Assembly (NCBI GenBank): GCA_048940925.1
Contig: JBHLOC010000030.1
Coordinates: 1-56,149 of the forward strand
Origin: Promethearchaeota archaeon
GTDB taxonomy: Archaea > Asgardarchaeota > Lokiarchaeia > Sigyniarchaeales > SOKP01
Reading direction: 5' to 3'
DNA: 56,149 nucleotides
Shown here piece after piece: positions 1 through 56,149 of the stretch. Below the pieces are notes generated by a model, which was not told where the DNA came from, made no database searches, and saw only the letters and a program-made list of their open reading frames with translations. The position numbers and the translations under genes were made by a program. Each line of letters begins with the position of its first letter. Positions within the stretch are counted from its first letter, which is position 1.

Positions 1-390
1 ACAAATCCGGTTATTACCGATACTCCGAGCGATCTGACGGTGGAAGAGGGATATACTGCACAGAATTTATCTTGGACTGCGACCGATGCGAATCCTAATA
101 CATACACCATTGAATCAGAAGGTACAGGTATAGTTGAGGGTCCAACTGCATGGACGAGCGGTGGATTAATAACTTATGATATTCCAGATGGTTTATCACC
201 TGGAGTCTATACATATATAATTACATTTATCGACGAGAGTGGGAATACTGTTTCTGATACTGTAGTCTTTACTGTTGAAGAAGTAGCAGATGGTAGAGGG
301 GCTATATCTTTCGGTAATTATTATATATTATTCACTGTTTTGTCTATAATAGGCGTGCTCATACTTATAAAAAGAAAAATAATTCATTAA
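1..390 (+). CDS. C-terminal part of a cell-surface protein (Ig-like beta domain plus C-terminal membrane anchor); 5'-truncated by the window edge
   Basis: Frame is open from base 1 (TNPVITDTPSDLTVEEG...). Thr/Gly-rich beta-strand pattern, then ISFGNYYILF + hydrophobic helix + KRK tail. Confidence 0.75.
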   Translation, partial: TNPVITDTPSDLTVEEGYTAQNLSWTATDANPNTYTIESEGTGIVEGPTAWTSGGLITYDIPDGLSPGVYTYIITFIDESGNTVSDTVVFTVEEVADGRGAISFGNYYILFTVLSIIGVLILIKRKIIH

Positions 391-548
391 AGTGATTTTC
401 AAATAAAAAATATCAAAATTCTTTTTTTTCCATTTTACATATTTAATTTAGTTTAAAAAATAGGTTAATTCAAGATTTTTTTCTGACATGCAATTTATTA
501 TTTTTTCAATCATAATCGTTAAAACTAATTTTTCATTGAAAAACTAGA

Positions 549-1481
549 TTAGGTTTGAGATAATAATTCGATTAAGGCTCTTGGAATTTCTTTATAATCA
601 TTCACAGCATAAAATTTTCCTTTTCCAACTTTAGCAATTTCTCTGCAGGTATTAATTCCTTGATTTGCATCATTTTCTGCTGGCATCCCGATGACATGAA
701 GCTTGGGAAAATTTTTTGCTACTTCGACTGGATTTTCTCCTCTGTTATAATTCCCATCGCTAATTAAAATCCCAAATTTCTCTTTTACGGGATGCCTAAT
801 TTTATTTAATTCTTTTAAACCCTTTTTTAAACCAAGAAAAATATTTGTAAAACCAACGGCTTCTGAATCTAAAATCTCATCAATTATAGTGATAATATCT
901 TTTTTTTGGTCTATCTTTTTAAGAGTCATTGCGGTTGAATTAAATAACACAATAGCAAAATCTTCCTTTTCCATATGGTAAGCTAAAACAGAAGCTGTAA
1001 GCGCTGCATTCAATAATAAGCGCCCATACATACTCCCACTAGTATCTAAAATCAACACAATATTTCTTTTTTGACGCTTTCTTACAATTCCAAAAATATC
1101 TTGATAATTCAAACTTTTTTCGTATATTTTTAAAGGATTATGCTGGATTGTTTCATCAAGACTGAATTCAGGCATTCCAATCTGATATTTTGGAACTGTT
1201 TTTTTAAATTGACCTCTTATGCCCCTACTAGTTATTTTTAATGAGAGTTTTAAAATACTCTGCCTTGCTAACCGTCTGAAAATAGCTTTATATTTTTTTG
1301 AGATAGGACGTCTAATAAAAAAGTAAACTTCTGGCATAAAATCTCCCGATTCTTTAGCTTTTTCAGCGAAAAATTGCACACCTTCTTCAGTATCTAAAGC
1401 ATCTGTCGCAGCATAGACATTTGCTTTAAGTAAACCCATTATTGCCTCTAAGTTTTTATATTGGATTGCGAGATAGGTCAT
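549..1481 (-). CDS. VWA-domain protein, partner of the upstream MoxR ATPase; frame stays open upstream to 1673 with no ATG/GTG/TTG
   Basis: MIDAS motif DTSGS, later T (GFTNI) and ISDG. Adjacent to MoxR. Confidence 0.85.
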   Translation of the reverse strand: MTYLAIQYKNLEAIMGLLKANVYAATDALDTEEGVQFFAEKAKESGDFMPEVYFFIRRPISKKYKAIFRRLARQSILKLSLKITSRGIRGQFKKTVPKYQIGMPEFSLDETIQHNPLKIYEKSLNYQDIFGIVRKRQKRNIVLILDTSGSMYGRLLLNAALTASVLAYHMEKEDFAIVLFNSTAMTLKKIDQKKDIITIIDEILDSEAVGFTNIFLGLKKGLKELNKIRHPVKEKFGILISDGNYNRGENPVEVAKNFPKLHVIGMPAENDANQGINTCREIAKVGKGKFYAVNDYKEIPRALIELLSQT

Positions 1482-1628
1482 TTCTTTAATTTGCTTATAA
1501 TCTAATGTATTAGCAAGGCTCTGGTAATAATCTGGCTTTTTCTTTTTTTTTCTGATTATTTCAAACTTTAAAATTTCTTTATCTGGGCGAGATTCAGTAA
1601 GTCTAACATGCAGCCTTTTCTCAATCTC

Positions 1629-1670
1629 ATCGGATTCCTCCTCTGAGAAATCATCGATTATTGAAAATCC
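1629..1670 (-). other. candidate -1 programmed ribosomal frameshift signal (G_GAU_UUU + 5-nt spacer + hairpin)
   Basis: Heptamer GGATTTT at 1670-1664, one codon before the MoxR stop. Hairpin AUCG-AU-GAUUUCUC-AGAG-GAGGAAUC-CGAU at 1658-1629. The -1 frame is the VWA frame. Confidence 0.55.
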
Positions 1671-2530
1671 GTTTTATTCAAAACAGCTAAAACAATATTG
1701 GTGATTATTTCTTTCTTAGATTGAGTTAATCCATCTTCTAACTCAATTTTATTATACAATGCCATTACTGCAGATTCCACCCAATTTTTTGTACTTCTAC
1801 TATTTTCATATTTATCTATTAGAGTAGCGAGATCAATACCACCTCTAATGGAGCTTCCTCTACGAATAGACGTACTATCTCTTGTTGCTTGTACCACTAA
1901 TTGAGATATTGTGGAAATTCTATCAGAATTTATGTTAGCTTCCTGTTTAATGATTGAAATTTCTTCTTCTGGAGTTTGGTATTCTAAATTGATCCATACA
2001 AATCTATCTTTTAATGCCTCCCCTAAGACAGTAACACCTACATGAGCCGCGGGATTTTGAGTAGCAATTACAAAAAAATTATTGTGGGCCTTAATTGTCT
2101 TTAATTTAGGAATTTCGAGTATTCCTTCATCAAGGGCAGTTAGTAATGAATTTTGAGTATTTTCAGGCATTCGATTTATTTCATTTATAAATAAACATCC
2201 TCCATTCAACATTGCTAAAGTTAGGGGACCATATCTATAAGAATCTTCATTATAACCTTTCGCAATCACAAGGGGTGGTTCAAAATAACCGACAAGATTA
2301 TGAGGTAGTAATTCTTCACTACAATCAACTCTATAAAAATTAGATTCATTAGAGCCATAATATTTAGCAATGGCTTTAGCTAATGTAGTTTTTCCTACTC
2401 CTACATTTCCTTCTAATAAGATATTCTTACCTACTGAGCGAGCTAAGACAATTTGTTTTAATTCTTCTGTTCTACCAATTATTTTAAATCTCTCTTGTAC
2501 TTCTCTTACTATACTGGTCATATCAACCAT
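1658..2530 (-). CDS. MoxR-family AAA+ ATPase
   Basis: Walker A GNVGVGKT, variant Walker B LFINEINR, ATQNP sensor, ALKDRF arginine finger. Confidence 0.9.
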   Translation of the reverse strand: MVDMTSIVREVQERFKIIGRTEELKQIVLARSVGKNILLEGNVGVGKTTLAKAIAKYYGSNESNFYRVDCSEELLPHNLVGYFEPPLVIAKGYNEDSYRYGPLTLAMLNGGCLFINEINRMPENTQNSLLTALDEGILEIPKLKTIKAHNNFFVIATQNPAAHVGVTVLGEALKDRFVWINLEYQTPEEEISIIKQEANINSDRISTISQLVVQATRDSTSIRRGSSIRGGIDLATLIDKYENSRSTKNWVESAVMALYNKIELEDGLTQSKKEIITNIVLAVLNKTDFQ

Positions 2531-2676
2531 ATATTTGGGAATTAAACATTTCTAAAATAATTTTAGATTAAAATCATTAGATCATAAAAAATTATCTTTT
2601 TAAAAATTGCCAATTAAATACTAATTTATAATTGATTTGCTAAGAGATTAAATACTTCTCTTCTTTATAATGATTT

Positions 2677-3696
2677 ATGGAGGAAAAAACATATAAAATC
2701 GTCTATATTGTTGGTTTGTTAGTGACCACAGGATTAATGTTTTTAATTCTGTTTTTGGGTCATTTATCTCTCAACTTTACATTTCTTGTCTTTTTTTGGG
2801 TTGTAAAATTTTTAGCAGGTTTTGGTTTAGTCCTAAGTATATCAAATGGTTTCTTATTATTAATGGATAAGTTAAGTAATAAATTGGGTAAAAGAGGTAC
2901 TACAGTTTTAATTGTAATTGAGATAATTATTCCAGCACTTTTAATTGCTTATGCAATTTATACAATCATATCAAGTTATACCCAAGCAGCTGCGGTTACT
3001 CAAACAGGTCTGTGGCTATGGTTTGATAATATTATATATATTTACGGGATAATTTCCTTGCTACTAAATCTTTATATTATACCTTTAGCGAGTGAAGAAT
3101 TTCATAAGGCTGTTGAAATGAGTAAACTTTCCTTCTGGAAAAAAGGAGCGAAGAAGGTTGCCAGAAAAATTAAAAAGGAATACTTTTCTCTGAGAAAGGA
3201 ATACGCAAAAGCCCAAGTACAAGATCAAATGGCTGTGAAAGATATTTTAGATTTATGGCGCAATAAATTTGCAGTTAATTTATTATTAATTTTAGCTATT
3301 GGTTCATTTATTTTTATGCCGATCGCCTTTATTTGTGTACTATATTGGCTTCATTTATATGTTTTTTATAGATTGCAAATTAGATTATGGGAAAAAGCAT
3401 TTTTACTGATTGGGATGATTTGGATTGGATTTATTGCCGTTATTTTACCATTTTTAAGTTTTCCGAAAGTAGTGGAGATTTGGATAACTATCGATCCTTA
3501 CTTTTGGACTGCAAATGTATTATATCTAGTTGGAATTATTTTAGCAACCTTTATCTTTATAAAAAAAGTACTTAATTTACAAGGGATTACTATTAGTGGA
3601 CTAAAGATCCAACTGAAAAACAAAAAAATTACGAGGCTTAAAAAAGAAAAAGAAGAATTAGAAAAACAATTGAAAGAAAAAAACTCAAATTCGTAG
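2677..3696 (+). CDS. multi-pass membrane protein of unknown function with a C-terminal coiled coil
   Basis: About 7 hydrophobic segments and a Lys/Glu-rich C-terminus. Confidence 0.75.
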   Translation: MEEKTYKIVYIVGLLVTTGLMFLILFLGHLSLNFTFLVFFWVVKFLAGFGLVLSISNGFLLLMDKLSNKLGKRGTTVLIVIEIIIPALLIAYAIYTIISSYTQAAAVTQTGLWLWFDNIIYIYGIISLLLNLYIIPLASEEFHKAVEMSKLSFWKKGAKKVARKIKKEYFSLRKEYAKAQVQDQMAVKDILDLWRNKFAVNLLLILAIGSFIFMPIAFICVLYWLHLYVFYRLQIRLWEKAFLLIGMIWIGFIAVILPFLSFPKVVEIWITIDPYFWTANVLYLVGIILATFIFIKKVLNLQGITISGLKIQLKNKKITRLKKEKEELEKQLKEKNSNS

Positions 3697-3721
3697 CTAA
3701 TTTAACCAAAGTTTTATATTT

Positions 3722-4972
3722 TTATGTAGGGAAAAGTCTTACTTTGACTTTATCTCCTTTTTTTAAACCTTCTTGATGAGGAGGGATTTCAACTATTCCA
3801 TCTGAAAAAATTAACGAACTTATAATTCCCGATCCTTTTAATTTTATTGGTGTGGCAATAAGTTCTTCTTTAGCTTTTTCAAGTTTTACTCTTAAATAAT
3901 GAAGATATCCAAGGCTAGAAACGGGGATATCCTTACCAATTGTTGCGAAAATTTCAATTCTTGGATCAAGAACAGAGGCTCCTAACATTTTTCGAATTGC
4001 AAGCCCTGCAATTTTTAAAAAAGATACATATGCGGCAACCGGAGTGCCAGGCAGGCAAAAAATTAAAGTGTTATTTAATAGACCGATTAATACGGGGGCT
4101 CCTGGTCTTTGAGCAATTCCATGTATTAAAATCGTACCTATTTCATCGATAACTTCAGGTAGATAATCTTTAGTACCGACTGAAGTACCTCCAGTGAAAA
4201 TGATAATTTGAGAATCTTTTGTAGCATCAATTAATTTGATTTTAATAGCATTTTTATCATCTTCTACAGTCTCCCCTCTAATAACTATTCCGCCATACGT
4301 ATTGGTCAGAGCAGAAACCATTGGAGTATTTGAATTATAAATTTTTCCTGGTTGAAGCTTTTCACCAGGTTCAAGTAATTCATCACCAGAAGAAAAAATG
4401 CTTATTTTTGGTTTAGATCGAACTTGTATATATTTAAATCCCAATGAAGTTAAAAATGCTATATGTTCAGCTTTTAACTCAGTCCCCTTGCTTAAAACAT
4501 GGGTTCCTTTCTTAATATCTTCCCCTTTCTTTGAAATATTCTTCCAAGGAGGTATAGAAACATATAAATTAACAATATCACCCTCAATTTCGGTGTCTTC
4601 AATTTTTATAACGGCATCTGCTCCTTCTGGTATTGGAGCTCCTGTAGATATTCTGATTGCTTCACCATTATTAAGTATAAAGTTGGAATATTCACCAATT
4701 TCCACTTTTCCCACTAGCTTAATTTGTTTTGGATTTTTAGGGGAAGCATTAAATGAATCTTCTGCTTTGATGGCATATCCATCCATAGCAGACCGATTAA
4801 AGGGGGGAAGATCTATTTCACATATTATATCAGTAGCTAAAATTCGATTTAATGATTTACTTAAATCAACTTGTTCAATTGGATTTAATTCAATTCGTAA
4901 TAAAAGTGTTTTTAAAGCATCTTCTAAAGAGGTCAGTTTTGAAAATCCTATTTTTCTTAATTTGTTAACCAT
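3722..4972 (-). CDS. moeA: molybdopterin molybdenumtransferase MoeA
   Basis: PPFNRSAMDGYA, ISTGAPIPEGADAV, SSGDEL, TGGTSVG, LPGTP. Confidence 0.95.
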   Translation of the reverse strand: MVNKLRKIGFSKLTSLEDALKTLLLRIELNPIEQVDLSKSLNRILATDIICEIDLPPFNRSAMDGYAIKAEDSFNASPKNPKQIKLVGKVEIGEYSNFILNNGEAIRISTGAPIPEGADAVIKIEDTEIEGDIVNLYVSIPPWKNISKKGEDIKKGTHVLSKGTELKAEHIAFLTSLGFKYIQVRSKPKISIFSSGDELLEPGEKLQPGKIYNSNTPMVSALTNTYGGIVIRGETVEDDKNAIKIKLIDATKDSQIIIFTGGTSVGTKDYLPEVIDEIGTILIHGIAQRPGAPVLIGLLNNTLIFCLPGTPVAAYVSFLKIAGLAIRKMLGASVLDPRIEIFATIGKDIPVSSLGYLHYLRVKLEKAKEELIATPIKLKGSGIISSLIFSDGIVEIPPHQEGLKKGDKVKVRLFPT

Positions 4973-4974
4973 TA

Positions 4975-5511
4975 TTATTCCTCCTTATTAATCATGTATA
5001 CAACATGTTTTAATTCGGGAATCAACAACTCCCTAAATGCTAATTCAACTGCCTTAGGCGATCCTGGAAGTAAAAATATTGCTTTATCTTTTATTTTCCC
5101 TCCAGTAGCTCTTGATAACATCGCTGCAGGACCAATTTCCTTATAAGATAAATTTCTAAAAAGTTCACCAAAACCCTTAATTTCTTTTTCTAACATGGGT
5201 TTAATAGTTTCATAAGTAATATCTCTAATAGTTAAACCCGTACCCCCACTAAATATTATAGAATGAATGGATTTATTCACTATAAACTTATTTAAGACAT
5301 CTTTAATCTTTTCTTCATTATCTGGTACGATTTCAGTGGCATACAATGAGATTGTTTCATAATTTTTTAATAAATGTTTTATTAATGGAATTGTTTTATC
5401 CGTACTTTCTTCCATTTTTTGTAATTCATTAAATCGAGTAGTACTGACAATAACTAAAGCTATATTAACGATTTTTGGACCTTTTTTTTTATGTTCTTCA
5501 TGAACTTTCAT
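4975..5511 (-). CDS. moaB: molybdopterin adenylyltransferase MoaB/MogA
   Basis: SGGTGLTIRDIT, GFGELFR, AMLSRA, LLPGSPKA. Confidence 0.92.
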   Translation of the reverse strand: MKVHEEHKKKGPKIVNIALVIVSTTRFNELQKMEESTDKTIPLIKHLLKNYETISLYATEIVPDNEEKIKDVLNKFIVNKSIHSIIFSGGTGLTIRDITYETIKPMLEKEIKGFGELFRNLSYKEIGPAAMLSRATGGKIKDKAIFLLPGSPKAVELAFRELLIPELKHVVYMINKEE

Positions 5512-6752
5512 TAAAAGAAAAACACCCTCCTTTTATCTCCTTTCTCTATGATCGATTCTAACTCATCAATCTCTATATATCCATTAGCATTAAAAATTGT
5601 GCTAATTGCTTCGGAGCCAGTTTTTATAGGAAAAATCTTTTTTTTACCATTAATATCTTCAATTTGAATCGCTTTGAATTCATGGCGTCCTACTGTGCTA
5701 TAAATTCTCTCTCCAACTTCCATTATTATAGAATTTCGTTCTTTCAAGGGATATCCCGACATTCGTCTTAAAAAATCATCTAAAAACACATAAAAACAAC
5801 TAAGGGCTGAAGTAGGATAACCTGGAAGGATAAAAATAATTTTTTTCTTTAATTTGCAGAAGATTATAGGTTTTCCAGGTTTTATTCTTACACCATGAAC
5901 CATAATTTCAATATCTTCATACTCTTCTAAAACTTTAATCCCTATATCTCCTTCACCCTTAGAAGTGCCTCCTGAAAGTATCACAATATCACTTTTCTTT
6001 AAGGCATCATCAATGTTTTGTTTTAGAACTCTATAATTATCTTCAATAATGCCTAAAAATTTAACCGTAGCACCCGTATTTTCTATAGCTTTCTTTAATA
6101 CAGTAGAATTTACATCATAAATTTTACCAATATCTAATTTTTCACTGGTTTGATCAACTAATTCATTACCAGTACTCATTAAACTTACAATTGGTTTACT
6201 ATATACAGGAACTTCTTTAATGCCGCATGATGCAAGAATGCCCATTGTAGCTAAATCTATTAATGTGTCTTTATGGAGGATAACTTCTCCTTTTTTAATG
6301 TCATGTCCTATATTTATTACATATGTTCCTGGTGTTGTTGCCTTTGAAATTAGAATTTTTTGTCCTTCTTGGGTAGTAAATTCTACCATGATTACAGCAT
6401 CTGAACCATCGGGAAGGGCAGCACCAGTTGCTACATATGAACATTGTCCGTGCTTTAATTTTTTTTGAGGGATATCTCCAGCTTGAATCGTTTCTATTAG
6501 TTCGAGCTCAATCAGATTATCTTCTTCAGCGTTGAAGGTATCTTCAGCTATTACCGCATACCCATCCATCCGGGATTTTCGAAAATGAGGAACATCAATA
6601 GGACTATTTAAATCAACTGAAAGTACTCTATTAAAACAATCTGATATTTTAATATTTTCCACAATTAACTTCGGTTTTGGAATATTATTTAAAATTTCCT
6701 TAAACTCGTCTACTTTTATAGTTTTTAAGAATTTCACTTTTAATGCACCCAT
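5511..6752 (-). CDS. moeA: molybdopterin molybdenumtransferase MoeA (second paralogue)
   Basis: PHFRKSRMDGYA, VATGAALP, STGNEL, SGGTSKG, IKPGKP, LPGYP. Confidence 0.95.
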   Translation of the reverse strand: MGALKVKFLKTIKVDEFKEILNNIPKPKLIVENIKISDCFNRVLSVDLNSPIDVPHFRKSRMDGYAVIAEDTFNAEEDNLIELELIETIQAGDIPQKKLKHGQCSYVATGAALPDGSDAVIMVEFTTQEGQKILISKATTPGTYVINIGHDIKKGEVILHKDTLIDLATMGILASCGIKEVPVYSKPIVSLMSTGNELVDQTSEKLDIGKIYDVNSTVLKKAIENTGATVKFLGIIEDNYRVLKQNIDDALKKSDIVILSGGTSKGEGDIGIKVLEEYEDIEIMVHGVRIKPGKPIIFCKLKKKIIFILPGYPTSALSCFYVFLDDFLRRMSGYPLKERNSIIMEVGERIYSTVGRHEFKAIQIEDINGKKKIFPIKTGSEAISTIFNANGYIEIDELESIIEKGDKRRVFFF

Positions 6753-7189
6753 TCAGATGTTCCATTTAGAAAATTTTCCTTTTTCCACACAGCTATTTCC
6801 TTTTTATACATCTCTACAGCCTTACTAATTACCTCAAATCCTTCTTTTCTGTGTGCTGATGCTACTACTACATAAACCAGATCTTCAGAAAGCTCAAAAA
6901 ATCCTTTTAAATGGATGATTTTAACATCTATTATTCCTTGTTCTTGTTTTAACTCTTCACATATTTTATTAATACTATTATTTGCCAATTCATTAAATGC
7001 ATCAATCTTCATACTAATAACTGATTTGCCCTCTTTTGAACTTCCTCTAACTATTCCTGTAAATGTATGGATAGATCCAGCTTCTTTAATTTTAGGATTC
7101 TTTTTAATTGAATTGATTATGGTCTCTAAATTTATATGCCCTTTATCATAAATCCCCGAGTCAATTTCAATGTCTTCTTCAATTCCCAA
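6740..7189 (-). CDS. moaE: molybdopterin synthase catalytic subunit MoaE
   Basis: AGSIHTFTGIVR, VASAHRKEGF, VWKKE...W. Confidence 0.92.
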   Translation of the reverse strand: MGIEEDIEIDSGIYDKGHINLETIINSIKKNPKIKEAGSIHTFTGIVRGSSKEGKSVISMKIDAFNELANNSINKICEELKQEQGIIDVKIIHLKGFFELSEDLVYVVVASAHRKEGFEVISKAVEMYKKEIAVWKKENFLNGTSEWVH

Positions 7190-7195
7190 GACCTC

Positions 7196-7477
7196 TCAAC
7201 CCCCTGATACAGGTAATAAGAATGTAATTATATCTCCTTCACTTAATAGAATCGATAATATATTTTCGCCATGAATTGGTTGGTTATTTATTATCACAGA
7301 AATTTGATTACTCAGATTTTGAATTTTTTCATCCCAAATGATGTCTGAAAGACCATGATACTTATGTAATATTAAATCTACTAAATCTTTTAAATTATGA
7401 TTAGATAAATTGAACTCTTCACTCTCTCTACCGGTAATTTCTTTAAACTCTGCAAAATAAAGAACTTCAATTTTCAT
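7196..7477 (-). CDS. moaD: MoaD/SAMP ubiquitin-like sulfur carrier
   Basis: N-terminal YFA..E..G; C-terminal LLPVSGG; adjacent to moaE. Confidence 0.92.
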   Translation of the reverse strand: MKIEVLYFAEFKEITGRESEEFNLSNHNLKDLVDLILHKYHGLSDIIWDEKIQNLSNQISVIINNQPIHGENILSILLSEGDIITFLLPVSGG

Positions 7478-7493
7478 TTCATCATATCAACCT

Positions 7494-8414
7494 TTAAAAA
7501 TAGGGTTCTCTTGAATCTACTACTTGTTTCACAATTTGTTCATATTTCTCTAAAGAATAATGATTTTTTAAAGCTTGTTTTAAACTTTTTCCCAGATCTG
7601 AACGATAAAGGCATCCAAAAAGGTTTCCATCACACCCAACACGAAGTTTAGTACATCCCATACAAAATTCATGACTAGGTGTAATTGTCTCTATAATCGC
7701 GGAATTAGGCAATGTGAATACTTTCCGATTTTGCATGGACCCTCTTACTAATATTTGTTCCGCTTTTGATTCAAACTCTTTGATAATAGGTTTAAGATCT
7801 AAATGATGGGCATTATAGAAATCACCATTTCCCCCTATTGTTTCAGAAACTGGGTGCAATTCTATTAATTGTAAAATAAAACTATTTTTCGCACAAAAAT
7901 CAATAATTTCTTCCAATTCAGTGTCATTAATTCCTTTCATTAATACAAAATTTAACTTTATAACATTAAATCCAACCTTCTTTGCTTTCTGTAAACCTTC
8001 TAAAACTTTATCTAAGGAATTTGATCCATAAATCTTTTCATATACCTCTGGCTTAAGCGATCCTAATGAAACATTTATTCTATCTAAACCAGCTTTATAA
8101 AGTTCCTCAGCTTTATCAGATAGAAGAAATCCATTGGTGGTTATAGAAATATCTTTATACAAATGTAATTCAGAAACGTTTCTGATTATCTCTATAATTT
8201 CATTTCGACATAAAGGTTCTCCACCGGTAAATTTAATTCTAGTAACGTTTAGGACTTCTGCTAGTATTTTGCATAATTTTGTGATTTCTCCTACTGTTAA
8301 CTCTGAAGTTTTAGGAATAAAACCCTCTTGATCACAATATACACAATTATAATTGCATTTCGAGGTAATTGAAAACCTAATATGTTTGATTTCTCGATTA
8401 CATTTATCCTTCAT
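7494..8414 (-). CDS. moaA: GTP 3',8-cyclase MoaA (archaeal type)
   Basis: CNYNCVYC radical SAM motif, TGGEP, C-terminal CMGC-x13-C cluster motif. Confidence 0.93.
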   Translation of the reverse strand: MKDKCNREIKHIRFSITSKCNYNCVYCDQEGFIPKTSELTVGEITKLCKILAEVLNVTRIKFTGGEPLCRNEIIEIIRNVSELHLYKDISITTNGFLLSDKAEELYKAGLDRINVSLGSLKPEVYEKIYGSNSLDKVLEGLQKAKKVGFNVIKLNFVLMKGINDTELEEIIDFCAKNSFILQLIELHPVSETIGGNGDFYNAHHLDLKPIIKEFESKAEQILVRGSMQNRKVFTLPNSAIIETITPSHEFCMGCTKLRVGCDGNLFGCLYRSDLGKSLKQALKNHYSLEKYEQIVKQVVDSREPYF

Positions 8415-8426
8415 TTTTAATTTAAC

Positions 8427-8858
8427 TTATACTTCCTTAATTTTTTCTTCAACCTTGATGTCAGTAATTATCGTAGTAGGATATTGCCCCTTCTCATCCT
8501 TCTCATACATCTTAACAACATCCCAAATATTTAAGAGTGCAACATTAATTCCTGTTAAAGCCTCCATTTCAACACCTGTTCGAGCAAAACTTTTAACCGT
8601 GCAAGTAACTTGAATAGAGTTTTTATTTTCAATCTCAAATTCTAAAGAAACATTGTTTATTGGAATTGGATGACATAAAGGGATTAGATCTGGAACCTTC
8701 TTTACAGCATTAATGGCAGATATCTTTGCTATTGTAAAAACATCACCTTTTTCGACTTGATTGTTTTTTATTCTATTAATAGTCTCAGTCTTAAGAAATA
8801 TTCTCCCAGAAGCTTTAGCAATACGAGATATGGTATTTTTATCTGAAATATCAATCAA
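8427..8858 (-). CDS. moaC: cyclic pyranopterin monophosphate synthase MoaC
   Basis: MIDISDK, KGDV, LIPLCHP, TGVEMEAL, IWDVVK. Confidence 0.95.
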   Translation of the reverse strand: MIDISDKNTISRIAKASGRIFLKTETINRIKNNQVEKGDVFTIAKISAINAVKKVPDLIPLCHPIPINNVSLEFEIENKNSIQVTCTVKSFARTGVEMEALTGINVALLNIWDVVKMYEKDEKGQYPTTIITDIKVEEKIKEV

Positions 8859-8870
8859 AGGTTATCATTG

Positions 8871-8898
8871 ATCGTTGTATATAAAAAAACATAACGTA
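8871..8898. promoter_or_regulatory. ModE-like operator palindrome between moaC and mop
   Basis: ATCGTTGTATA-N6-AACATAACGTA, core CGTT-N16-AACG. Same geometry as the site at 13725. Confidence 0.6.
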
Positions 8899-9005
8899 TT
8901 TAATAAGTAAAAATTAGCAATCGATTTTATAATTTAGTCTTATTATTGGAAAATTAATGAATTATAATCTAGAAGTATTAATTTTAAGTCGATTTCCTAA
9001 TAAGT

Positions 9006-9218
9006 ATGAAAAATATTAGTGCTCGAAATGTATTAAAAGGAAAAGTAAAGAAGGTTATTCATGGTGCGGTTAATTCTGAGATTATCATTGAAATTGCGGA
9101 CGGAGTTGAGATAGTTTCAATTATTACTAAAAGTTCCGCTGAACGTTTAGGATTAAAAGAAGGCAAAGAAGCTTATGTAGTTGTAAAAGCTTCAAACGTA
9201 ATGATTGCGACAGATTAA
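9006..9218 (+). CDS. mop: molybdate/tungstate-binding Mop (molbindin, single TOBE domain)
   Basis: ISARNVLKG, SIITKSSAERLGL, VKASNVMI. Confidence 0.92.
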   Translation: MKNISARNVLKGKVKKVIHGAVNSEIIIEIADGVEIVSIITKSSAERLGLKEGKEAYVVVKASNVMIATD

Positions 9219-9516
9219 AAATATTTAATATTTATTATACTCCGCTAAATAAATCTGTTGTTCTTCAAAAGAATTGTAAAAATCATTTCATCAAAGCTTA
9301 AGAGCTTTAATTGAGTTTAGATCTACTTTAATATCTAAATGCTTTCAAGGAATTTATCAAATATTTTAAAAATTAAAGAAATTTTAGTTACACTATTTAT
9401 TTAATTATTTACATGAAAAATTTTTCCACGAATTCTTTAGTGATTTATTAAGATTGACTTTTTAATTCTATTTTTATAAATGATTAGATAACTATACCTC
9501 TAAATTGTTTGGAATG

Positions 9517-10560
9517 TTAATAAAAACGAATTTGATTGATAAATACTAATAAAAATCCTAAAATAATTGTGATTATATAGAAATAAAAAGAATATAGATT
9601 CCATTTATAATGCCATGTTCTTTTTTTGAAGTCTCTCCTTCTTGATTTTTTAAATCCTGTAATAACACCAGGTATTAAAAGAACGATAGATATTAAAGCT
9701 GTGATGCCATGAACAGTATAAAATACTGCTCCTCTGTTTATGATTGTATAGGTAACCCAAAATAAGAAAGAACTTATGAACGTGAGAACATAGCAAATAG
9801 AAAAAGCAATGTGGAATTTTTTATTTACAAACTTAGGAAGATCGTGAAAAAATTCGGTAACTGGAGAGTCCTTTAATCCTGAAATTAGAGCAATCCCTCC
9901 AAAGAGAAAAGAACTTGCCAATAATAAGGTATGTATAACCCAATCTGAGGTAGCAGTATAAGAAGCATCGTCACTCCAACCCCGACTCTCCCAATAACCT
10001 AAATAATCATAATTTACAATTTCAATCCTCACAACCCATTTAACCCATTTGTATCCTAATTGGTTTGGAGCGACTACTCTAACTGGAAAACCTTGTTCAA
10101 CAGGAAGAGGTTCACCATTCATTTCATAAGCTAAAAGAACATTATCCATATTTGCTTCTTCAATTGTTAATGAAGAGGAATAATCATCTGCAGCATAAAA
10201 AACAACATCTACAGCCCCATTTTTAACTTGAGCTAAATCTAGTAAATTTTTAATGGGAACCCCTTTCCACTTAGCTGTACCAAATGGTCCGTCAACACAT
10301 TGTAGTGTCGCAAGTACTTCTTTTGAAGGTTGAGAAGTTAAGTTGGTATAAGTAAAAGTTAAGCTATTATTAACTAGTCCTTCAATTGATAATCTCCAAG
10401 TATTCGAATTTATTTCTGGAACTTCTCCTTTAGTTACTTCAAAAAAATCATCATTAGGAGTAACAATGCTTCTACTAACTATAATCCCCGTTAAGCCAAG
10501 TAGGGGGAGAGATAATAAAATAAGAATTCCAATATATTTTAAAAGTATGTTTTTGTTCAT
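9517..10560 (-). CDS. sulfite-oxidase-family (MsrP/YedY-like) molybdopterin protein with an N-terminal anchor and a C-terminal 4-TM His-containing domain
   Basis: WRLSIEGLV, LQCV (Mo-ligand Cys), AYEMNGEPL..QGFPVR, GYKWVKW, GYWESRGW. Confidence 0.85.
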   Translation of the reverse strand: MNKNILLKYIGILILLSLPLLGLTGIIVSRSIVTPNDDFFEVTKGEVPEINSNTWRLSIEGLVNNSLTFTYTNLTSQPSKEVLATLQCVDGPFGTAKWKGVPIKNLLDLAQVKNGAVDVVFYAADDYSSSLTIEEANMDNVLLAYEMNGEPLPVEQGFPVRVVAPNQLGYKWVKWVVRIEIVNYDYLGYWESRGWSDDASYTATSDWVIHTLLLASSFLFGGIALISGLKDSPVTEFFHDLPKFVNKKFHIAFSICYVLTFISSFLFWVTYTIINRGAVFYTVHGITALISIVLLIPGVITGFKKSRRRDFKKRTWHYKWNLYSFYFYIITIILGFLLVFINQIRFY

Positions 10561-10773
10561 AACACTTTTTATAATTTAAGAATAAGCTGAGAAAAATTTA
10601 CAATTAATTAAAATTTCCTCTTATTAAAATATCCTCGCATTAAATTAAATGATTTTAAAATATAATAATAGATTTTTGAAAAATTTAAAATGCTAATCCT
10701 CAATTGACTTGTTGAAACATCTGAGGCAAACATTCAATGAATTAGCTCAAGAAGAGTAATAATAATTTTAGAA

Positions 10774-11865
10774 TTATAATATTTTAACATCAGTTGCCTT
10801 GAAATTTAAATAAATTTGAGAATTAATTCCTAAACCTAAATTTTTCCGTGAGTGTTCAGTTATTGTTATTAAAAGCTTCTCAGATCCACAATTAACAACT
10901 AGATGGCAGATATTTCCTAGATTACGTATGTGTTCAATAATTCCATCGAATGTATTTCTATAGCTTGTGTTCTTAGAAGGTTTTTTAACAATTCCAATAC
11001 TTTCTGGACGAATACATACTTTTACTTCTCCTTCTGCAGGAGTTGATGCGGTTATTGTTAAATTGTTTACTTTTATGAGTGTTAATCCTGAAGATTTATC
11101 GATTTTTGCTACGCCAGAAAAAATATTTTCATAACCCACAAAAAGAGCTGTAAATTCATCTTTAGGTGAACTGAATATTTCAGTTGGTGTTCCAATCTGA
11201 GATATTTTTCCATTATTGAGTACAGCAATACGATCTGCATATTTTATCGCTTCCAGAGAATCGTGAGTGCTCATAATAATAGTTTTTTCTTTATTTTCTT
11301 TAATTTTCATTATAAAATTATCTAATAATTTAATATTCATTGGATCTAAATTAGCAGACACTTCATCTAATAAATAAACCTCAGGATTAATAACAAAATT
11401 CATTGCAATTGCCACTCGTTGCATTTCTCCCCCTGATAAGGTTTTTGCATTTTTATTATCTATATCTTCTAATCCAATAAATTTAATCATTTCTTTTACA
11501 GCTTTATTATATACCTTATACTTCGTTCCTCGGATCTTTGGACCGTACGCTATGTTATTGAATACAGATGTTTTCCTTACAACTGGTTTCTGTCTTACAA
11601 ATGAAAACTTTCTTCTGTATATTACTTTTCCTTTCCTTGAAATTTTGCTTAAATCTTTACTCTCATAAAATATTTGACCTTGAGTTGGTAAATCAAGTAA
11701 ACCTATTAATCTTAACAATGTAGTCTTACCACTTCCATTAGGACCAATTATAACAAAACATTCTCCTTTTTTAACCGAAAAATTGATATCGGACAGTGCT
11801 TTGATTGACGATTGGTCTCCCTTATAAAATTCTTTATCAAGATTTTTTACTTCAATTAATTTCAT
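10774..11865 (-). CDS. tupC: tungstate ABC transporter ATPase with C-terminal TOBE domain
   Basis: GPNGSGKT, LSGGEMQR, LLDE, H-loop; downstream of tupAB. Confidence 0.85.
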   Translation of the reverse strand: MKLIEVKNLDKEFYKGDQSSIKALSDINFSVKKGECFVIIGPNGSGKTTLLRLIGLLDLPTQGQIFYESKDLSKISRKGKVIYRRKFSFVRQKPVVRKTSVFNNIAYGPKIRGTKYKVYNKAVKEMIKFIGLEDIDNKNAKTLSGGEMQRVAIAMNFVINPEVYLLDEVSANLDPMNIKLLDNFIMKIKENKEKTIIMSTHDSLEAIKYADRIAVLNNGKISQIGTPTEIFSSPKDEFTALFVGYENIFSGVAKIDKSSGLTLIKVNNLTITASTPAEGEVKVCIRPESIGIVKKPSKNTSYRNTFDGIIEHIRNLGNICHLVVNCGSEKLLITITEHSRKNLGLGINSQIYLNFKATDVKIL

Positions 11866-11866
11866 A

Positions 11867-12562
11867 TCAATCTACTTTAGACTGTAAACGTGTCATTCCA
11901 TAATTTGCTAAGAAAGCAATTAATATAAGGATTAAACCTAAGGCGATTGCCATTCCAAATTCTCCCATTCTTGTTTGTAATACTATAGCGGTTGTGAAAG
12001 TCCGGGTTTCCCATCGAATGTTACCTCCAACTATCATTACTGCACCCACCTCTGAGATTGCTTGTCCAAATGCTACAAGAAATCCTGCAATTATTGATTT
12101 CTTCGAATCTTTAATTAATTCCCACCATAGTTGCCGTTCATTTGCTCCTAAAGAAAGAACTGTTTCTTTTAAATCAGGATCAACACTTTCAATAGCTGCT
12201 TTTGCAGTTCCAATAATAATAGGAAATGCTAAAAGAAATTGAGCTATAATCATAGCAGTCGTTGAATAGAGTAATCCAAAATCCCCAAATGGACCAGTTC
12301 GAGAAAGTAACAAATAAATAATTAGCCCCATAACTACAGGAGGGAATCCCATAAAAGTATTAATTAAATTAGTCAATTCTTTTTTTCCTTTGAATTCCCT
12401 CAAACCTATGAACGATCCAATCGGTAATGCGAATATGGCTGCTAGAAATGTTGCAGTTAAAGACACACGAAAAGAAACAGCAATAATACCCCAAACTTCA
12501 GGATCAAACATAAATATCAAACGTATTGCATCTAAAAATCCATCTATAATCTCATTTGACAT
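11867..12562 (-). CDS. tupB: tungstate ABC transporter permease
   Basis: MGFPPVVMGL, SEVGAVMIVGGNI, TRTFTTAI. Confidence 0.9.
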   Translation of the reverse strand: MSNEIIDGFLDAIRLIFMFDPEVWGIIAVSFRVSLTATFLAAIFALPIGSFIGLREFKGKKELTNLINTFMGFPPVVMGLIIYLLLSRTGPFGDFGLLYSTTAMIIAQFLLAFPIIIGTAKAAIESVDPDLKETVLSLGANERQLWWELIKDSKKSIIAGFLVAFGQAISEVGAVMIVGGNIRWETRTFTTAIVLQTRMGEFGMAIALGLILILIAFLANYGMTRLQSKVD

Positions 12563-12635
12563 ATTTTCGTCTCATACTTTATATTCTACTACAAAAAAAT
12601 AATATTTAAGAAAAAAAATTTTTGTAAAATTATAG

Positions 12636-13670
12636 TTAAACTGTTAAACTCGCAAATTCAGCTTGAAATGGAGTCCATATAGCAATTTCATCATCTGTAG
12701 TAATACAACTAGTTGTACTATTACATAATCCAAAATTGGCATGAAATAAAATAGCATTATTTTTTTTATATGCATTAATTAATGTTTGACCATAAGGGGA
12801 TGTTAAAAAGCCTATAAATCGACAGACAGAGAAATATTTCACATGTGGATATAATACAGGATTAACAGGGATAACACCATATGGATTAAGCAATAAATCC
12901 TCACCAACAATAGATTCTGCTAAAATTTTAAGAGAGGTATAGGTATCATTGAATGAGAGCCATGTACCTCTATCAACTATAGTATATCCCTCATGAGCAG
13001 GATTATCATCTTCCCAAGTCATCAATAATGTTGCAGCCATTCCCTGCCCCGTTTCTGTGTATTTATTGGGTTGATCTTCCCATCTTGTAGCTGCCACAAC
13101 CCCGATTCTCGCCCATAATTCCATTTCTTTTGAATGTGTCCCAGAATTATCCCCTCTGGAATAAAATGTTATATTTCCTGCATCAATTGCATCTCTTAAT
13201 TTCGTCATAACTGTTGTGATATTATCCCCCACTTGTAAATTAGCAGGATTAGATTCATGCCCGACTATAATAAAATCATTAAACATAACACATGCCCGAT
13301 AAATCCCATATGGAATACCATCAACTCCTAAACTAGCATTGACAAAATCATCTTCCCTAGATCTCGAGTGAACTAGAATTATATCAGCATTTCCATCTTT
13401 CCCATATTGTATTGCTGTACCTGTTCCTACAGATAACACTTTAATTTGGATTCCCGTCACCTCAGTGAATTTTGGAAGCAAATAATCTAATAAACCTGAG
13501 TCATAGGTCGAAGTGGTTGTAGCTAAAGTAATTTTTTCCGGATTTTGAGCATTTAAATAATCCAAGGTAAAATATGTTGCTATAGATCCGCCAGCTATAA
13601 TTATAAGTATCAAAATAACTGCTATTTTATGCTCACTTATTAGTTGTTTTAATGGTTTTTTTGTTGACAA
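12636..13670 (-). CDS. tupA: tungstate-binding protein TupA (membrane-anchored)
   Basis: ATTTSTYDSGLL signature, SRGDNSGTH, TGQGM, DRGT. Confidence 0.92.
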   Translation of the reverse strand: MSTKKPLKQLISEHKIAVILILIIIAGGSIATYFTLDYLNAQNPEKITLATTTSTYDSGLLDYLLPKFTEVTGIQIKVLSVGTGTAIQYGKDGNADIILVHSRSREDDFVNASLGVDGIPYGIYRACVMFNDFIIVGHESNPANLQVGDNITTVMTKLRDAIDAGNITFYSRGDNSGTHSKEMELWARIGVVAATRWEDQPNKYTETGQGMAATLLMTWEDDNPAHEGYTIVDRGTWLSFNDTYTSLKILAESIVGEDLLLNPYGVIPVNPVLYPHVKYFSVCRFIGFLTSPYGQTLINAYKKNNAILFHANFGLCNSTTSCITTDDEIAIWTPFQAEFASLTV

Positions 13671-13724
13671 AATAAAAATTGTATTTTTTATTTGATTATA
13701 AATTTGAATTAATTATCTAATATA

Positions 13725-13752
13725 AGCGTTATTACCCATGATACATAACGAT
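13725..13752. promoter_or_regulatory. ModE-like operator palindrome upstream of tupA
   Basis: AGCGTTATTAC-N6-TACATAACGAT, about 55 bp upstream of the tupA start. Confidence 0.65.
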
Positions 13753-14033
13753 AAGTTTTACTATTTCATCTTCTAATTTCAAATTTTATTTTAGAAAGAG
13801 AATATAACAATTCGAAAATCCTATGCAACATCAATATCAAACAGATATTTGGATGAAAAAAAGAAAAATAGATATAATACTGTTTAAGGTCAAGCCATTC
13901 AATTTGTAATTCGTCAAGATTAAGTATTCACCTATCAACTAGCTTTTTTGTGGTGCGGACAGTCATAATTATATTAAAAAAAGAATTCCATCTAAACTCC
14001 TTTTTACATACCTCATAAAAAGGCAAGATATTA

Positions 14034-14585
14034 TCAATCTTTCATTAAAAATTCTTTTGGAATATCATGTCCTAATCCTGCTTCTTTGAATTTCTGACCA
14101 TTGTCAACATAAATATTATAGCCCCATTCTCCCATTCTTCTAGTAGGATATTCTTTTTTCTTAATGGCAGGAATACCCGCATAAAGACAATAATCTTCAG
14201 CTTTTCCTTTAATAACAGAACCTCCTGCTATAACAACACCTTTTCCTATATTTGAATTATGTAGAACTATCGCCCCCATTCCAATTAAAGTTGAATCTCC
14301 AATGGTTGAAGGACCATGGACTATACATAAATGTCCTAATGTAACATTTTTACCAATCTTACATTGTGCATTCACAGTAGAATGGATTACACAATTTTCT
14401 TGAACGCTGGTATTATCCCCTATGACAATTTTACCCCAATCACCTCGAATCTTTGCCCCAAACCATATATTCACATAAGCACCAATTTCTACGTCTCCTA
14501 TAATCACGGCATCCTTGGCAATAAAGGCAGTTGAATGAATTTTGGGAGATGTACCATTAAATGGAGATTTAATAATCATGGTCAT
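14034..14585 (-). CDS. gamma-class carbonic anhydrase family protein (left-handed beta-helix)
   Basis: IIGDVEIG, IRGD, SVQENCVIH, LGHLCIVHG (metal-binding His residues). Confidence 0.9.
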   Translation of the reverse strand: MTMIIKSPFNGTSPKIHSTAFIAKDAVIIGDVEIGAYVNIWFGAKIRGDWGKIVIGDNTSVQENCVIHSTVNAQCKIGKNVTLGHLCIVHGPSTIGDSTLIGMGAIVLHNSNIGKGVVIAGGSVIKGKAEDYCLYAGIPAIKKKEYPTRRMGEWGYNIYVDNGQKFKEAGLGHDIPKEFLMKD

Positions 14586-14729
14586 AATTCGAAATTTAGA
14601 TGAAAATAAGTTGATTTGTAAAGATTCAAAAATTATTTAAGATTTTTGGATAAAAGTAGTACTTCTTATCAGACTTATTTTGATTTTACCTATGTATTCT
14701 TTTAACCTATTAAGTAAAAATGAATTTTA

Positions 14730-14906
14730 TTAATCCATAAGAAGTACTACTGAGACTATAATAGAACCCATCATTATAAAAAATAATAAGAAACTAAGGA
14801 AAAAACAAAAGACATTTTGAGTAAAATGACAATTCATAGATACAAGAATAAATGAGATTGTAGAGAGGATAAATATAAGATAAGATATAGTAGTTTTATG
14901 CTTCAT
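14730..14906 (-). CDS. small 58-aa two-helix membrane protein (absent from the ORF track)
   Basis: Manual translation: MKHKTTISYLIFILSTISFILVSMNCHFTQNVFCFFLSFLLFFIMMGSIIVSVVLLMD*. Confidence 0.45.
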   Translation of the reverse strand: MKHKTTISYLIFILSTISFILVSMNCHFTQNVFCFFLSFLLFFIMMGSIIVSVVLLMD

Positions 14907-15207
14907 TGGTTTATATAACCCTACACTCTATTAAGTTCTTTTTATTGTAAAAATTATAATAATTTTAATTAAATTTTAAAATTCTTTTTTTTCACTATAT
15001 GTGTTAATAAATGTTTCTCCCTCAAGAAATTCCTCATAAAGTTGCCATGATTATTCAGAAATGGCAACCGCCTTAATTTTTATTTACTTCTAATTAAAAC
15101 ATTTAAATTTCAACTTATAAAAAACTTTCCTAAAAAAATTTAAGTGTAATCAGAAATTTACTTGTGTTACCGGGAATTTAAAGAAGATGATGTAAAACCT
15201 CAAATAC

Positions 15208-15678
15208 ATGTGGGATCATTTTAAAGAAAAAATTAGTATTAGAAATAACTATCGTAAAGTTAATGAGTATATATCTGTCCAAAGATATGAAAGTGAATCA
15301 AAAATAATTATTTATGTAAAAAATGAACCATTAATCACGATCCCTAGTCAAAGATTTCCATCATTAGAGTATATCCTACGAGGAATAAATGAAAACTTAG
15401 TTCGGCATAAAAATCCCCTAAAAAATAACAAAACAGAAAAATTATTCGAAAAACTTTTGTTAAGTTTAGAAAATTGGTCGAAAAACGACTATGATATTCA
15501 TTTACTCCATTATGAAATTGCCTTTCCCTTATTAAAAAAACTAAAAGAAATAGGAAGCACTAAATTTCAAATAATCTTTCAACAAGAAATATTGAAGATG
15601 TATTCTATAGATTCCTCAGAAATTAAAGACTATTTAAGACAGGAGGGATATTTGAATCTTATTGGAGATTTTTTTTGA
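15208..15678 (+). CDS. hypothetical protein resembling the N-terminal domain of lokiarchaeal leucine-rich-repeat proteins, without the LRRs
   Basis: KVNEYIS...IYV and W..NDYD..LLH..IAFPLLKKL...YL..EGYL patterns recalled from Loki LRR proteins; not database-verified. Confidence 0.6.
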   Translation: MWDHFKEKISIRNNYRKVNEYISVQRYESESKIIIYVKNEPLITIPSQRFPSLEYILRGINENLVRHKNPLKNNKTEKLFEKLLLSLENWSKNDYDIHLLHYEIAFPLLKKLKEIGSTKFQIIFQQEILKMYSIDSSEIKDYLRQEGYLNLIGDFF

Positions 15679-15805
15679 GAAAATCATTCTACTAATTACT
15701 ATTGATTAAATAATTTACATTCACTGAATAACAAGTAAAAATTGATAACTAAAAACCTTGGTTGTTAAAAAATAGAAAAAGTAATTAAAAATAATAAAAA
15801 TAAGC

Positions 15806-16534
15806 TCAAGGAAGAGTTACAGTATTAGTATTTTCATCGAGATTAAGAATTCCCTTAAGAGCAAGTTGTTTTATAGTTCTAACAGCCATTATTGGAGGAA
15901 CATCTAAGAGCTTTTTCAACTCATCTAATTTTGCTGAACCTTTTTCCATTATTGTCGCTAAAATCGAAGTTTCTATTAATTCTTCATCAGAATTTTCAAT
16001 TAAGAATGATGTAAAAAAATTTGCGTCTCTCAATTGATTAATTTTAGCTTCTAATTCATCCATCTTCTTTTTGTAAGTAATTTTTAAATCTGTTTCTCGG
16101 TTTTCATTCTCAACTGCTTTTTGATCCAAATCAGTTTTCTCCTCTTCTTTTGTAGTAATTCTTTCATTTACAGCATTAAGTTTTTCCTCAAGCTGAGTAT
16201 GTTCAAATGCAGGTTTTTTTAAATCATTAATACTTGTCTCTAATGTATTTGTCAATTCTGCAATCTTTGAATTTAACTCATCTTTTTTTGTATGTAATCC
16301 TTCGATTGCTTTATCTAATTCTTCTGATTTCGTCCTTAATTCTGTTAATTCCGAATTTTGAGCAGATAATTTCTCTTTAATACTTTCCTCTTCTTTTTGT
16401 TCAGCTTGCATATAACGCCATGCTTCTTTTAATTGAGAAAGTACTTCTTCATTATGTTTTTGCAAAACTTGCCAGTATGTATCATAAGATGTCTCAAATT
16501 GTTCAATTAAAGCCAAAATTTCTTGTGAACCCAT
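15806..16534 (-). CDS. coiled-coil protein with a C-terminal winged-helix-like domain
   Basis: About 150 aa of heptad repeats, then KLDELKKLLDVPPIMAVRTIKQLALKGILNLDENTNTVTL. Confidence 0.75.
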   Translation of the reverse strand: MGSQEILALIEQFETSYDTYWQVLQKHNEEVLSQLKEAWRYMQAEQKEEESIKEKLSAQNSELTELRTKSEELDKAIEGLHTKKDELNSKIAELTNTLETSINDLKKPAFEHTQLEEKLNAVNERITTKEEEKTDLDQKAVENENRETDLKITYKKKMDELEAKINQLRDANFFTSFLIENSDEELIETSILATIMEKGSAKLDELKKLLDVPPIMAVRTIKQLALKGILNLDENTNTVTLP

Positions 16535-17280
16535 TAAAAATCAACCTCCCCTTTTAGTGTTACTGTTCCCGCGACCTCATCATATTCAATTGGACCATTT
16601 TTATGAACCATTTTTGTTAATATGCTTTTTGCTATATCTTCCCTTAAATCCATTGCTTGAGCGATGCTCTTTAGTTCAAGCGTAGTGTTAGGCTGCAATG
16701 CTTTAATTAATTTTAATTGAGCAGACTGTATATAGCCCGCTTTTATCAAAGATTTCATAGCTGCTGTTCGCATGGCATATGAATTACTATACTCTTCTTT
16801 TTTATTATATTCTCCTTGAAGTTGAGTTTCAAGTTCTTTCATTTTATTATCAAATTTTTCTTGATTATCTTTAAGTTCTAAAAGTCGGTTTTCTAATTCT
16901 TGTAATCGAGTGTTCCGAGTCGCTAACTCCTCTTTTCGTGCTGCTATTTTAGCTTGAGTTTCATTTAATTCATTTTGAGCATCTTGAATTTTATCAAGAA
17001 GAATTTGGCGCTGATTTGTTAACTCTGAATTACCTTCTTCTAATGAGGTAATATCACGTTGATTCTGAGAAATCTTATTTTTCAATGAATTAATTTCATC
17101 ATTATTAGATTCAATATTGTTAAGATCATTGGTCTTTGCTCCTTCAAATTTTCCAATTTCTTCGAGTAAATTAGTTGGCTGAGTCGCTAATCTAGGAATT
17201 GAATCAGAATTTAATCCTTTTAACTCATCAATAATAGATAATATTTTTTTGAGTGCACTTTTTGTATCAGTAATACTCAA
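16534..17280 (-). CDS. coiled-coil protein with a C-terminal winged-helix-like domain
   Basis: Long heptad region, then LKSIAQAMDLREDIAKSILTKM...IEYDEVAGTVTL; 1-nt stop/start overlap with the next gene. Confidence 0.75.
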   Translation of the reverse strand: MSITDTKSALKKILSIIDELKGLNSDSIPRLATQPTNLLEEIGKFEGAKTNDLNNIESNNDEINSLKNKISQNQRDITSLEEGNSELTNQRQILLDKIQDAQNELNETQAKIAARKEELATRNTRLQELENRLLELKDNQEKFDNKMKELETQLQGEYNKKEEYSNSYAMRTAAMKSLIKAGYIQSAQLKLIKALQPNTTLELKSIAQAMDLREDIAKSILTKMVHKNGPIEYDEVAGTVTLKGEVDF

Positions 17281-17364
17281 TCTAATTTCACCTTTGATTA
17301 AGTTTTATAAAATAATAAAAGAATTTATACTTAAATTTTGATTTTTAAGAATTTGAATATAAGA

Positions 17365-18195
17365 TTAAATCTCTTTAGAAATATCCTCAATAAATTTTGC
17401 TTTACTTATCACTCCATAGGGAAGATTTCTTCTTTCAATAACTATGTTTAGATCTTCTATTATTTTTTCTGCTAAATAATTAAAATCAAATTGAAAGGAT
17501 GAGCTTGTTTGATAATATTTCCTTAAAAAAATATTAATTAAATCAGTTTTATGAGTCGGTTCGTCCATTTCAAATATTCCTGGTTTTGTATCAAGAAGAG
17601 AACAACAGATCCATGCCAAATCATCAATGTGGCTTCCCTCATAAGCATCTTCAAAATCAACGCCATATAGGATATCACCTGAAAAATCCATAATAAAATC
17701 TCGCAAACGAGTATCTCCTTTATTTAAAACGAAAATCTCTGTGAATTCTTTTTTTCTAACAATATTTTTTTCATGTAACTGAACTAACCATTTTGCAAGC
17801 GATTCAATAGCTTGAATCATTTTAGTTTTCAATTCTGAATCAAGATCGTCTAGTTTTTCAATTTCTTGTAAATTATCATTGATAAAATCGCATAAATTCA
17901 CACCATTAACTTTTTCCAGTACCAAGTATGGATTTTTTAAAAGTAGTATGTGTGGTACATGAAAATTTTGATTTTTTAGCCTAGTAAGAATATTATATTC
18001 ATTAGCAATGTTAGATGTATTGAAAATTTTCACTATTGACTCTTTAGGAAAGTTAGGAGGTTTTTTATCGAAGACTAGATTAAAAACAGCATTTTTCTTA
18101 CTAGGTAATTGAATAATATTATAATTATAACTATTGTCCCTTAGTTCAGGGATATTCTCTTTTAACTCCGCTATTGCTTTATTTACTAATTTCAT
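17365..18195 (-). CDS. protein-kinase-like (APH/RIO/Bud32-type) phosphotransferase
   Basis: IVK, NEY, LVLEKVNG hinge, KGDTRLRDF catalytic loop, VDFED, DDLA. Confidence 0.75.
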   Translation of the reverse strand: MKLVNKAIAELKENIPELRDNSYNYNIIQLPSKKNAVFNLVFDKKPPNFPKESIVKIFNTSNIANEYNILTRLKNQNFHVPHILLLKNPYLVLEKVNGVNLCDFINDNLQEIEKLDDLDSELKTKMIQAIESLAKWLVQLHEKNIVRKKEFTEIFVLNKGDTRLRDFIMDFSGDILYGVDFEDAYEGSHIDDLAWICCSLLDTKPGIFEMDEPTHKTDLINIFLRKYYQTSSSFQFDFNYLAEKIIEDLNIVIERRNLPYGVISKAKFIEDISKEI

Positions 18196-18251
18196 TTGGG
18201 TTTAATTATGTAATTTCTCTTAATTTGATATCGTAATTCAAATACTTAACT

Positions 18252-18809
18252 TTACTGGTTTTTTTCTATTAAATTTAAAATTATATTTCTTAATTTTGAA
18301 AATTCTGGAATAACTATGATTCCCTCCATTTGTTTCAATCTTCTTATATTTTCAATTTCAATATCCCTAATCTTGAGAACTAAAGAAGAACCATCTGGTC
18401 TTGATGTAACTATTGGCTCTAGATCTTGGTCTGAAGGAAAAATGTGAACAATCATACCTCCCTTAATTGCTTGAGCTACACAATTAGTGATTAAAGTATC
18501 CGCTATTCCATATACGATTTTTGCAACAGAGTTAGCTGAAACAGGACAGACTAAAAACATATCGTAATGTCCAAGTTGTAAAGGTCCAGCATAAAAGGGA
18601 ATATTCGGAGTTTTCTCTACTTTTACTTTTTTAACAATATCCGTTAATAGAACCCATTTCTTATACCATTTAACAACTGCAGCCCCCTCTTTAGATAATA
18701 TTACAGTTATATTAACGTTGTAATTATTTTGTAATTCTTCCATCAAATCAATAGACTCCTGTATCATATATCCTGTTCCTGTCATGCCCCACATTAGATT
18801 AAAAGCCAT
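18252..18809 (-). CDS. archaeoflavoprotein (AfpA-like, HFCD flavoprotein fold)
   Basis: WGMTGTG, CPVSANSVAKIVYGIADTLITN. Confidence 0.8.
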   Translation of the reverse strand: MAFNLMWGMTGTGYMIQESIDLMEELQNNYNVNITVILSKEGAAVVKWYKKWVLLTDIVKKVKVEKTPNIPFYAGPLQLGHYDMFLVCPVSANSVAKIVYGIADTLITNCVAQAIKGGMIVHIFPSDQDLEPIVTSRPDGSSLVLKIRDIEIENIRRLKQMEGIIVIPEFSKLRNIILNLIEKNQ

Positions 18810-18915
18810 AATTACTCACTTCATATTAATTTTTCTTTCAATAAGTAGAATTAATAATTTAAGCATAATAAATATTTAATGAGTATATTCTAAAAACATT
18901 GGCTATAGATTTAAT

Positions 18916-20109
18916 ATGACTTTTTCAAAATATATATATCTTGATAATGCTGCTACTACTCCAATGGATCCCAGAGTTATTGAAGAAATTAACATACATT
19001 TTAGAGAAACTTATGGAAATTCTTCAAGTTTACATTCTGTAGGACAAAAAGCGGGTCAACTTTTAATAAAATCGCGTGAGGCTATAGCATCATTAATCAA
19101 TGCGAGTAGGGATGATATATATTTCACCTCTTCAGGAACTGAGGCTGATAACATTGCGATCTTTGGTGTTGCTTCGAAAAATAAAAAAAAAGGAAATCAT
19201 ATAATTACGAGTTCAATTGAACATCATGCAGTAGAAAATCCATATAAAGAATTAGAAAAAAAAGGGTTCAACACTACCTTTTTACCTGTGGATAAATATG
19301 GTTTAATTGATCTAAAAGACTTAGAGGATGCTATAACAGATGAAACAATTCTAATAAGCATTATGTTTGCAAATAATGAAATTGGTACAATTGAACCTAT
19401 AAAGGAAATTGGAGCAATAGCAAAAAAACATGATGTTCCTTTTCATACAGACGCTGTTCAAGCTTTTGGAAAAGTTCCAATTGACGTAAATGATATGAAT
19501 ATTGATTTATTATCTGCATCTGCCCATAAACTTCATGGTCCTAAAGGAGTAGGAATGTTATACATTCGCAATAAGGGAATAAGAAAGGGATGGGGAAAAT
19601 TTATCGAGCCCATTATGTTTGGTGGAGGCCATGAAAAAAACATGAGACCAAGCACAGTAAATGTTCCTGGAATTGCAGGGTTTGCAAAGGCAGTGAAGAT
19701 TGCGAAGGAAGAAATGCTAAAAGAAATAGAAAGACAAACTAGATTACGTGATAAAATTATAGGATGGGTTATTGAAAATATTGAAGATTCCTTTCTAAAT
19801 GGTCACCCTACTCAAAGACTTCCAAATAACGTAAATTTAGGATTTAAATATATTGAAGGTGAGTCAATTGTATTAGACTTAGATGCTGAGGGAATAGCTA
19901 CTTCTACTGGTTCTGCTTGCTCTTCTGAGTCATTAGAACCATCCCATGTGTTATTAGCAATAGGTCTAAAACCTGAGGATGCCCATGGGTCATTGAGGGT
20001 ATCGTTAAGTAGATTTACAACTGATGAAGAAATAGATTACTTCTTAAAGAAATTACCCCATGTGATTGAAAGGCTCAGAAAAATATCTCCCTTAAAAAAA
20101 GGAGTTTAA
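18916..20109 (+). CDS. iscS: cysteine desulfurase IscS/NifS
   Basis: YLDNAATT, EHHAV, TDAVQ, SAHK (PLP lysine), STGSACSS. Confidence 0.95.
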   Translation: MTFSKYIYLDNAATTPMDPRVIEEINIHFRETYGNSSSLHSVGQKAGQLLIKSREAIASLINASRDDIYFTSSGTEADNIAIFGVASKNKKKGNHIITSSIEHHAVENPYKELEKKGFNTTFLPVDKYGLIDLKDLEDAITDETILISIMFANNEIGTIEPIKEIGAIAKKHDVPFHTDAVQAFGKVPIDVNDMNIDLLSASAHKLHGPKGVGMLYIRNKGIRKGWGKFIEPIMFGGGHEKNMRPSTVNVPGIAGFAKAVKIAKEEMLKEIERQTRLRDKIIGWVIENIEDSFLNGHPTQRLPNNVNLGFKYIEGESIVLDLDAEGIATSTGSACSSESLEPSHVLLAIGLKPEDAHGSLRVSLSRFTTDEEIDYFLKKLPHVIERLRKISPLKKGV

Positions 20110-20148
20110 TATATGTTCAAATAAAGCCTACTAATCAATGATATTTCA

Positions 20149-20175
20149 TGCTAAGATCTTTCTTTATGCTTAGCA
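20149..20175. terminator. possible hairpin between the convergent iscS and permease genes
   Basis: TGCTAAG-N13-CTTAGCA inverted repeat. Confidence 0.25.
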
Positions 20176-20204
20176 AAGATTTAACTCTTAATAATTTCAT
20201 TTTT

Positions 20205-21506
20205 TTAGCTATAAAATAGAGTTAAGAGAAATAAAAAGCCAATAGATAAAATCACATGAATTATTGCAAATGAAGCACCTACTTTTAATAATCTTTTATA
20301 GTTAAGGTTTTCAACACCATTGTTTTGAGCTATTTTGAGAGTTAACATATCACATGCTGCTCCTTGGGGAATCAAATTTCCTCCAATATTTATTCCAATT
20401 ATAAATGCAAAGAATAAGGGAATAGAAGGAACGGAAAACTCTTCAATTAATAATCCGATAATTGGTATAAAAATTAAGGCTGTTGGTGTGTTTGCTACAA
20501 AACCAGATATTAAACTAACCATAATTAAAATAACAAGACATACAATAAACGGATCTAGTAATTGAAAAGGTATTCCCTTAAAAAGATCTTCAAACCCAGC
20601 TTCTAAAAGACAGCCTATAACAACGTATAAAGCTATAAAGAAAAAAATTATTTCCCATTCAATTTCTTTAAAAAATTCACTTGTTTTTTTATTTGTAAAT
20701 TTTCTATTAATTATCACTAGTATAAATGCAGAAAACGCGGCCGTTAAATAAAGCAACGGCAAAATCGCAAATAAAATAATTGTTATGATTATTGCTATGC
20801 TGTTAAAATAAAACATTTTTTTATTTGAAATCATTACTTCCGCATCTATTAGATCTAATACCATTTTTTTATTAATATCTTCAATTATAGGTTCTTTACT
20901 CAAAATAAGTGTATCTATTAAGAAAGCTGTGATAAATAAGAGAAAAAAGGAAAAAACCCAATAATATTGTATAAAATATAAAGTATCCAACCCAAATTGA
21001 GTAGAAATTATGATATTTTCTCCACTTGAGAAGGGGGTTATAATTGACCCGATATTAATGCAAATTGTCATTCCGAGTAAATAGGTTCCCGCTCTAATCC
21101 GTAAGAAACGACATAGTCTAATTACTACAGGGGCTAAAATTAAAACAACAACAGCATCACTTATAATAGCTGCGAGAAGAGTTGTTATTATACAAATCAA
21201 ATAAAAAAATGTTCTTTCATTTCCTTTTGATATTTTAAAAAGTTTTACTGCTAAAAATTCTAAAATGTTTGAATCTTGAGCTATTTTTGTAATAATGCTC
21301 ATAGATAAAATCACAATAATAGCTTCCCATTCAATATATTTAGAAACAAATACAGTAATATCTATGTGTTTAGTTAAACCTATTATTGTTCCCGCTAATA
21401 AACATCCTATTAAAGAGATAGCTACAAAATCTAACTCTTTGATAGAATAGCTAATTAAAATAACAGCAAAAATGATAAAAATGATAATTAAAAGTATAAT
21501 ATCCAT
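20205..21506 (-). CDS. SLC13/ArsB/NhaD-superfamily anion permease
   Basis: About 11-12 TM helices; NIGSIITPFSSGENII, SGFVANTPT, NIGGNLIPQGAA. Confidence 0.85.
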   Translation of the reverse strand: MDIILLIIIFIIFAVILISYSIKELDFVAISLIGCLLAGTIIGLTKHIDITVFVSKYIEWEAIIVILSMSIITKIAQDSNILEFLAVKLFKISKGNERTFFYLICIITTLLAAIISDAVVVLILAPVVIRLCRFLRIRAGTYLLGMTICINIGSIITPFSSGENIIISTQFGLDTLYFIQYYWVFSFFLLFITAFLIDTLILSKEPIIEDINKKMVLDLIDAEVMISNKKMFYFNSIAIIITIILFAILPLLYLTAAFSAFILVIINRKFTNKKTSEFFKEIEWEIIFFFIALYVVIGCLLEAGFEDLFKGIPFQLLDPFIVCLVILIMVSLISGFVANTPTALIFIPIIGLLIEEFSVPSIPLFFAFIIGINIGGNLIPQGAACDMLTLKIAQNNGVENLNYKRLLKVGASFAIIHVILSIGFLFLLTLFYS

Positions 21507-21686
21507 TATAGTTGAGATGATAAGATATGAAATATTGAATAATTACTATAGAAATTAAATAAAAATTTAAAGTTAATTTATCTAGATATATCCATTGGGT
21601 GTATTTCATTCTTACAATTAGCTTTAAGACAATTAAAAAGTTATATATAATTTAAACCAATAATTTTCTATTAAATACAAAAATTT

Positions 21687-22808
21687 GTGTATTTAGTTTT
21701 GAATGGAGAGATCATTTTTCTTAGATTACTTGATGTAGGAAAAAGTATTAATTTAAGAGAACTTGCTTCTATTTTTCCAAGAATTACAGATAAACGAATT
21801 ATTAAAACTAAAGATACACCTTCTTACTTAGATTTTCCTAAACCTGTAACGATCGAACTTAAGCAAGATATTTCGTTAAAAGAAGACTTTATTAGAGATA
21901 TGAAATTTTTGGTTAAAATTTATGAAGATGGTGTTATTTCTCTTATAGGAAGATTGAAATTTATGAATCTACCTTTAGGAGAGTTACATAAAGTAAAAAA
22001 GATTAAGTTTTTCACTCAAGATGGTGAATTTGATATAAATAAATTTTTAAAATTTCATTCCAGCAAAATCTATGCACAAATAAAAAAATTTATTGATGAG
22101 GAGAATTATATTTTTGACTCCTCGCATTATGAAAAATACACTTTATTTTGCTTGACTGATAAAATAGAAAATCCTAATGAATTTCTTGAAAAAAATAAAA
22201 ATTATTTCGCAGCTCTTTTAATGGGTGAAAATCCTTCTTTAAATCTACATCTCAAGCAAGTAAATAATACATTAGAAAATTCCTTCTCTTTTTTAGAAAA
22301 TGATTTGGTAATTTTTGATTTTGATAGGTGTTTGATTATTGATCCAAATTGTGATTATGACGACATATTATTAATTACTGAAATTGCAAATTATCAATTA
22401 CTTGAATTACGTGTGCTAGATTATTTATTAGATAAAAGATTAACTTTAGCTGAAGCTGATATACAAGTAATTTATTTTAAAAATCGTGGCATACTAAAAA
22501 GATTAAAGAAAAGGGTGGGAAATTTACTCAGATTACGCCATGATTTAACATTTTTATTAGAAAATATCGAAAACGTTTCAAAGCTAATTGGTGATTATTA
22601 TTTATCTCAAATTTATAAATCTTTATCAAATTTATTTCAATTAAAACAATGGAGTAATAGTATCCGTCATCGTATTGAGACTTTAGGTGATATCTACAAT
22701 ATTGCTCAAACAAATATAAATGAAAAGTTTCTGCTATACCTCGAGATTCTATTAAGCTTTGTATTTATAATGGAATTTGTATTTTTAATTCTAGACTTTT
22801 TTAAATAA
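21687..22808 (+). CDS. RMD1/DUF155-like protein with a C-terminal TM helix
   Basis: QLLELR..D..LD, IGDYYLSQIY....LF....W...I..R, terminal LEILL hydrophobic helix. Confidence 0.65.
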   Translation: MYLVLNGEIIFLRLLDVGKSINLRELASIFPRITDKRIIKTKDTPSYLDFPKPVTIELKQDISLKEDFIRDMKFLVKIYEDGVISLIGRLKFMNLPLGELHKVKKIKFFTQDGEFDINKFLKFHSSKIYAQIKKFIDEENYIFDSSHYEKYTLFCLTDKIENPNEFLEKNKNYFAALLMGENPSLNLHLKQVNNTLENSFSFLENDLVIFDFDRCLIIDPNCDYDDILLITEIANYQLLELRVLDYLLDKRLTLAEADIQVIYFKNRGILKRLKKRVGNLLRLRHDLTFLLENIENVSKLIGDYYLSQIYKSLSNLFQLKQWSNSIRHRIETLGDIYNIAQTNINEKFLLYLEILLSFVFIMEFVFLILDFFK

Positions 22809-22867
22809 ATTAAATTGTATAAAATGGAAATAGAATTCGAAAAATTTAAATTATTTATATGAATAAT

Positions 22868-24820
22868 CTACGATTCTAAATCTTCTTTAATTATTTTCAA
22901 TCTTTGTTCCACAGCATTAATTATTTTTAATAACATTTCTTTATATGAATATCCCGCAAATTTAGACATTTTAGCTAAATGTCCATCCCAACACCATCCA
23001 GGATTTGGATTAACTTCCAATAATTTTGGATTACCATTAATATCAAGTCTCCAATCAAATCTTACATAATCTTTGCATTCTAATCTCTCAAATAATTTTA
23101 AAGAACATGATTCAATTAAATGAGTAGTTTCTTCCGGAAGTTCAGCAAGAATTGATTTAATATTCCAATAAGGAGAATCTGGAAGCCATTTAGCCTCATA
23201 TCCACAAATTTTCGGTAATTCTGGTGGTAAACTTGAATAATCTTCCTCTATTATCGGTAGGATGATATAATCATCAGGAGGATTTCCTATAATACCTAGT
23301 GTTAAATCTTTTCCAGTGAGGAATTGTTCAATTAAAATTGGTTTATCATATCCAAATTTTTCTCTAATTTCTGTAATTGCATTTAATAATTCTTCACCAT
23401 TATTAACCACACTTCTTTGAGTAATACCAAAGCTCGAATCTCCAAAATTAGGTTTTACAATAGCAGGAAAATATAAGGGTAAATCAATAATTTTATCTTC
23501 AGGTTTAATGTATATAGCTTCTGGTACGGGAATTTCTAACTCTTTAGCAATACCTCTTACTAATGATTTATCATAACAGAAAGCAAGACATTGTGGACCA
23601 GAACCAGAATAAGGAATTTTAAGCATTTCCATCAAAGCAGGGATATGTAATTCCTTTCGAGGATCATTATAATACCCTTCATCACATAAGTTAAAAATAT
23701 AATCAATTTTTCCTCTTGTCTTTATGACATCTTGAATTAAAGTATCATGGTTGTTTAAGTACGTAAAATTATATCCTTTTATATCTTTTAGAGCTGCTTT
23801 TAGTTGATCTATTGTATAAAGATCATCATCATCGAAGATTGTTGATGGTTTAAGGAAATCAGGTTTGTTTGGGTCTCCGAATAGAACTACTACATTTTTC
23901 TCTTTAAAATTGACTTTTTTCTTGATAGTTGTCCATTCTTTCTTTGCTATAGCACTTACTAAAAGTCTTCTTTCCATCATACCTAAATCTTGATCACGTT
24001 GAGATTCAGGTTTCATTATACCATGAAATATTATATCACTAAAACCAGATTTTTCTAATAACTCAAAAATTTGGTTTTTTGAATATAATCTTTCAGCGTA
24101 AAATTGATCTACGAGTACCCCTTTATTAACATGTGTAATAACTTCACGTGAAATTAACTTTTGTTTATCTAATGATAAAGATCTTTCACGACATACAAAA
24201 TATTCTTTATCGATCCATTCCCATGAACGTTCCTGAAAATTCTTTCTTAAATATTCCCCATCTGTAAGATCAATTAGAATTTTTCCCCATGGCTTAAGAG
24301 TGCGAAATGCTTCTTTTAATACTTTAAAATCATCATTTATAGCTTCAAAATAGCCGAAACTATTTCCTAGGATCATAATAAAATCAAAAGTATCAGAAGA
24401 ATACGGTAACTTTCGGGCATCTCCTTCACGAAATTTGCATATAATGCCATTCTTTTTCGCATTAGTTTTAGCTCTATGTATTAAGTATCCTGATCGATCC
24501 AAGCCCTCAACATTTTCAAACCCTCTCTTTGTTAATTCAATTGAATGGCGTCCTTGTCCACAACAAAGATCTAAAATATGATTCTCTGGTTTAATATTCA
24601 AAATCTTTGAAAAGATGTTAATTTCATATGAAGTAATATTCTTATCTTCAACAACATCTCCATCTGTTTTTAAATAATAAGAATTGAAAATCTTTTTCCA
24701 CCAATCTTTCCTAACATATTCCTCTAGATTGCTTAAAGGTCCTAGACAATGCGTATTATTAGTTATTCTCTTTCCTAAAGAAATATTTTTTCCTTTATTA
24801 CTCTCGGTTTGTATATTCAT
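22868..24820 (-). CDS. fusion of a class I SAM methyltransferase and a D-Ala-D-Ala-ligase-like ATP-grasp domain
   Basis: ILDLCCGQGRH, GDAR, NSFGYF; then YSGSG...CYDK, IVKP..GDSSFGI, EQFLTG, RFDWR, LEVNPNPG. Confidence 0.88.
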   Translation of the reverse strand: MNIQTESNKGKNISLGKRITNNTHCLGPLSNLEEYVRKDWWKKIFNSYYLKTDGDVVEDKNITSYEINIFSKILNIKPENHILDLCCGQGRHSIELTKRGFENVEGLDRSGYLIHRAKTNAKKNGIICKFREGDARKLPYSSDTFDFIMILGNSFGYFEAINDDFKVLKEAFRTLKPWGKILIDLTDGEYLRKNFQERSWEWIDKEYFVCRERSLSLDKQKLISREVITHVNKGVLVDQFYAERLYSKNQIFELLEKSGFSDIIFHGIMKPESQRDQDLGMMERRLLVSAIAKKEWTTIKKKVNFKEKNVVVLFGDPNKPDFLKPSTIFDDDDLYTIDQLKAALKDIKGYNFTYLNNHDTLIQDVIKTRGKIDYIFNLCDEGYYNDPRKELHIPALMEMLKIPYSGSGPQCLAFCYDKSLVRGIAKELEIPVPEAIYIKPEDKIIDLPLYFPAIVKPNFGDSSFGITQRSVVNNGEELLNAITEIREKFGYDKPILIEQFLTGKDLTLGIIGNPPDDYIILPIIEEDYSSLPPELPKICGYEAKWLPDSPYWNIKSILAELPEETTHLIESCSLKLFERLECKDYVRFDWRLDINGNPKLLEVNPNPGWCWDGHLAKMSKFAGYSYKEMLLKIINAVEQRLKIIKEDLES

Positions 24821-25658
24821 TCTTTCATTTAATCATTTTATTTTTAATATATTTCACTATTTAAACCTAAATTAATATAAATAAAATATAATTTTTCACA
24901 AAATATTCTCTCATAAACCCTGTGTAAATTAACAAAATTTCTTCTAAATACAATATTGTATGTAAACAATATGGCTTAAAATTTTGATGTCTTTTATTAT
25001 TATATTATCTTAATTTGACTTTTTTTAACTTAAAATTAACTATTCTATTTGAAATCAATAAAAATCAACTTTATTTATAAATCTTTCCATTACTATCTAT
25101 TAAAAATAAGATAACCTATTAAGCCTTTTACTGATATTTTTTTAGATATAATTCTTTAAAATATTTAAATTGTTTAAATAAAGGTTAAAAAAAGACAATA
25201 TAAATTAAAGTATTATTTTAGAGTTTTTTTAGATTTTATATTAGAACATAAACCTTCTTTAAGTTAAAAAAATGTGGTTTAGTATTACAAATTTTTATTG
25301 TTTGGGGTAATCAAATTATATAATTAATATATTATTTAAAATATCAACTATATGTAATTTTCTACTAAATTTAGAAAAAAATGTGAAATATAACATCATC
25401 TAAAAGTTTATTCTGCTTTTAATCACACAAAATTGGAAATATTTGAAATTTATGAAAATTAAAATTAGAACGAAATGAAAATTGTCCAGAATCTATCAAT
25501 TTATACCTAATATTTTTTTAAATTAGTCAATTATTAGGCTTTGATTTTAAAGAATTACATGAAAAAGAAATTAATATAAATGAATACTAATTATACATTT
25601 TTTAGAGTCTTAAATTAAATGAAATTTTATTATTCAAAATAATATATATAAGTTTAAA

Positions 25659-26318
25659 GTGGAAAGTCCAAAAACTTTAGCAATTCTAATATTAATTGGT
25701 GGAAAAAGCACACGATTTGGCACTGAAAAAGCGGCAATAGACGTTTTTGGGAAACCGTTAATTTTGTATCAAATAGAGGTCATATCTAAGTTTGATCAAG
25801 ATATCTTTTTGGTAGCTCATTCTGAAGAACAAGTTTTTAATTACCATAAAGAAATAGAATTTCCAAAAGAAGTTACCTTCATAATAGATGATCGTGAGAT
25901 CTTTGAACATACAAAAATATATAAACCCATGTTAGGAATATATTCAGGCTTTAAAGAACTATTTAGGTTAGGTTTTAAGAAGGCATTTTTATTATCATGT
26001 GATATGCCCTTAATTAAACCAAAAGTTTTAGAATTTATGATAAAAGAATCAGAAGGATTCGAATGTTGTATCCCAAGATGGAATAATGGCTTTTTAGAGC
26101 CATTTTTTGCTATTTATCCTGTTGAAAAAGGGTTTTATAAGGCTAAAGAAATTTTAACAACAGAAAATTATGGTTTATATAACTTCATTGAGAAAAGTTG
26201 GAAAATTAATTTTGTATCTGTTGAGAGATCAATTCAACCAATGGATCAAAGTTTAGTTACTTTAATAAATATAAAAGGACCAATTGATATTATTAAACTG
26301 GTAAAATTGTTTGAATAA
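25659..26318 (+). CDS. mobA: molybdenum cofactor guanylyltransferase MobA
   Basis: LIGGKSTRFGTEKA, PMLGIYSG, SCDMP, EPFFAIY. Confidence 0.85.
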   Translation: MESPKTLAILILIGGKSTRFGTEKAAIDVFGKPLILYQIEVISKFDQDIFLVAHSEEQVFNYHKEIEFPKEVTFIIDDREIFEHTKIYKPMLGIYSGFKELFRLGFKKAFLLSCDMPLIKPKVLEFMIKESEGFECCIPRWNNGFLEPFFAIYPVEKGFYKAKEILTTENYGLYNFIEKSWKINFVSVERSIQPMDQSLVTLINIKGPIDIIKLVKLFE

Positions 26319-26567
26319 GATTATTTCTATAAGGATTATACTCCTCTCTAGATTGGCTTTTTTATTAACAATACCCAATCCATCGAGAAACTCCTAAATT
26401 TTTAAATTTACTTGATTAAAAATAAGCTTTTTTCTTTAAATTCACCTTACTATTTTTCTACTAAATTTTTTTTACTAGATAACTTTATTAAGCAGATTTT
26501 TTATTTACAATATTCGAAGGACAATATTAATTTATGGAATTAAAAGATTTTAAAGGTGAAAGCTTAA

Positions 26568-27485
26568 ATGAAAAGTCAAAAAGAACGCTTAAATTATAAA
26601 GAGCAAACAGAAGATAGATGTTGTGAAAATCCTTGTATTGATATTAGAAGAGGTAATAATGTTTGTGTAAATTGTGGATTAGTATTCGACGTTCATTTGG
26701 TTGAAAGTGAAAGAAGAGCCTATGGTAATGAAGAAATAGAAAAAAGAAAACAAACAGAACCAAGATGGAGAGATTTTGGATCAAGAACTATTCTTTCTAC
26801 AAGTCGAGTGGATTATCAGGGGAATTATTTAAACGCTGAAAAGAAAACTCTTTTTTTAAGGTTATCAAAAATTCAAAATTCTTTGATTTCAGGTGTAGAA
26901 AGAAATTTTTGGGAAGCAAAACCAAAAATGAAACAACTTGTTTATAAATTGAATGTTCCAGAATATATTCATGAAATGGCATGGAAAATTTATACTCTTA
27001 CTGCCAAAAAAAAGTTGACAATGGGGCGCTCTATCGATAGCTTTATCGCAGCTTCAATATATGTAGCTATTAGGGTACATGAGTTTCCTAGACTGTTAGA
27101 AGAAATAAGCGATGCAGCCATGATAAATCGTAAAGTTGTGATACATACCTTAAGTTTGCTTCTTAGAGAAATTTTACCTGAATTAAATATCACCTATAAA
27201 CCTATTAGTGCTAACCAATTAATATTTAAATTTGGAAATGAATTAGGATTTTCAATAGAAGTCCAAAAGTATGCTTTAAAATTGCTCTCTAATTCTTTAA
27301 AAATGGGTCTTACATCAAATGGAAAGGATCCGAAAGGATTTGCTGCTTCAGCACTTTACTTAGCTGCAAAATCAGCAGGACATAAGAAAACACAAACAGA
27401 AATAGCTGAAATTGCTAAAATTACTGAAGTTACTTTAAGAACGAGAATAAAAGAAATTAATGATAGAATTGGTTTAATACTATAA
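26568..27485 (+). CDS. tfb: transcription initiation factor IIB (TFB paralogue)
   Basis: Zn ribbon CC...CVNCG, ERRAY, GRSI, GKDPKGFAA, ITEVTLRTR. Confidence 0.92.
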   Translation: MKSQKERLNYKEQTEDRCCENPCIDIRRGNNVCVNCGLVFDVHLVESERRAYGNEEIEKRKQTEPRWRDFGSRTILSTSRVDYQGNYLNAEKKTLFLRLSKIQNSLISGVERNFWEAKPKMKQLVYKLNVPEYIHEMAWKIYTLTAKKKLTMGRSIDSFIAASIYVAIRVHEFPRLLEEISDAAMINRKVVIHTLSLLLREILPELNITYKPISANQLIFKFGNELGFSIEVQKYALKLLSNSLKMGLTSNGKDPKGFAASALYLAAKSAGHKKTQTEIAEIAKITEVTLRTRIKEINDRIGLIL

Positions 27486-27501
27486 ATGATAAAATCTTAA
27501 A

Positions 27502-28713
27502 TTATACAAAAAGGTCTGAAGAACAAAAACTATCGGTTTTGTTTATCATGATTTTGTCTACAGCTTTCAAAAAGTCATCATTGGAAATTATATCAGAGTT
27601 CCTTCTGATAGCATACATTCCAGCTTCTGTACAAATACCTTTAATATCTGAACCAGTAATCCCCTCTGTAAGAGAAACTAGAGCTTTAATACTTATATTT
27701 TGTTCTAAATTAAGTTTCCTCATATGAATTTTAAATATTGATTCTCGTGCTTCTTCATTTGGTAAAGGAAATTCTATAATCCTATCAAATCGACCAGGTC
27801 TTAATATTGCAGGATCTAATATATCATATCTGTTTGTAGCGGCAATAAATTTAACATCTCCTCTCTGATCAAATCCATCTAATTCACTCAATAGTTGCAT
27901 TAATGTTCTATTTACTTCTCTATCACCTGAAGTTGCATCTTCCATCCTTACTGCACCTATTGCATCTAGTTCATCGATAAATAAAATAGATGGTGCTTTT
28001 TGTCTTGCTAAATTGAAAATATCCCGTACATATTGAGCACCTTCTCCAATAAATTTTTGTACTAATTCAGAGCCTATCACTTTTATAAATGTTGCGTTTG
28101 CTTCATGTGCCACTGCTTTTGCTAATAATGTTTTACCTGTTCCAGGATATCCATGAAAAAGGACACCTCTAGGTGGTTCGATCCCAATTCTTTCAAATAA
28201 TTCTGGTTTTTTTAATGGTAATTCTACAACTTCTCTAACTTCTTGAATTTGCTCATTTAAACCACCAATATCGTCATATGAAACATCAATTAGAGTGTCT
28301 ATTACCTCCATCCCTTTGATAAATGGATCGACTTCTTTCGGTAATATTTCCATTACTGTATAATTTCTTTGATTCAATGCTATATTTGACCCAGGAATTA
28401 TTTTCTCTTTTTGTATTTTATGACTTACCTTAACAATATAACTAGCATTGGTAGTGCATCTAATTATTACACGTTCAAGTTTATCATCTAAAACATCAGT
28501 TATTTGTCCTGTTAATAATGGAGGTTCACATAAACGATCTATCTCTAATCTTAAACTTTTTACTTCATGTTCCAACCGGGATAATTCTGATCTTACAATA
28601 TTTTTTTCTAATTCAATATCCTTAATTTTTTTCTCAAGATGATTAATATAGGAGGTAATTTTTTTAATATCCTCAGATCTATTTCTTCCATTATCTGTTT
28701 CTGTTGAGTTCAT
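27502..28713 (-). CDS. pan: proteasome-activating nucleotidase PAN
   Basis: N-terminal coiled coil + OB fold, YDDIGGL, PGTGKT, ELVQKFIGEG, FIDELD, RPGRFDR, C-terminal LFV. Confidence 0.95.
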   Translation of the reverse strand: MNSTETDNGRNRSEDIKKITSYINHLEKKIKDIELEKNIVRSELSRLEHEVKSLRLEIDRLCEPPLLTGQITDVLDDKLERVIIRCTTNASYIVKVSHKIQKEKIIPGSNIALNQRNYTVMEILPKEVDPFIKGMEVIDTLIDVSYDDIGGLNEQIQEVREVVELPLKKPELFERIGIEPPRGVLFHGYPGTGKTLLAKAVAHEANATFIKVIGSELVQKFIGEGAQYVRDIFNLARQKAPSILFIDELDAIGAVRMEDATSGDREVNRTLMQLLSELDGFDQRGDVKFIAATNRYDILDPAILRPGRFDRIIEFPLPNEEARESIFKIHMRKLNLEQNISIKALVSLTEGITGSDIKGICTEAGMYAIRRNSDIISNDDFLKAVDKIMINKTDSFCSSDLFV

Positions 28714-29503
28714 CTCTATTTTTAAATTTTATAATATCCTGTGAATTGTAATCTGTGTTAATTTAAAAAAATTATCTGTTGAAATATTTCTACTTTTGTT
28801 CTTTTTTACACTAATATGTTATATCCCCATATGCTAGACTTTCTAAGGTTTTGGGTCATAAATCTATAATTATGTTTAATTAAACCTAAAATCAATATCT
28901 GAAATTAATTAAAACCAAACCAATTTATAAACTTTTTTAAAACATATGCTATAAGTAAGAAAAATTTAATGGATTTATATCTATTCATTTTAATGATTGA
29001 ATACATTTACATTTATTATTAGGACCTTATTTATATCAAGGAAATAAACTTTAATCAGATTAACTATTACTTTTTCATTTATTATAAATTTTGGAAAAAT
29101 CTACAATTTCTGATGATGACTTTTGGATTATCTTCAAATTAAAATATATAAAAAGAAGATTTGATTTAAAAAAGCGACTCTTTAATTAATCTAGAGAAAT
29201 TTTTCAGTTTAATTAAAGAATCTATAAGAAATATGAAAAATAAAAATATACTATTAGAATTGAGTTACTTTTTTAAATACAAAAGGCTTCATTATCTTAA
29301 TATTTATTAAGGTAAATCAATTAGAGTGCGATTTAATCATTTCTTTGATATCAAATCTTACTATGTTCTGACCATCTTTTTAAATTTGAATTGTTATTAT
29401 TAAAACTAGAAAGATTTAAATATGTAATATGTTTTTCAACGTAATTGATAATATATATTAATTTTAACCTAATAAAAAGAATAGAAAAAATTAGCTAAGA
29501 AAA

Positions 29504-29638
29504 ATGAATTCAAAACAAAAAAATCAGAAGAAAAAGTATGAGGAAGAAGATGAATGGGATGAGGACGAAGAGTACGATGAAGATGATGATTGGGAGGATG
29601 ATTGGGAAGACGATGAAGAATTCGAAGAAGATTATTAA
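29504..29638 (+). CDS. 44-aa acidic, Trp-containing disordered microprotein (Sem1/DSS1-like motifs); absent from the ORF track
   Basis: Manual translation: MNSKQKNQKKKYEEEDEWDEDEEYDEDDDWEDDWEDDEEFEEDY*. Clean GAN-codon periodicity inside AT-rich DNA. Confidence 0.7.
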   Translation: MNSKQKNQKKKYEEEDEWDEDEEYDEDDDWEDDWEDDEEFEEDY

Positions 29639-29852
29639 TAAATAACTTAAATCCTGTTCTCCACTATCTATAATTCAGAAAAAGCATAATAGAACTAATT
29701 TTTTTTAGAACTGTTTCTCACTATACTCTAATATCTATGATATTGTAGATTTTCAGAGATAGCTCCAATTTTAAAGGTATTATTCATATTTTCAATTGTT
29801 TATGACTGAAAATTCGTAATAATTTTTTGGAAAGAAAGTTTGTTAAAAAATA

Positions 29853-32156
29853 ATGAATACTGAGGAATTTACGTTCTTAGATAAGACAATTCCAATTGAA
29901 AAGAGAGATAAATTTACTGCTTCTTATAAAATTAAGTCTTATAAAACTAAATTAAAACTAATGGAAGATCGAAAAATTCCTCAAAAAAAAATTGCTGATG
30001 TGTTAAATCATTTATTTTCTAAAGATAGACTAATCTCAAATAAAACTAAAAGTTCTATTTTTAAGATTATCTATTCTCAAAATGATAGAATTATTGTAAC
30101 TATAACAGATCATGGAAAAGAAATAATAAGAAATCGAGATAAATTAATCAAAAATTATGGTTGGTTTTTTTTTGTATCTGAAACAGATAAAGAAAAAGTA
30201 TCATCTAAAATAAAAAAAACCAAAAAAAAAGATGAGAAAAAAGAAGAAAAAACAATTAATATAGAAAGTTTTCAACATGATGAGTTCGTTATTCCTTTAA
30301 AACAAAAGGAAAACATGCGAGCACTATATAATACCAAAGAATATAGATATTTTTTGAAATTAATCAAATCAGAGAATCTATTTCAAATGCCCATAAAAGA
30401 CGTTCTTAATGATTTCTTTATAAATAATACTCTAATCCCTCTAGAGGAGAAACAAGGTATTAAGAAAATCATCTATTATAAGAAAGAAAAGGTTATTGTT
30501 ATTAAATCTCTTATTGGTGATGAGATGTATGAAAATCTAGAAACTTTAGTGAAAAAATATGGATGGTACTTTTATATCACTGGTGTTCCTGTCGGAAAAA
30601 GTGACCTTTCGATTGCTATTGATAAAGTTGAAAGAAAATTTCAATCGGATTACTTTTCTACAGTTTCCTTCAAGGAAGAATCAAATAACCTAAAAGATCC
30701 TAGGGTGAGTATATATCCTATAGTTCTAAAACCAAACCATAATTGCCATATTTTGGGTATAGGAAATTTTAATATCTTATTAGATTGTGGACTTTCAGAG
30801 AAAGATGAAGAAAATGAACAAGAAGGTGATATAATATATATAGAAGAATATCTTCAGAATTTACCTCAAATGATCTTAGACGAAGAGAAAAGAAGAAAAA
30901 ATAGTTTAAGTGAAGAATCAAATAAGACTAAATTCGATGATATTCACGATAAACATAAAATTGATGCAATTTTTATATCACATAGCCATTATGATCACCT
31001 CTCAGGACTTAAAGAATTAATTAAAATATTTCCAGATATTCCTATATTATGCTCTCGTATAACTTTAGATTTATTCTTACTTAGAGATTCTAATTTTTTA
31101 AAACAAGAAAATTATGAGGAAATCGAAGAAGAAGAATATCAAAATATAATTAAAAATGTTATATATGTTGAAAATGGTACTAGGATTGAATTTAAAGAAA
31201 AAAATTGTTTTCTCTCTTTTTATCATGCTGGGCATATGCCTGGCGCATTAATGATGTTAGCTAATGCTAATGAATTTAAATTTCTTTATACAGGGGATTA
31301 CACTTATCATGATATTACACCATTCGCAGGAACAAGACGTTTTTTAGATCAAATTCCTTGTCCTATAGATTACTTATTAATTGATGGCACTAGTGCAGGG
31401 GAAGATTTTGGCAATATCTCTGATCAATTTCATAGTTTAATTTTATTTTTAGAACAAAAAGCAGAATATGGAGATAATTCTCTGATTGGTGCAGATCCTT
31501 CCAGTTTAGCAATTAGCTTTATGTTAATCTTCTGGAGATATTTTAGAAAATTACAGTTAAGACGAGGTTTCAAAAAACGTCCAAACATATATGTAGATAT
31601 GATGGTTAGAAAAAATATTCAGGTAATTAATCATCGATACAAATATATTTATGGTCCAATCTCTAGATTAATCAAAGATAAAGCTAATCCCTTCAATAGT
31701 ATAAAATTTAGATGGTTTGATCAGGATAATCTCGATTTTTTACGAAAGAAAAATAATATTATTATCTCTCATCCTCCAGATCTTTCTTATGGATTAATAA
31801 GAAATATTTTAAATATTGTTGGACGCAGTCCACATAATTTTGTGTTTCTAGCAGGTTCAATTCATGAATCACCAGGTTCAGATTTATTAGAAGGTGCTGA
31901 AGAAATTGAATTTTCTGAAACCTGGAAAATGCCCTTTCGAGCCTTTTTACTAAATACATTTGCTCCAAACATTAAAATAAAACTACATGCTGATAAAAAT
32001 CAGTTACAGGAAATGATAAAAGCTTTAGAACCGAAAGAAGTATGCTTTTTCCATCAATCTGCTAAAAATTTAACAGAAGTTGTAGAATTTGTGAAAGAGT
32101 TAGGAGTAGAAAAAGTCTCATTGCCACAAAAGAGAAAACTCACGATTTTAAATTAA
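29853..32156 (+). CDS. beta-CASP metallo-beta-lactamase ribonuclease with a duplicated N-terminal domain
   Basis: LLDCG, SHSHYDH, AGHMPG, YTGD, LHAD, FFH. Confidence 0.85.
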   Translation: MNTEEFTFLDKTIPIEKRDKFTASYKIKSYKTKLKLMEDRKIPQKKIADVLNHLFSKDRLISNKTKSSIFKIIYSQNDRIIVTITDHGKEIIRNRDKLIKNYGWFFFVSETDKEKVSSKIKKTKKKDEKKEEKTINIESFQHDEFVIPLKQKENMRALYNTKEYRYFLKLIKSENLFQMPIKDVLNDFFINNTLIPLEEKQGIKKIIYYKKEKVIVIKSLIGDEMYENLETLVKKYGWYFYITGVPVGKSDLSIAIDKVERKFQSDYFSTVSFKEESNNLKDPRVSIYPIVLKPNHNCHILGIGNFNILLDCGLSEKDEENEQEGDIIYIEEYLQNLPQMILDEEKRRKNSLSEESNKTKFDDIHDKHKIDAIFISHSHYDHLSGLKELIKIFPDIPILCSRITLDLFLLRDSNFLKQENYEEIEEEEYQNIIKNVIYVENGTRIEFKEKNCFLSFYHAGHMPGALMMLANANEFKFLYTGDYTYHDITPFAGTRRFLDQIPCPIDYLLIDGTSAGEDFGNISDQFHSLILFLEQKAEYGDNSLIGADPSSLAISFMLIFWRYFRKLQLRRGFKKRPNIYVDMMVRKNIQVINHRYKYIYGPISRLIKDKANPFNSIKFRWFDQDNLDFLRKKNNIIISHPPDLSYGLIRNILNIVGRSPHNFVFLAGSIHESPGSDLLEGAEEIEFSETWKMPFRAFLLNTFAPNIKIKLHADKNQLQEMIKALEPKEVCFFHQSAKNLTEVVEFVKELGVEKVSLPQKRKLTILN

Positions 32157-32244
32157 TTTAAATGAATTTAAAAAGAAACCATAAATCTTTAAGGTAATCT
32201 TATCTTATTCCTTATAGGATAACATAATAAGAAGGTGAATAAAT

Positions 32245-32637
32245 ATTTATTCTGAAAAAGTAATGGAACACTTCAGAAATCCCCGAAATATGGGTGAAAT
32301 GAAAGATGCTGATGCAGTAGGGGAACATGGGAATCCTATATGCGGAGATTTAATGTATATTTATATTAAGGTGAAAGAAATAGATGGGCAAAATATTATT
32401 GATGATATTTCCTTTCAGACTTTTGGATGTGCAGCAGCAATCGCAACATCGTCAATGATTACGGAAATTGCAAAAGGAAAAACATTAGATGAAGCAATGA
32501 AAATCACTAGAGATGATGTTGCTGATTCTTTGGATGGTCTTCCTCCTATTAAATTACACTGTAGTAATCTAGCTGCGGATGCTCTACAAGATGCTATTAA
32601 AAAATATAATGAAAAGAACAAACCGAACAATTCTTAA
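32245..32637 (+). CDS. iscU: Fe-S cluster scaffold IscU/NifU; probable ATT start at 32245 (first ATG at 32263)
   Basis: (I)YSEKVMEHFRNPRN, CGD, GCAAA, LPPIKLHCS; GGTGA SD upstream of the ATT. Confidence 0.93.
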   Translation: MYSEKVMEHFRNPRNMGEMKDADAVGEHGNPICGDLMYIYIKVKEIDGQNIIDDISFQTFGCAAAIATSSMITEIAKGKTLDEAMKITRDDVADSLDGLPPIKLHCSNLAADALQDAIKKYNEKNKPNNS

Positions 32638-32749
32638 AGTTTTACTAAATTTGTAGTTATTAAATTTGGAGAAAACACTTTTTTTAAGTTTTTAGCAAAA
32701 TAATTTATCTCTAATTTAAAAATTAATATTTTCACTTAACACTAAAAAG

Positions 32750-33196
32750 TTATAGATTTTCATTATGAGAATTTTTATATGCTTTTGCGCAATGTTTACA
32801 ACAAAAATTCATTTCTTTTCCATGAATCGTTTCTGTATGATAATTCTTATATAATTTTACACCACAACTTGAACAAATTTCTAATTTCGATTGAATAGCT
32901 ACATCTATTAGATTATCAAATCTTGAAAAAATCCGATCTGTAAATGCCGAACCTGAGGATGTTAATCTGTAGCCCTTTGATCTCTCATTCTTTTCTGTAG
33001 CTATTTCCTCAATATATCCTTTTTCTTTAAGACTCTTTAAAAAATCATAAATATATGTCGGACTTGATGTTTTTCCTAAATCAGAACCTAATCTTTTTAA
33101 AATAAAATAACCAGTAACAGAATCTTTTGACTTAAGCAATACCAAAGTATATAATTTGGTTAAATTTTGGATTTTTAGATCAGTAATATCCGCCAA
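32750..33196 (-). CDS. PadR-like wHTH regulator with a C-terminal TRASH/YHS metal-binding domain (probable copper-responsive regulator)
   Basis: TGYFILKRL...SPTYIY..LKSLKEKGYI...YRLT; CSSCG...FCCKHC; divergent from copA. Confidence 0.8.
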   Translation of the reverse strand: MADITDLKIQNLTKLYTLVLLKSKDSVTGYFILKRLGSDLGKTSSPTYIYDFLKSLKEKGYIEEIATEKNERSKGYRLTSSGSAFTDRIFSRFDNLIDVAIQSKLEICSSCGVKLYKNYHTETIHGKEMNFCCKHCAKAYKNSHNENL

Positions 33197-33322
33197 TTAT
33201 ATTTCACTAAAGAATTTAATATAACTTTAATTTATAAAAAGAAATCATAATATTTAAATATATATTTTTCCGTATATATACTCAGAAGTAATATTGTTTA
33301 TTGTAAATAATTTGATGATTTT

Positions 33323-33643
33323 ATGCTGTTAGATGGAATTGATCATCGTATGATGGAGTGGATGTTTAGTGGAGATTTCAATTGGTTATTTATCATAGGG
33401 GGAGCTTTTATTTTTTTTATATTGATAATTATAATTGTATATGCTTTAACCAGAGAAAAACATCAACCCCCTGAGGAGATTGAATCCAAACTTACGATTA
33501 ATCAAAATTTAGGGCTTTACAATAATGTTAATGGTATTAAAGATGATATTTTAAACTTCTGTCCAAATTGTGGTGAAAAAATAGATAGATCTGATTTAAA
33601 ATTTTGTCCAAATTGCGGAAGTGCATTTAAGCGAAATGATTAA
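33323..33643 (+). CDS. single-TM protein with a C-terminal zinc ribbon
   Basis: His/Met-containing N-terminus, hydrophobic helix, FCPNCG-x9-FCPNCG. Confidence 0.75.
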   Translation: MLLDGIDHRMMEWMFSGDFNWLFIIGGAFIFFILIIIIVYALTREKHQPPEEIESKLTINQNLGLYNNVNGIKDDILNFCPNCGEKIDRSDLKFCPNCGSAFKRND

Positions 33644-33820
33644 TAAAATTCAGGAAATTATTATTTTTTCTAGATATCATGTTTTAAAAAATAAATTATT
33701 GTTAAATCTAATAAAAATTAAAAAGAAAAACAGTATAAAATATTTTCAAATTATAAACAAAACATATAATTAATAACTGAGGTATATAGTATTAACAATT
33801 ATAAATTGGGTTGAAATTAT

Positions 33821-36800
33821 ATGCAAGTAGAAGAAAAACAGAAAATTAAAATAAAACTTGGTGGTATGACATGTGCATCATGCGCTCTCAAGATAGAGAA
33901 CAAATTAGGTGGACTTTCAGGAGTTAATAGCTCAATAGTGAACTTTGCGAACGAGGAAGCAACGGTAGAATATAATCCTAAAACGGTTAATTATCCAGAT
34001 TTTAATAAAGCAATTAAAGATTTGGGATATAAAGCTTCTCTTGCAAAAATTGATTTGAAAATTACAGATTCAATTCCAAAAGATAAATTTGATCAGCTTG
34101 TCGAAGATGCTAAAGTTGTAAAGGGAATATATGATGTTCGTGGTAATTTTAATGCACTAAAACTTTTCGTTGAATTTAATGAATTAGAAATAGATGAGGG
34201 TAAGGTATATTCGGAAATAAAGAAGCTGGGATATAATATCGAAAAATCTGCGGGTACTATGGATAAAGAAATAGAAGCTCATAAAAAAGAAATGCGATAT
34301 AGGTTAACCATTTTAATAATTTCACTCGTATTTGCCGCATTTATCGCACCAATAAATTGGTTCGTTCCAGAAACTTTCATGCGGAATCTTATTCTCGCTA
34401 TTCTTTCTACAGGAAACTATGCTATTGCAGGATCTTTCTTTTGGGGAGGTGCTTATAAATCATTAAAAAATAAGTCTGCTAATATGGACGTTTTAATCAT
34501 TTTGGGTACAACTACAGCATATCTTTATTCATTACTGACAACATTCTTTATATCCGGTGATGTTTTTTATGAAGCGATGAGTCTGATTTTTGCATTCATT
34601 TTAGTTGGAAAATATCTCGAGCATAAAACTAAAGGTCAAGCTTCTGAAGCAATAAAAAAGTTAATTGGCTTACAACCTAAGACAGCAACGTTATTGAAGG
34701 ATGATCAAGAAATTGAAATTCCTATCGAGGAAATTGAAAAAGGAGATGTTTTAGTTGTCCGTCCTGGTGAAAAAGTACCCGTCGATGGAGTAGTAGTGAA
34801 AGGTAAATCAAAGATTGATGAGTCTATGATTACAGGTGAGAGTAAATATATATCAAAAGAAATTGGGAGTAATGTAATTGGAGCTACAGTTAATCAAACG
34901 GGATTACTTCAAATTGAAACAGAAAAGATCGGAAAAGAGACAATGTTATTTCAAATTATTGAATTTGTAAAAGAAGCTCAATCACGTAAAGGTGCTAAAC
35001 AGCGATTAGCTGATAGAGTTAGTAGTTATTTTGTACCTATTGTTGTTCTGATTGCCTCAATTGCTTTTATTTATTGGTTCTTCTTTGCACAAATGGGTAT
35101 TGAAACTGCTTTACTTGTTTTCACGTCAGTTGTTGTAATTTCATGTCCATGCGCTCTTGGTTTAGCAATACCTACTGCTATCATGGTAGGAACTGGAAAG
35201 GGTGCAGAGAATGGTCTATTGATAAAAGGTGGTGATTCTTTAGAAGCAATTAATGGCATTAATACAATAGTTTTTGATAAAACGGGAACTTTAACGGTAG
35301 GAAAACCCAAAGTCTCTGGTATCTTTTCAGAGAAAGATTTAAAGGGAACGGGCATATCCGAAAAAGATCTTCTTTTCTTTGCTGGGAGCGCTGAAATGGG
35401 TTCAGAACATCCTCTTGGCTTAGCAATCATAGAAGAAGCAAATCAAAAAAATATTTCACTTAAATCGCCAGAAAATTTTGATGCTGTTCCCGGTAAAGGG
35501 TTGATTGCTACAATTAATAACAAAGAAGTGATTCTTGGTAGTCCAAAATTACTAGAAGAAAATAATATTGATATCATTGAATATAATGAGAAATTTGAAG
35601 AATTTCAACAATTAGGGAAAACAGCAATATTTGTAGGTGTTGATAAACAGGTGAAAGGAATAATAGGTATTTCTGATAGAATTAAGGATCAAGCACCTTA
35701 TGCTCTACAGCTTTTAAGGGAATTAGGAATAGACATTTATATGCTTACTGGAGATAATAAACAAACTGCTCTGATTATCGGTAAAGACCTAAATATTGAT
35801 GAAAACCATATCCTAGCCGAAATTTTGCCTAATGAGAAAGCCTTAACGATTAAAGAACTACAAGATTCATTTGAAGATAAAGTCGTTGCAATGGTCGGAG
35901 ATGGAATCAATGATGCTCCTGCACTGGCACAAGCGGATACAGGGATTGCTGTTGGTTCAGGTACTGATGTTGCAATTGAAACGGCCGACATTGTGCTTAT
36001 GAGAGGAGATTTGAGAAATGTTGTTTCCGCTATTAAATTATCTAAAAAGACTTATAGAAAAATGATAACGAATCTGTTTTGGGCATTGATTTATAATATG
36101 ATTGGGATTCCTCTCGCTGCTGGTGTTTTATTTGTTATTACGGGATTCTTTTTACCGCCTTATCTAGCGGCAGTATTTATGGCTTCAAGCTCCGTTTCAG
36201 TCGTAACTAATGCGCTCTTCCTAAAGAGATTTGAACCAAAAACGGAGCAACAAGTTAGAGAAGAAAAATTATTAAATGAAGAAAAAGCAACAGATCCTAT
36301 TTGTGGAATGGAAGTTGTCCCCAGTAAAGCAATTGAATATAAATATAAAGGTGAAAGCTACTATTTCTGTAGTTCAAATTGCGAAGCTGAATTTAAAAAT
36401 GATCCTGAAAAATTTAAAAATTATGATGCGATTAATCCGAAATTAATGCATAAAGGTATTTCTAAAAAAGAATTGGTTACAGATCCAGTGTGTGGAATGA
36501 AAGGAAAACCAGAGGATTGGATTGAATATAAGTATAATGGTGTGAACTACTACTTCTGTAATAACTCCTGTCTTAAAGAATTTAAATTAGATCCAGAAAA
36601 GTATATTAAATCTGAAGAAGTTATAACGGAAGGAGAAATCGCTCCAGAATCAAGCTCCAAACAGACTAAGGAGGAATCCCTAGAAGATGTTCTAAGATGC
36701 TCAAACTGTGGAGCGATTCAAGAATTACCCCAACATTGTGGAAAGCCTATGCATAAAGAAAATGAGCAACTTGTTTGCTGGATGGGAGCTAGCTGTGGCT

Positions 36801-37069
36801 GTCAGCCAATTCCTGAACATTGTGGAAGGCTAATGGAGATTGTTGAAATAAATAAAGATGAAATACAAAAAAATATTAAATTAAATGAGGTGGATAAAGA
36901 TATGGGTAAATTAAAATGTTCTGAATGCGGTGCAACTCAAGATCTTCCTATGCATTGTGGAAAACCTATGCATAAAGAAGGTGACCAATTAGTTTGTTGG
37001 ATGGGTGCAAGTTGCGGAGCTCAACCTTTTCCAGAACACCATGGAAAACCAATGGAAATTATAGATTAA
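33821..37069 (+). CDS. copA: Cu(I)-exporting P1B-type ATPase with an extended C-terminal metal-binding tail
   Basis: [40 protein letters not shown]; two DPxCGM...YYFC (YHS/TRASH) domains and two Cys/His modules. Confidence 0.95.
36692..37066 (+). repeat. two copies of a ~52-aa Cys/His/Met module in the CopA tail
   Basis: [51 protein letters not shown] versus [51 protein letters not shown]. Confidence 0.9.
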
Positions 37070-37090
37070 AAATAGTGGAGGTTTGAAAAA

Positions 37091-37276
37091 ATGAGTAAGC
37101 AAAAATTAAAATGTGCTGAATGTGGAGCAATAATAGAAACAATCCCTCAACATTGTGGTCAAGATATGGTTTTAAATGAAGAAAGTGGACAACTTGAATG
37201 TTGGATGGGACCTAAATGCGGTTATTTGTGTTTAGATGATCTAAAATGTGAAAACTGTTGCTCTGAATCTGAATAA
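37091..37276 (+). CDS. small Cys-rich metal-binding protein homologous to the CopA tail module
   Basis: GGAGGT SD; LKCAECG...PQHCGQDM...QLECWMGPKCG...CENCC. Confidence 0.85.
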   Translation: MSKQKLKCAECGAIIETIPQHCGQDMVLNEESGQLECWMGPKCGYLCLDDLKCENCCSESE

Positions 37277-37379
37277 TTCTTTTTTTTTTCTTTAATTAAT
37301 TAAAACTCTAATTTTTTAATGTAGAATAGGTTTTTTCAATTTTAGTTTATGAATTGGAGAAAGATTTAAAATATTCCTT

Positions 37380-38687
37380 CTATTCATTATTCTGAATACT
37401 CATTTCTTTAAATTTCAACCAAATCTCTAGAAACACAAATATTAGTAATCCAATTACGCAAAGTAGTGCTCCAATGAGAAATGATATTTGGTATGCTAAA
37501 ACTTCACTCTTTCCTCGTCTTATGAGCGCATCTATTAACGGGCCACTTATTAAAGTGCTGGCAGAACCCCAACTCAAGAAAAATGTCGTATTATATACTG
37601 CAAATAATTTTGCACGAAGCCTTGCTGGAATTAAATTTGAAGCTATTGCATATGAAGATGCATAAATTATGACTTCTGCTGCTCCTATTAAGAAACTTCC
37701 TACAAATATTATCTCTAAATGAATGGTAGTGGCAGTAATTATTAAGGCAATAATTCCTATAGAAGCACCAATTATTAATGATCGTGAATGACCAAATTTT
37801 TTACTTAAAAATCCTGCCATAAATCCAATTATCAATACTGCTACTGAACGCATATTTGCTATAAAACTTAACATTATGCTATTCACATTAAAACCAGAAT
37901 CCAAAGAAAGGTATTGAGGATATGGCACCGCGATAGAATTTCTTCCAAAATTAATAAAAACCAATGAAATTATAAATATAATAAATATTACTATATTTTT
38001 TTGATTAGTTTTTTCTTCTATATTTAAATAAATTGGATCTTTTTTCTCTTTTTCTTCTAAATTAATACCTCCTTCTGGACAGAATAACATAGGCACGGTA
38101 GATATAAACATCACAAACGAAGCAACAAAAAATAATGGCCCGTTCCTAAATCCCAATCCCTGGTCATACAAAAATCCTCCTATAAAAATTCCTATAATAC
38201 GCCCCAATCCTCCTATACTGTTAAGTTCACCCATAATTTTTGTACGTTTTTCAAAAGGATATAAATCTGTAATCAGTGCACTCCAACCAATATTAGACAT
38301 TGACCAGAACATTTCTACACAACTTAAACCAATTATAATTACATATCCAGCTAGGTATAGATTATTAAATGAAAAATGTATTAACCAGATACTAAATGTA
38401 CCAATTCCTGCAAAAATCTCACCTAATATTATTAAAGTGCGGCGTCTTTGAAATTTATCACTAATAGGGCCCCATACAAAGTTCTGAAATATGACACTCA
38501 TTATCATAGGAAGCGTTGCGTATAAAGTGGTTTCCCAAACTGATAAATTTAAGAATTCTTTTAAATAAATAGATAAATAAGTGTAAAATAAGCCCCTCCT
38601 AAACATTGCTAGCATCTGAAAAGAAGATAACCCTATAAAGATGCTGGAAGATGTTTCAGATTTTGCTTTCATTGACAAATCTTTCAA
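37380..38687 (-). CDS. MFS transporter
   Basis: About 12 TM helices; motif A GPISDKFQRRR and GFLSKKFG. Confidence 0.88.
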   Translation of the reverse strand: MKDLSMKAKSETSSSIFIGLSSFQMLAMFRRGLFYTYLSIYLKEFLNLSVWETTLYATLPMIMSVIFQNFVWGPISDKFQRRRTLIILGEIFAGIGTFSIWLIHFSFNNLYLAGYVIIIGLSCVEMFWSMSNIGWSALITDLYPFEKRTKIMGELNSIGGLGRIIGIFIGGFLYDQGLGFRNGPLFFVASFVMFISTVPMLFCPEGGINLEEKEKKDPIYLNIEEKTNQKNIVIFIIFIISLVFINFGRNSIAVPYPQYLSLDSGFNVNSIMLSFIANMRSVAVLIIGFMAGFLSKKFGHSRSLIIGASIGIIALIITATTIHLEIIFVGSFLIGAAEVIIYASSYAIASNLIPARLRAKLFAVYNTTFFLSWGSASTLISGPLIDALIRRGKSEVLAYQISFLIGALLCVIGLLIFVFLEIWLKFKEMSIQNNE

Positions 38688-38871
38688 GAATTAATCTTTA
38701 TCAAATATAAATTATCGAAAGAAAATAATTTTCTAAACTTTTCTAATTACTATAAATCTTATCTAAGTTTATCCCATATTTTCCTAATTATTTTTTATAT
38801 TTACATTAAAATCTTTTAGATTTCGAAAAAAAGTTTTAAAATAATAAATCTATTTATTTTTTTTTAAGAAC

Positions 38872-41244
38872 CTATTTTTTCTTTAAAACTTTAACCATTG
38901 AATCTATTTGCTTTATCATCTTAGCATTATTTGGGATAAATTCCAATTGTTCAGTATATAATGGATAATTCTTATGTAAAATATTTAATAATTCAAGCCA
39001 AGCCTTCTGATTTTCTGTTTGATTTGGAATATCTTTTTTTAATTGAAAAATAATCCGCTTTTCTTTCTTAGATTTTATCGCTCTAAGGAATTTTTTTGAG
39101 ACTAAAGCTTTAAAAGCATAATATTCGTCAGGTCTAAAATGAGCTAATGAATAATTCATACTATCATCTGAAAATGGTAACAATTTAATCCTCTTATCCT
39201 CAGGTTCCTCGGGATTTTCAATTAACGTAAATTCTAAGTCAATTTTACTAATTTCGTTTAAAATTAAAAATAATTCTCCTAAAGGTAACTTAGTATTGCG
39301 TTCTAGTTGATTGATAATTTCTGAAACGGGAATATAAAACTCAGGATTTTTTTGTGGAGTTTCTATTCTATACATATATTCTTTTTTTACCATTTCTATA
39401 ATTTGATTTTTTAAATCTTCTGATAATGTTGCTTTAAAAGTCTCAGTGACTTGCGCTTCTTCTTTAACTTTTTCAACTTTTTTCTCATCTATATGCTTTT
39501 TTCTATAATTAGTCGTAAGAGATTCTATAAATTTATCTGAAGCTTTATCTGATTGACCTTTAGTTTTTAATCTACTTACCCTACTTGTTGTTGCAGTAGC
39601 AGTTTTAAATAATCTCTCCTGTAAGTACTTTTTTGCTTTTTTTTCTGCTACTTCTTTTTTCTCAAATCGTTCTGTGACTGAAGTAAAATCAATAACTTTT
39701 ATTGGTTTGCCGAATTCATCTCTTCTTTGTGTAATAATAATATCCATATCTTTTTCTGCTAATTGTCTTATCATTGAATAGACTTTTGCTTTTGATAATT
39801 GAGTCGCTTTTATCAAATCGCGCTCCAGAATTTCGATTGGAAATGCGTCCCCTCTTCTTATATACTCACCTCTTATAATACTATAGATTTTTTCCATACT
39901 TTTCTCTTCTTCGCTGACAGTTTCTTTTTGCATTCGAATGAACATTGAAGTTTCATGAGGTTTGAGATAATAAATTAATATCGTTAAACCCAAGAAACAG
40001 ATTATTAAAACAGATATAATGTATTTATCAAATGATAATATTTGTCCAACACCACTTAGAGTCTGATTAGGAATTTCAGTAATATTTATATATCTAGTAA
40101 AAGTTTGGGCAAGTACGCTAGCTAAAAGGAATAAAATTAAACCATCTTTTTTAAAGATTAAAATCTGCCAACCTAAAGATTGTCCTGTTTTTTTAACTAT
40201 GCGATATAAGAAAAACATCGAAATTAAAAATTCGAAAAGGAATAAGAATGAAACTGCTGACTCTGTTGCCCCAACTGTTGATTTAAAAGATGCTATGGTT
40301 TCAGGACGCATAAAAAGGAATATTGATACCTCTAATATTTGAAAGAAAAATATAAAGAACACAATCAGTGAGAAAGTAAAATTATCGAAAGAACCTGCTC
40401 TTTTTGTCTCAGCTCGTCTTCTAGTAAATACAATTTCAAAAATAATAAATAGAAGAGTTGCTACTAAACTCAAATAAATTAATGGCATAACAAGACGCAT
40501 TTCTGTTTCATATACTTTTACAGCATTTTCAGGATCAAAATGGCTAAAAAAATCTAAAGATAAAAATACTAAGAAGCTCCTATAAAATAATGAAATTATC
40601 ACCAAAACACTTAAAATTATAAAAGGAGTAAGTAATACGCCTATATATCTCGGAATCGAATACTTTTTGATGAATCTGGCTTCTATCTTGGTAGAAAATT
40701 TACGTGAATAAACATAAAATCTGCTACTTAGGAGAAATAACCATATCATTGATAATATTAGCAAATAGGTTGTAAAATTAATAGAGGTACCTATATATAA
40801 AAAAATAACATAAAAGATTACTATTAACCCAATATACAAGATGAATTGTTTGATCGCAGACTTTTCTTCAAATATGAAAATCCTTACTTTATCGATACTA
40901 AATAATATTGATAAAATTAAGAAAAAAGCTATGATCGTATTTGAAAATGCGAAAGGATTACCAAACGTTAAAATTGCGGTTAATAGATTTCCTGGGATGT
41001 TAATTTCCAAAATTAACAGGAATGCATATAGAATAAACAATCCATATAAACCAATAAATTTCTTTTGATATGAGTAAAATTTGGGTTCTTGTCCTTCAAG
41101 ATACACTTCTTGATGGACCAGTTTATCATAAATATATTTCAATTTTTTTTTTACTTTCGAGAAAAATCCACTTATTTTAGCATTTATTCTTGAAAAAAAG
41201 CTGATTTTCTTATGTTTAATCCCTGTAGATCCCTTATTAGACAT
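38872..41244 (-). CDS. large multi-pass membrane protein with a long soluble C-terminal region
   Basis: About 10-11 TM helices in aa 60-430, then a ~360-aa charged region containing two related 'I....EY..R' helical units. Confidence 0.8.
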   Translation of the reverse strand: MSNKGSTGIKHKKISFFSRINAKISGFFSKVKKKLKYIYDKLVHQEVYLEGQEPKFYSYQKKFIGLYGLFILYAFLLILEINIPGNLLTAILTFGNPFAFSNTIIAFFLILSILFSIDKVRIFIFEEKSAIKQFILYIGLIVIFYVIFLYIGTSINFTTYLLILSMIWLFLLSSRFYVYSRKFSTKIEARFIKKYSIPRYIGVLLTPFIILSVLVIISLFYRSFLVFLSLDFFSHFDPENAVKVYETEMRLVMPLIYLSLVATLLFIIFEIVFTRRRAETKRAGSFDNFTFSLIVFFIFFFQILEVSIFLFMRPETIASFKSTVGATESAVSFLFLFEFLISMFFLYRIVKKTGQSLGWQILIFKKDGLILFLLASVLAQTFTRYINITEIPNQTLSGVGQILSFDKYIISVLIICFLGLTILIYYLKPHETSMFIRMQKETVSEEEKSMEKIYSIIRGEYIRRGDAFPIEILERDLIKATQLSKAKVYSMIRQLAEKDMDIIITQRRDEFGKPIKVIDFTSVTERFEKKEVAEKKAKKYLQERLFKTATATTSRVSRLKTKGQSDKASDKFIESLTTNYRKKHIDEKKVEKVKEEAQVTETFKATLSEDLKNQIIEMVKKEYMYRIETPQKNPEFYIPVSEIINQLERNTKLPLGELFLILNEISKIDLEFTLIENPEEPEDKRIKLLPFSDDSMNYSLAHFRPDEYYAFKALVSKKFLRAIKSKKEKRIIFQLKKDIPNQTENQKAWLELLNILHKNYPLYTEQLEFIPNNAKMIKQIDSMVKVLKKK

Positions 41245-41317
41245 TTTTTAAATTTATATGTTGTTATTATTATATTTTGTATATGAGAACTTTTAAAATT
41301 TCATAAAAGAGGAAGGT

Positions 41318-41523
41318 GTGATTATTACAATAATAGAACTTAAGTTTATGGTCCAGATTGTATATCTGAAAAAATATTACCAATCCCAAAATCTATTATT
41401 TTGGAAGGAAAAGATGACTTAACTACTATTTTTATTGAAAAGGGTGTAGTATGGGATCACCAATTCCACACATTAATAGATAAGGATTTTATAATTTAAA
41501 GTTATCAGATTATAGGTTTTTAG
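41318..41523 (+). pseudogene. degenerate remnant of a small lokiarchaeal Zn-binding-type domain gene
   Basis: GTG-IITIIELKF, then a frame change to YGPDCISEKILPIPKSIILEGKDDLTTIFIEKGVVWDHQFHTLIDKDFII*SYQIIGF*. Resembles a recalled CPxC..IPKSII..LTT.I.KG.VCxHxF...DK.F..RGYQ pattern; not database-verified. Confidence 0.4.
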
Positions 41524-41654
41524 ATTATCAATATTTAATTATTTAAATCTAATTATAGTTTTATGATAGAAGTCTATTAGATAAATTTAAGTTGAAAGTT
41601 TTAAAAAGAATCTTTTAATAATTTTAAATATAATACATTTTTTTTGTTTTAAGA

Positions 41655-41933
41655 ATGGAAAAAAAACAATTACAAAATAGAGAAACATTAATCCACTTAG
41701 TAAAAAATGCAATTGAATTACTCTGTGAGAAAAATATTTCAAGTGTGGTAATTCTTTCTTCGTACAAAATTAATTCAGTGCTTAAAGAGTCGTTTGGAAT
41801 CGACATTAAAGTCGACAAAATTGGACGGATTTTAAGTCGAATAGCTAAGTTAAATGAATTAAAAAGACTAAGCACAAATATTCCCAAATATAAATTGCAT
41901 ATATCAAAAGTTTCAAGCTTAAAATTCTTTTGA
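41655..41933 (+). CDS. small basic hypothetical protein (possible winged helix)
   Basis: 92-aa ORF; SYKINSVLKESFG...KIGRILSRIAK...KYKL helix-turn-helix/wing pattern. Confidence 0.65.
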   Translation: MEKKQLQNRETLIHLVKNAIELLCEKNISSVVILSSYKINSVLKESFGIDIKVDKIGRILSRIAKLNELKRLSTNIPKYKLHISKVSSLKFF

Positions 41934-41941
41934 GATAGATT

Positions 41942-43327
41942 TTAAGTGATATTACGGAAATCTGTAATTACTTTTTGGAGTTTTTCGAGTAATGTATTAA
42001 TCTCTGTATATGCTTCTCTAAGTGGTTGTAGTTCTGAGCTTATTTTTTCAATTTTTTCTTGAAAATTATTCTCAAGAGGTGAAATTGATTTTTTAAGTCC
42101 CTTGTCTAAATTTTGAATAATAGACTTTAGATCAGTATCACTGGAAGAGATAGATGATTCTAATTTATTAATTAACTCTTCCATATCCGAGTTTAGTTGG
42201 AGATTTTCAGAAATTTTATCTGAAATTGTTTTGTTTAGATTATCCAATTCATTTTTAAGGTACTCTATGTTTTGATCAACATATTTAGATAATTCACTAC
42301 TAAGATTATCCTTGGCTTGAATGTTATCTATTATTAATTGATTTTGACTTTCAATGGGGTTTTCTACATATTTTGAAACACCTCCTTTAAAATCACCGAT
42401 AATTCCATCCATGTTTCTGTTAAACCATTCATCGGCTCTTAAAAAACCAGAAGATATTGATTTTTTTAATTTATTTACAGAATCTACCAATAAATTCGTT
42501 CCATTAGAAGAACCTGTATCCAAATCACTAATCCACTTACCAATTTGAGATTTTAAGGAGTTCATAAGAATTTCAGAGAACTTTCCAAGTCCGTTTTGAA
42601 AACCAGAAATTGCAGCTGATACTTCTGTATACTTTTCTAATTCATCTCGACTTATTAAATCCCTCTCTGCTATTGGAATTTCTTGCAGATCTTCAGTGTT
42701 TATTTCTTTCATTTCCTTAATTTCTTTAATTATAATGGGATTGCTTTTATGAAAATCTTCCATAAATTTTTGAACCCATTTAAAATAATCTAAAGTTGCT
42801 GGTGTTTCAACTTCGTAGCTTACTTCATGATATTGATCAGGATTTTTATAGTCATCTAACCTATAAATTACAAATCCAAAATCTTCATCTTTACTCATTA
42901 ATGTATGATCGAATACTATTGCAAACCCATAAGGAGTTTTCTCATTTTGAAAATATTGTAGATTTCTTTTATCACTATCGCTTAAATATAACCCCCATGA
43001 AGGATGAGAGTGATAGTATCCTACAATTTGCCCTGAATATTGTTTTCCCAAATTTGATAACAATTCATAATCTTCTTTATCAAAACCTACTTCTACTGTA
43101 CCACCATGTGTTACCGGTACAGCATTTTCGATATTAATCTTATCATTATCTTGATCATAATTCCCAATACAAATACCCATTACTTCTTTACTATTTTCCA
43201 TTGTTTTATGAGCAAACCTGAGGACATGACTTATCATATTTCTAAGTGCTTCTTTTGTTATGAATATTTTACCATTTTTTGAGTTTTTATTTTCAGTAGA
43301 CATTTTATTTAAATCATTATCAGACAT
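41942..43327 (-). CDS. JAMM/MPN+ metalloprotease with a long C-terminal helical/coiled-coil region
   Basis: EVMGICIG ... GYYHSHPSWGLYLSDSD. Confidence 0.88.
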   Translation of the reverse strand: MSDNDLNKMSTENKNSKNGKIFITKEALRNMISHVLRFAHKTMENSKEVMGICIGNYDQDNDKINIENAVPVTHGGTVEVGFDKEDYELLSNLGKQYSGQIVGYYHSHPSWGLYLSDSDKRNLQYFQNEKTPYGFAIVFDHTLMSKDEDFGFVIYRLDDYKNPDQYHEVSYEVETPATLDYFKWVQKFMEDFHKSNPIIIKEIKEMKEINTEDLQEIPIAERDLISRDELEKYTEVSAAISGFQNGLGKFSEILMNSLKSQIGKWISDLDTGSSNGTNLLVDSVNKLKKSISSGFLRADEWFNRNMDGIIGDFKGGVSKYVENPIESQNQLIIDNIQAKDNLSSELSKYVDQNIEYLKNELDNLNKTISDKISENLQLNSDMEELINKLESSISSSDTDLKSIIQNLDKGLKKSISPLENNFQEKIEKISSELQPLREAYTEINTLLEKLQKVITDFRNIT

Positions 43328-43331
43328 TTTC

Positions 43332-44816
43332 TTATTGACCTCCTTCTAATTTTTTAAGTTTTTTCAAGAGATTCTCATTTTCAGTTTTTAAATCTTTTAT
43401 ATCTTTTTGGAGGCTCTTATTTTCGTTTTCTAGTATATCTATTTTATTTTTTATAGAAGTCTTTGAGCTTTCTAATACTATTATAGCTGCTTTTAAATCT
43501 GATAAGAAACTTTTTGTTTCTTTATTTAGATTTATGAAATTCCCTACAATTTTATTAGTACTTTTGATAATTTTCGCTAATAATTCCTCTTGAAGAGAAT
43601 TAATTTTTTCAAATGTTTCATTTTCAATTGTTCTAATTTTCTCAGAATTTTTATTCAATGAAGTAAATTGACTTTTTAGTTTTTCAGAAAGTAATGAAGT
43701 ATTTGTTTCAATTTTAGTAAATTGATCTATTGTTTGTTCAAAAGAACTCACCATTTCTCCCAGTGAATCTTTCAATTTTGTTTCAAATAAACTATTCAAT
43801 TGATCCTTAAGATCTAAAATAAATTGATTAAATTGATCTTTAAGTTTTTCTTGATTTTCTCCAAATTCTTCAAATGTATCATCAATATAAATATCAAGAT
43901 CATTTAATTTATCTTTGAACGAAAATTTAAGTTCCTTTTGTAAATTTGAAATCCCTTGATTAATATTATCTTTTATTGAAAGCAGATCCATTCTCATATG
44001 AAAATTATTCTCGACAATGTTTTTTATTACATCTTGACTCCATGAATTTAGAAATGAAATCAATGGGTTAATCGATATTTCAATAAATTTAGACAATCCA
44101 TTATGTATTGCTGAAATTATTTCTTCTACATTAAATTCAGGTATTTTAGCTTTAAGTTGTTCCTCACTTGGAAATGCTATATCTCCAAATAAATCTGGTA
44201 GCTCATTAATCTCTAAAAGAGGAGGTTCTTTAGTATGTATACTGCCTATTAAATCCATTAGTTTTAAATAATAATCTTTATTATCAGGAGGCTCCACTAT
44301 TGTTTTAATTTCATAATAGCCGTCTGAAGGTTTTGAGGGATTATTTAATCTAAACGTGCGAAAACCTAAATCTCCTGATCTTTCTAGATATGTATGGTCA
44401 AATACTATTCCAAAACCACTAGGATTGAATTCTGTTTGCCATCCAAGTTGATTTTTTACATCTGTGTTAGAAAAAAATATATCCAACCCCGGATGGCTGT
44501 GGAACCATCCACAACTAAATAACCCTTTATCAGCATACTCGTTATCAACCATAGAAAATGTTACATAATCTTCTGGAGCAAAATCAACTTCAATTGACCC
44601 ACCATGAGAGATAGGAACAGCATCTTCTACAACAACATTTCTTATCCCTTTTTTATCAGGATCACCCTCAAGGCGCCCAATACAAACTCCCATAACTTCA
44701 CGGTACTGGCTTCGATCTATAACTTTATTTCCAAATCTTAAGACATGTAGAAGCATTTTATAATATGCATTAGGTTTGATAATAACAACTTTCTCATCAG
44801 AAGTCAATTTAATCAC
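43332..44816 (-). CDS. JAMM/MPN+ metalloprotease with a long C-terminal helical/coiled-coil region
   Basis: EVMGVCIG ... GWFHSHPGLDIFFSNTD. Confidence 0.88.
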   Translation of the reverse strand: MIKLTSDEKVVIIKPNAYYKMLLHVLRFGNKVIDRSQYREVMGVCIGRLEGDPDKKGIRNVVVEDAVPISHGGSIEVDFAPEDYVTFSMVDNEYADKGLFSCGWFHSHPGLDIFFSNTDVKNQLGWQTEFNPSGFGIVFDHTYLERSGDLGFRTFRLNNPSKPSDGYYEIKTIVEPPDNKDYYLKLMDLIGSIHTKEPPLLEINELPDLFGDIAFPSEEQLKAKIPEFNVEEIISAIHNGLSKFIEISINPLISFLNSWSQDVIKNIVENNFHMRMDLLSIKDNINQGISNLQKELKFSFKDKLNDLDIYIDDTFEEFGENQEKLKDQFNQFILDLKDQLNSLFETKLKDSLGEMVSSFEQTIDQFTKIETNTSLLSEKLKSQFTSLNKNSEKIRTIENETFEKINSLQEELLAKIIKSTNKIVGNFINLNKETKSFLSDLKAAIIVLESSKTSIKNKIDILENENKSLQKDIKDLKTENENLLKKLKKLEGGQ

Positions 44817-45105
44817 GTTTTATAAAAGTTTGAGATATAGTTTGTTAATGATATTATATATGATTTAATTGATTTTAAATATTTGAATAAAAAGTTTGAA
44901 ATTAATTTTTCAAATATAGTAAAAATATAAATTTCTAATTTATTTGAAATTCAAACTAATATCACATTTCTCTAACTTGAATTAGATGATTAAGTAGAAT
45001 TTTAAAAGAGACATTTTAATCATGAGGCAAAAGTGTGAGTCCCTTTCTCCAATTTGAGTTTTTCTCTAAGTTTAATATTGGTATGTTGTTGAACAGAAAA
45101 ATAGT

Positions 45106-45759
45106 TTAGTCATGTTCAGGCAAAGGTTTTCCGCAATAAGGGCAAAATCTGAAACCTAAATCCTTACCACAATAAGGACAAAAATCCTTCCTAGAACCTT
45201 CTTGAATTTGTGCCTCACTACCCACTTTCGGTATTGAGGGTAAATTACGAGATGTTCTTACAGTTGTGGCTGATGAGGTTTGAGTCACTCCACTTCTTGC
45301 TGCTACTCTCTCCTTAAAAGCTTTTCTTTGTTCTTCTTCAATTTCCTGTTGGGATTTTATATCCTCTGTTTTTACCCATCCTTGCACTTGTGGTCTTTTT
45401 AACTCTCTTGCTGGGACTTTTTCTAATTCCACATCTTTAGTTTCTGATACAGGAGCCATTACTTTCCTTTGTTGTTTTTTCTGAATTGCTTGTTTAACTA
45501 AAGCTTGGGTTGTTTTCATGACTTGGTGTGGATTTATGTTGGGAATTGCAACAGTTCTTAAAACCCAACCAACTACTAAATTTTGGTTTGGGAAATCTCC
45601 TTCGACATCTTCATCCTTAAAAACATAGGAATCGATTATATCTTTTCCTTTTAACAAGCGAACTGCCCATTTTTCATTGATAACCCCTAGTTGAAGCCTA
45701 TAACTAGTCCCTGGTACTCCAAGTTGACTTGTTAATGGCACAAAACCTCTTTCTGTCAA
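45106..45759 (-). CDS. hypothetical protein with a low-complexity linker and C-terminal zinc ribbon
   Basis: FCPYCGKDLGFRFCPYCGKPL at the C-terminus. Confidence 0.8.
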   Translation of the reverse strand: MTERGFVPLTSQLGVPGTSYRLQLGVINEKWAVRLLKGKDIIDSYVFKDEDVEGDFPNQNLVVGWVLRTVAIPNINPHQVMKTTQALVKQAIQKKQQRKVMAPVSETKDVELEKVPARELKRPQVQGWVKTEDIKSQQEIEEEQRKAFKERVAARSGVTQTSSATTVRTSRNLPSIPKVGSEAQIQEGSRKDFCPYCGKDLGFRFCPYCGKPLPEHD

Positions 45760-46029
45760 TTACATTCACTTTTTAAATAATAATAATTTGAGTATAGTAA
45801 TATTATAATGGTGGTTTCCGAATTTAAATTATTATTTGTGTTATATTTTTTTACATTAAAAATTTTATCTGTTAACTTTCTTCTGACCCTAAAAGAATTT
45901 AATCAAAAATCATAAAACTCATTGCCTAATAAAAAAAACATAAATAGATTAACACTATTTTGATATTAGATTTAAGTAAAACAGTAGTTTGATATCAAAA
46001 TTAAAATCTATTATTAAGGTTGAAAAAAA

Positions 46030-46989
46030 ATGGCAACTGTTATAATCCCCAAAAAGGCATATAAAGCAATTGTTGCAGCTTCAGTACGCTTTGCTAATGC
46101 ACGTATACCCAAAGATGACTGGCTTGAAGTAAGTGGCATTTTTACAGGAAGAAATGAGGGAGATGATGTTATCATTACTGAGGTGTATCCTATCATGCAT
46201 CAGGAATTGGATAAGAACGCTGTTATTGATCAATACAAATGGAGTGATGAAGACTATGAAGCATTGTATATTATTGATGAGAGAGCTTTCTCTAAAGATC
46301 CCCCGGAATTTGTGGTCGGCTGGTGGCATTCACATCCCGGTTTTAAAGTGATGATGAGCCATATCGATATTCGTACCACCTTATCTTATCAACAAAATAA
46401 TCCTCTAGCAATTTCTCTTGTTTTTAATCCTCAAAGATTAATTCGCCAAATTGAAGTTGCTGATAAAAAAGGAGATCCAGATAAACAGCTTAAGAATGAT
46501 CCTGGATTTAAAATTTTCAGATTGGATGATATAAATCGAGGTATTGAAGCTTCATATCATGCAGTAGATTATCACATAGAAGGCTATGAAAGTATGGAAG
46601 AATTAATCTCCTTGACACAAAAATTCATAGTTGATGTTACTAATTTGTTTCCAAAAGAAAATATAGCTCAAACTTATGAAACGATTATTGATGATAAAGT
46701 GAACCAATTAAGTTCATTAGTATTGGGCACACAAGAGTACTTAACTACTCTTTCTAGAAGTGGAGAGACTCATAGAATTCAAGAAGTTTTGCAGGTTCAG
46801 AATCAAGAAATTTTTAAATTTGTTGATCAAACTAATAAGAAAGTTGAAGAAATTAAGGAATTTATGGATTTCTTGGAATATAAAGAAAAAGAAATAATTA
46901 TTCCCCAAATTGATGCCATACTATCAAAGTGGTATGATGCAATTAAAGGATTAGATAAAAAATTGAAGGAAATATCTAAGAAATTTTAA
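46030..46989 (+). CDS. JAMM/MPN+ metalloprotease (Rpn11-like) with a helical C-terminus
   Basis: EVSGIFTG ... VVGWWHSHPGFKVMMSHID. Confidence 0.88.
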   Translation: MATVIIPKKAYKAIVAASVRFANARIPKDDWLEVSGIFTGRNEGDDVIITEVYPIMHQELDKNAVIDQYKWSDEDYEALYIIDERAFSKDPPEFVVGWWHSHPGFKVMMSHIDIRTTLSYQQNNPLAISLVFNPQRLIRQIEVADKKGDPDKQLKNDPGFKIFRLDDINRGIEASYHAVDYHIEGYESMEELISLTQKFIVDVTNLFPKENIAQTYETIIDDKVNQLSSLVLGTQEYLTTLSRSGETHRIQEVLQVQNQEIFKFVDQTNKKVEEIKEFMDFLEYKEKEIIIPQIDAILSKWYDAIKGLDKKLKEISKKF

Positions 46990-47086
46990 ATTCATTAATA
47001 TTTTTAATCTTATTTTTAGTTTTGATATATTTTTATTTGATTACGCTTTTTTTTGATTAAGTATACCTTTAAATTTTAAAAAAATA

Positions 47087-49321
47087 TTGGAGTATTTTTG
47101 GAATACAGTCATTATCATGAAAAAGATAAATTTTCCCTTTACGGCAATCCTTGGACAAGATAAAATGAAGCTGGGATTAGTATTGAATGTTATCGACCCT
47201 CAGATAGGAGGAGTTTTGTTAACAGGTCATCAAGGTACTGGAAAAAGCACTGCTGTAAGAAGTCTCGTTGAATTAATGCCAAAGATTGAAGTCGTTAAAG
47301 ATTGTGAATTCTCATGTGATCCTAATTCAGATATAGATGATTTATGTGAGAGTTGTATTGAGAAAAAGGGAAAAAAGAAGATTGAAACTGAATTCAGAGA
47401 TATGTGGTTAGTTAATTTACCTCTAGGTGTCACTGAAGATATGGTTTGTGGGTCTTTATCAATTGATAAAGTTCTTACAGAAGGGATAAGAGCTTTACAT
47501 CCAGGATTATTAGCAAAAGCTAATCGAGGTATTTTGTATGTAGATGAAATAAATTTACTTCAAGATCATATAGTTGACGTATTATTAGATTCTGCTGCTT
47601 CAGGAGTAAACATTATTGAGAGAGAAGGAATTTCGGTGTCTCATCCCTCTAGGTTTGTACTTGTTGGAAGTATGAATCCTGAAGAAGGAGATTTAAGGCC
47701 ACAAATAGCAGATCGCCTTGGTTTAGAGGTTAGGATAAAAGCGCCTGATGACTCAGAATTACGTGCAGAAATAACAAAAAGAGTAATTAGTTTTGATGAT
47801 AATCCAAAAGATTTTATTAAAGGTTTTGAAAAAGAACAAGAAAAATTAAGACAACGGATTATCAATGCTCGAAAAATTTTAAAAGAAGTACACATCCCAA
47901 GTTCTGTTTATGAATTTGTATCTAGAATTGTAAGAGAGTTAGAAATCTTTTCCCAAAGAGCTGATATTACTTTTATTAGATGTGCAAGAGCTCATGCTGC
48001 TCTAAATGGTCGAAAATTTATCAATGAAGAGGATTTAAATGTGGCAATGAATTTAGTATTTGAACATAGGATTCAATCACTTCACTATGAAATGACACCA
48101 AAAGAAATCAAAGCAAAAATCGGTGAAGTCTATGGGAAAATTAGAGAAGCATATGAGAACACAGAAATTCTTCGTCCTAATAAAGAAACAGAAGGACCTC
48201 TAAAACATTCAAATGAGCCTCAAAGCGAATTTAAGCGCCAGTCTGTTGATCCTGATAAAGTAGATATCCCTGAATCCGAAGAACAGAAATTACCCCCTCC
48301 AAAATATCCAGATAATAAAAAACGAAATCCTAAACCTGCAGGAGGATGGAAAGTTAAAAATATTCCACTAGCTGAAGATTTTAAATTTTTTGATGTAAAA
48401 AATGGGACAATGCAGTTCATTTACAAAATGGAAAAAAAAATGACCTCAATATTAGATAATATTAGAAAAGATCGAAAAATTTCTGATTATGGGGGGAGAG
48501 GGATAGGACGGAGAATTAAAGTCTCATCGTCTCAAAAAGGAAGATATGTATCATATAGAACTCCTATACGTGAACAACCAAAAACTATTGCTTTAGATGC
48601 GACTATTAGAAACTATCTTAAAAATGTGGTATATAACAATACTGAAATTAATTTTCCCATTCATTTTGATAGATATGATTTAATGGATAAAATATACGAA
48701 TATCGAGCACCATTAGCGCTCTTTTTTGTTTTAGATAGTTCTGCATCAATGTATTATGTAATTAAACAGATGACTGATGTGATTTTATCGCTACATAGGG
48801 AAGGTTACAGAAAAAGAGACAAAATTTCGTTAATAATTTTTCGTGGAAAGAAAGCTGTTGTATTACAGAAACCTACAGTTAATTTTAAAATAGCTGTTAA
48901 TAAATTGAAAAAGATCGAAGGTAAATCGTATACACCTATGGCAGCAGCGTTAAAAAAAGTATCTGAATTAGTAAAAATTGAAAAATTGAAAGACAGAAAC
49001 ATCATACCAGTTGTTTTTGTGTGTAGTGATTGTGGAGCAAATATCTCTGTCAAATATCCCAATTTAATAGCCCAAATCGAAACAGACTATTCTTTAATTA
49101 CCGAGGAATTAAAAGAATTGACAAAAAAATTATCAAAACAAAAAATCCATTTAGTTGTATTGGAACCAAAAAAATCTTATGCTACTCATGCCCTGGGTGT
49201 CCACACCTATTCTGCGGATCAAATTAAAAAGAATTTTAAGAAATACGCTAATGCTGAAATTTATAAATTTGATAAATATGATCCTAACTCATTAATTTTA
49301 GAATTGAAGAAAATCCTTTAG
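47087..49321 (+). CDS. ChlD/BchD-like chelatase-family AAA+ ATPase with a C-terminal VWA domain (start may be the ATG at 47117)
   Basis: FPFTAILGQ, GHQGTGKST, LPLGVTED, PGLLAKANRGILYVDEINLL, MNPEEG, Pro/acidic linker, DSSAS MIDAS. Confidence 0.88.
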   Translation: MEYFWNTVIIMKKINFPFTAILGQDKMKLGLVLNVIDPQIGGVLLTGHQGTGKSTAVRSLVELMPKIEVVKDCEFSCDPNSDIDDLCESCIEKKGKKKIETEFRDMWLVNLPLGVTEDMVCGSLSIDKVLTEGIRALHPGLLAKANRGILYVDEINLLQDHIVDVLLDSAASGVNIIEREGISVSHPSRFVLVGSMNPEEGDLRPQIADRLGLEVRIKAPDDSELRAEITKRVISFDDNPKDFIKGFEKEQEKLRQRIINARKILKEVHIPSSVYEFVSRIVRELEIFSQRADITFIRCARAHAALNGRKFINEEDLNVAMNLVFEHRIQSLHYEMTPKEIKAKIGEVYGKIREAYENTEILRPNKETEGPLKHSNEPQSEFKRQSVDPDKVDIPESEEQKLPPPKYPDNKKRNPKPAGGWKVKNIPLAEDFKFFDVKNGTMQFIYKMEKKMTSILDNIRKDRKISDYGGRGIGRRIKVSSSQKGRYVSYRTPIREQPKTIALDATIRNYLKNVVYNNTEINFPIHFDRYDLMDKIYEYRAPLALFFVLDSSASMYYVIKQMTDVILSLHREGYRKRDKISLIIFRGKKAVVLQKPTVNFKIAVNKLKKIEGKSYTPMAAALKKVSELVKIEKLKDRNIIPVVFVCSDCGANISVKYPNLIAQIETDYSLITEELKELTKKLSKQKIHLVVLEPKKSYATHALGVHTYSADQIKKNFKKYANAEIYKFDKYDPNSLILELKKIL

Positions 49322-49444
49322 ATTATAATACTAATTATCTCCCTAAAACTTTAAATTTGGCTTATCTTTGAGCAGCTAACAAAACAAATTATAAGTTAAT
49401 TGAATTTCCTAAAAACTTCTTAAGTTTTCTATTATAATTGTTAA

Positions 49445-50689
49445 TTGATGGAAGATAAAACCAAATCCATTATAGTTGTAGGATTCAATACTCGTCCTTT
49501 AGTTTATTCTTTAAAAAATGCAGGATATGATGTCTATGCTGTAGACTTTTTCGGTGATTTAGATTTATATCCATATGTTAAGGATTCTATTATAATTGTA
49601 AATGCTTTAAATAGTAATTATAAGTCATTAAAAGATATATATAGCCAATTGTTAGTACAATTCGCGCTGCAATTACTTAGAAGATATCAAGATGTAAACT
49701 TTTTATTAATTGGGAGTGGATTGGATAATAATTATGAAGGAAGACAGCTTATTTTAGAGGAAATTAAGACAACCGACATAAAAAGTGTCAATAATGAACC
49801 AGAGATAATTGAAAAGGCAAGAGATATTGAAGTGATTTTTAAATTTTTGAAATCTCGCGGTTATAAAATTCCATTATCATATTCTTTTGAAAAATTCCAA
49901 TTGCAAAAATATTCTATGGCATATCCCTTTATCTTAAAGAAGAAACGAAGTGCTGGAGGTATTAATGTTTTTAAAATAAAAGATGAATCAAACTTACTTT
50001 CTCAAATAAAAATTTTAGAACAGAAAAAATTTATCCCATCAGAATGGTTGATTCAAGAATATATTGAAGGAACTCCTGTGAGTTGTACAGTGATTTCAAA
50101 TGGAAACGAATGTGAAATTATTACAATTAATCGTCAAATTATCGGAGAAAAATATCTAAATCCACCTAAAAGCTTTATGTATTGTGGAAATATTGTACCT
50201 GCAGAGCTTTTAAAAGAAGAAGAAAAAATGATTTCTGAATTGTCATTAAGTTTAACTAAAAATTTAGGATTAAAGGGAATTAATGGATTTGACTTTGTAC
50301 TAAAGCAGCATTATCCATATTTTATGGAATGCAATCCGAGAATCCCTGGTTCAATAAGTGCGTCAGAATCAGCGCTTAGCTTGAATCTTTTAGATTTACA
50401 TATTAAGAGTTTCATACCTAAAGAATGGAAAAATATTGAAAAATTGATTAAATCAGCAAAATCTAGTTCTGTTGTAACAAAATTAATCTATTTTGCCCCC
50501 AGAGAAATTGATAAGGGTATTTTACCAAAAATTAATAACTTAGATTTTATTTATGATAAATCTGAACCGACTAAAAACGTTCTAAAGGGTGAACCTTTAT
50601 GTACTATTTTATATAGTGCAAAAAGTTTCTCTGAATCCTTTAATGGTGCAAAAAAAATTGTAAATCAAATAGAAAGTATTATTGAATGA
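49445..50689 (+). CDS. ATP-grasp carboligase of the archaeal type often linked to C1-cofactor synthesis
   Basis: GFNTRP, DFFGDLD, SAGG, QEYIEG, YCGN, GINGFD, ECNPR. Confidence 0.8.
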   Translation: MMEDKTKSIIVVGFNTRPLVYSLKNAGYDVYAVDFFGDLDLYPYVKDSIIIVNALNSNYKSLKDIYSQLLVQFALQLLRRYQDVNFLLIGSGLDNNYEGRQLILEEIKTTDIKSVNNEPEIIEKARDIEVIFKFLKSRGYKIPLSYSFEKFQLQKYSMAYPFILKKKRSAGGINVFKIKDESNLLSQIKILEQKKFIPSEWLIQEYIEGTPVSCTVISNGNECEIITINRQIIGEKYLNPPKSFMYCGNIVPAELLKEEEKMISELSLSLTKNLGLKGINGFDFVLKQHYPYFMECNPRIPGSISASESALSLNLLDLHIKSFIPKEWKNIEKLIKSAKSSSVVTKLIYFAPREIDKGILPKINNLDFIYDKSEPTKNVLKGEPLCTILYSAKSFSESFNGAKKIVNQIESIIE

Positions 50690-51416
50690 TTGTTTTAATT
50701 TTCGCAATTATTTGTCCTAATTTTCTCTCATCAGATTCGGGAACCGCAAGAGCTAGAATTCTATTTTCATCCAAATCATGGATGATTACAGAACCATTTT
50801 CACCTCCAATTATAGAATATTCCATTCCACTTTCTAATAGAACACCTGATAAATTGTATAGGGCAGCAATCATAGCTGAAAGGATTGGTTCTGGCATTGT
50901 CGATTGGATTTTAATAGGCAATCCGTCTTTTGTAATAATTGCTAATACGAGAGTATTTGGAATGGCTCTTTTAAGTCCTTTAAAAATTTCTTCCTTCAAT
51001 ATATCCGAAGTCTCTATTATAGCTGAAATTTGGAGAGCTAATTTTTGTAATTTAGATATATATATCTCTAATCCTTCAAGATCTGCCAATTCTCGATTTA
51101 AATAGGTTATCATAGTAATATTTTCAGTTAATATAGAGAGAACAATTCGATCTTTTCCTGTAATTAAATTATACGCTACGTCTTGATTTAAGGAATCTTT
51201 TAACATTTTTGATGATAGGAAAACTAAACTGCTGTTAGCTGCCGTGACCTCTCCCACTGTCATATTAATCGACTTTTTAAACTTACTTGCTACTTTAGTA
51301 CCCTCAGGTGTCCCAACATTAATACCTAATATTGCTGGTCCTGATTCAAGTACTTTATCTATTATTTCGGATATGTCTGACTCTAATTCTGCAATTATTT
51401 TTTCTTGGTCTTCCAT
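50679..51416 (-). CDS. tandem roadblock/LAMTOR2-like domain protein
   Basis: Two ~120-aa alpha-beta units: INVGTPEGTKVAS and LAIITKDGLPI...SAMIAAL...IIGGENGSVII. Confidence 0.75.
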   Translation of the reverse strand: MEDQEKIIAELESDISEIIDKVLESGPAILGINVGTPEGTKVASKFKKSINMTVGEVTAANSSLVFLSSKMLKDSLNQDVAYNLITGKDRIVLSILTENITMITYLNRELADLEGLEIYISKLQKLALQISAIIETSDILKEEIFKGLKRAIPNTLVLAIITKDGLPIKIQSTMPEPILSAMIAALYNLSGVLLESGMEYSIIGGENGSVIIHDLDENRILALAVPESDERKLGQIIAKIKTIIQ

Positions 51417-51514
51417 GATTGAATATATGTATCTTTGAAAATAAAAAGATATTCTAATAATTAAGTAATAATAATAAGATAAAACGAATGAAGAATATTT
51501 AGTATCCTAAACAA

Positions 51515-52636
51515 ATGAAATCTAAAAAAAATTACTGTGTAATAGTTTTAGCTGCAGGGTATGCAACAAGATTAAGACCACTTTCAGAAAAAATCCCAAA
51601 ACCATTAATAAATGTTAACGGAAAAACAATAATTTCTCGAATTATATCGAGTTTTAGAGAAGCGGGATTTAGTAAGTTTTGTATTGTATTAGGGTATAAG
51701 AAAGAAGAGATAAAAAAAGAGGTCTTAAAAGCTAAAGATGTCGAAATATATTTTGTAGAACAAAAGTTCCCTATTGGAATGGCGGATGCTATTTTATTAA
51801 GTATAAAGCAAATCACACTAGAAATAAAAAATATTACCAATTTTTTCATAACGGCGGCAGATATTCTCTTTTCAAAAAGCAAAATAATTAAAATTTTCAA
51901 TCTTTATAAAAACTCTAAGGCAGATATAATCTTAGCCTTAATGAAATCACATGAAATTGAAATAGCAGAAGGACATGGAAATGTAGAAATATTAAAAGAC
52001 TCCGATGTAGTTAATAATACAGATCCTACTAATGGATTGATTATTACTGATATTATTGAGAAACCAAAAGCTCACCAAATTTTAAGCGACTATTATTCTT
52101 TACCACTTTACTTAGTTAATCAAAGAATTGTAAATTATTTAGAAACAATTAAAATCTCTAAACGAGGGGAAAAAGAATTCCAAGATTCGATAAAGAAAGC
52201 AATTATACAAGGTGAAAAAATACGAGGTTTAAACATTATCACACATTTAATTACTAATAACAATATCGGTCAATATCATCTAACCAGTCTAAAAGACATT
52301 ATTAAAATGAACAAAAGATTCTTAAAAGGTTCGATTCATGAGAAAATTCAAAATGATTCACTAAATATTATTGAACCTATTAGAGTTAATGGTAATATTT
52401 ATATTGAAAATAATGTTCGATTAGGGCCCTATGCTATTATTGGTAAAAATTGTAAAATTGGAAAGCATTCTAAATTATCAAATGTGATACTGTTCGATAA
52501 TGTGGATATTGGTGATTATTGCAAATTAAATTGGTGTATATGTGATGAAAATATAAATATATCAAATAACTCAAGCCTGATAGATTGTTTTATAACAAAA
52601 AATGAAAAAAACCAATTGGAAATAATAAATTTTTAA
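51515..52636 (+). CDS. sugar-phosphate nucleotidyltransferase with a C-terminal beta-helix
   Basis: LAAGYATRLRPL...PKPL, EQ...GMADA, IIEKP, hexapeptide repeats. Confidence 0.88.
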   Translation: MKSKKNYCVIVLAAGYATRLRPLSEKIPKPLINVNGKTIISRIISSFREAGFSKFCIVLGYKKEEIKKEVLKAKDVEIYFVEQKFPIGMADAILLSIKQITLEIKNITNFFITAADILFSKSKIIKIFNLYKNSKADIILALMKSHEIEIAEGHGNVEILKDSDVVNNTDPTNGLIITDIIEKPKAHQILSDYYSLPLYLVNQRIVNYLETIKISKRGEKEFQDSIKKAIIQGEKIRGLNIITHLITNNNIGQYHLTSLKDIIKMNKRFLKGSIHEKIQNDSLNIIEPIRVNGNIYIENNVRLGPYAIIGKNCKIGKHSKLSNVILFDNVDIGDYCKLNWCICDENINISNNSSLIDCFITKNEKNQLEIINF

Positions 52637-52686
52637 ATCCAAATCGTTATAGTAAAAATATAGAATAAAAAATATTGTGATTTCTT

Positions 52687-53487
52687 ATGGAATATGAATT
52701 CAAGAAACAATTAGAAACAAAAGATAATCTTCTTAAGTTAAAAGATGAGCAAGTTAAAACATTGGAAAACTCATTGAGGTTGAAAGATGAGCAAATAAGC
52801 ACTCTTGAAAATTCGTTAAAGATCAAAGATGAAAAAGCCGAAACCTTAGAAAAAACTATTAAATTAAAAGAAGATGAAATAAGTAAATTGAAGTCTTCTG
52901 CACTTGATCCAAATGTCGTGAAAGTAAAAGATGAAAAACTTGAAGAACTTGAAAAGGAAATAGACATATTAAATAAAGAATTAGCTAAAGCTGATGAAGA
53001 TTTAGAAAACTTAGAACTAGAAAATGAGAAACTTAGGAGTGCTAAATCTAGCTCTACAGATTTAAAAATAATAGATTTTACAAATGGTCAAATCAGTAAA
53101 TCAGAGATTCTTGAAAAGATGAGAGATATTTTGCAACACGCTATTTCTAATGCTACAATTGTTGTTCCTAGTATCGAAGATTTACAAGACCTTTATTTAT
53201 ATGAAATTAAAGCTTCTACTACTTTAAAGATTGCTTGTTCAATTAATCCTGGAATAGAAGATAATAATGAACTATTAGATGAATTTGAAACATTTGATAA
53301 TATTTCTATTAGAAATTATGAAAGAAAAGACAGATATGCCCTTATTCGAGATGGAGAAGAATTATTTGTCGCAGTTATCGGAAATTCTGTAAATAATCAT
53401 TTAACCTTTTATACAAAAGATTCAAACCATATTCGATTATTAAGTCCTTTAATAACAGAATCTTGGATACAAAGTAGGAAAATATAA
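52687..53487 (+). CDS. coiled-coil repeat protein with a C-terminal alpha/beta domain (TrmB-C/PLD-like)
   Basis: 14-aa repeats and heptads, then A...ATIVVP...IRNY...IRDGEELF. Confidence 0.7.
   Translation: MEYEFKKQLETKDNLLKLKDEQVKTLENSLRLKDEQISTLENSLKIKDEKAETLEKTIKLKEDEISKLKSSALDPNVVKVKDEKLEELEKEIDILNKELAKADEDLENLELENEKLRSAKSSSTDLKIIDFTNGQISKSEILEKMRDILQHAISNATIVVPSIEDLQDLYLYEIKASTTLKIACSINPGIEDNNELLDEFETFDNISIRNYERKDRYALIRDGEELFVAVIGNSVNNHLTFYTKDSNHIRLLSPLITESWIQSRKI
52732..52899 (+). repeat. four in-frame 42-bp (14-aa) tandem repeats
   Basis: LKLKDEQVKTLENS / LRLKDEQISTLENS / LKIKDEKAETLEKT / IKLKEDEISKLKSS. Confidence 0.85.
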
Positions 53488-53509
53488 AAATTCTATCTCT
53501 TAATTCTTT

Positions 53510-54232
53510 CTAAGTTAAAAAGATAGGACATTTTTGTCTTTCACATTTATCATTAATGTCTGAAAAAATACATTTATTATAAGTATATTCCAATTCAACG
53601 TTGAAATTTTCTTTTAAAAAAGCTAAAGATTCGCATATTGATAATTTTACTGATCTCTTACAACAATGCTCCAGATTATCTGCGATCTTTGCTAATGACC
53701 TTGATGTCATTTGGTTGGCTAAAGTTCTAGGTTTATCTGTAGAAGGGGTTGCACCTGTGAAAATACTGATTGCAACTCCAGATCCCATGCCTGCTCCACA
53801 TGATCCGTAAAACCCACACCATCCTCCAGGGATCTTAGAGGCTCTTCTAATTGCTTCTTTAATATCAAATAAGGATATTTCATGCCCGTTTGGTTTCATA
53901 ATATTATTATTCCTAAGAGCTGTTAAGATAACTGCAGGTGTTAATACATGATGCTCAGGCCCATATACTTTAAACTTGGGGTGCTTCATTATTAAATCTG
54001 CTAATTCAAATGGATTTTTAATAGTAGTGTCTTCACAAAGCTTTTCAATAATTTCGATTGGACCTTTTGAATGACAATTATCACAAACATAATGTCCTTG
54101 TTCACAATAGATATTTGTATTAAATATTTTTCCACAAAACTTACATTCAAGATCTTTATAATCCTTTTGATATGTGGCATAAACTAAATTCATACCACAA
54201 ATCTCACATTTATCTCTATTATCTTTAGTCAA
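53510..54232 (-). CDS. Cys-rich DUF5714-like protein
   Basis: N-terminal CxxC clusters, GPEHH, PGGWCGFYGSCGA, CCKR, terminal C..CP. Confidence 0.75.
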   Translation of the reverse strand: MTKDNRDKCEICGMNLVYATYQKDYKDLECKFCGKIFNTNIYCEQGHYVCDNCHSKGPIEIIEKLCEDTTIKNPFELADLIMKHPKFKVYGPEHHVLTPAVILTALRNNNIMKPNGHEISLFDIKEAIRRASKIPGGWCGFYGSCGAGMGSGVAISIFTGATPSTDKPRTLANQMTSRSLAKIADNLEHCCKRSVKLSICESLAFLKENFNVELEYTYNKCIFSDINDKCERQKCPIFLT

Positions 54233-54246
54233 CTTTAACCATTAAT

Positions 54247-55098
54247 TTAAATTTCTATGAATGATTTTTTTCTTTTTTCAAAATGCACTAATTGATTATA
54301 ACCAACCTTTTTCAACAATTTAATCATTTTTTTAAATTTCCAAGCAATATCCTGAGGTTTATGAGCATCTGAACCCAACAAAATAGGGATATCAAGAGAA
54401 TACATCTCTCTTATAATTTGTTTTTTAGGGTATTGCTCTCTACAATCTTTCCGTAACCCACTACTATTGATTTCCATTACGACATCTCTTTTTTTTATAA
54501 GTTCTAATGCCTTTATTACCTCATTGTTTATCATTTCTTTATTTTTAGGAATATCATTGAATTTTTTTGGTAAATCGAAGTGAGCAATAATATCAAAGTC
54601 AAATTCTTGAGAAGTTACCATTTTTTGAAGTGATTGGTAATAAAACATATAGACTTTATCTACACCATAATAATCATAATCACTCTTAAATCTGGAATCG
54701 TCAAAACCCCAAGCACCCCTTCCATCAAAGAAATTTAAAATATGTATTGAGGCTAATATAAAGTCTAATCTTTTTTTAACATTATTTAGATGCTGGTTTA
54801 AAACAGGCTCTTGATTCTTAAAGTAATCTATTTCAAATCCTAGCCTAATAATAATATCTTTTTTATATTTCTCTTTTAAATTTTCTGTGGTAGATAAATA
54901 TAATTCAATTTCTGGCACGGTTATTGCATAATCAGTATATGGAATCCTTTCAATGTTATTAAGAAACTCATAAGGAAAATGGTCACTAATACCTATTGTT
55001 CTGAGTTTAAGATCAATAGCTTTAATGACATACTCTTCGATTGTGCCTTTTGCATGATGACATAATTCGTTATGTGTATGCCAATCCTCAAAAATCAT
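54247..55098 (-). CDS. histidinol-phosphatase, PHP family (HisJ/HisK)
   Basis: DWHTH..LCHHA, ISDH, GFEID, SIH, AHFDL, GSDAH. Confidence 0.88.
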   Translation of the reverse strand: MIFEDWHTHNELCHHAKGTIEEYVIKAIDLKLRTIGISDHFPYEFLNNIERIPYTDYAITVPEIELYLSTTENLKEKYKKDIIIRLGFEIDYFKNQEPVLNQHLNNVKKRLDFILASIHILNFFDGRGAWGFDDSRFKSDYDYYGVDKVYMFYYQSLQKMVTSQEFDFDIIAHFDLPKKFNDIPKNKEMINNEVIKALELIKKRDVVMEINSSGLRKDCREQYPKKQIIREMYSLDIPILLGSDAHKPQDIAWKFKKMIKLLKKVGYNQLVHFEKRKKSFIEI

Positions 55099-55164
55099 AT
55101 CACGTTTATTAAATAATATAAATAAGATAAAATTATTGATTACGTTGTAAAAGCTGATTTTTTA

Positions 55165-55416
55165 TTGGAACTTACAGAAAAGCAATTTGATGAACAATTA
55201 GAAATCGAGAATTTTAAAAATCAGTTGAAATTGAAAAAACTAAAAATAATTGTTGGAGAAAATGATAAATTGACCACTATAACAGAAATAAACCGAGTAT
55301 TTCAAAATGCAAAAATAAATTTTGAGCTTTCTGTGATAAAGGGTGCAGATCATGACTTATATAATGAAGAAGAATTAGAAAAAGCGAATAAAGAATTAAT
55401 TAATTATTTCATGTAA
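55165..55416 (+). pseudogene. C-terminal fragment of an alpha/beta hydrolase
   Basis: IIVGEND and IKGADH (catalytic Asp/His) but no nucleophile motif; in-frame stop at 55123. Confidence 0.5.
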
Positions 55417-55430
55417 GTATTATTTCTTTA

Positions 55431-55931
55431 ATGGTGATTAAATTGGCAAAATATCATATGAGAAGGATTGAAAAAGAAATTTCAAATAAAGAAGAATTGA
55501 CAGATATCCTGAAGAATGGAAAATATACTACTATTTCGCTTTGTAAAGAGAATGAACCTTATATAGTCACATTGAGTTATGGATATGATGTTAATAAACC
55601 TGCTTTGTATTTTCATTGTGCTAAAGAAGGACAAAAGATAGATTTTATAAAATTTAATCCTAATGCGTGTGGAACGGTATTAGAAGAGAACGGATACATA
55701 GATGGATGTGGTCAAGCATTTCGTTCAGTGGTATACAGAGGAAGGATGGAAATTATTGAAACATTAGAAGAGAAAAAGAAAGGATTAGATATTTTAATTG
55801 ATCATTTAGAACATGATCCCATTCCTATTAAAAATAAATTTCTAAATAAAGTTAGTAGTTATGAAAAATTAGGAATGTTGAGATTAGATATAACTGATAT
55901 TTCTGGTAAAGAGGAAAAAGCAGAATCTTAA
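55431..55931 (+). CDS. pyridoxamine 5'-phosphate oxidase-like (NimA-type) flavin-binding protein
   Basis: MRR.EKEI, PYIVTLSYGY, LYFHCAKEGQK, FRSVV. Confidence 0.85.
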   Translation: MVIKLAKYHMRRIEKEISNKEELTDILKNGKYTTISLCKENEPYIVTLSYGYDVNKPALYFHCAKEGQKIDFIKFNPNACGTVLEENGYIDGCGQAFRSVVYRGRMEIIETLEEKKKGLDILIDHLEHDPIPIKNKFLNKVSSYEKLGMLRLDITDISGKEEKAES

Positions 55932-55952
55932 AAAAATAATAAAATCCTCTAT

Positions 55953-56149
55953 TTAATTATTTACAAACTTAAAGACGATTTGCCAACAATATTTCTTAAA
56001 AAAATTGATTTTGTATAAAGGTTTTTCAATAAAATTTAGAAATTTATAAGTTGTTCTAAAGACTGTTTTGCTTTTTATAAACCTCTGTAGAACTCTTGCA
56101 AAAGGAGATATTAAGAAAAATTCATAATGCTCAATATTACCAAAAATCT
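55953..56149 (-). CDS. C-terminus of a gene truncated by the window edge (possibly a SAM-dependent methyltransferase)
   Basis: Open frame IFGNIEHYEFFLISPF...FLNFIEKPLYKINFFKKYCWQIVFKFVNN*. Confidence 0.55.
   Translation of the reverse strand, partial: IFGNIEHYEFFLISPFARVLQRFIKSKTVFRTTYKFLNFIEKPLYKINFFKKYCWQIVFKFVNN

Follow-up and report, generated by a model that had tools for sequence, protein, structure and literature searches.

On the minus strand of the window (by which we mean the whole 56,149-nt stretch of Promethearchaeota DNA analysed here), an ORF for a MoxR-type AAA+ ATPase (290 aa, 2530..1658) is followed by an overlapping ORF for a VWA domain protein that opens without any start codon. 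This raises the question of whether the locus comprises two genes or a single gene read in two frames. Judging from the sequence, the latter is very probably the case, with recoding linking the AAA+ ATPase frame to the start-less VWA frame. On comparative evidence we put at roughly 85% the probability that programmed -1 frameshifting yields two products, an ATPase of 290 aa and an ATPase-linker-VWA fusion of 660 aa, a scheme already proposed in the first-pass annotation of this DNA; neither product has been observed.

Organization of the locus

The 3' end of the AAA+ ORF reads ACG GAU UUU CAA UAA. The heptamer G_GAU_UUU (1670-1664, minus strand) lies in phase with the AAA+ frame, which meets the slippery-heptamer criterion for a -1 frameshift cassette. 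The 0-frame stop UAA (1660-1658) is located 3 nt past the heptamer, and the 290-aa ATPase would be the product of termination there. The VWA frame is the -1 frame of the AAA+ ORF. It is closed by a TAA at 1676-1674, two codons upstream of the heptamer, and stays open from 1673 to its own stop at 551-549 (374 codons plus stop, 549..1673), corresponding to the C-terminal part of the predicted 660-aa fusion. The first ATG, GTG or TTG of this frame is the ATG at 1481, 64 codons in. The start-less extension (1482..1664) encodes an acidic linker and then a conserved helical segment (SIIDDFSEEESDEIEKRLHVRL...). Off-frame stops occur at a density of about 0.09 per codon in the AAA+/VWA gene, so that an open stretch of 64 codons would be expected by chance with a probability of only about 0.002. 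Read directly from the sequence, the predicted fusion measures 289 + 371 = 660 aa and exhibits the junction peptide TDFSIIDDFSEEESDEIEK. Every coordinate given in the first-pass annotation proved correct on re-reading, including the opening of the -1 frame at 1673 without a start codon, and so did its lengths of 290 aa for the MoxR protein and about 660 aa for the fusion.

Domains of the two ORFs

The AAA+ ORF matches Pfam AAA_5 (E-value = 2.6e-21) and AAA_3 (E-value = 3.6e-20), and its best single-domain sequence match in the PDB is MoxR (2r44), followed by NorQ and CbbQ. A Walker A motif, GNVGVGKT, is read from the translation and sequence at 2387..2410 (minus strand), and the Walker B motif exhibits NE in place of DE. 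The ORF meets the criterion for a MoxR-class AAA+ ATPase. The VWA domain (582..1064, minus strand; Pfam VWA, E-value = 4.4e-11) covers residues 204-364 of P0001, with the MIDAS motif DxSxS at 1032..1046. The MIDAS residues D210, S212 and S214, together with T276 and D306, are invariant in an alignment of 22 sequences. The AlphaFold2 model of the VWA part (pLDDT 87) gives the VWA domains of BatB and NorD as top Foldseek matches. A VWA partner with an intact MIDAS is thus encoded directly downstream of the ATPase, as the corresponding criterion demands. Judged by ORF reading only, the genes near the locus (first 5.5 kb of the window) encode a divergent membrane protein and MoeA/MoaB-like products.

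Conservation of the slip site and reading phase

Of 400 genomes from the phylum, 256 carry an orthologue of the VWA ORF, whose open frame spans 360-392 aa. We surveyed 99 orthologous Asgard loci and 2 Hadarchaeota loci for the -1 phase, for a U_UUN slip site, for a 0-frame stop close behind it, and for the lack of a conserved start codon. All four of these features are kept by 83 Asgard loci, belonging to 19 families, and by both Hadarchaeota loci. The orthologue alignment called for by the first-pass annotation therefore bears out the recurrence of the -1 overlap and the U_UUN site. A Bathyarchaeota locus (L134) exhibits no clear frame pattern.

Canonical X_XXY_YYZ heptamers occupy the site at 36 of the 83 loci. 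The most frequent sequence is GGAUUUU (37 loci), followed by AAAUUUU (12), UUUUUUC (10), UUUUUUA (7) and AGAUUUU (6), with AAAUUUC (3), GGGUUUU (2) and others being rarer. In family f2, which includes closed genomes, the site and stop read A_AAU_UUU_CAA_UAA (L040/L124, L039, L042). The 0-frame stop comes 0-1 codons past the site in 81 of the 83. The -1 frame is closed shortly 5' of the site, so that in many lineages the two frames share no more than 13-16 nt; in several families it opens right at the heptamer and the overlap is just 13 nt. Past the slip site the -1 frame is unbroken in all 83 loci, despite the density of off-frame stops given above. Among 31 species of the genus, synonymous diversity averages 0.42 over the gene but drops to 0.06-0.07 at the junction, and it is still low about 15 codons beyond the stop. 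A comparably low level is found elsewhere only at the extreme 5' end of the gene (smoothed 0.14).

One caveat concerns the heptamer itself. Re-pairing in the P site from GAU to GGA is imperfect, and it is worse in the six A_GAU_UUU loci; what actually happens may therefore be the slippage of one tRNA only, on U_UUU.

The downstream hairpin

A putative stimulatory hairpin follows the slip site on the minus strand (1621..1658). In the fold drawn by the first-pass annotation (1658-1629), AUCG is followed by an AU bulge, GAUUUCUC, an AGAG loop, GAGGAAUC and CGAU. This is the minimum-free-energy fold of 1663-1615 (-12.1 kcal/mol, z = -2.0), and 7 of 200 shuffled sequences fold as stably. Hairpins across the genus are modest (-8 to -12 kcal/mol). 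In most species of the genus this stretch prefers a fold that departs slightly from the drawn one (genus consensus, 1657-1621); apart from the window, locus L010 alone in the genus has a perfect copy of the exact 8-bp stem. The drawn hairpin is thus supported in its position, since its 3' arm ends at GAUGA and so fits the phylum-wide hairpin, but its exact stem is not a genus-wide feature.

Stem sequences differ between families while the pairing is kept. At the order level the covariation score is 0.476, against 0.19 in shuffled alignments (none of 500 reaches 0.476), and it falls to 0.14 or less once the pairing partner is slid. At the phylum level the stems GGAGGA/UCCUCC, GGGAAUUC/GAAUUCCC, GGAGAU/AUCUCC and AGGAAUU/AAUUCCU share one register, beginning 10 nt past the heptamer and ending at GAUGA. 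The stem is 86% paired in this fixed register versus 23-70% off register, and the 45-nt segment is more stable than the median of its locus in 18 of 19 families. The hairpin thus passes the covariation check between families that had been suggested for it, and the criterion of a 3' stimulatory structure backed by covariation is met, with the spacer of the main stem on the long side. This spacer is 10-11 nt after the heptamer, or 5-6 nt if weak outer pairs are counted; 10-11 nt is at the long end for -1 stimulators. Rfam returned no family above threshold, the sole match being to a snoRNA model (E-value = 0.55). A small ORF starting from the out-of-frame AUG in the conserved GAUGA was also considered as an explanation of this region and rejected, being 6-50 codons long and unconserved.

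Start codons and alternative explanations

The best surviving alternative, which we nevertheless regard as unlikely, is that the locus encodes two separate proteins, the VWA ORF being initiated independently at a non-canonical codon or by termination-reinitiation. Candidate starts would include the ATA at 1661, which the first-pass annotation had itself put forward, or an ATT at about 1624, with the GGAGG of the linker serving as a Shine-Dalgarno aid. GGAGG-like purine runs do occur behind the stop in many families. However, GGAGG is the 5' arm of the hairpin, paired to CCUCC, and other families have unrelated paired sequences in its place. Neither a start codon nor a near-cognate one is conserved in this frame: where some loci have AUA overlapping the stop, other families have UUA, GUA or CUA, and the ATA start at 1661 is rejected for this lack of conservation. 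The ATG at 1481 does not qualify as the true start either, the residue being L in most orthologues and conserved protein sequence being present upstream. The motifs RLRLS..DLLKYEI..YY..L...L.F..IK of the extension are conserved between families. In 75 of the 83 loci the first in-frame ATG, GTG or TTG lies more than 10 codons past the site, at a variable position (median 28, up to 109 codons). The overlap is thus conserved in phase and no conserved initiation signal lies downstream, as expected of a -1 frameshift cassette.

Some lineages do exhibit what separate initiation would require. A canonical start overlaps the stop in a few of them (TGATG in L065, ATGA in L076), and the UUU_UGA cases have an ATG or TTG overlapping the stop. 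In family f18 the VWA ORF is in the +1 phase, with an ATG 10-13 nt past the stop in 9 of 10 genomes, and f32 is a +1-phase lineage too. The genome studied here also has a paralogous AAA_5/VWA pair organized as a normal operon of two genes, the second beginning with an ATG 4 nt past the stop of the first. The few lineages with a start overlapping the stop, together with f18, make separate initiation an evolutionarily accessible alternative. Yet it leaves unexplained why the phase is invariably -1, why a U_UUN site stands in phase, why the frame opens just before this site and why synonymous change is suppressed over it.

Separate initiation also fits poorly with the existence of in-frame AAA_5-VWA fusions (580-711 aa) among relatives, another point on which the first-pass annotation had asked for a search. 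One such fusion (P0035) exhibits 48% identity to the AAA+ ORF, in an alignment extending up to ...SDF, and 31% identity to the VWA ORF. These fusions show that the joined polypeptide is a working architecture. In a phylogenetic tree, fused forms are placed outside the frameshift clade, with one fused pair nested within it. Longer homologous forms were not detected at E <= 1e-10 in a word-index search restricted to proteins of at least 656 aa, which is a weak test.

A stutter of RNA polymerase on the T run could instead bring the ORFs into one frame, through a minority of mRNAs that have lost one base or gained two. The runs of 6-7 U found in some families (UUUUUUC/A in f4, f13 and f15-f17) would suit this explanation, and poly-A runs in chlD-type genes are thought to permit such slippage (PMC3711429). 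However, known transcriptional slippage needs a longer run than the mere 4 U present in the window, in the rest of its genus and in lineages with A_AAU_UUU or G_GGU_UUU, and the conserved 3' hairpin, the correct phase of the heptamer and the adjacent stop are ribosomal features. We consider this explanation very improbable. An assembly indel splitting one ORF, or an untranslated VWA remnant, can practically be ruled out: the window does come from a metagenome-assembled genome of 90 contigs, but the same phase is found in more than 80 independently assembled species genomes, closed single-contig ones included; contigs of independent sequencing runs (X6 and X7; contigs, not raw reads), which answer the first-pass annotation's call for an indel check, cross the site with no inserted or deleted letter; and the VWA frame is intact, with MIDAS residues invariant across the 22 aligned sequences and orthologues in 256 of the 400 genomes.

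Predicted mechanism

Under programmed -1 frameshifting, most ribosomes would move past G_GAU_UUU, read CAA and terminate at UAA, releasing the 290-aa MoxR-type ATPase. A fraction would be held over the slip site by the hairpin starting 5-11 nt downstream, with the adjacent stop codon possibly adding to the pause. A slip of one base backwards would re-pair tRNA-Phe from UUU to UUU and tRNA-Asp from GAU to GGA, and decoding would resume in the -1 frame as UCA AUA AUC..., giving a 660-aa product made of the AAA+ domain, the acidic linker, the helical region and the VWA (MIDAS) domain. The ribosomal slip itself and its efficiency are inferred, there being no peptide, ribosome-profiling or RNA data. 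By analogy with ChlI/ChlD or NorQ/NorD, we further infer that both products may enter the same AAA+ ring, to which a defined number of VWA adaptors would then be tethered; this mixed hexamer of fixed stoichiometry, an idea of the first-pass annotation, remains an inference as long as neither product has been observed.

Comparison with known systems

The closest parallel is provided by frameshifted chlD genes, which include archaeal examples from Methanocaldococcus and Methanococcus (Antonov et al. 2013, PMC3711429; PMC9227772; PMC5009743). There too, one locus is annotated as two genes and a -1 shift occurs at the end of the AAA+ module (PMC3711429; PMC9227772; PMC5009743), yielding a short AAA+ subunit and an AAA+-linker-VWA subunit, with in-frame fusions in other species. 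The Asgard architecture, AAA+ to linker to VWA/MIDAS with a predicted -1 shift at the AAA+ end, satisfies the criterion of being chlD-like. The differences are that the Asgard family is of AAA_5/MoxR type (23-26 bits against ChlD/cobaltochelatase cut-offs of 500-780), that its slip site is a U-rich N_NNU_UUN and not A_AAA_AAR or poly-A, that its 0-frame stop lies 0-1 codons past the site, and that the genome of the window lacks CobN/ChlH. Membership of the ChlI/ChlD/cobaltochelatase family was rejected on scores of 23.5 bits for TIGR02031 (cut-off 499.55) and of 22.9 and 25.9 bits for TIGR02442 (cut-off 779.45). The fused relatives reach 37-62 bits with the ChlD/cobaltochelatase models, and the best Pfam family of the AAA+ part is AAA_5, not Mg_chelatase. 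The CobN/ChlH large subunit (PF02514) was absent from the genome of the window, which is 100% complete by marker genes, while it was detected in control genomes. As far as sequence comparison can tell, the locus resembles a frameshifted chlD in its working but is not a chlD, because its family scores are far below the cut-offs and its genome has no CobN.

The heptamer of the window is identical to that of umbravirus and dianthovirus sites (PEMV2, RCNMV). The PEMV2 site reads G_GAU_UUU_UGG_UAG, with a stop 3 nt 3' that is required for efficient frameshifting (PMC5009743); the window reads G_GAU_UUU_CAA_UAA, followed by a 3' stem-loop. The viral sites differ in belonging to eukaryotic plant-virus RNAs read by 80S ribosomes and in relying on long-distance pairing, whereas the gene in the window is cellular and archaeal and its hairpin is local. 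In Archaea, -1 frameshifting has been demonstrated experimentally only for fucA1 (PMC8211752) of Saccharolobus solfataricus, also a cellular gene of two ORFs with the shift at a heptamer (PMC1616953; PMC8211752). In fucA1 the shift is needed for the only functional product and is confined to one lineage (PMC1616953; PMC8211752), whereas both Asgard products are plausible subunits and the signal is phylum-wide.

NorQ/NorD, CbbQ/CbbO and RavA/ViaA share with the Asgard locus a MoxR-class AAA+ ring and a VWA/MIDAS adaptor encoded immediately downstream, and the AlphaFold2 model of the VWA part matches the NorD VWA domains from NorQD complexes. Each member of these pairs is translated as its own polypeptide from its own start codon, and the genes adjoin a client enzyme; the Asgard adaptor is start-less and would be tethered, and no client is evident in the first 5.5 kb of the window. 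Midasin/Rea1 is a single chain in which an AAA_5-type ring is joined through a D/E-rich acidic linker to a C-terminal MIDAS domain. It has the highest summed PDB sequence score, yet its best module reaches 38 bits, below the 60.7 bits of MoxR 2r44, and it contains six tandem AAA modules in about 4900 aa against a single module here. A special relationship was rejected, the high score being a sum over repeated modules, and no specific relationship has been shown. It is conceivable, though we hold it doubtful, that the frameshift is an ancient device, older than the Asgard split and shared with Hadarchaeota, that sets the ratio of free AAA+ to D/E-linker-MIDAS subunits in one ring as a single-module counterpart, possibly a relative, of midasin/Rea1, its efficiency perhaps being tuned by hairpin and stop.

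The AAA+/VWA frameshift layout, kept here across the phylum, had previously been reported from chelatase (chlD) genes only, and we found no paper on frameshifting in Asgard archaea or in MoxR-VWA systems. Obtaining both a free ATPase and its adaptor fusion from a single message may be a recurrent solution for AAA+/VWA machines beyond chelatases. The locus would add a cellular, non-mobile gene with a recoding signal conserved over a whole phylum. With its complete signal of heptamer, adjacent stop and covarying hairpin, it offers a natural test bed in which archaeal ribosomes, close to eukaryotic ones, meet the very signal used by plant RNA viruses. Annotation is affected as well: hundreds of Asgard "VWA domain proteins" now carry arbitrary internal start codons.

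Two overlapping reading frames

The ATPase ORF (290 aa; 2530..1658, minus strand) ends in ACG GAU UUU CAA UAA. On the same strand, the frame one base back of the ATPase frame is open from 1673 to 549, a TAA at 1676-1674 closing it upstream; no ATG/GTG/TTG occurs in it before 1481, 64 codons in. The gene has a G+C content of 30%, and its off-frame stops have a density of about 0.09 per codon, so that a start-less open stretch of 64 codons is not expected by chance. The first-pass annotation proposed a programmed -1 ribosomal frameshift joining the two genes at a heptamer followed by a hairpin. Both elements were located exactly where it had placed them (heptamer, 1670-1664; hairpin, 1658-1629; minus strand), and the hairpin as drawn is the minimum-free-energy fold of the region (-12.1 kcal/mol, z = -2.0).

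Conservation of phase, slip site and stop

Orthologues of the VWA frame together with its start-less extension were found in 57 of 61 related genomes and, across the phylum Promethearchaeota (Asgard), in 256 of 400, among them Hodarchaeota, Hermodarchaeota, Heimdallarchaeota, Borrarchaeum, Sifarchaeum and Promethearchaeum. Phase was measured, with both ORFs located, in 99 Asgard and 2 Hadarchaeota loci. The -1 overlap and in-phase slip site expected of orthologues under the proposal are kept in 83 loci from 19 families: in each, the VWA frame lies at -1 relative to the ATPase, whose end it overlaps, and there is an in-phase site in which U precedes an A-site codon UUN. Counted by heptamer, the sites comprise GGAUUUU (37 loci), AAAUUUU (12), UUUUUUC (10), UUUUUUA (7), AGAUUUU (6), AAAUUUC (3), GGGUUUU (2), CCAUUUU (2) and singles. 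The ATPase stop lies 0 or 1 codon past the slip site in 81 of the 83. In several lineages, the heptamer is also where the -1 frame first becomes open; the two frames then share just 13 nt, which fixes the position of the shift.

The same layout is found in both loci from Candidatus Hadarchaeota MAGs (L133 and L135), with the sites C_GAU_UUU CGG UGA and G_GAU_UUC CAG UGA. Slip site, UGA stop, a GGGGGA/UCCCCC hairpin and GAUGAC are all present there. This occurrence outside Asgard reflects either ancient inheritance or transfer. The frame pattern of a Bathyarchaeota locus (L134) is unclear.

RNA structure and synonymous sites

Within the genus, a hairpin lying within 45 nt past the stop is common to 31 species; the window's 8-bp stem recurs in perfect form in just one orthologous locus (L010), most species folding the same stretch slightly differently. 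The hairpin also passed a covariation check: at the order level the consensus helix pair has a covariation score of 0.476 versus 0.19 in shuffles (0 of 500 reach the observed value), and at most 0.14 with the partner slid. Across the phylum, stems of differing sequence occupy the same place (GGAGGA/UCCUCC, GGGAAUUC/GAAUUCCC, GGAGAU/AUCUCC, AGGAAUU/AAUUCCU, GGGGGA/UCCCCC), the 5' arm starting 10 nt past the heptamer and the 3' arm ending at a conserved GAUGA. Since the stems encode different peptides, selection for the pairing is inferred to act on the RNA. Of 125 cells in this fixed register (25 distinct sequences, 13 families), 86% are paired, versus 23-70% out of register. In 18 of 19 families the stretch after the site folds more stably than the median for the locus (sign test, 8e-5; indicative only, the families being related).

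The conceptual fusion was aligned codon by codon across 31 species of the genus. Mean synonymous diversity along it is 0.42, with a drop to 0.06-0.07 over T-D-F-S-I-I-D-D-F. The low values extend about 15 codons past the ATPase stop, a stretch with a single coding frame, and are approached only at the extreme 5' end of the gene (smoothed, 0.14).

The GAUGA right after the 3' arm (1629-1625, minus strand, in the window) codes for D-D/E in the VWA frame and is kept at the nucleotide level in many families. A search for a conserved small ORF from its out-of-frame AUG yielded only short, unconserved ORFs of 6-50 codons.

Expression of the VWA frame

On this evidence, all of it comparative and computational, programmed -1 ribosomal frameshifting at N_NNU_UUN is the best-supported reading. 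The hairpin, and perhaps also the adjacent stop, would stimulate the shift, and the predicted outputs are the 290-aa ATPase and a 660-aa ATPase-linker-VWA protein.

Independent initiation of the VWA ORF at a non-canonical codon is improbable. The ATA overlapping the ATPase stop, which the first-pass annotation had offered as an alternative start, is not maintained: the corresponding codon is AUA in the window and UUA, GUA or CUA elsewhere. The first in-frame ATG/GTG/TTG lies more than 10 codons past the site in 75 of the 83 loci, at a position varying by species (median 28, up to 109 codons). Despite these distant starts the -1 frame is uninterrupted in all, and the translated extension keeps its motifs between families at 40-50% identity. 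The window's own ATG at 1481 was rejected as a start, the encoded residue being leucine in most orthologues. Overlapping starts have been acquired in some lineages, and initiation remains possible as a minor route, but it accounts for neither the phase nor the slip motif, nor for the point of frame opening or the synonymous constraint. Transcriptional slippage is very unlikely, being implausible on four U's. An artefact or pseudogene, scarcely credible, is contradicted by the comparative data: the -1 arrangement occurs in species genomes from many assembling groups, including closed single-contig genomes, and contigs of independent runs spanning 1645-1834 and 1500-1671 (contigs, not raw reads) cross the junction without inserted or deleted letters.

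In-frame relatives

In-frame fusions, which the first-pass annotation had named as something to look for, are present among relatives. An exhaustive profile-free search gave, among 150 matches listed, about 25 proteins of 580-711 aa matching in their C-terminal half, and the nine long matches scanned (563-711 aa) all contain AAA_5 followed by VWA. The in-frame relative P0035 (711 aa) aligns with residues 3-289 of the window ATPase, right to ...SDF (48% identity, 3e-90), and with residues 40-371 of the VWA frame (31%). Such fused relatives are the classical signature of a recoded gene, and the joined polypeptide is, as judged from these homologues, the conserved unit. In a tree of the VWA half (midpoint root only), all -1 loci form one clade (SH-aLRT 99) and 12 of 14 in-frame fusions fall outside it; one fused pair, P0035 and the Asgard locus L079, is nested inside.

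Lineages with another phase

In families f18 (L055, L082-L090) and f32 (L077) the orthologous VWA frame is in +1 phase and AAG_UUU_UUU_CGG is kept. An ATG lies 10-13 nt past the ATPase stop in 9 of 10 f18 genomes and is absent from L085. Either an ordinary start was gained secondarily or a +1 shift occurs at UUU before the CGG codon. L079 (genome G290, family f24) is a 732-aa in-frame AAA-VWA fusion; in L078 (G285, same genus) the VWA part is in +1 phase after ...SSFFRSRIQQKIK-stop. Either the state changed recently or one of the two is misassembled.

Relation to known systems

The window's combination of G_GAU_UUU with a stop 3 nt on is also that of pea enation mosaic virus RNA2, whose frameshifting requires the stop (PMC5009743). 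In frameshifted "magnesium chelatase" (chlD) genes of bacteria, Methanocaldococcus and Methanococcus, a -1 shift on A-rich sites yields two subunits, a short AAA+ one and a long AAA+-VWA one (PMC3711429, PMC9227772, PMC5009743). The present locus would work the same way; it belongs to a different family, of AAA_5/MoxR type, uses U-rich sites and is kept across Asgard archaea and Hadarchaeota. A 2021 review gives only one demonstrated archaeal -1 frameshift (PMC8211752), and our literature search found no paper describing a MoxR-VWA frameshift locus.

The encoded proteins

Pfam matches (AAA_5, 2.6e-21; AAA_3, 3.6e-20) make the first ORF an AAA+ ATPase of MoxR type; its Walker A motif is GNVGVGKT. 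Its Walker B, LFINEI (aa 111-116; 2183-2200, minus strand), is unusual in being hhhhNE, not hhhhDE; NE is also present in P0035. The second frame carries a VWA domain (Pfam, residues 204-364), in which the MIDAS residues DxSxS, T and D are invariant across a 22-sequence alignment. A confident AlphaFold2 model of the -1 frame product (pLDDT 87) has 30 disordered residues, then a helical bundle, then the VWA fold; its best PDB matches are the VWA domains of BatB and of NorD from NorQD complexes. By analogy with ChlI/ChlD and NorQ/NorD, we infer that both products may share one ring.

A chelatase identity was rejected: ChlD/cobaltochelatase models give 23-26 bits against cut-offs of 500-780 (37-62 bits for the fused relatives), and CobN/ChlH, sought in the window's genome, were not found. 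By these scores the pair is not a chelatase. Midasin/Rea1 has the top summed PDB score for the query P0002 (135 bits), a total arising only through several module matches, each of at most 38 bits. That both combine AAA_5, an acidic linker and MIDAS is suggestive; specific kinship is not shown.

A paralogous pair in the same genome (L051; contig 63, 30000-34500) shows the "normal" AAA_5/VWA layout in this organism, an ordinary operon of a 313-aa AAA_5 ATPase and an 829-aa VWA protein, the second of which starts at a normal ATG 4 nt past the ATPase stop. Open frames of about 830 aa like that of the VWA protein are found in most genomes of the genus. Upstream of the MoxR gene (2677-5511) lie a divergent multi-pass membrane protein of 339 aa and two ORFs sharing the strand of MoxR, one MoeA-like (416 aa) and one MoaB-like (178 aa), named from their translations only.

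Follow-up and report, generated by a model that had tools for sequence, protein, structure and literature searches.

The 44-residue open reading frame at positions 29504-29638 of the window (by which is meant the whole 56,149-nt stretch of DNA analysed here) is a real, conserved and selected gene, known here from sequence alone. Its product, a hyper-acidic microprotein, is not a detectable relative of eukaryotic Sem1/DSS1, as judged by profile searches. New here are the home of its family beside a gene for a methyltransferase fused to a Ddl-like ATP-grasp domain (MTase-Ddl), the cassette-like gain and loss of the two genes, the relocation of the microprotein gene in this genome, and a paralogue. 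To our knowledge, small disordered acidic adaptors of the DSS1, CSNAP and prothymosin-alpha type have been regarded as eukaryotic inventions; a Hodarchaeota-type Asgard archaeon is now shown to carry genes, conserved and under selection, for peptides that are physically alike, with look-alikes widespread in its phylum. The family also gains a concrete candidate partner, the methyltransferase-ATP-grasp cassette that is gained and lost with the microprotein gene, and the attractive account of the original prediction, in which a forerunner of Sem1 is encoded beside a proteasomal ATPase, is corrected as unsupported.

The microprotein gene, its product and its family

The gene and its associated signals are located as follows.

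29374..29648, + strand: conserved gene module comprising promoter, leader and open reading frame (72-81% identity by blastn to 21 related loci)
29408..29423, + strand: BRE-like purine run and TATA box TTTAAATAT (TATA at 29415-29423), nearly invariant among 22 aligned loci
29440..29448, + strand: conserved CGTAATTGA, ~25 nt past the TATA box and present in all aligned loci; probable transcription start region
29449..29503, + strand: A/U-rich leader of ~55 nt, with TTAGCTAAG where relatives have GAGGT or GGAG
29504..29638, + strand: coding sequence of the microprotein (44 aa), residue for residue as in the original prediction
29699..29706, + strand: T8 run, 61 nt beyond the stop codon and read from the sequence; likely archaeal terminator

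Both motifs named in the original prediction are present in the microprotein, WEDDWEDD at residues 30-37 and EDDEEFEED at residues 35-43, so placed that they overlap. The flanks are also as described there, with the gene for a PAN-type ATPase 790 nt upstream on the opposite strand and the start of a metallo-beta-lactamase protein 215 nt downstream. That the frame had been missed by annotation is plausible, the exact protein being absent from a collection of 15 billion proteins but present in the ESM Atlas. The N-terminal part of the protein reads MNSKQKNQKKKY and is followed by a 32-residue tail in which every residue is Asp or Glu except W18, Y24, W30, W34, F40 and Y44. The layout is that of a lysine-rich head (residues 1-11), an aromatic residue at position 12 and the acidic tail, and the net charge over the 44 residues is -21. 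Structure prediction with AlphaFold from 22 sequences gave a pLDDT of 62 and a pTM of 0.12 and placed no secondary structure, which is what an intrinsically disordered chain should give, and a feature search of the ESM Atlas returned a top score of 0.76, under any useful level.

Frames of this composition are rare in the genome (4.8 Mb, 30% GC). Among 113,572 stop-to-stop frames of 20-120 aa, three have at least 15 Asp or Glu within 24 residues, one being the window frame and another its paralogue, which argues that the window frame is not a product of chance. A very basic 35-aa frame overlapping it in the +1 register (29538-29645) was considered as a gene and rejected, since 17 of 19 relatives have that register closed by a stop; the window has it open only because a conserved Val codon, GTA, which supplies a TAG in the +1 frame, has become GAA.

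Translated searches of related genomes, followed by a profile built from eight sequences, recovered the same small frame in 21 of the 53 genomes of the genus, while the microprotein HMM had no match in 23 other genera of the order; the HMM overlooks many family members because the sequence evolves fast. The loci at which the profile detects a microprotein gene, 22 in number, are called type A below. A collection of 5.8 billion proteins contains 13 family members, one of them annotated as a hypothetical protein of 'Candidatus Hodarchaeota archaeon' (a phylum of the Asgard kingdom), and 1.84 billion representative proteins, searched exhaustively with the profile, gave 11 matches, all of the same microprotein family and 33-114 aa in length. 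On the reach of these searches, the family is one of fast-evolving microproteins belonging to a single Hodarchaeota-type family-level clade. Searches of the literature, whether for DSS1 in archaea or for an account of this microprotein family, returned nothing relevant.

The reading frame bears the marks of selection as protein. Across 19 of 19 full-length relatives the acidic frame is the sole open one, with stops in the other frames in 4-19 of the 19; all insertions and deletions among relatives are multiples of three, including one duplication of 10 codons; the median pairwise dN/dS is 0.25 at a dS of ~1; and third codon positions carry twice the variation of first and second positions. Among the 22 members W18 is invariant and W34 is kept in 20. 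The C-terminal residue, Tyr here, is Phe, Asn or Asp in relatives, and Cys is absent. An in-frame stop or truncation occurs in three of the 22 relatives. The longest match, of 114 aa on a 1.5-kb metagenome contig, is a case in which the microprotein stop codon reads as Trp and the frame continues downstream, where it enters what looks like the surviving C-terminal part of a MobA-like gene, a sign that this neighbour is decaying locally. This protein was the sole find of a search for longer forms, and it was discarded as a fusion or Rosetta-stone clue, being a stop-codon read-through.

The AAACATTTAAATAT-type box of the promoter also precedes the paralogue and other genes of this genome. GAGGT or GGAG stands 6-8 nt ahead of the start codon (ATG, TTG or GTG among relatives) in 13 of 15 aligned leaders; this ribosome-binding site is absent from the window copy and from locus L029, both relocated copies (those of the window and of genome G094) having lost it. 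A search of Rfam over 28600-29900 at E<=1 gave zero matches, and RNAalifold predicted zero pairs in the aligned leaders, that is, no consensus RNA structure.

Home position, relocation and paralogue

The genes that define the home of the family and the present surroundings of the window copy are listed below.

20205-25658: accessory cassette of a CitMHS-type permease, the MTase-Ddl fusion and a 373-aa protein of no recognised family, to which relatives add the microprotein
22868..24820, - strand: methyltransferase and Ddl-like ATP-grasp fusion gene (Pfam Methyltransf_25/31/11 and Dala_Dala_lig_C)
24821..25658, no strand: gap of 838 nt between the MTase-Ddl and MobA-like genes, the vacated home site, with no acidic ORF
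25659-26318, + strand: MobA-like nucleotidyltransferase gene, facing the MTase-Ddl gene across the gap
27502..28713, - strand: PAN-type proteasomal AAA ATPase gene (Pfam AAA, AAA_lid_3 and proteasomal OB domains)
29853..32156, + strand: metallo-beta-lactamase and weak beta-CASP protein gene (beta-CASP and RMMBL matches below Pfam cut-offs)

An acidic aromatic micro-ORF lies within ~1.15 kb upstream of the fusion gene in 22 of the 29 MTase-Ddl loci that have enough upstream sequence (genera g1, g22, g15, g16 and g21). In g1 and g22 it diverges from the fusion gene, whereas in g15, g16 and g21 it points the same way as that gene and lies 130-520 nt upstream of it. Viewed from the microprotein, the methyltransferase gene is divergent and ~820 nt upstream in 16 of the 22 type-A loci, and the MobA-like gene is directly downstream (~90 nt) in 17. 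Divergent acidic-Trp micro-ORFs missed by the profile occupy the syntenic site in three further genomes (G012, G006 and G132, the last from another genus). Gene order across these loci shows the home of the family to be just upstream of the MTase-Ddl-like ATP-grasp fusion gene.

Genome by genome, genus g1 has 36 genomes with both genes, two and two with one alone, and 14 with neither; in genus g22 the enzyme is found in 15 of 15 genomes positive for a codon pattern of two acid-acid-Trp-acid units, and the pattern in none of 18 enzyme-negative genomes, all of these counts overstating the independent support because the co-occurring genomes are close kin. Genomes that have neither gene are also without the permease (CitMHS) and the 373-aa protein between IscS and the MobA-like gene; the four genes, being absent together, thus behave as one accessory cassette. 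This distribution shows, at the level of gene content, that the microprotein and enzyme genes are gained and lost together within that cassette. The ATP-grasp domain of the enzyme (pI 5.9) is nearest to D-Ala-D-Ala ligases of solved structure, yet scores far below their curated cut-offs.

The surroundings of the window copy are exceptional, for PAN upstream and the beta-CASP gene downstream are found in two of the 22 type-A loci, namely the window and G094. By blastn the similarity of the window to its relatives is confined to 29374-29648 with nothing robust outside, and the relative closest by DNA (81%) keeps the microprotein gene ahead of the MobA-like gene. The limited extent of the similarity, the empty home gap and the gene order of the relatives together show that a gene module of ~270 bp was moved, as the genome comparison reconstructs it, by ~4.7 kb into the gap between the PAN and beta-CASP-like genes. 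Shuffled AT-rich controls for blastn gave a 95th percentile of 37 bits and a maximum of 42; two other candidate similarities were set aside as lying at that level, namely a second conserved patch ~600 nt upstream (28869-28970; 37-46 bits) and a likeness between the two gaps of the window (31 bits).

The order in G006 is MTase-Ddl, microprotein, MobA-like, TFB, beta-CASP and NifU, without PAN, and in G078 and G076, which belong to the same genus as the window genome, the genes for IscS, the MobA-like protein and the beta-CASP protein follow in direct succession, the whole cassette missing. PAN is absent from the corresponding position in all three of these genomes, and the beta-CASP gene directly follows TFB in G006 and the MobA-like gene in G078 and G076. 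Judged by this gene order, PAN is a lineage-specific arrival at its window position and the beta-CASP-like gene is a backbone gene of the region. Since the module was relocated, its PAN/beta-CASP neighbourhood is incidental, and the functional tie to either gene that the original prediction had drawn from position is not supported, resting as it did on an arrangement seen in 2/22 loci and replaced in G006 by TFB followed by beta-CASP. As separate observations on PAN, the window protein ends in ...SSDLFV, without a penultimate Tyr, and at a locus of genus g16 (L121) the MTase-Ddl gene is immediately followed by a PAN-like gene.

The scan for hyper-acidic frames also located a paralogue of 54 aa on another contig of the genome (C70:25314-25478; locus L031:1501-1665), with a lysine run, an acidic tail studded with Tyr and Trp and ending in DEIYS, and upstream of it the same type of promoter and TATA box and an AGGAGG site. 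Genes of this kind, called type B, were found in ten genomes, nine from the genus itself and one from genus g16. At all 10 loci type B lies between a divergent RHH-like gene of 187 aa and a gene for a basic coiled-coil protein (pI ~9.5, no Pfam family) that starts within ~85 nt. Alignment of the type A and type B profiles with hhalign gave a probability of 91%, a figure possibly inflated by composition. In genera g15 and g21 a single microprotein gene has the RHH-like gene on one side and the MTase-Ddl gene on the other, a position which suggests that types A and B arose by duplication of one ancestral locus.

Comparison with known acidic proteins and candidate modes of action

The original prediction had set the microprotein beside eukaryotic Sem1/DSS1, a disordered acidic subunit found in the proteasome lid and in other PCI complexes, whose motifs it gave as EEDDEFEEF and WEDNWDDD, and had proposed a possible ancestral relationship. 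Neither homology nor ancestry was borne out. The frame matched no family in an hmmscan against Pfam at E<=10, and the Sem1/DSS1 family itself (PF05160) had no match in six frames of the whole genome at E<=10. Neither the family profile nor the single sequence matched any PDB chain at E<=10, in a set that includes DSS1/Sem1 chains from 26S proteasome, BRCA2 and TREX-2 entries, and the profile search returned the microprotein's own family alone. The resemblance is one of physical kind, both proteins being small, disordered and very acidic, with Trp and Phe spaced in acidic runs. Three regions are conserved in DSS1, among them a C-terminal one that is transiently helical, and the protein tethers RPN3 and RPN7, which are PCI subunits (PMC8442969); the microprotein has neither these three regions nor that helix. 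Its own layout is a basic head followed by one acidic-aromatic tract that runs to the C-terminus, with no helix in the AlphaFold model. It is also unlike DSS1 in its length (44 aa against ~70-89 aa), in possessing a lysine-rich head, in lacking a conserved link to proteasome genes (next to PAN in 2/22 loci), and in being confined by sequence search to one archaeal family-level clade.

Three other small acidic proteins were compared by description. CSNAP is a small Phe/Asp-rich acidic subunit of the COP9 signalosome whose function resides in aromatic residues flanked by acidic ones, and like the microprotein it is a short, disordered acidic peptide that is extended rather than helical (PMC8442969). 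It differs in that CSNAP binds PCI/MPN complexes, whereas the PCI-domain profile matches in this genome are unspecific, control genomes giving matches too. Prothymosin-alpha, of ~110 aa and without aromatic residues, remains disordered in its polyelectrolyte complex with linker histone H1. The microprotein shares with it an extreme net negative charge, the lack of a fold and the presence of a short basic stretch within the chain, but has an invariant Trp that suggests specific anchoring and has no linked histone-like partner. LysW-type amino-group carriers are small acidic proteins with a zinc ribbon and a C-terminal Glu, encoded near the gene for the ATP-grasp ligase LysX. Here, likewise, a small acidic protein is encoded beside an ATP-grasp gene and travels with it (22/29 loci), but the protein has no Cys or zinc ribbon, its C-terminus is Tyr or Phe instead of the carrier Glu, and the neighbouring ATP-grasp domain is of the Ddl type and not of the RimK/LysX type.

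The mechanism that we favour, tentatively and at somewhat less than an even chance, is that the disordered microprotein works with a product of its own MTase-ATP-grasp cassette. An independently transcribed gene would yield a 44-residue disordered diblock of lysine-rich head and hyper-acidic tail bearing Trp, Tyr and Phe; the polyanionic tail would dock on a partner protein without folding, held by its charge and by the conserved aromatic anchors; the partner would most likely be a product of the same cassette; and the ATP-grasp/methyltransferase enzyme would have in the microprotein either a subunit for regulation or docking or its peptide substrate or carrier. Against this reading, the two genes could be neighbours in this one family-level clade partly through inheritance of gene order, the closest counterparts of the ATP-grasp domain are ligases acting on small molecules and not the protein-modifying RimK, LysX and TTL, and the mildly acidic enzyme presents no obvious electrostatic partner. 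The gene is moreover detached from the cassette here and in G094, the paralogue sits beside other genes, and the window copy is without the ribosome-binding site kept by most relatives. A tail with this charge and no predicted fold might instead act as a general polyelectrolyte binder, shielding or chaperoning very basic proteins, such as nucleic-acid-binding or coiled-coil proteins, or mimicking nucleic acid, much as prothymosin-alpha acts on histone H1, with no special tie to the cassette. The constant position of type B beside a basic coiled-coil gene speaks for such a role, as do the single gene of g21, flanked by the coiled-coil/RHH-like pair on one side and by the MTase-Ddl gene on the other, and the presence of a basic TFB (pI 9.5) and the basic beta-CASP protein (pI 8.6) in the same neighbourhood. 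This explanation rests on composition, however, and nearly any acidic peptide would fit it; type A has no conserved basic-protein neighbour and its pattern of gain and loss tracks the enzyme cassette, and we regard general binding as rather unlikely.

The remaining explanations fare less well. Functional analogy to DSS1/Sem1, as distinct from homology, would have the microprotein use acidic-aromatic motifs to bind ubiquitin-like proteins or components of the proteasome. The disordered ubiquitin-binding motif is aromatic-x3-aromatic, set among acidic residues and preferably with Trp as the aromatic; the core of S. pombe Dss1 is WENNW, and WEDDW, the core of an affinity-improved Dss1 variant (PMC9381478), is the sequence found in the microprotein, which fits the published motif. 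The genome encodes ubiquitin-family and E2 proteins above Pfam cut-offs, and PAN is the divergent neighbour here. Its authors call the motif loose, however, and it occurs in 1-2% of random peptides (PMC9381478). W-x3-W is present in 13 of the 22 members of the family, and shuffles of the same residues have aromatic pairs at i+3/i+4 no less often, so the likeness to DSS1 is one of composition, and the caution in the original prediction that low complexity might have produced it by convergence was right. Given also the lack of PF05160 and PDB matches, a PAN neighbourhood at two of 22 loci, and no ubiquitin, E1/E2 or JAMM gene as a conserved neighbour, the analogy is possible but unsupported, and we think it improbable. 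A stronger form, in which the microprotein is a free-standing acidic-Trp adaptor, convergent or very ancient and predating eukaryotes, that binds ubiquitin-like proteins or the proteasome through WEDDW-type motifs, is quite improbable; if true, it would place a DSS1-like adaptor in the archaeal lineage closest to eukaryotes. Regulation of the downstream beta-CASP-like nuclease by nucleic-acid mimicry, the other role originally proposed, would fit a nuclease-like gene 215 nt away on the same strand whose product is basic, and the two genes also lie within ~3 kb in G006. Direct adjacency is nevertheless seen in 2/22 loci, the beta-CASP gene is present in G078 and G076, which have no microprotein, and the T8 run separates the two genes here, so that such a role is very improbable. 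Equally hard to credit is a non-functional origin as a GA-rich low-complexity tract, a copy decaying after relocation, or an RNA element. The missing ribosome-binding site of the window copy and the stops or truncations in 3/22 relatives would be expected of decay, but the frame is intact and, across the family, under purifying selection, the window copy keeps a fully conserved promoter, stops interrupt the alternative frames in 17-19 of 19 relatives, and neither an Rfam match nor a conserved RNA structure was found.

Similar peptides elsewhere in the phylum

The codon pattern of two acid-acid-Trp-acid units was found in 113 of 400 genomes of the phylum and, as the reversed control, in 0 of 400. 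In a sample of 30 pattern loci across the phylum, 21 were micro-ORFs of 30-84 aa, many with a basic head of the GPKKK type. The window ORF fits this class, whose members are ~25-85 aa long, with more than half of their residues Asp or Glu, spaced Trp and a short Lys-rich N-terminus. Orthology by shared position extends over five genera of one family-level clade, and beyond that clade architecture alone is held in common.

In another family of the phylum, proteins of ~290-300 aa carry a C-terminal acidic-Trp tail (L087-L090, L093 and L096), so that such a tail is also found attached to a folded protein; the N-terminal part of these proteins looks, by eye, like the sliding clamp PCNA. Within the same order as the window, an 83-aa protein (L101, on G039:C116) has four CxxC pairs in a zinc-ribbon-like arrangement and an acidic-Trp tail at its end, an architecture that recalls the LysW-type carrier proteins.
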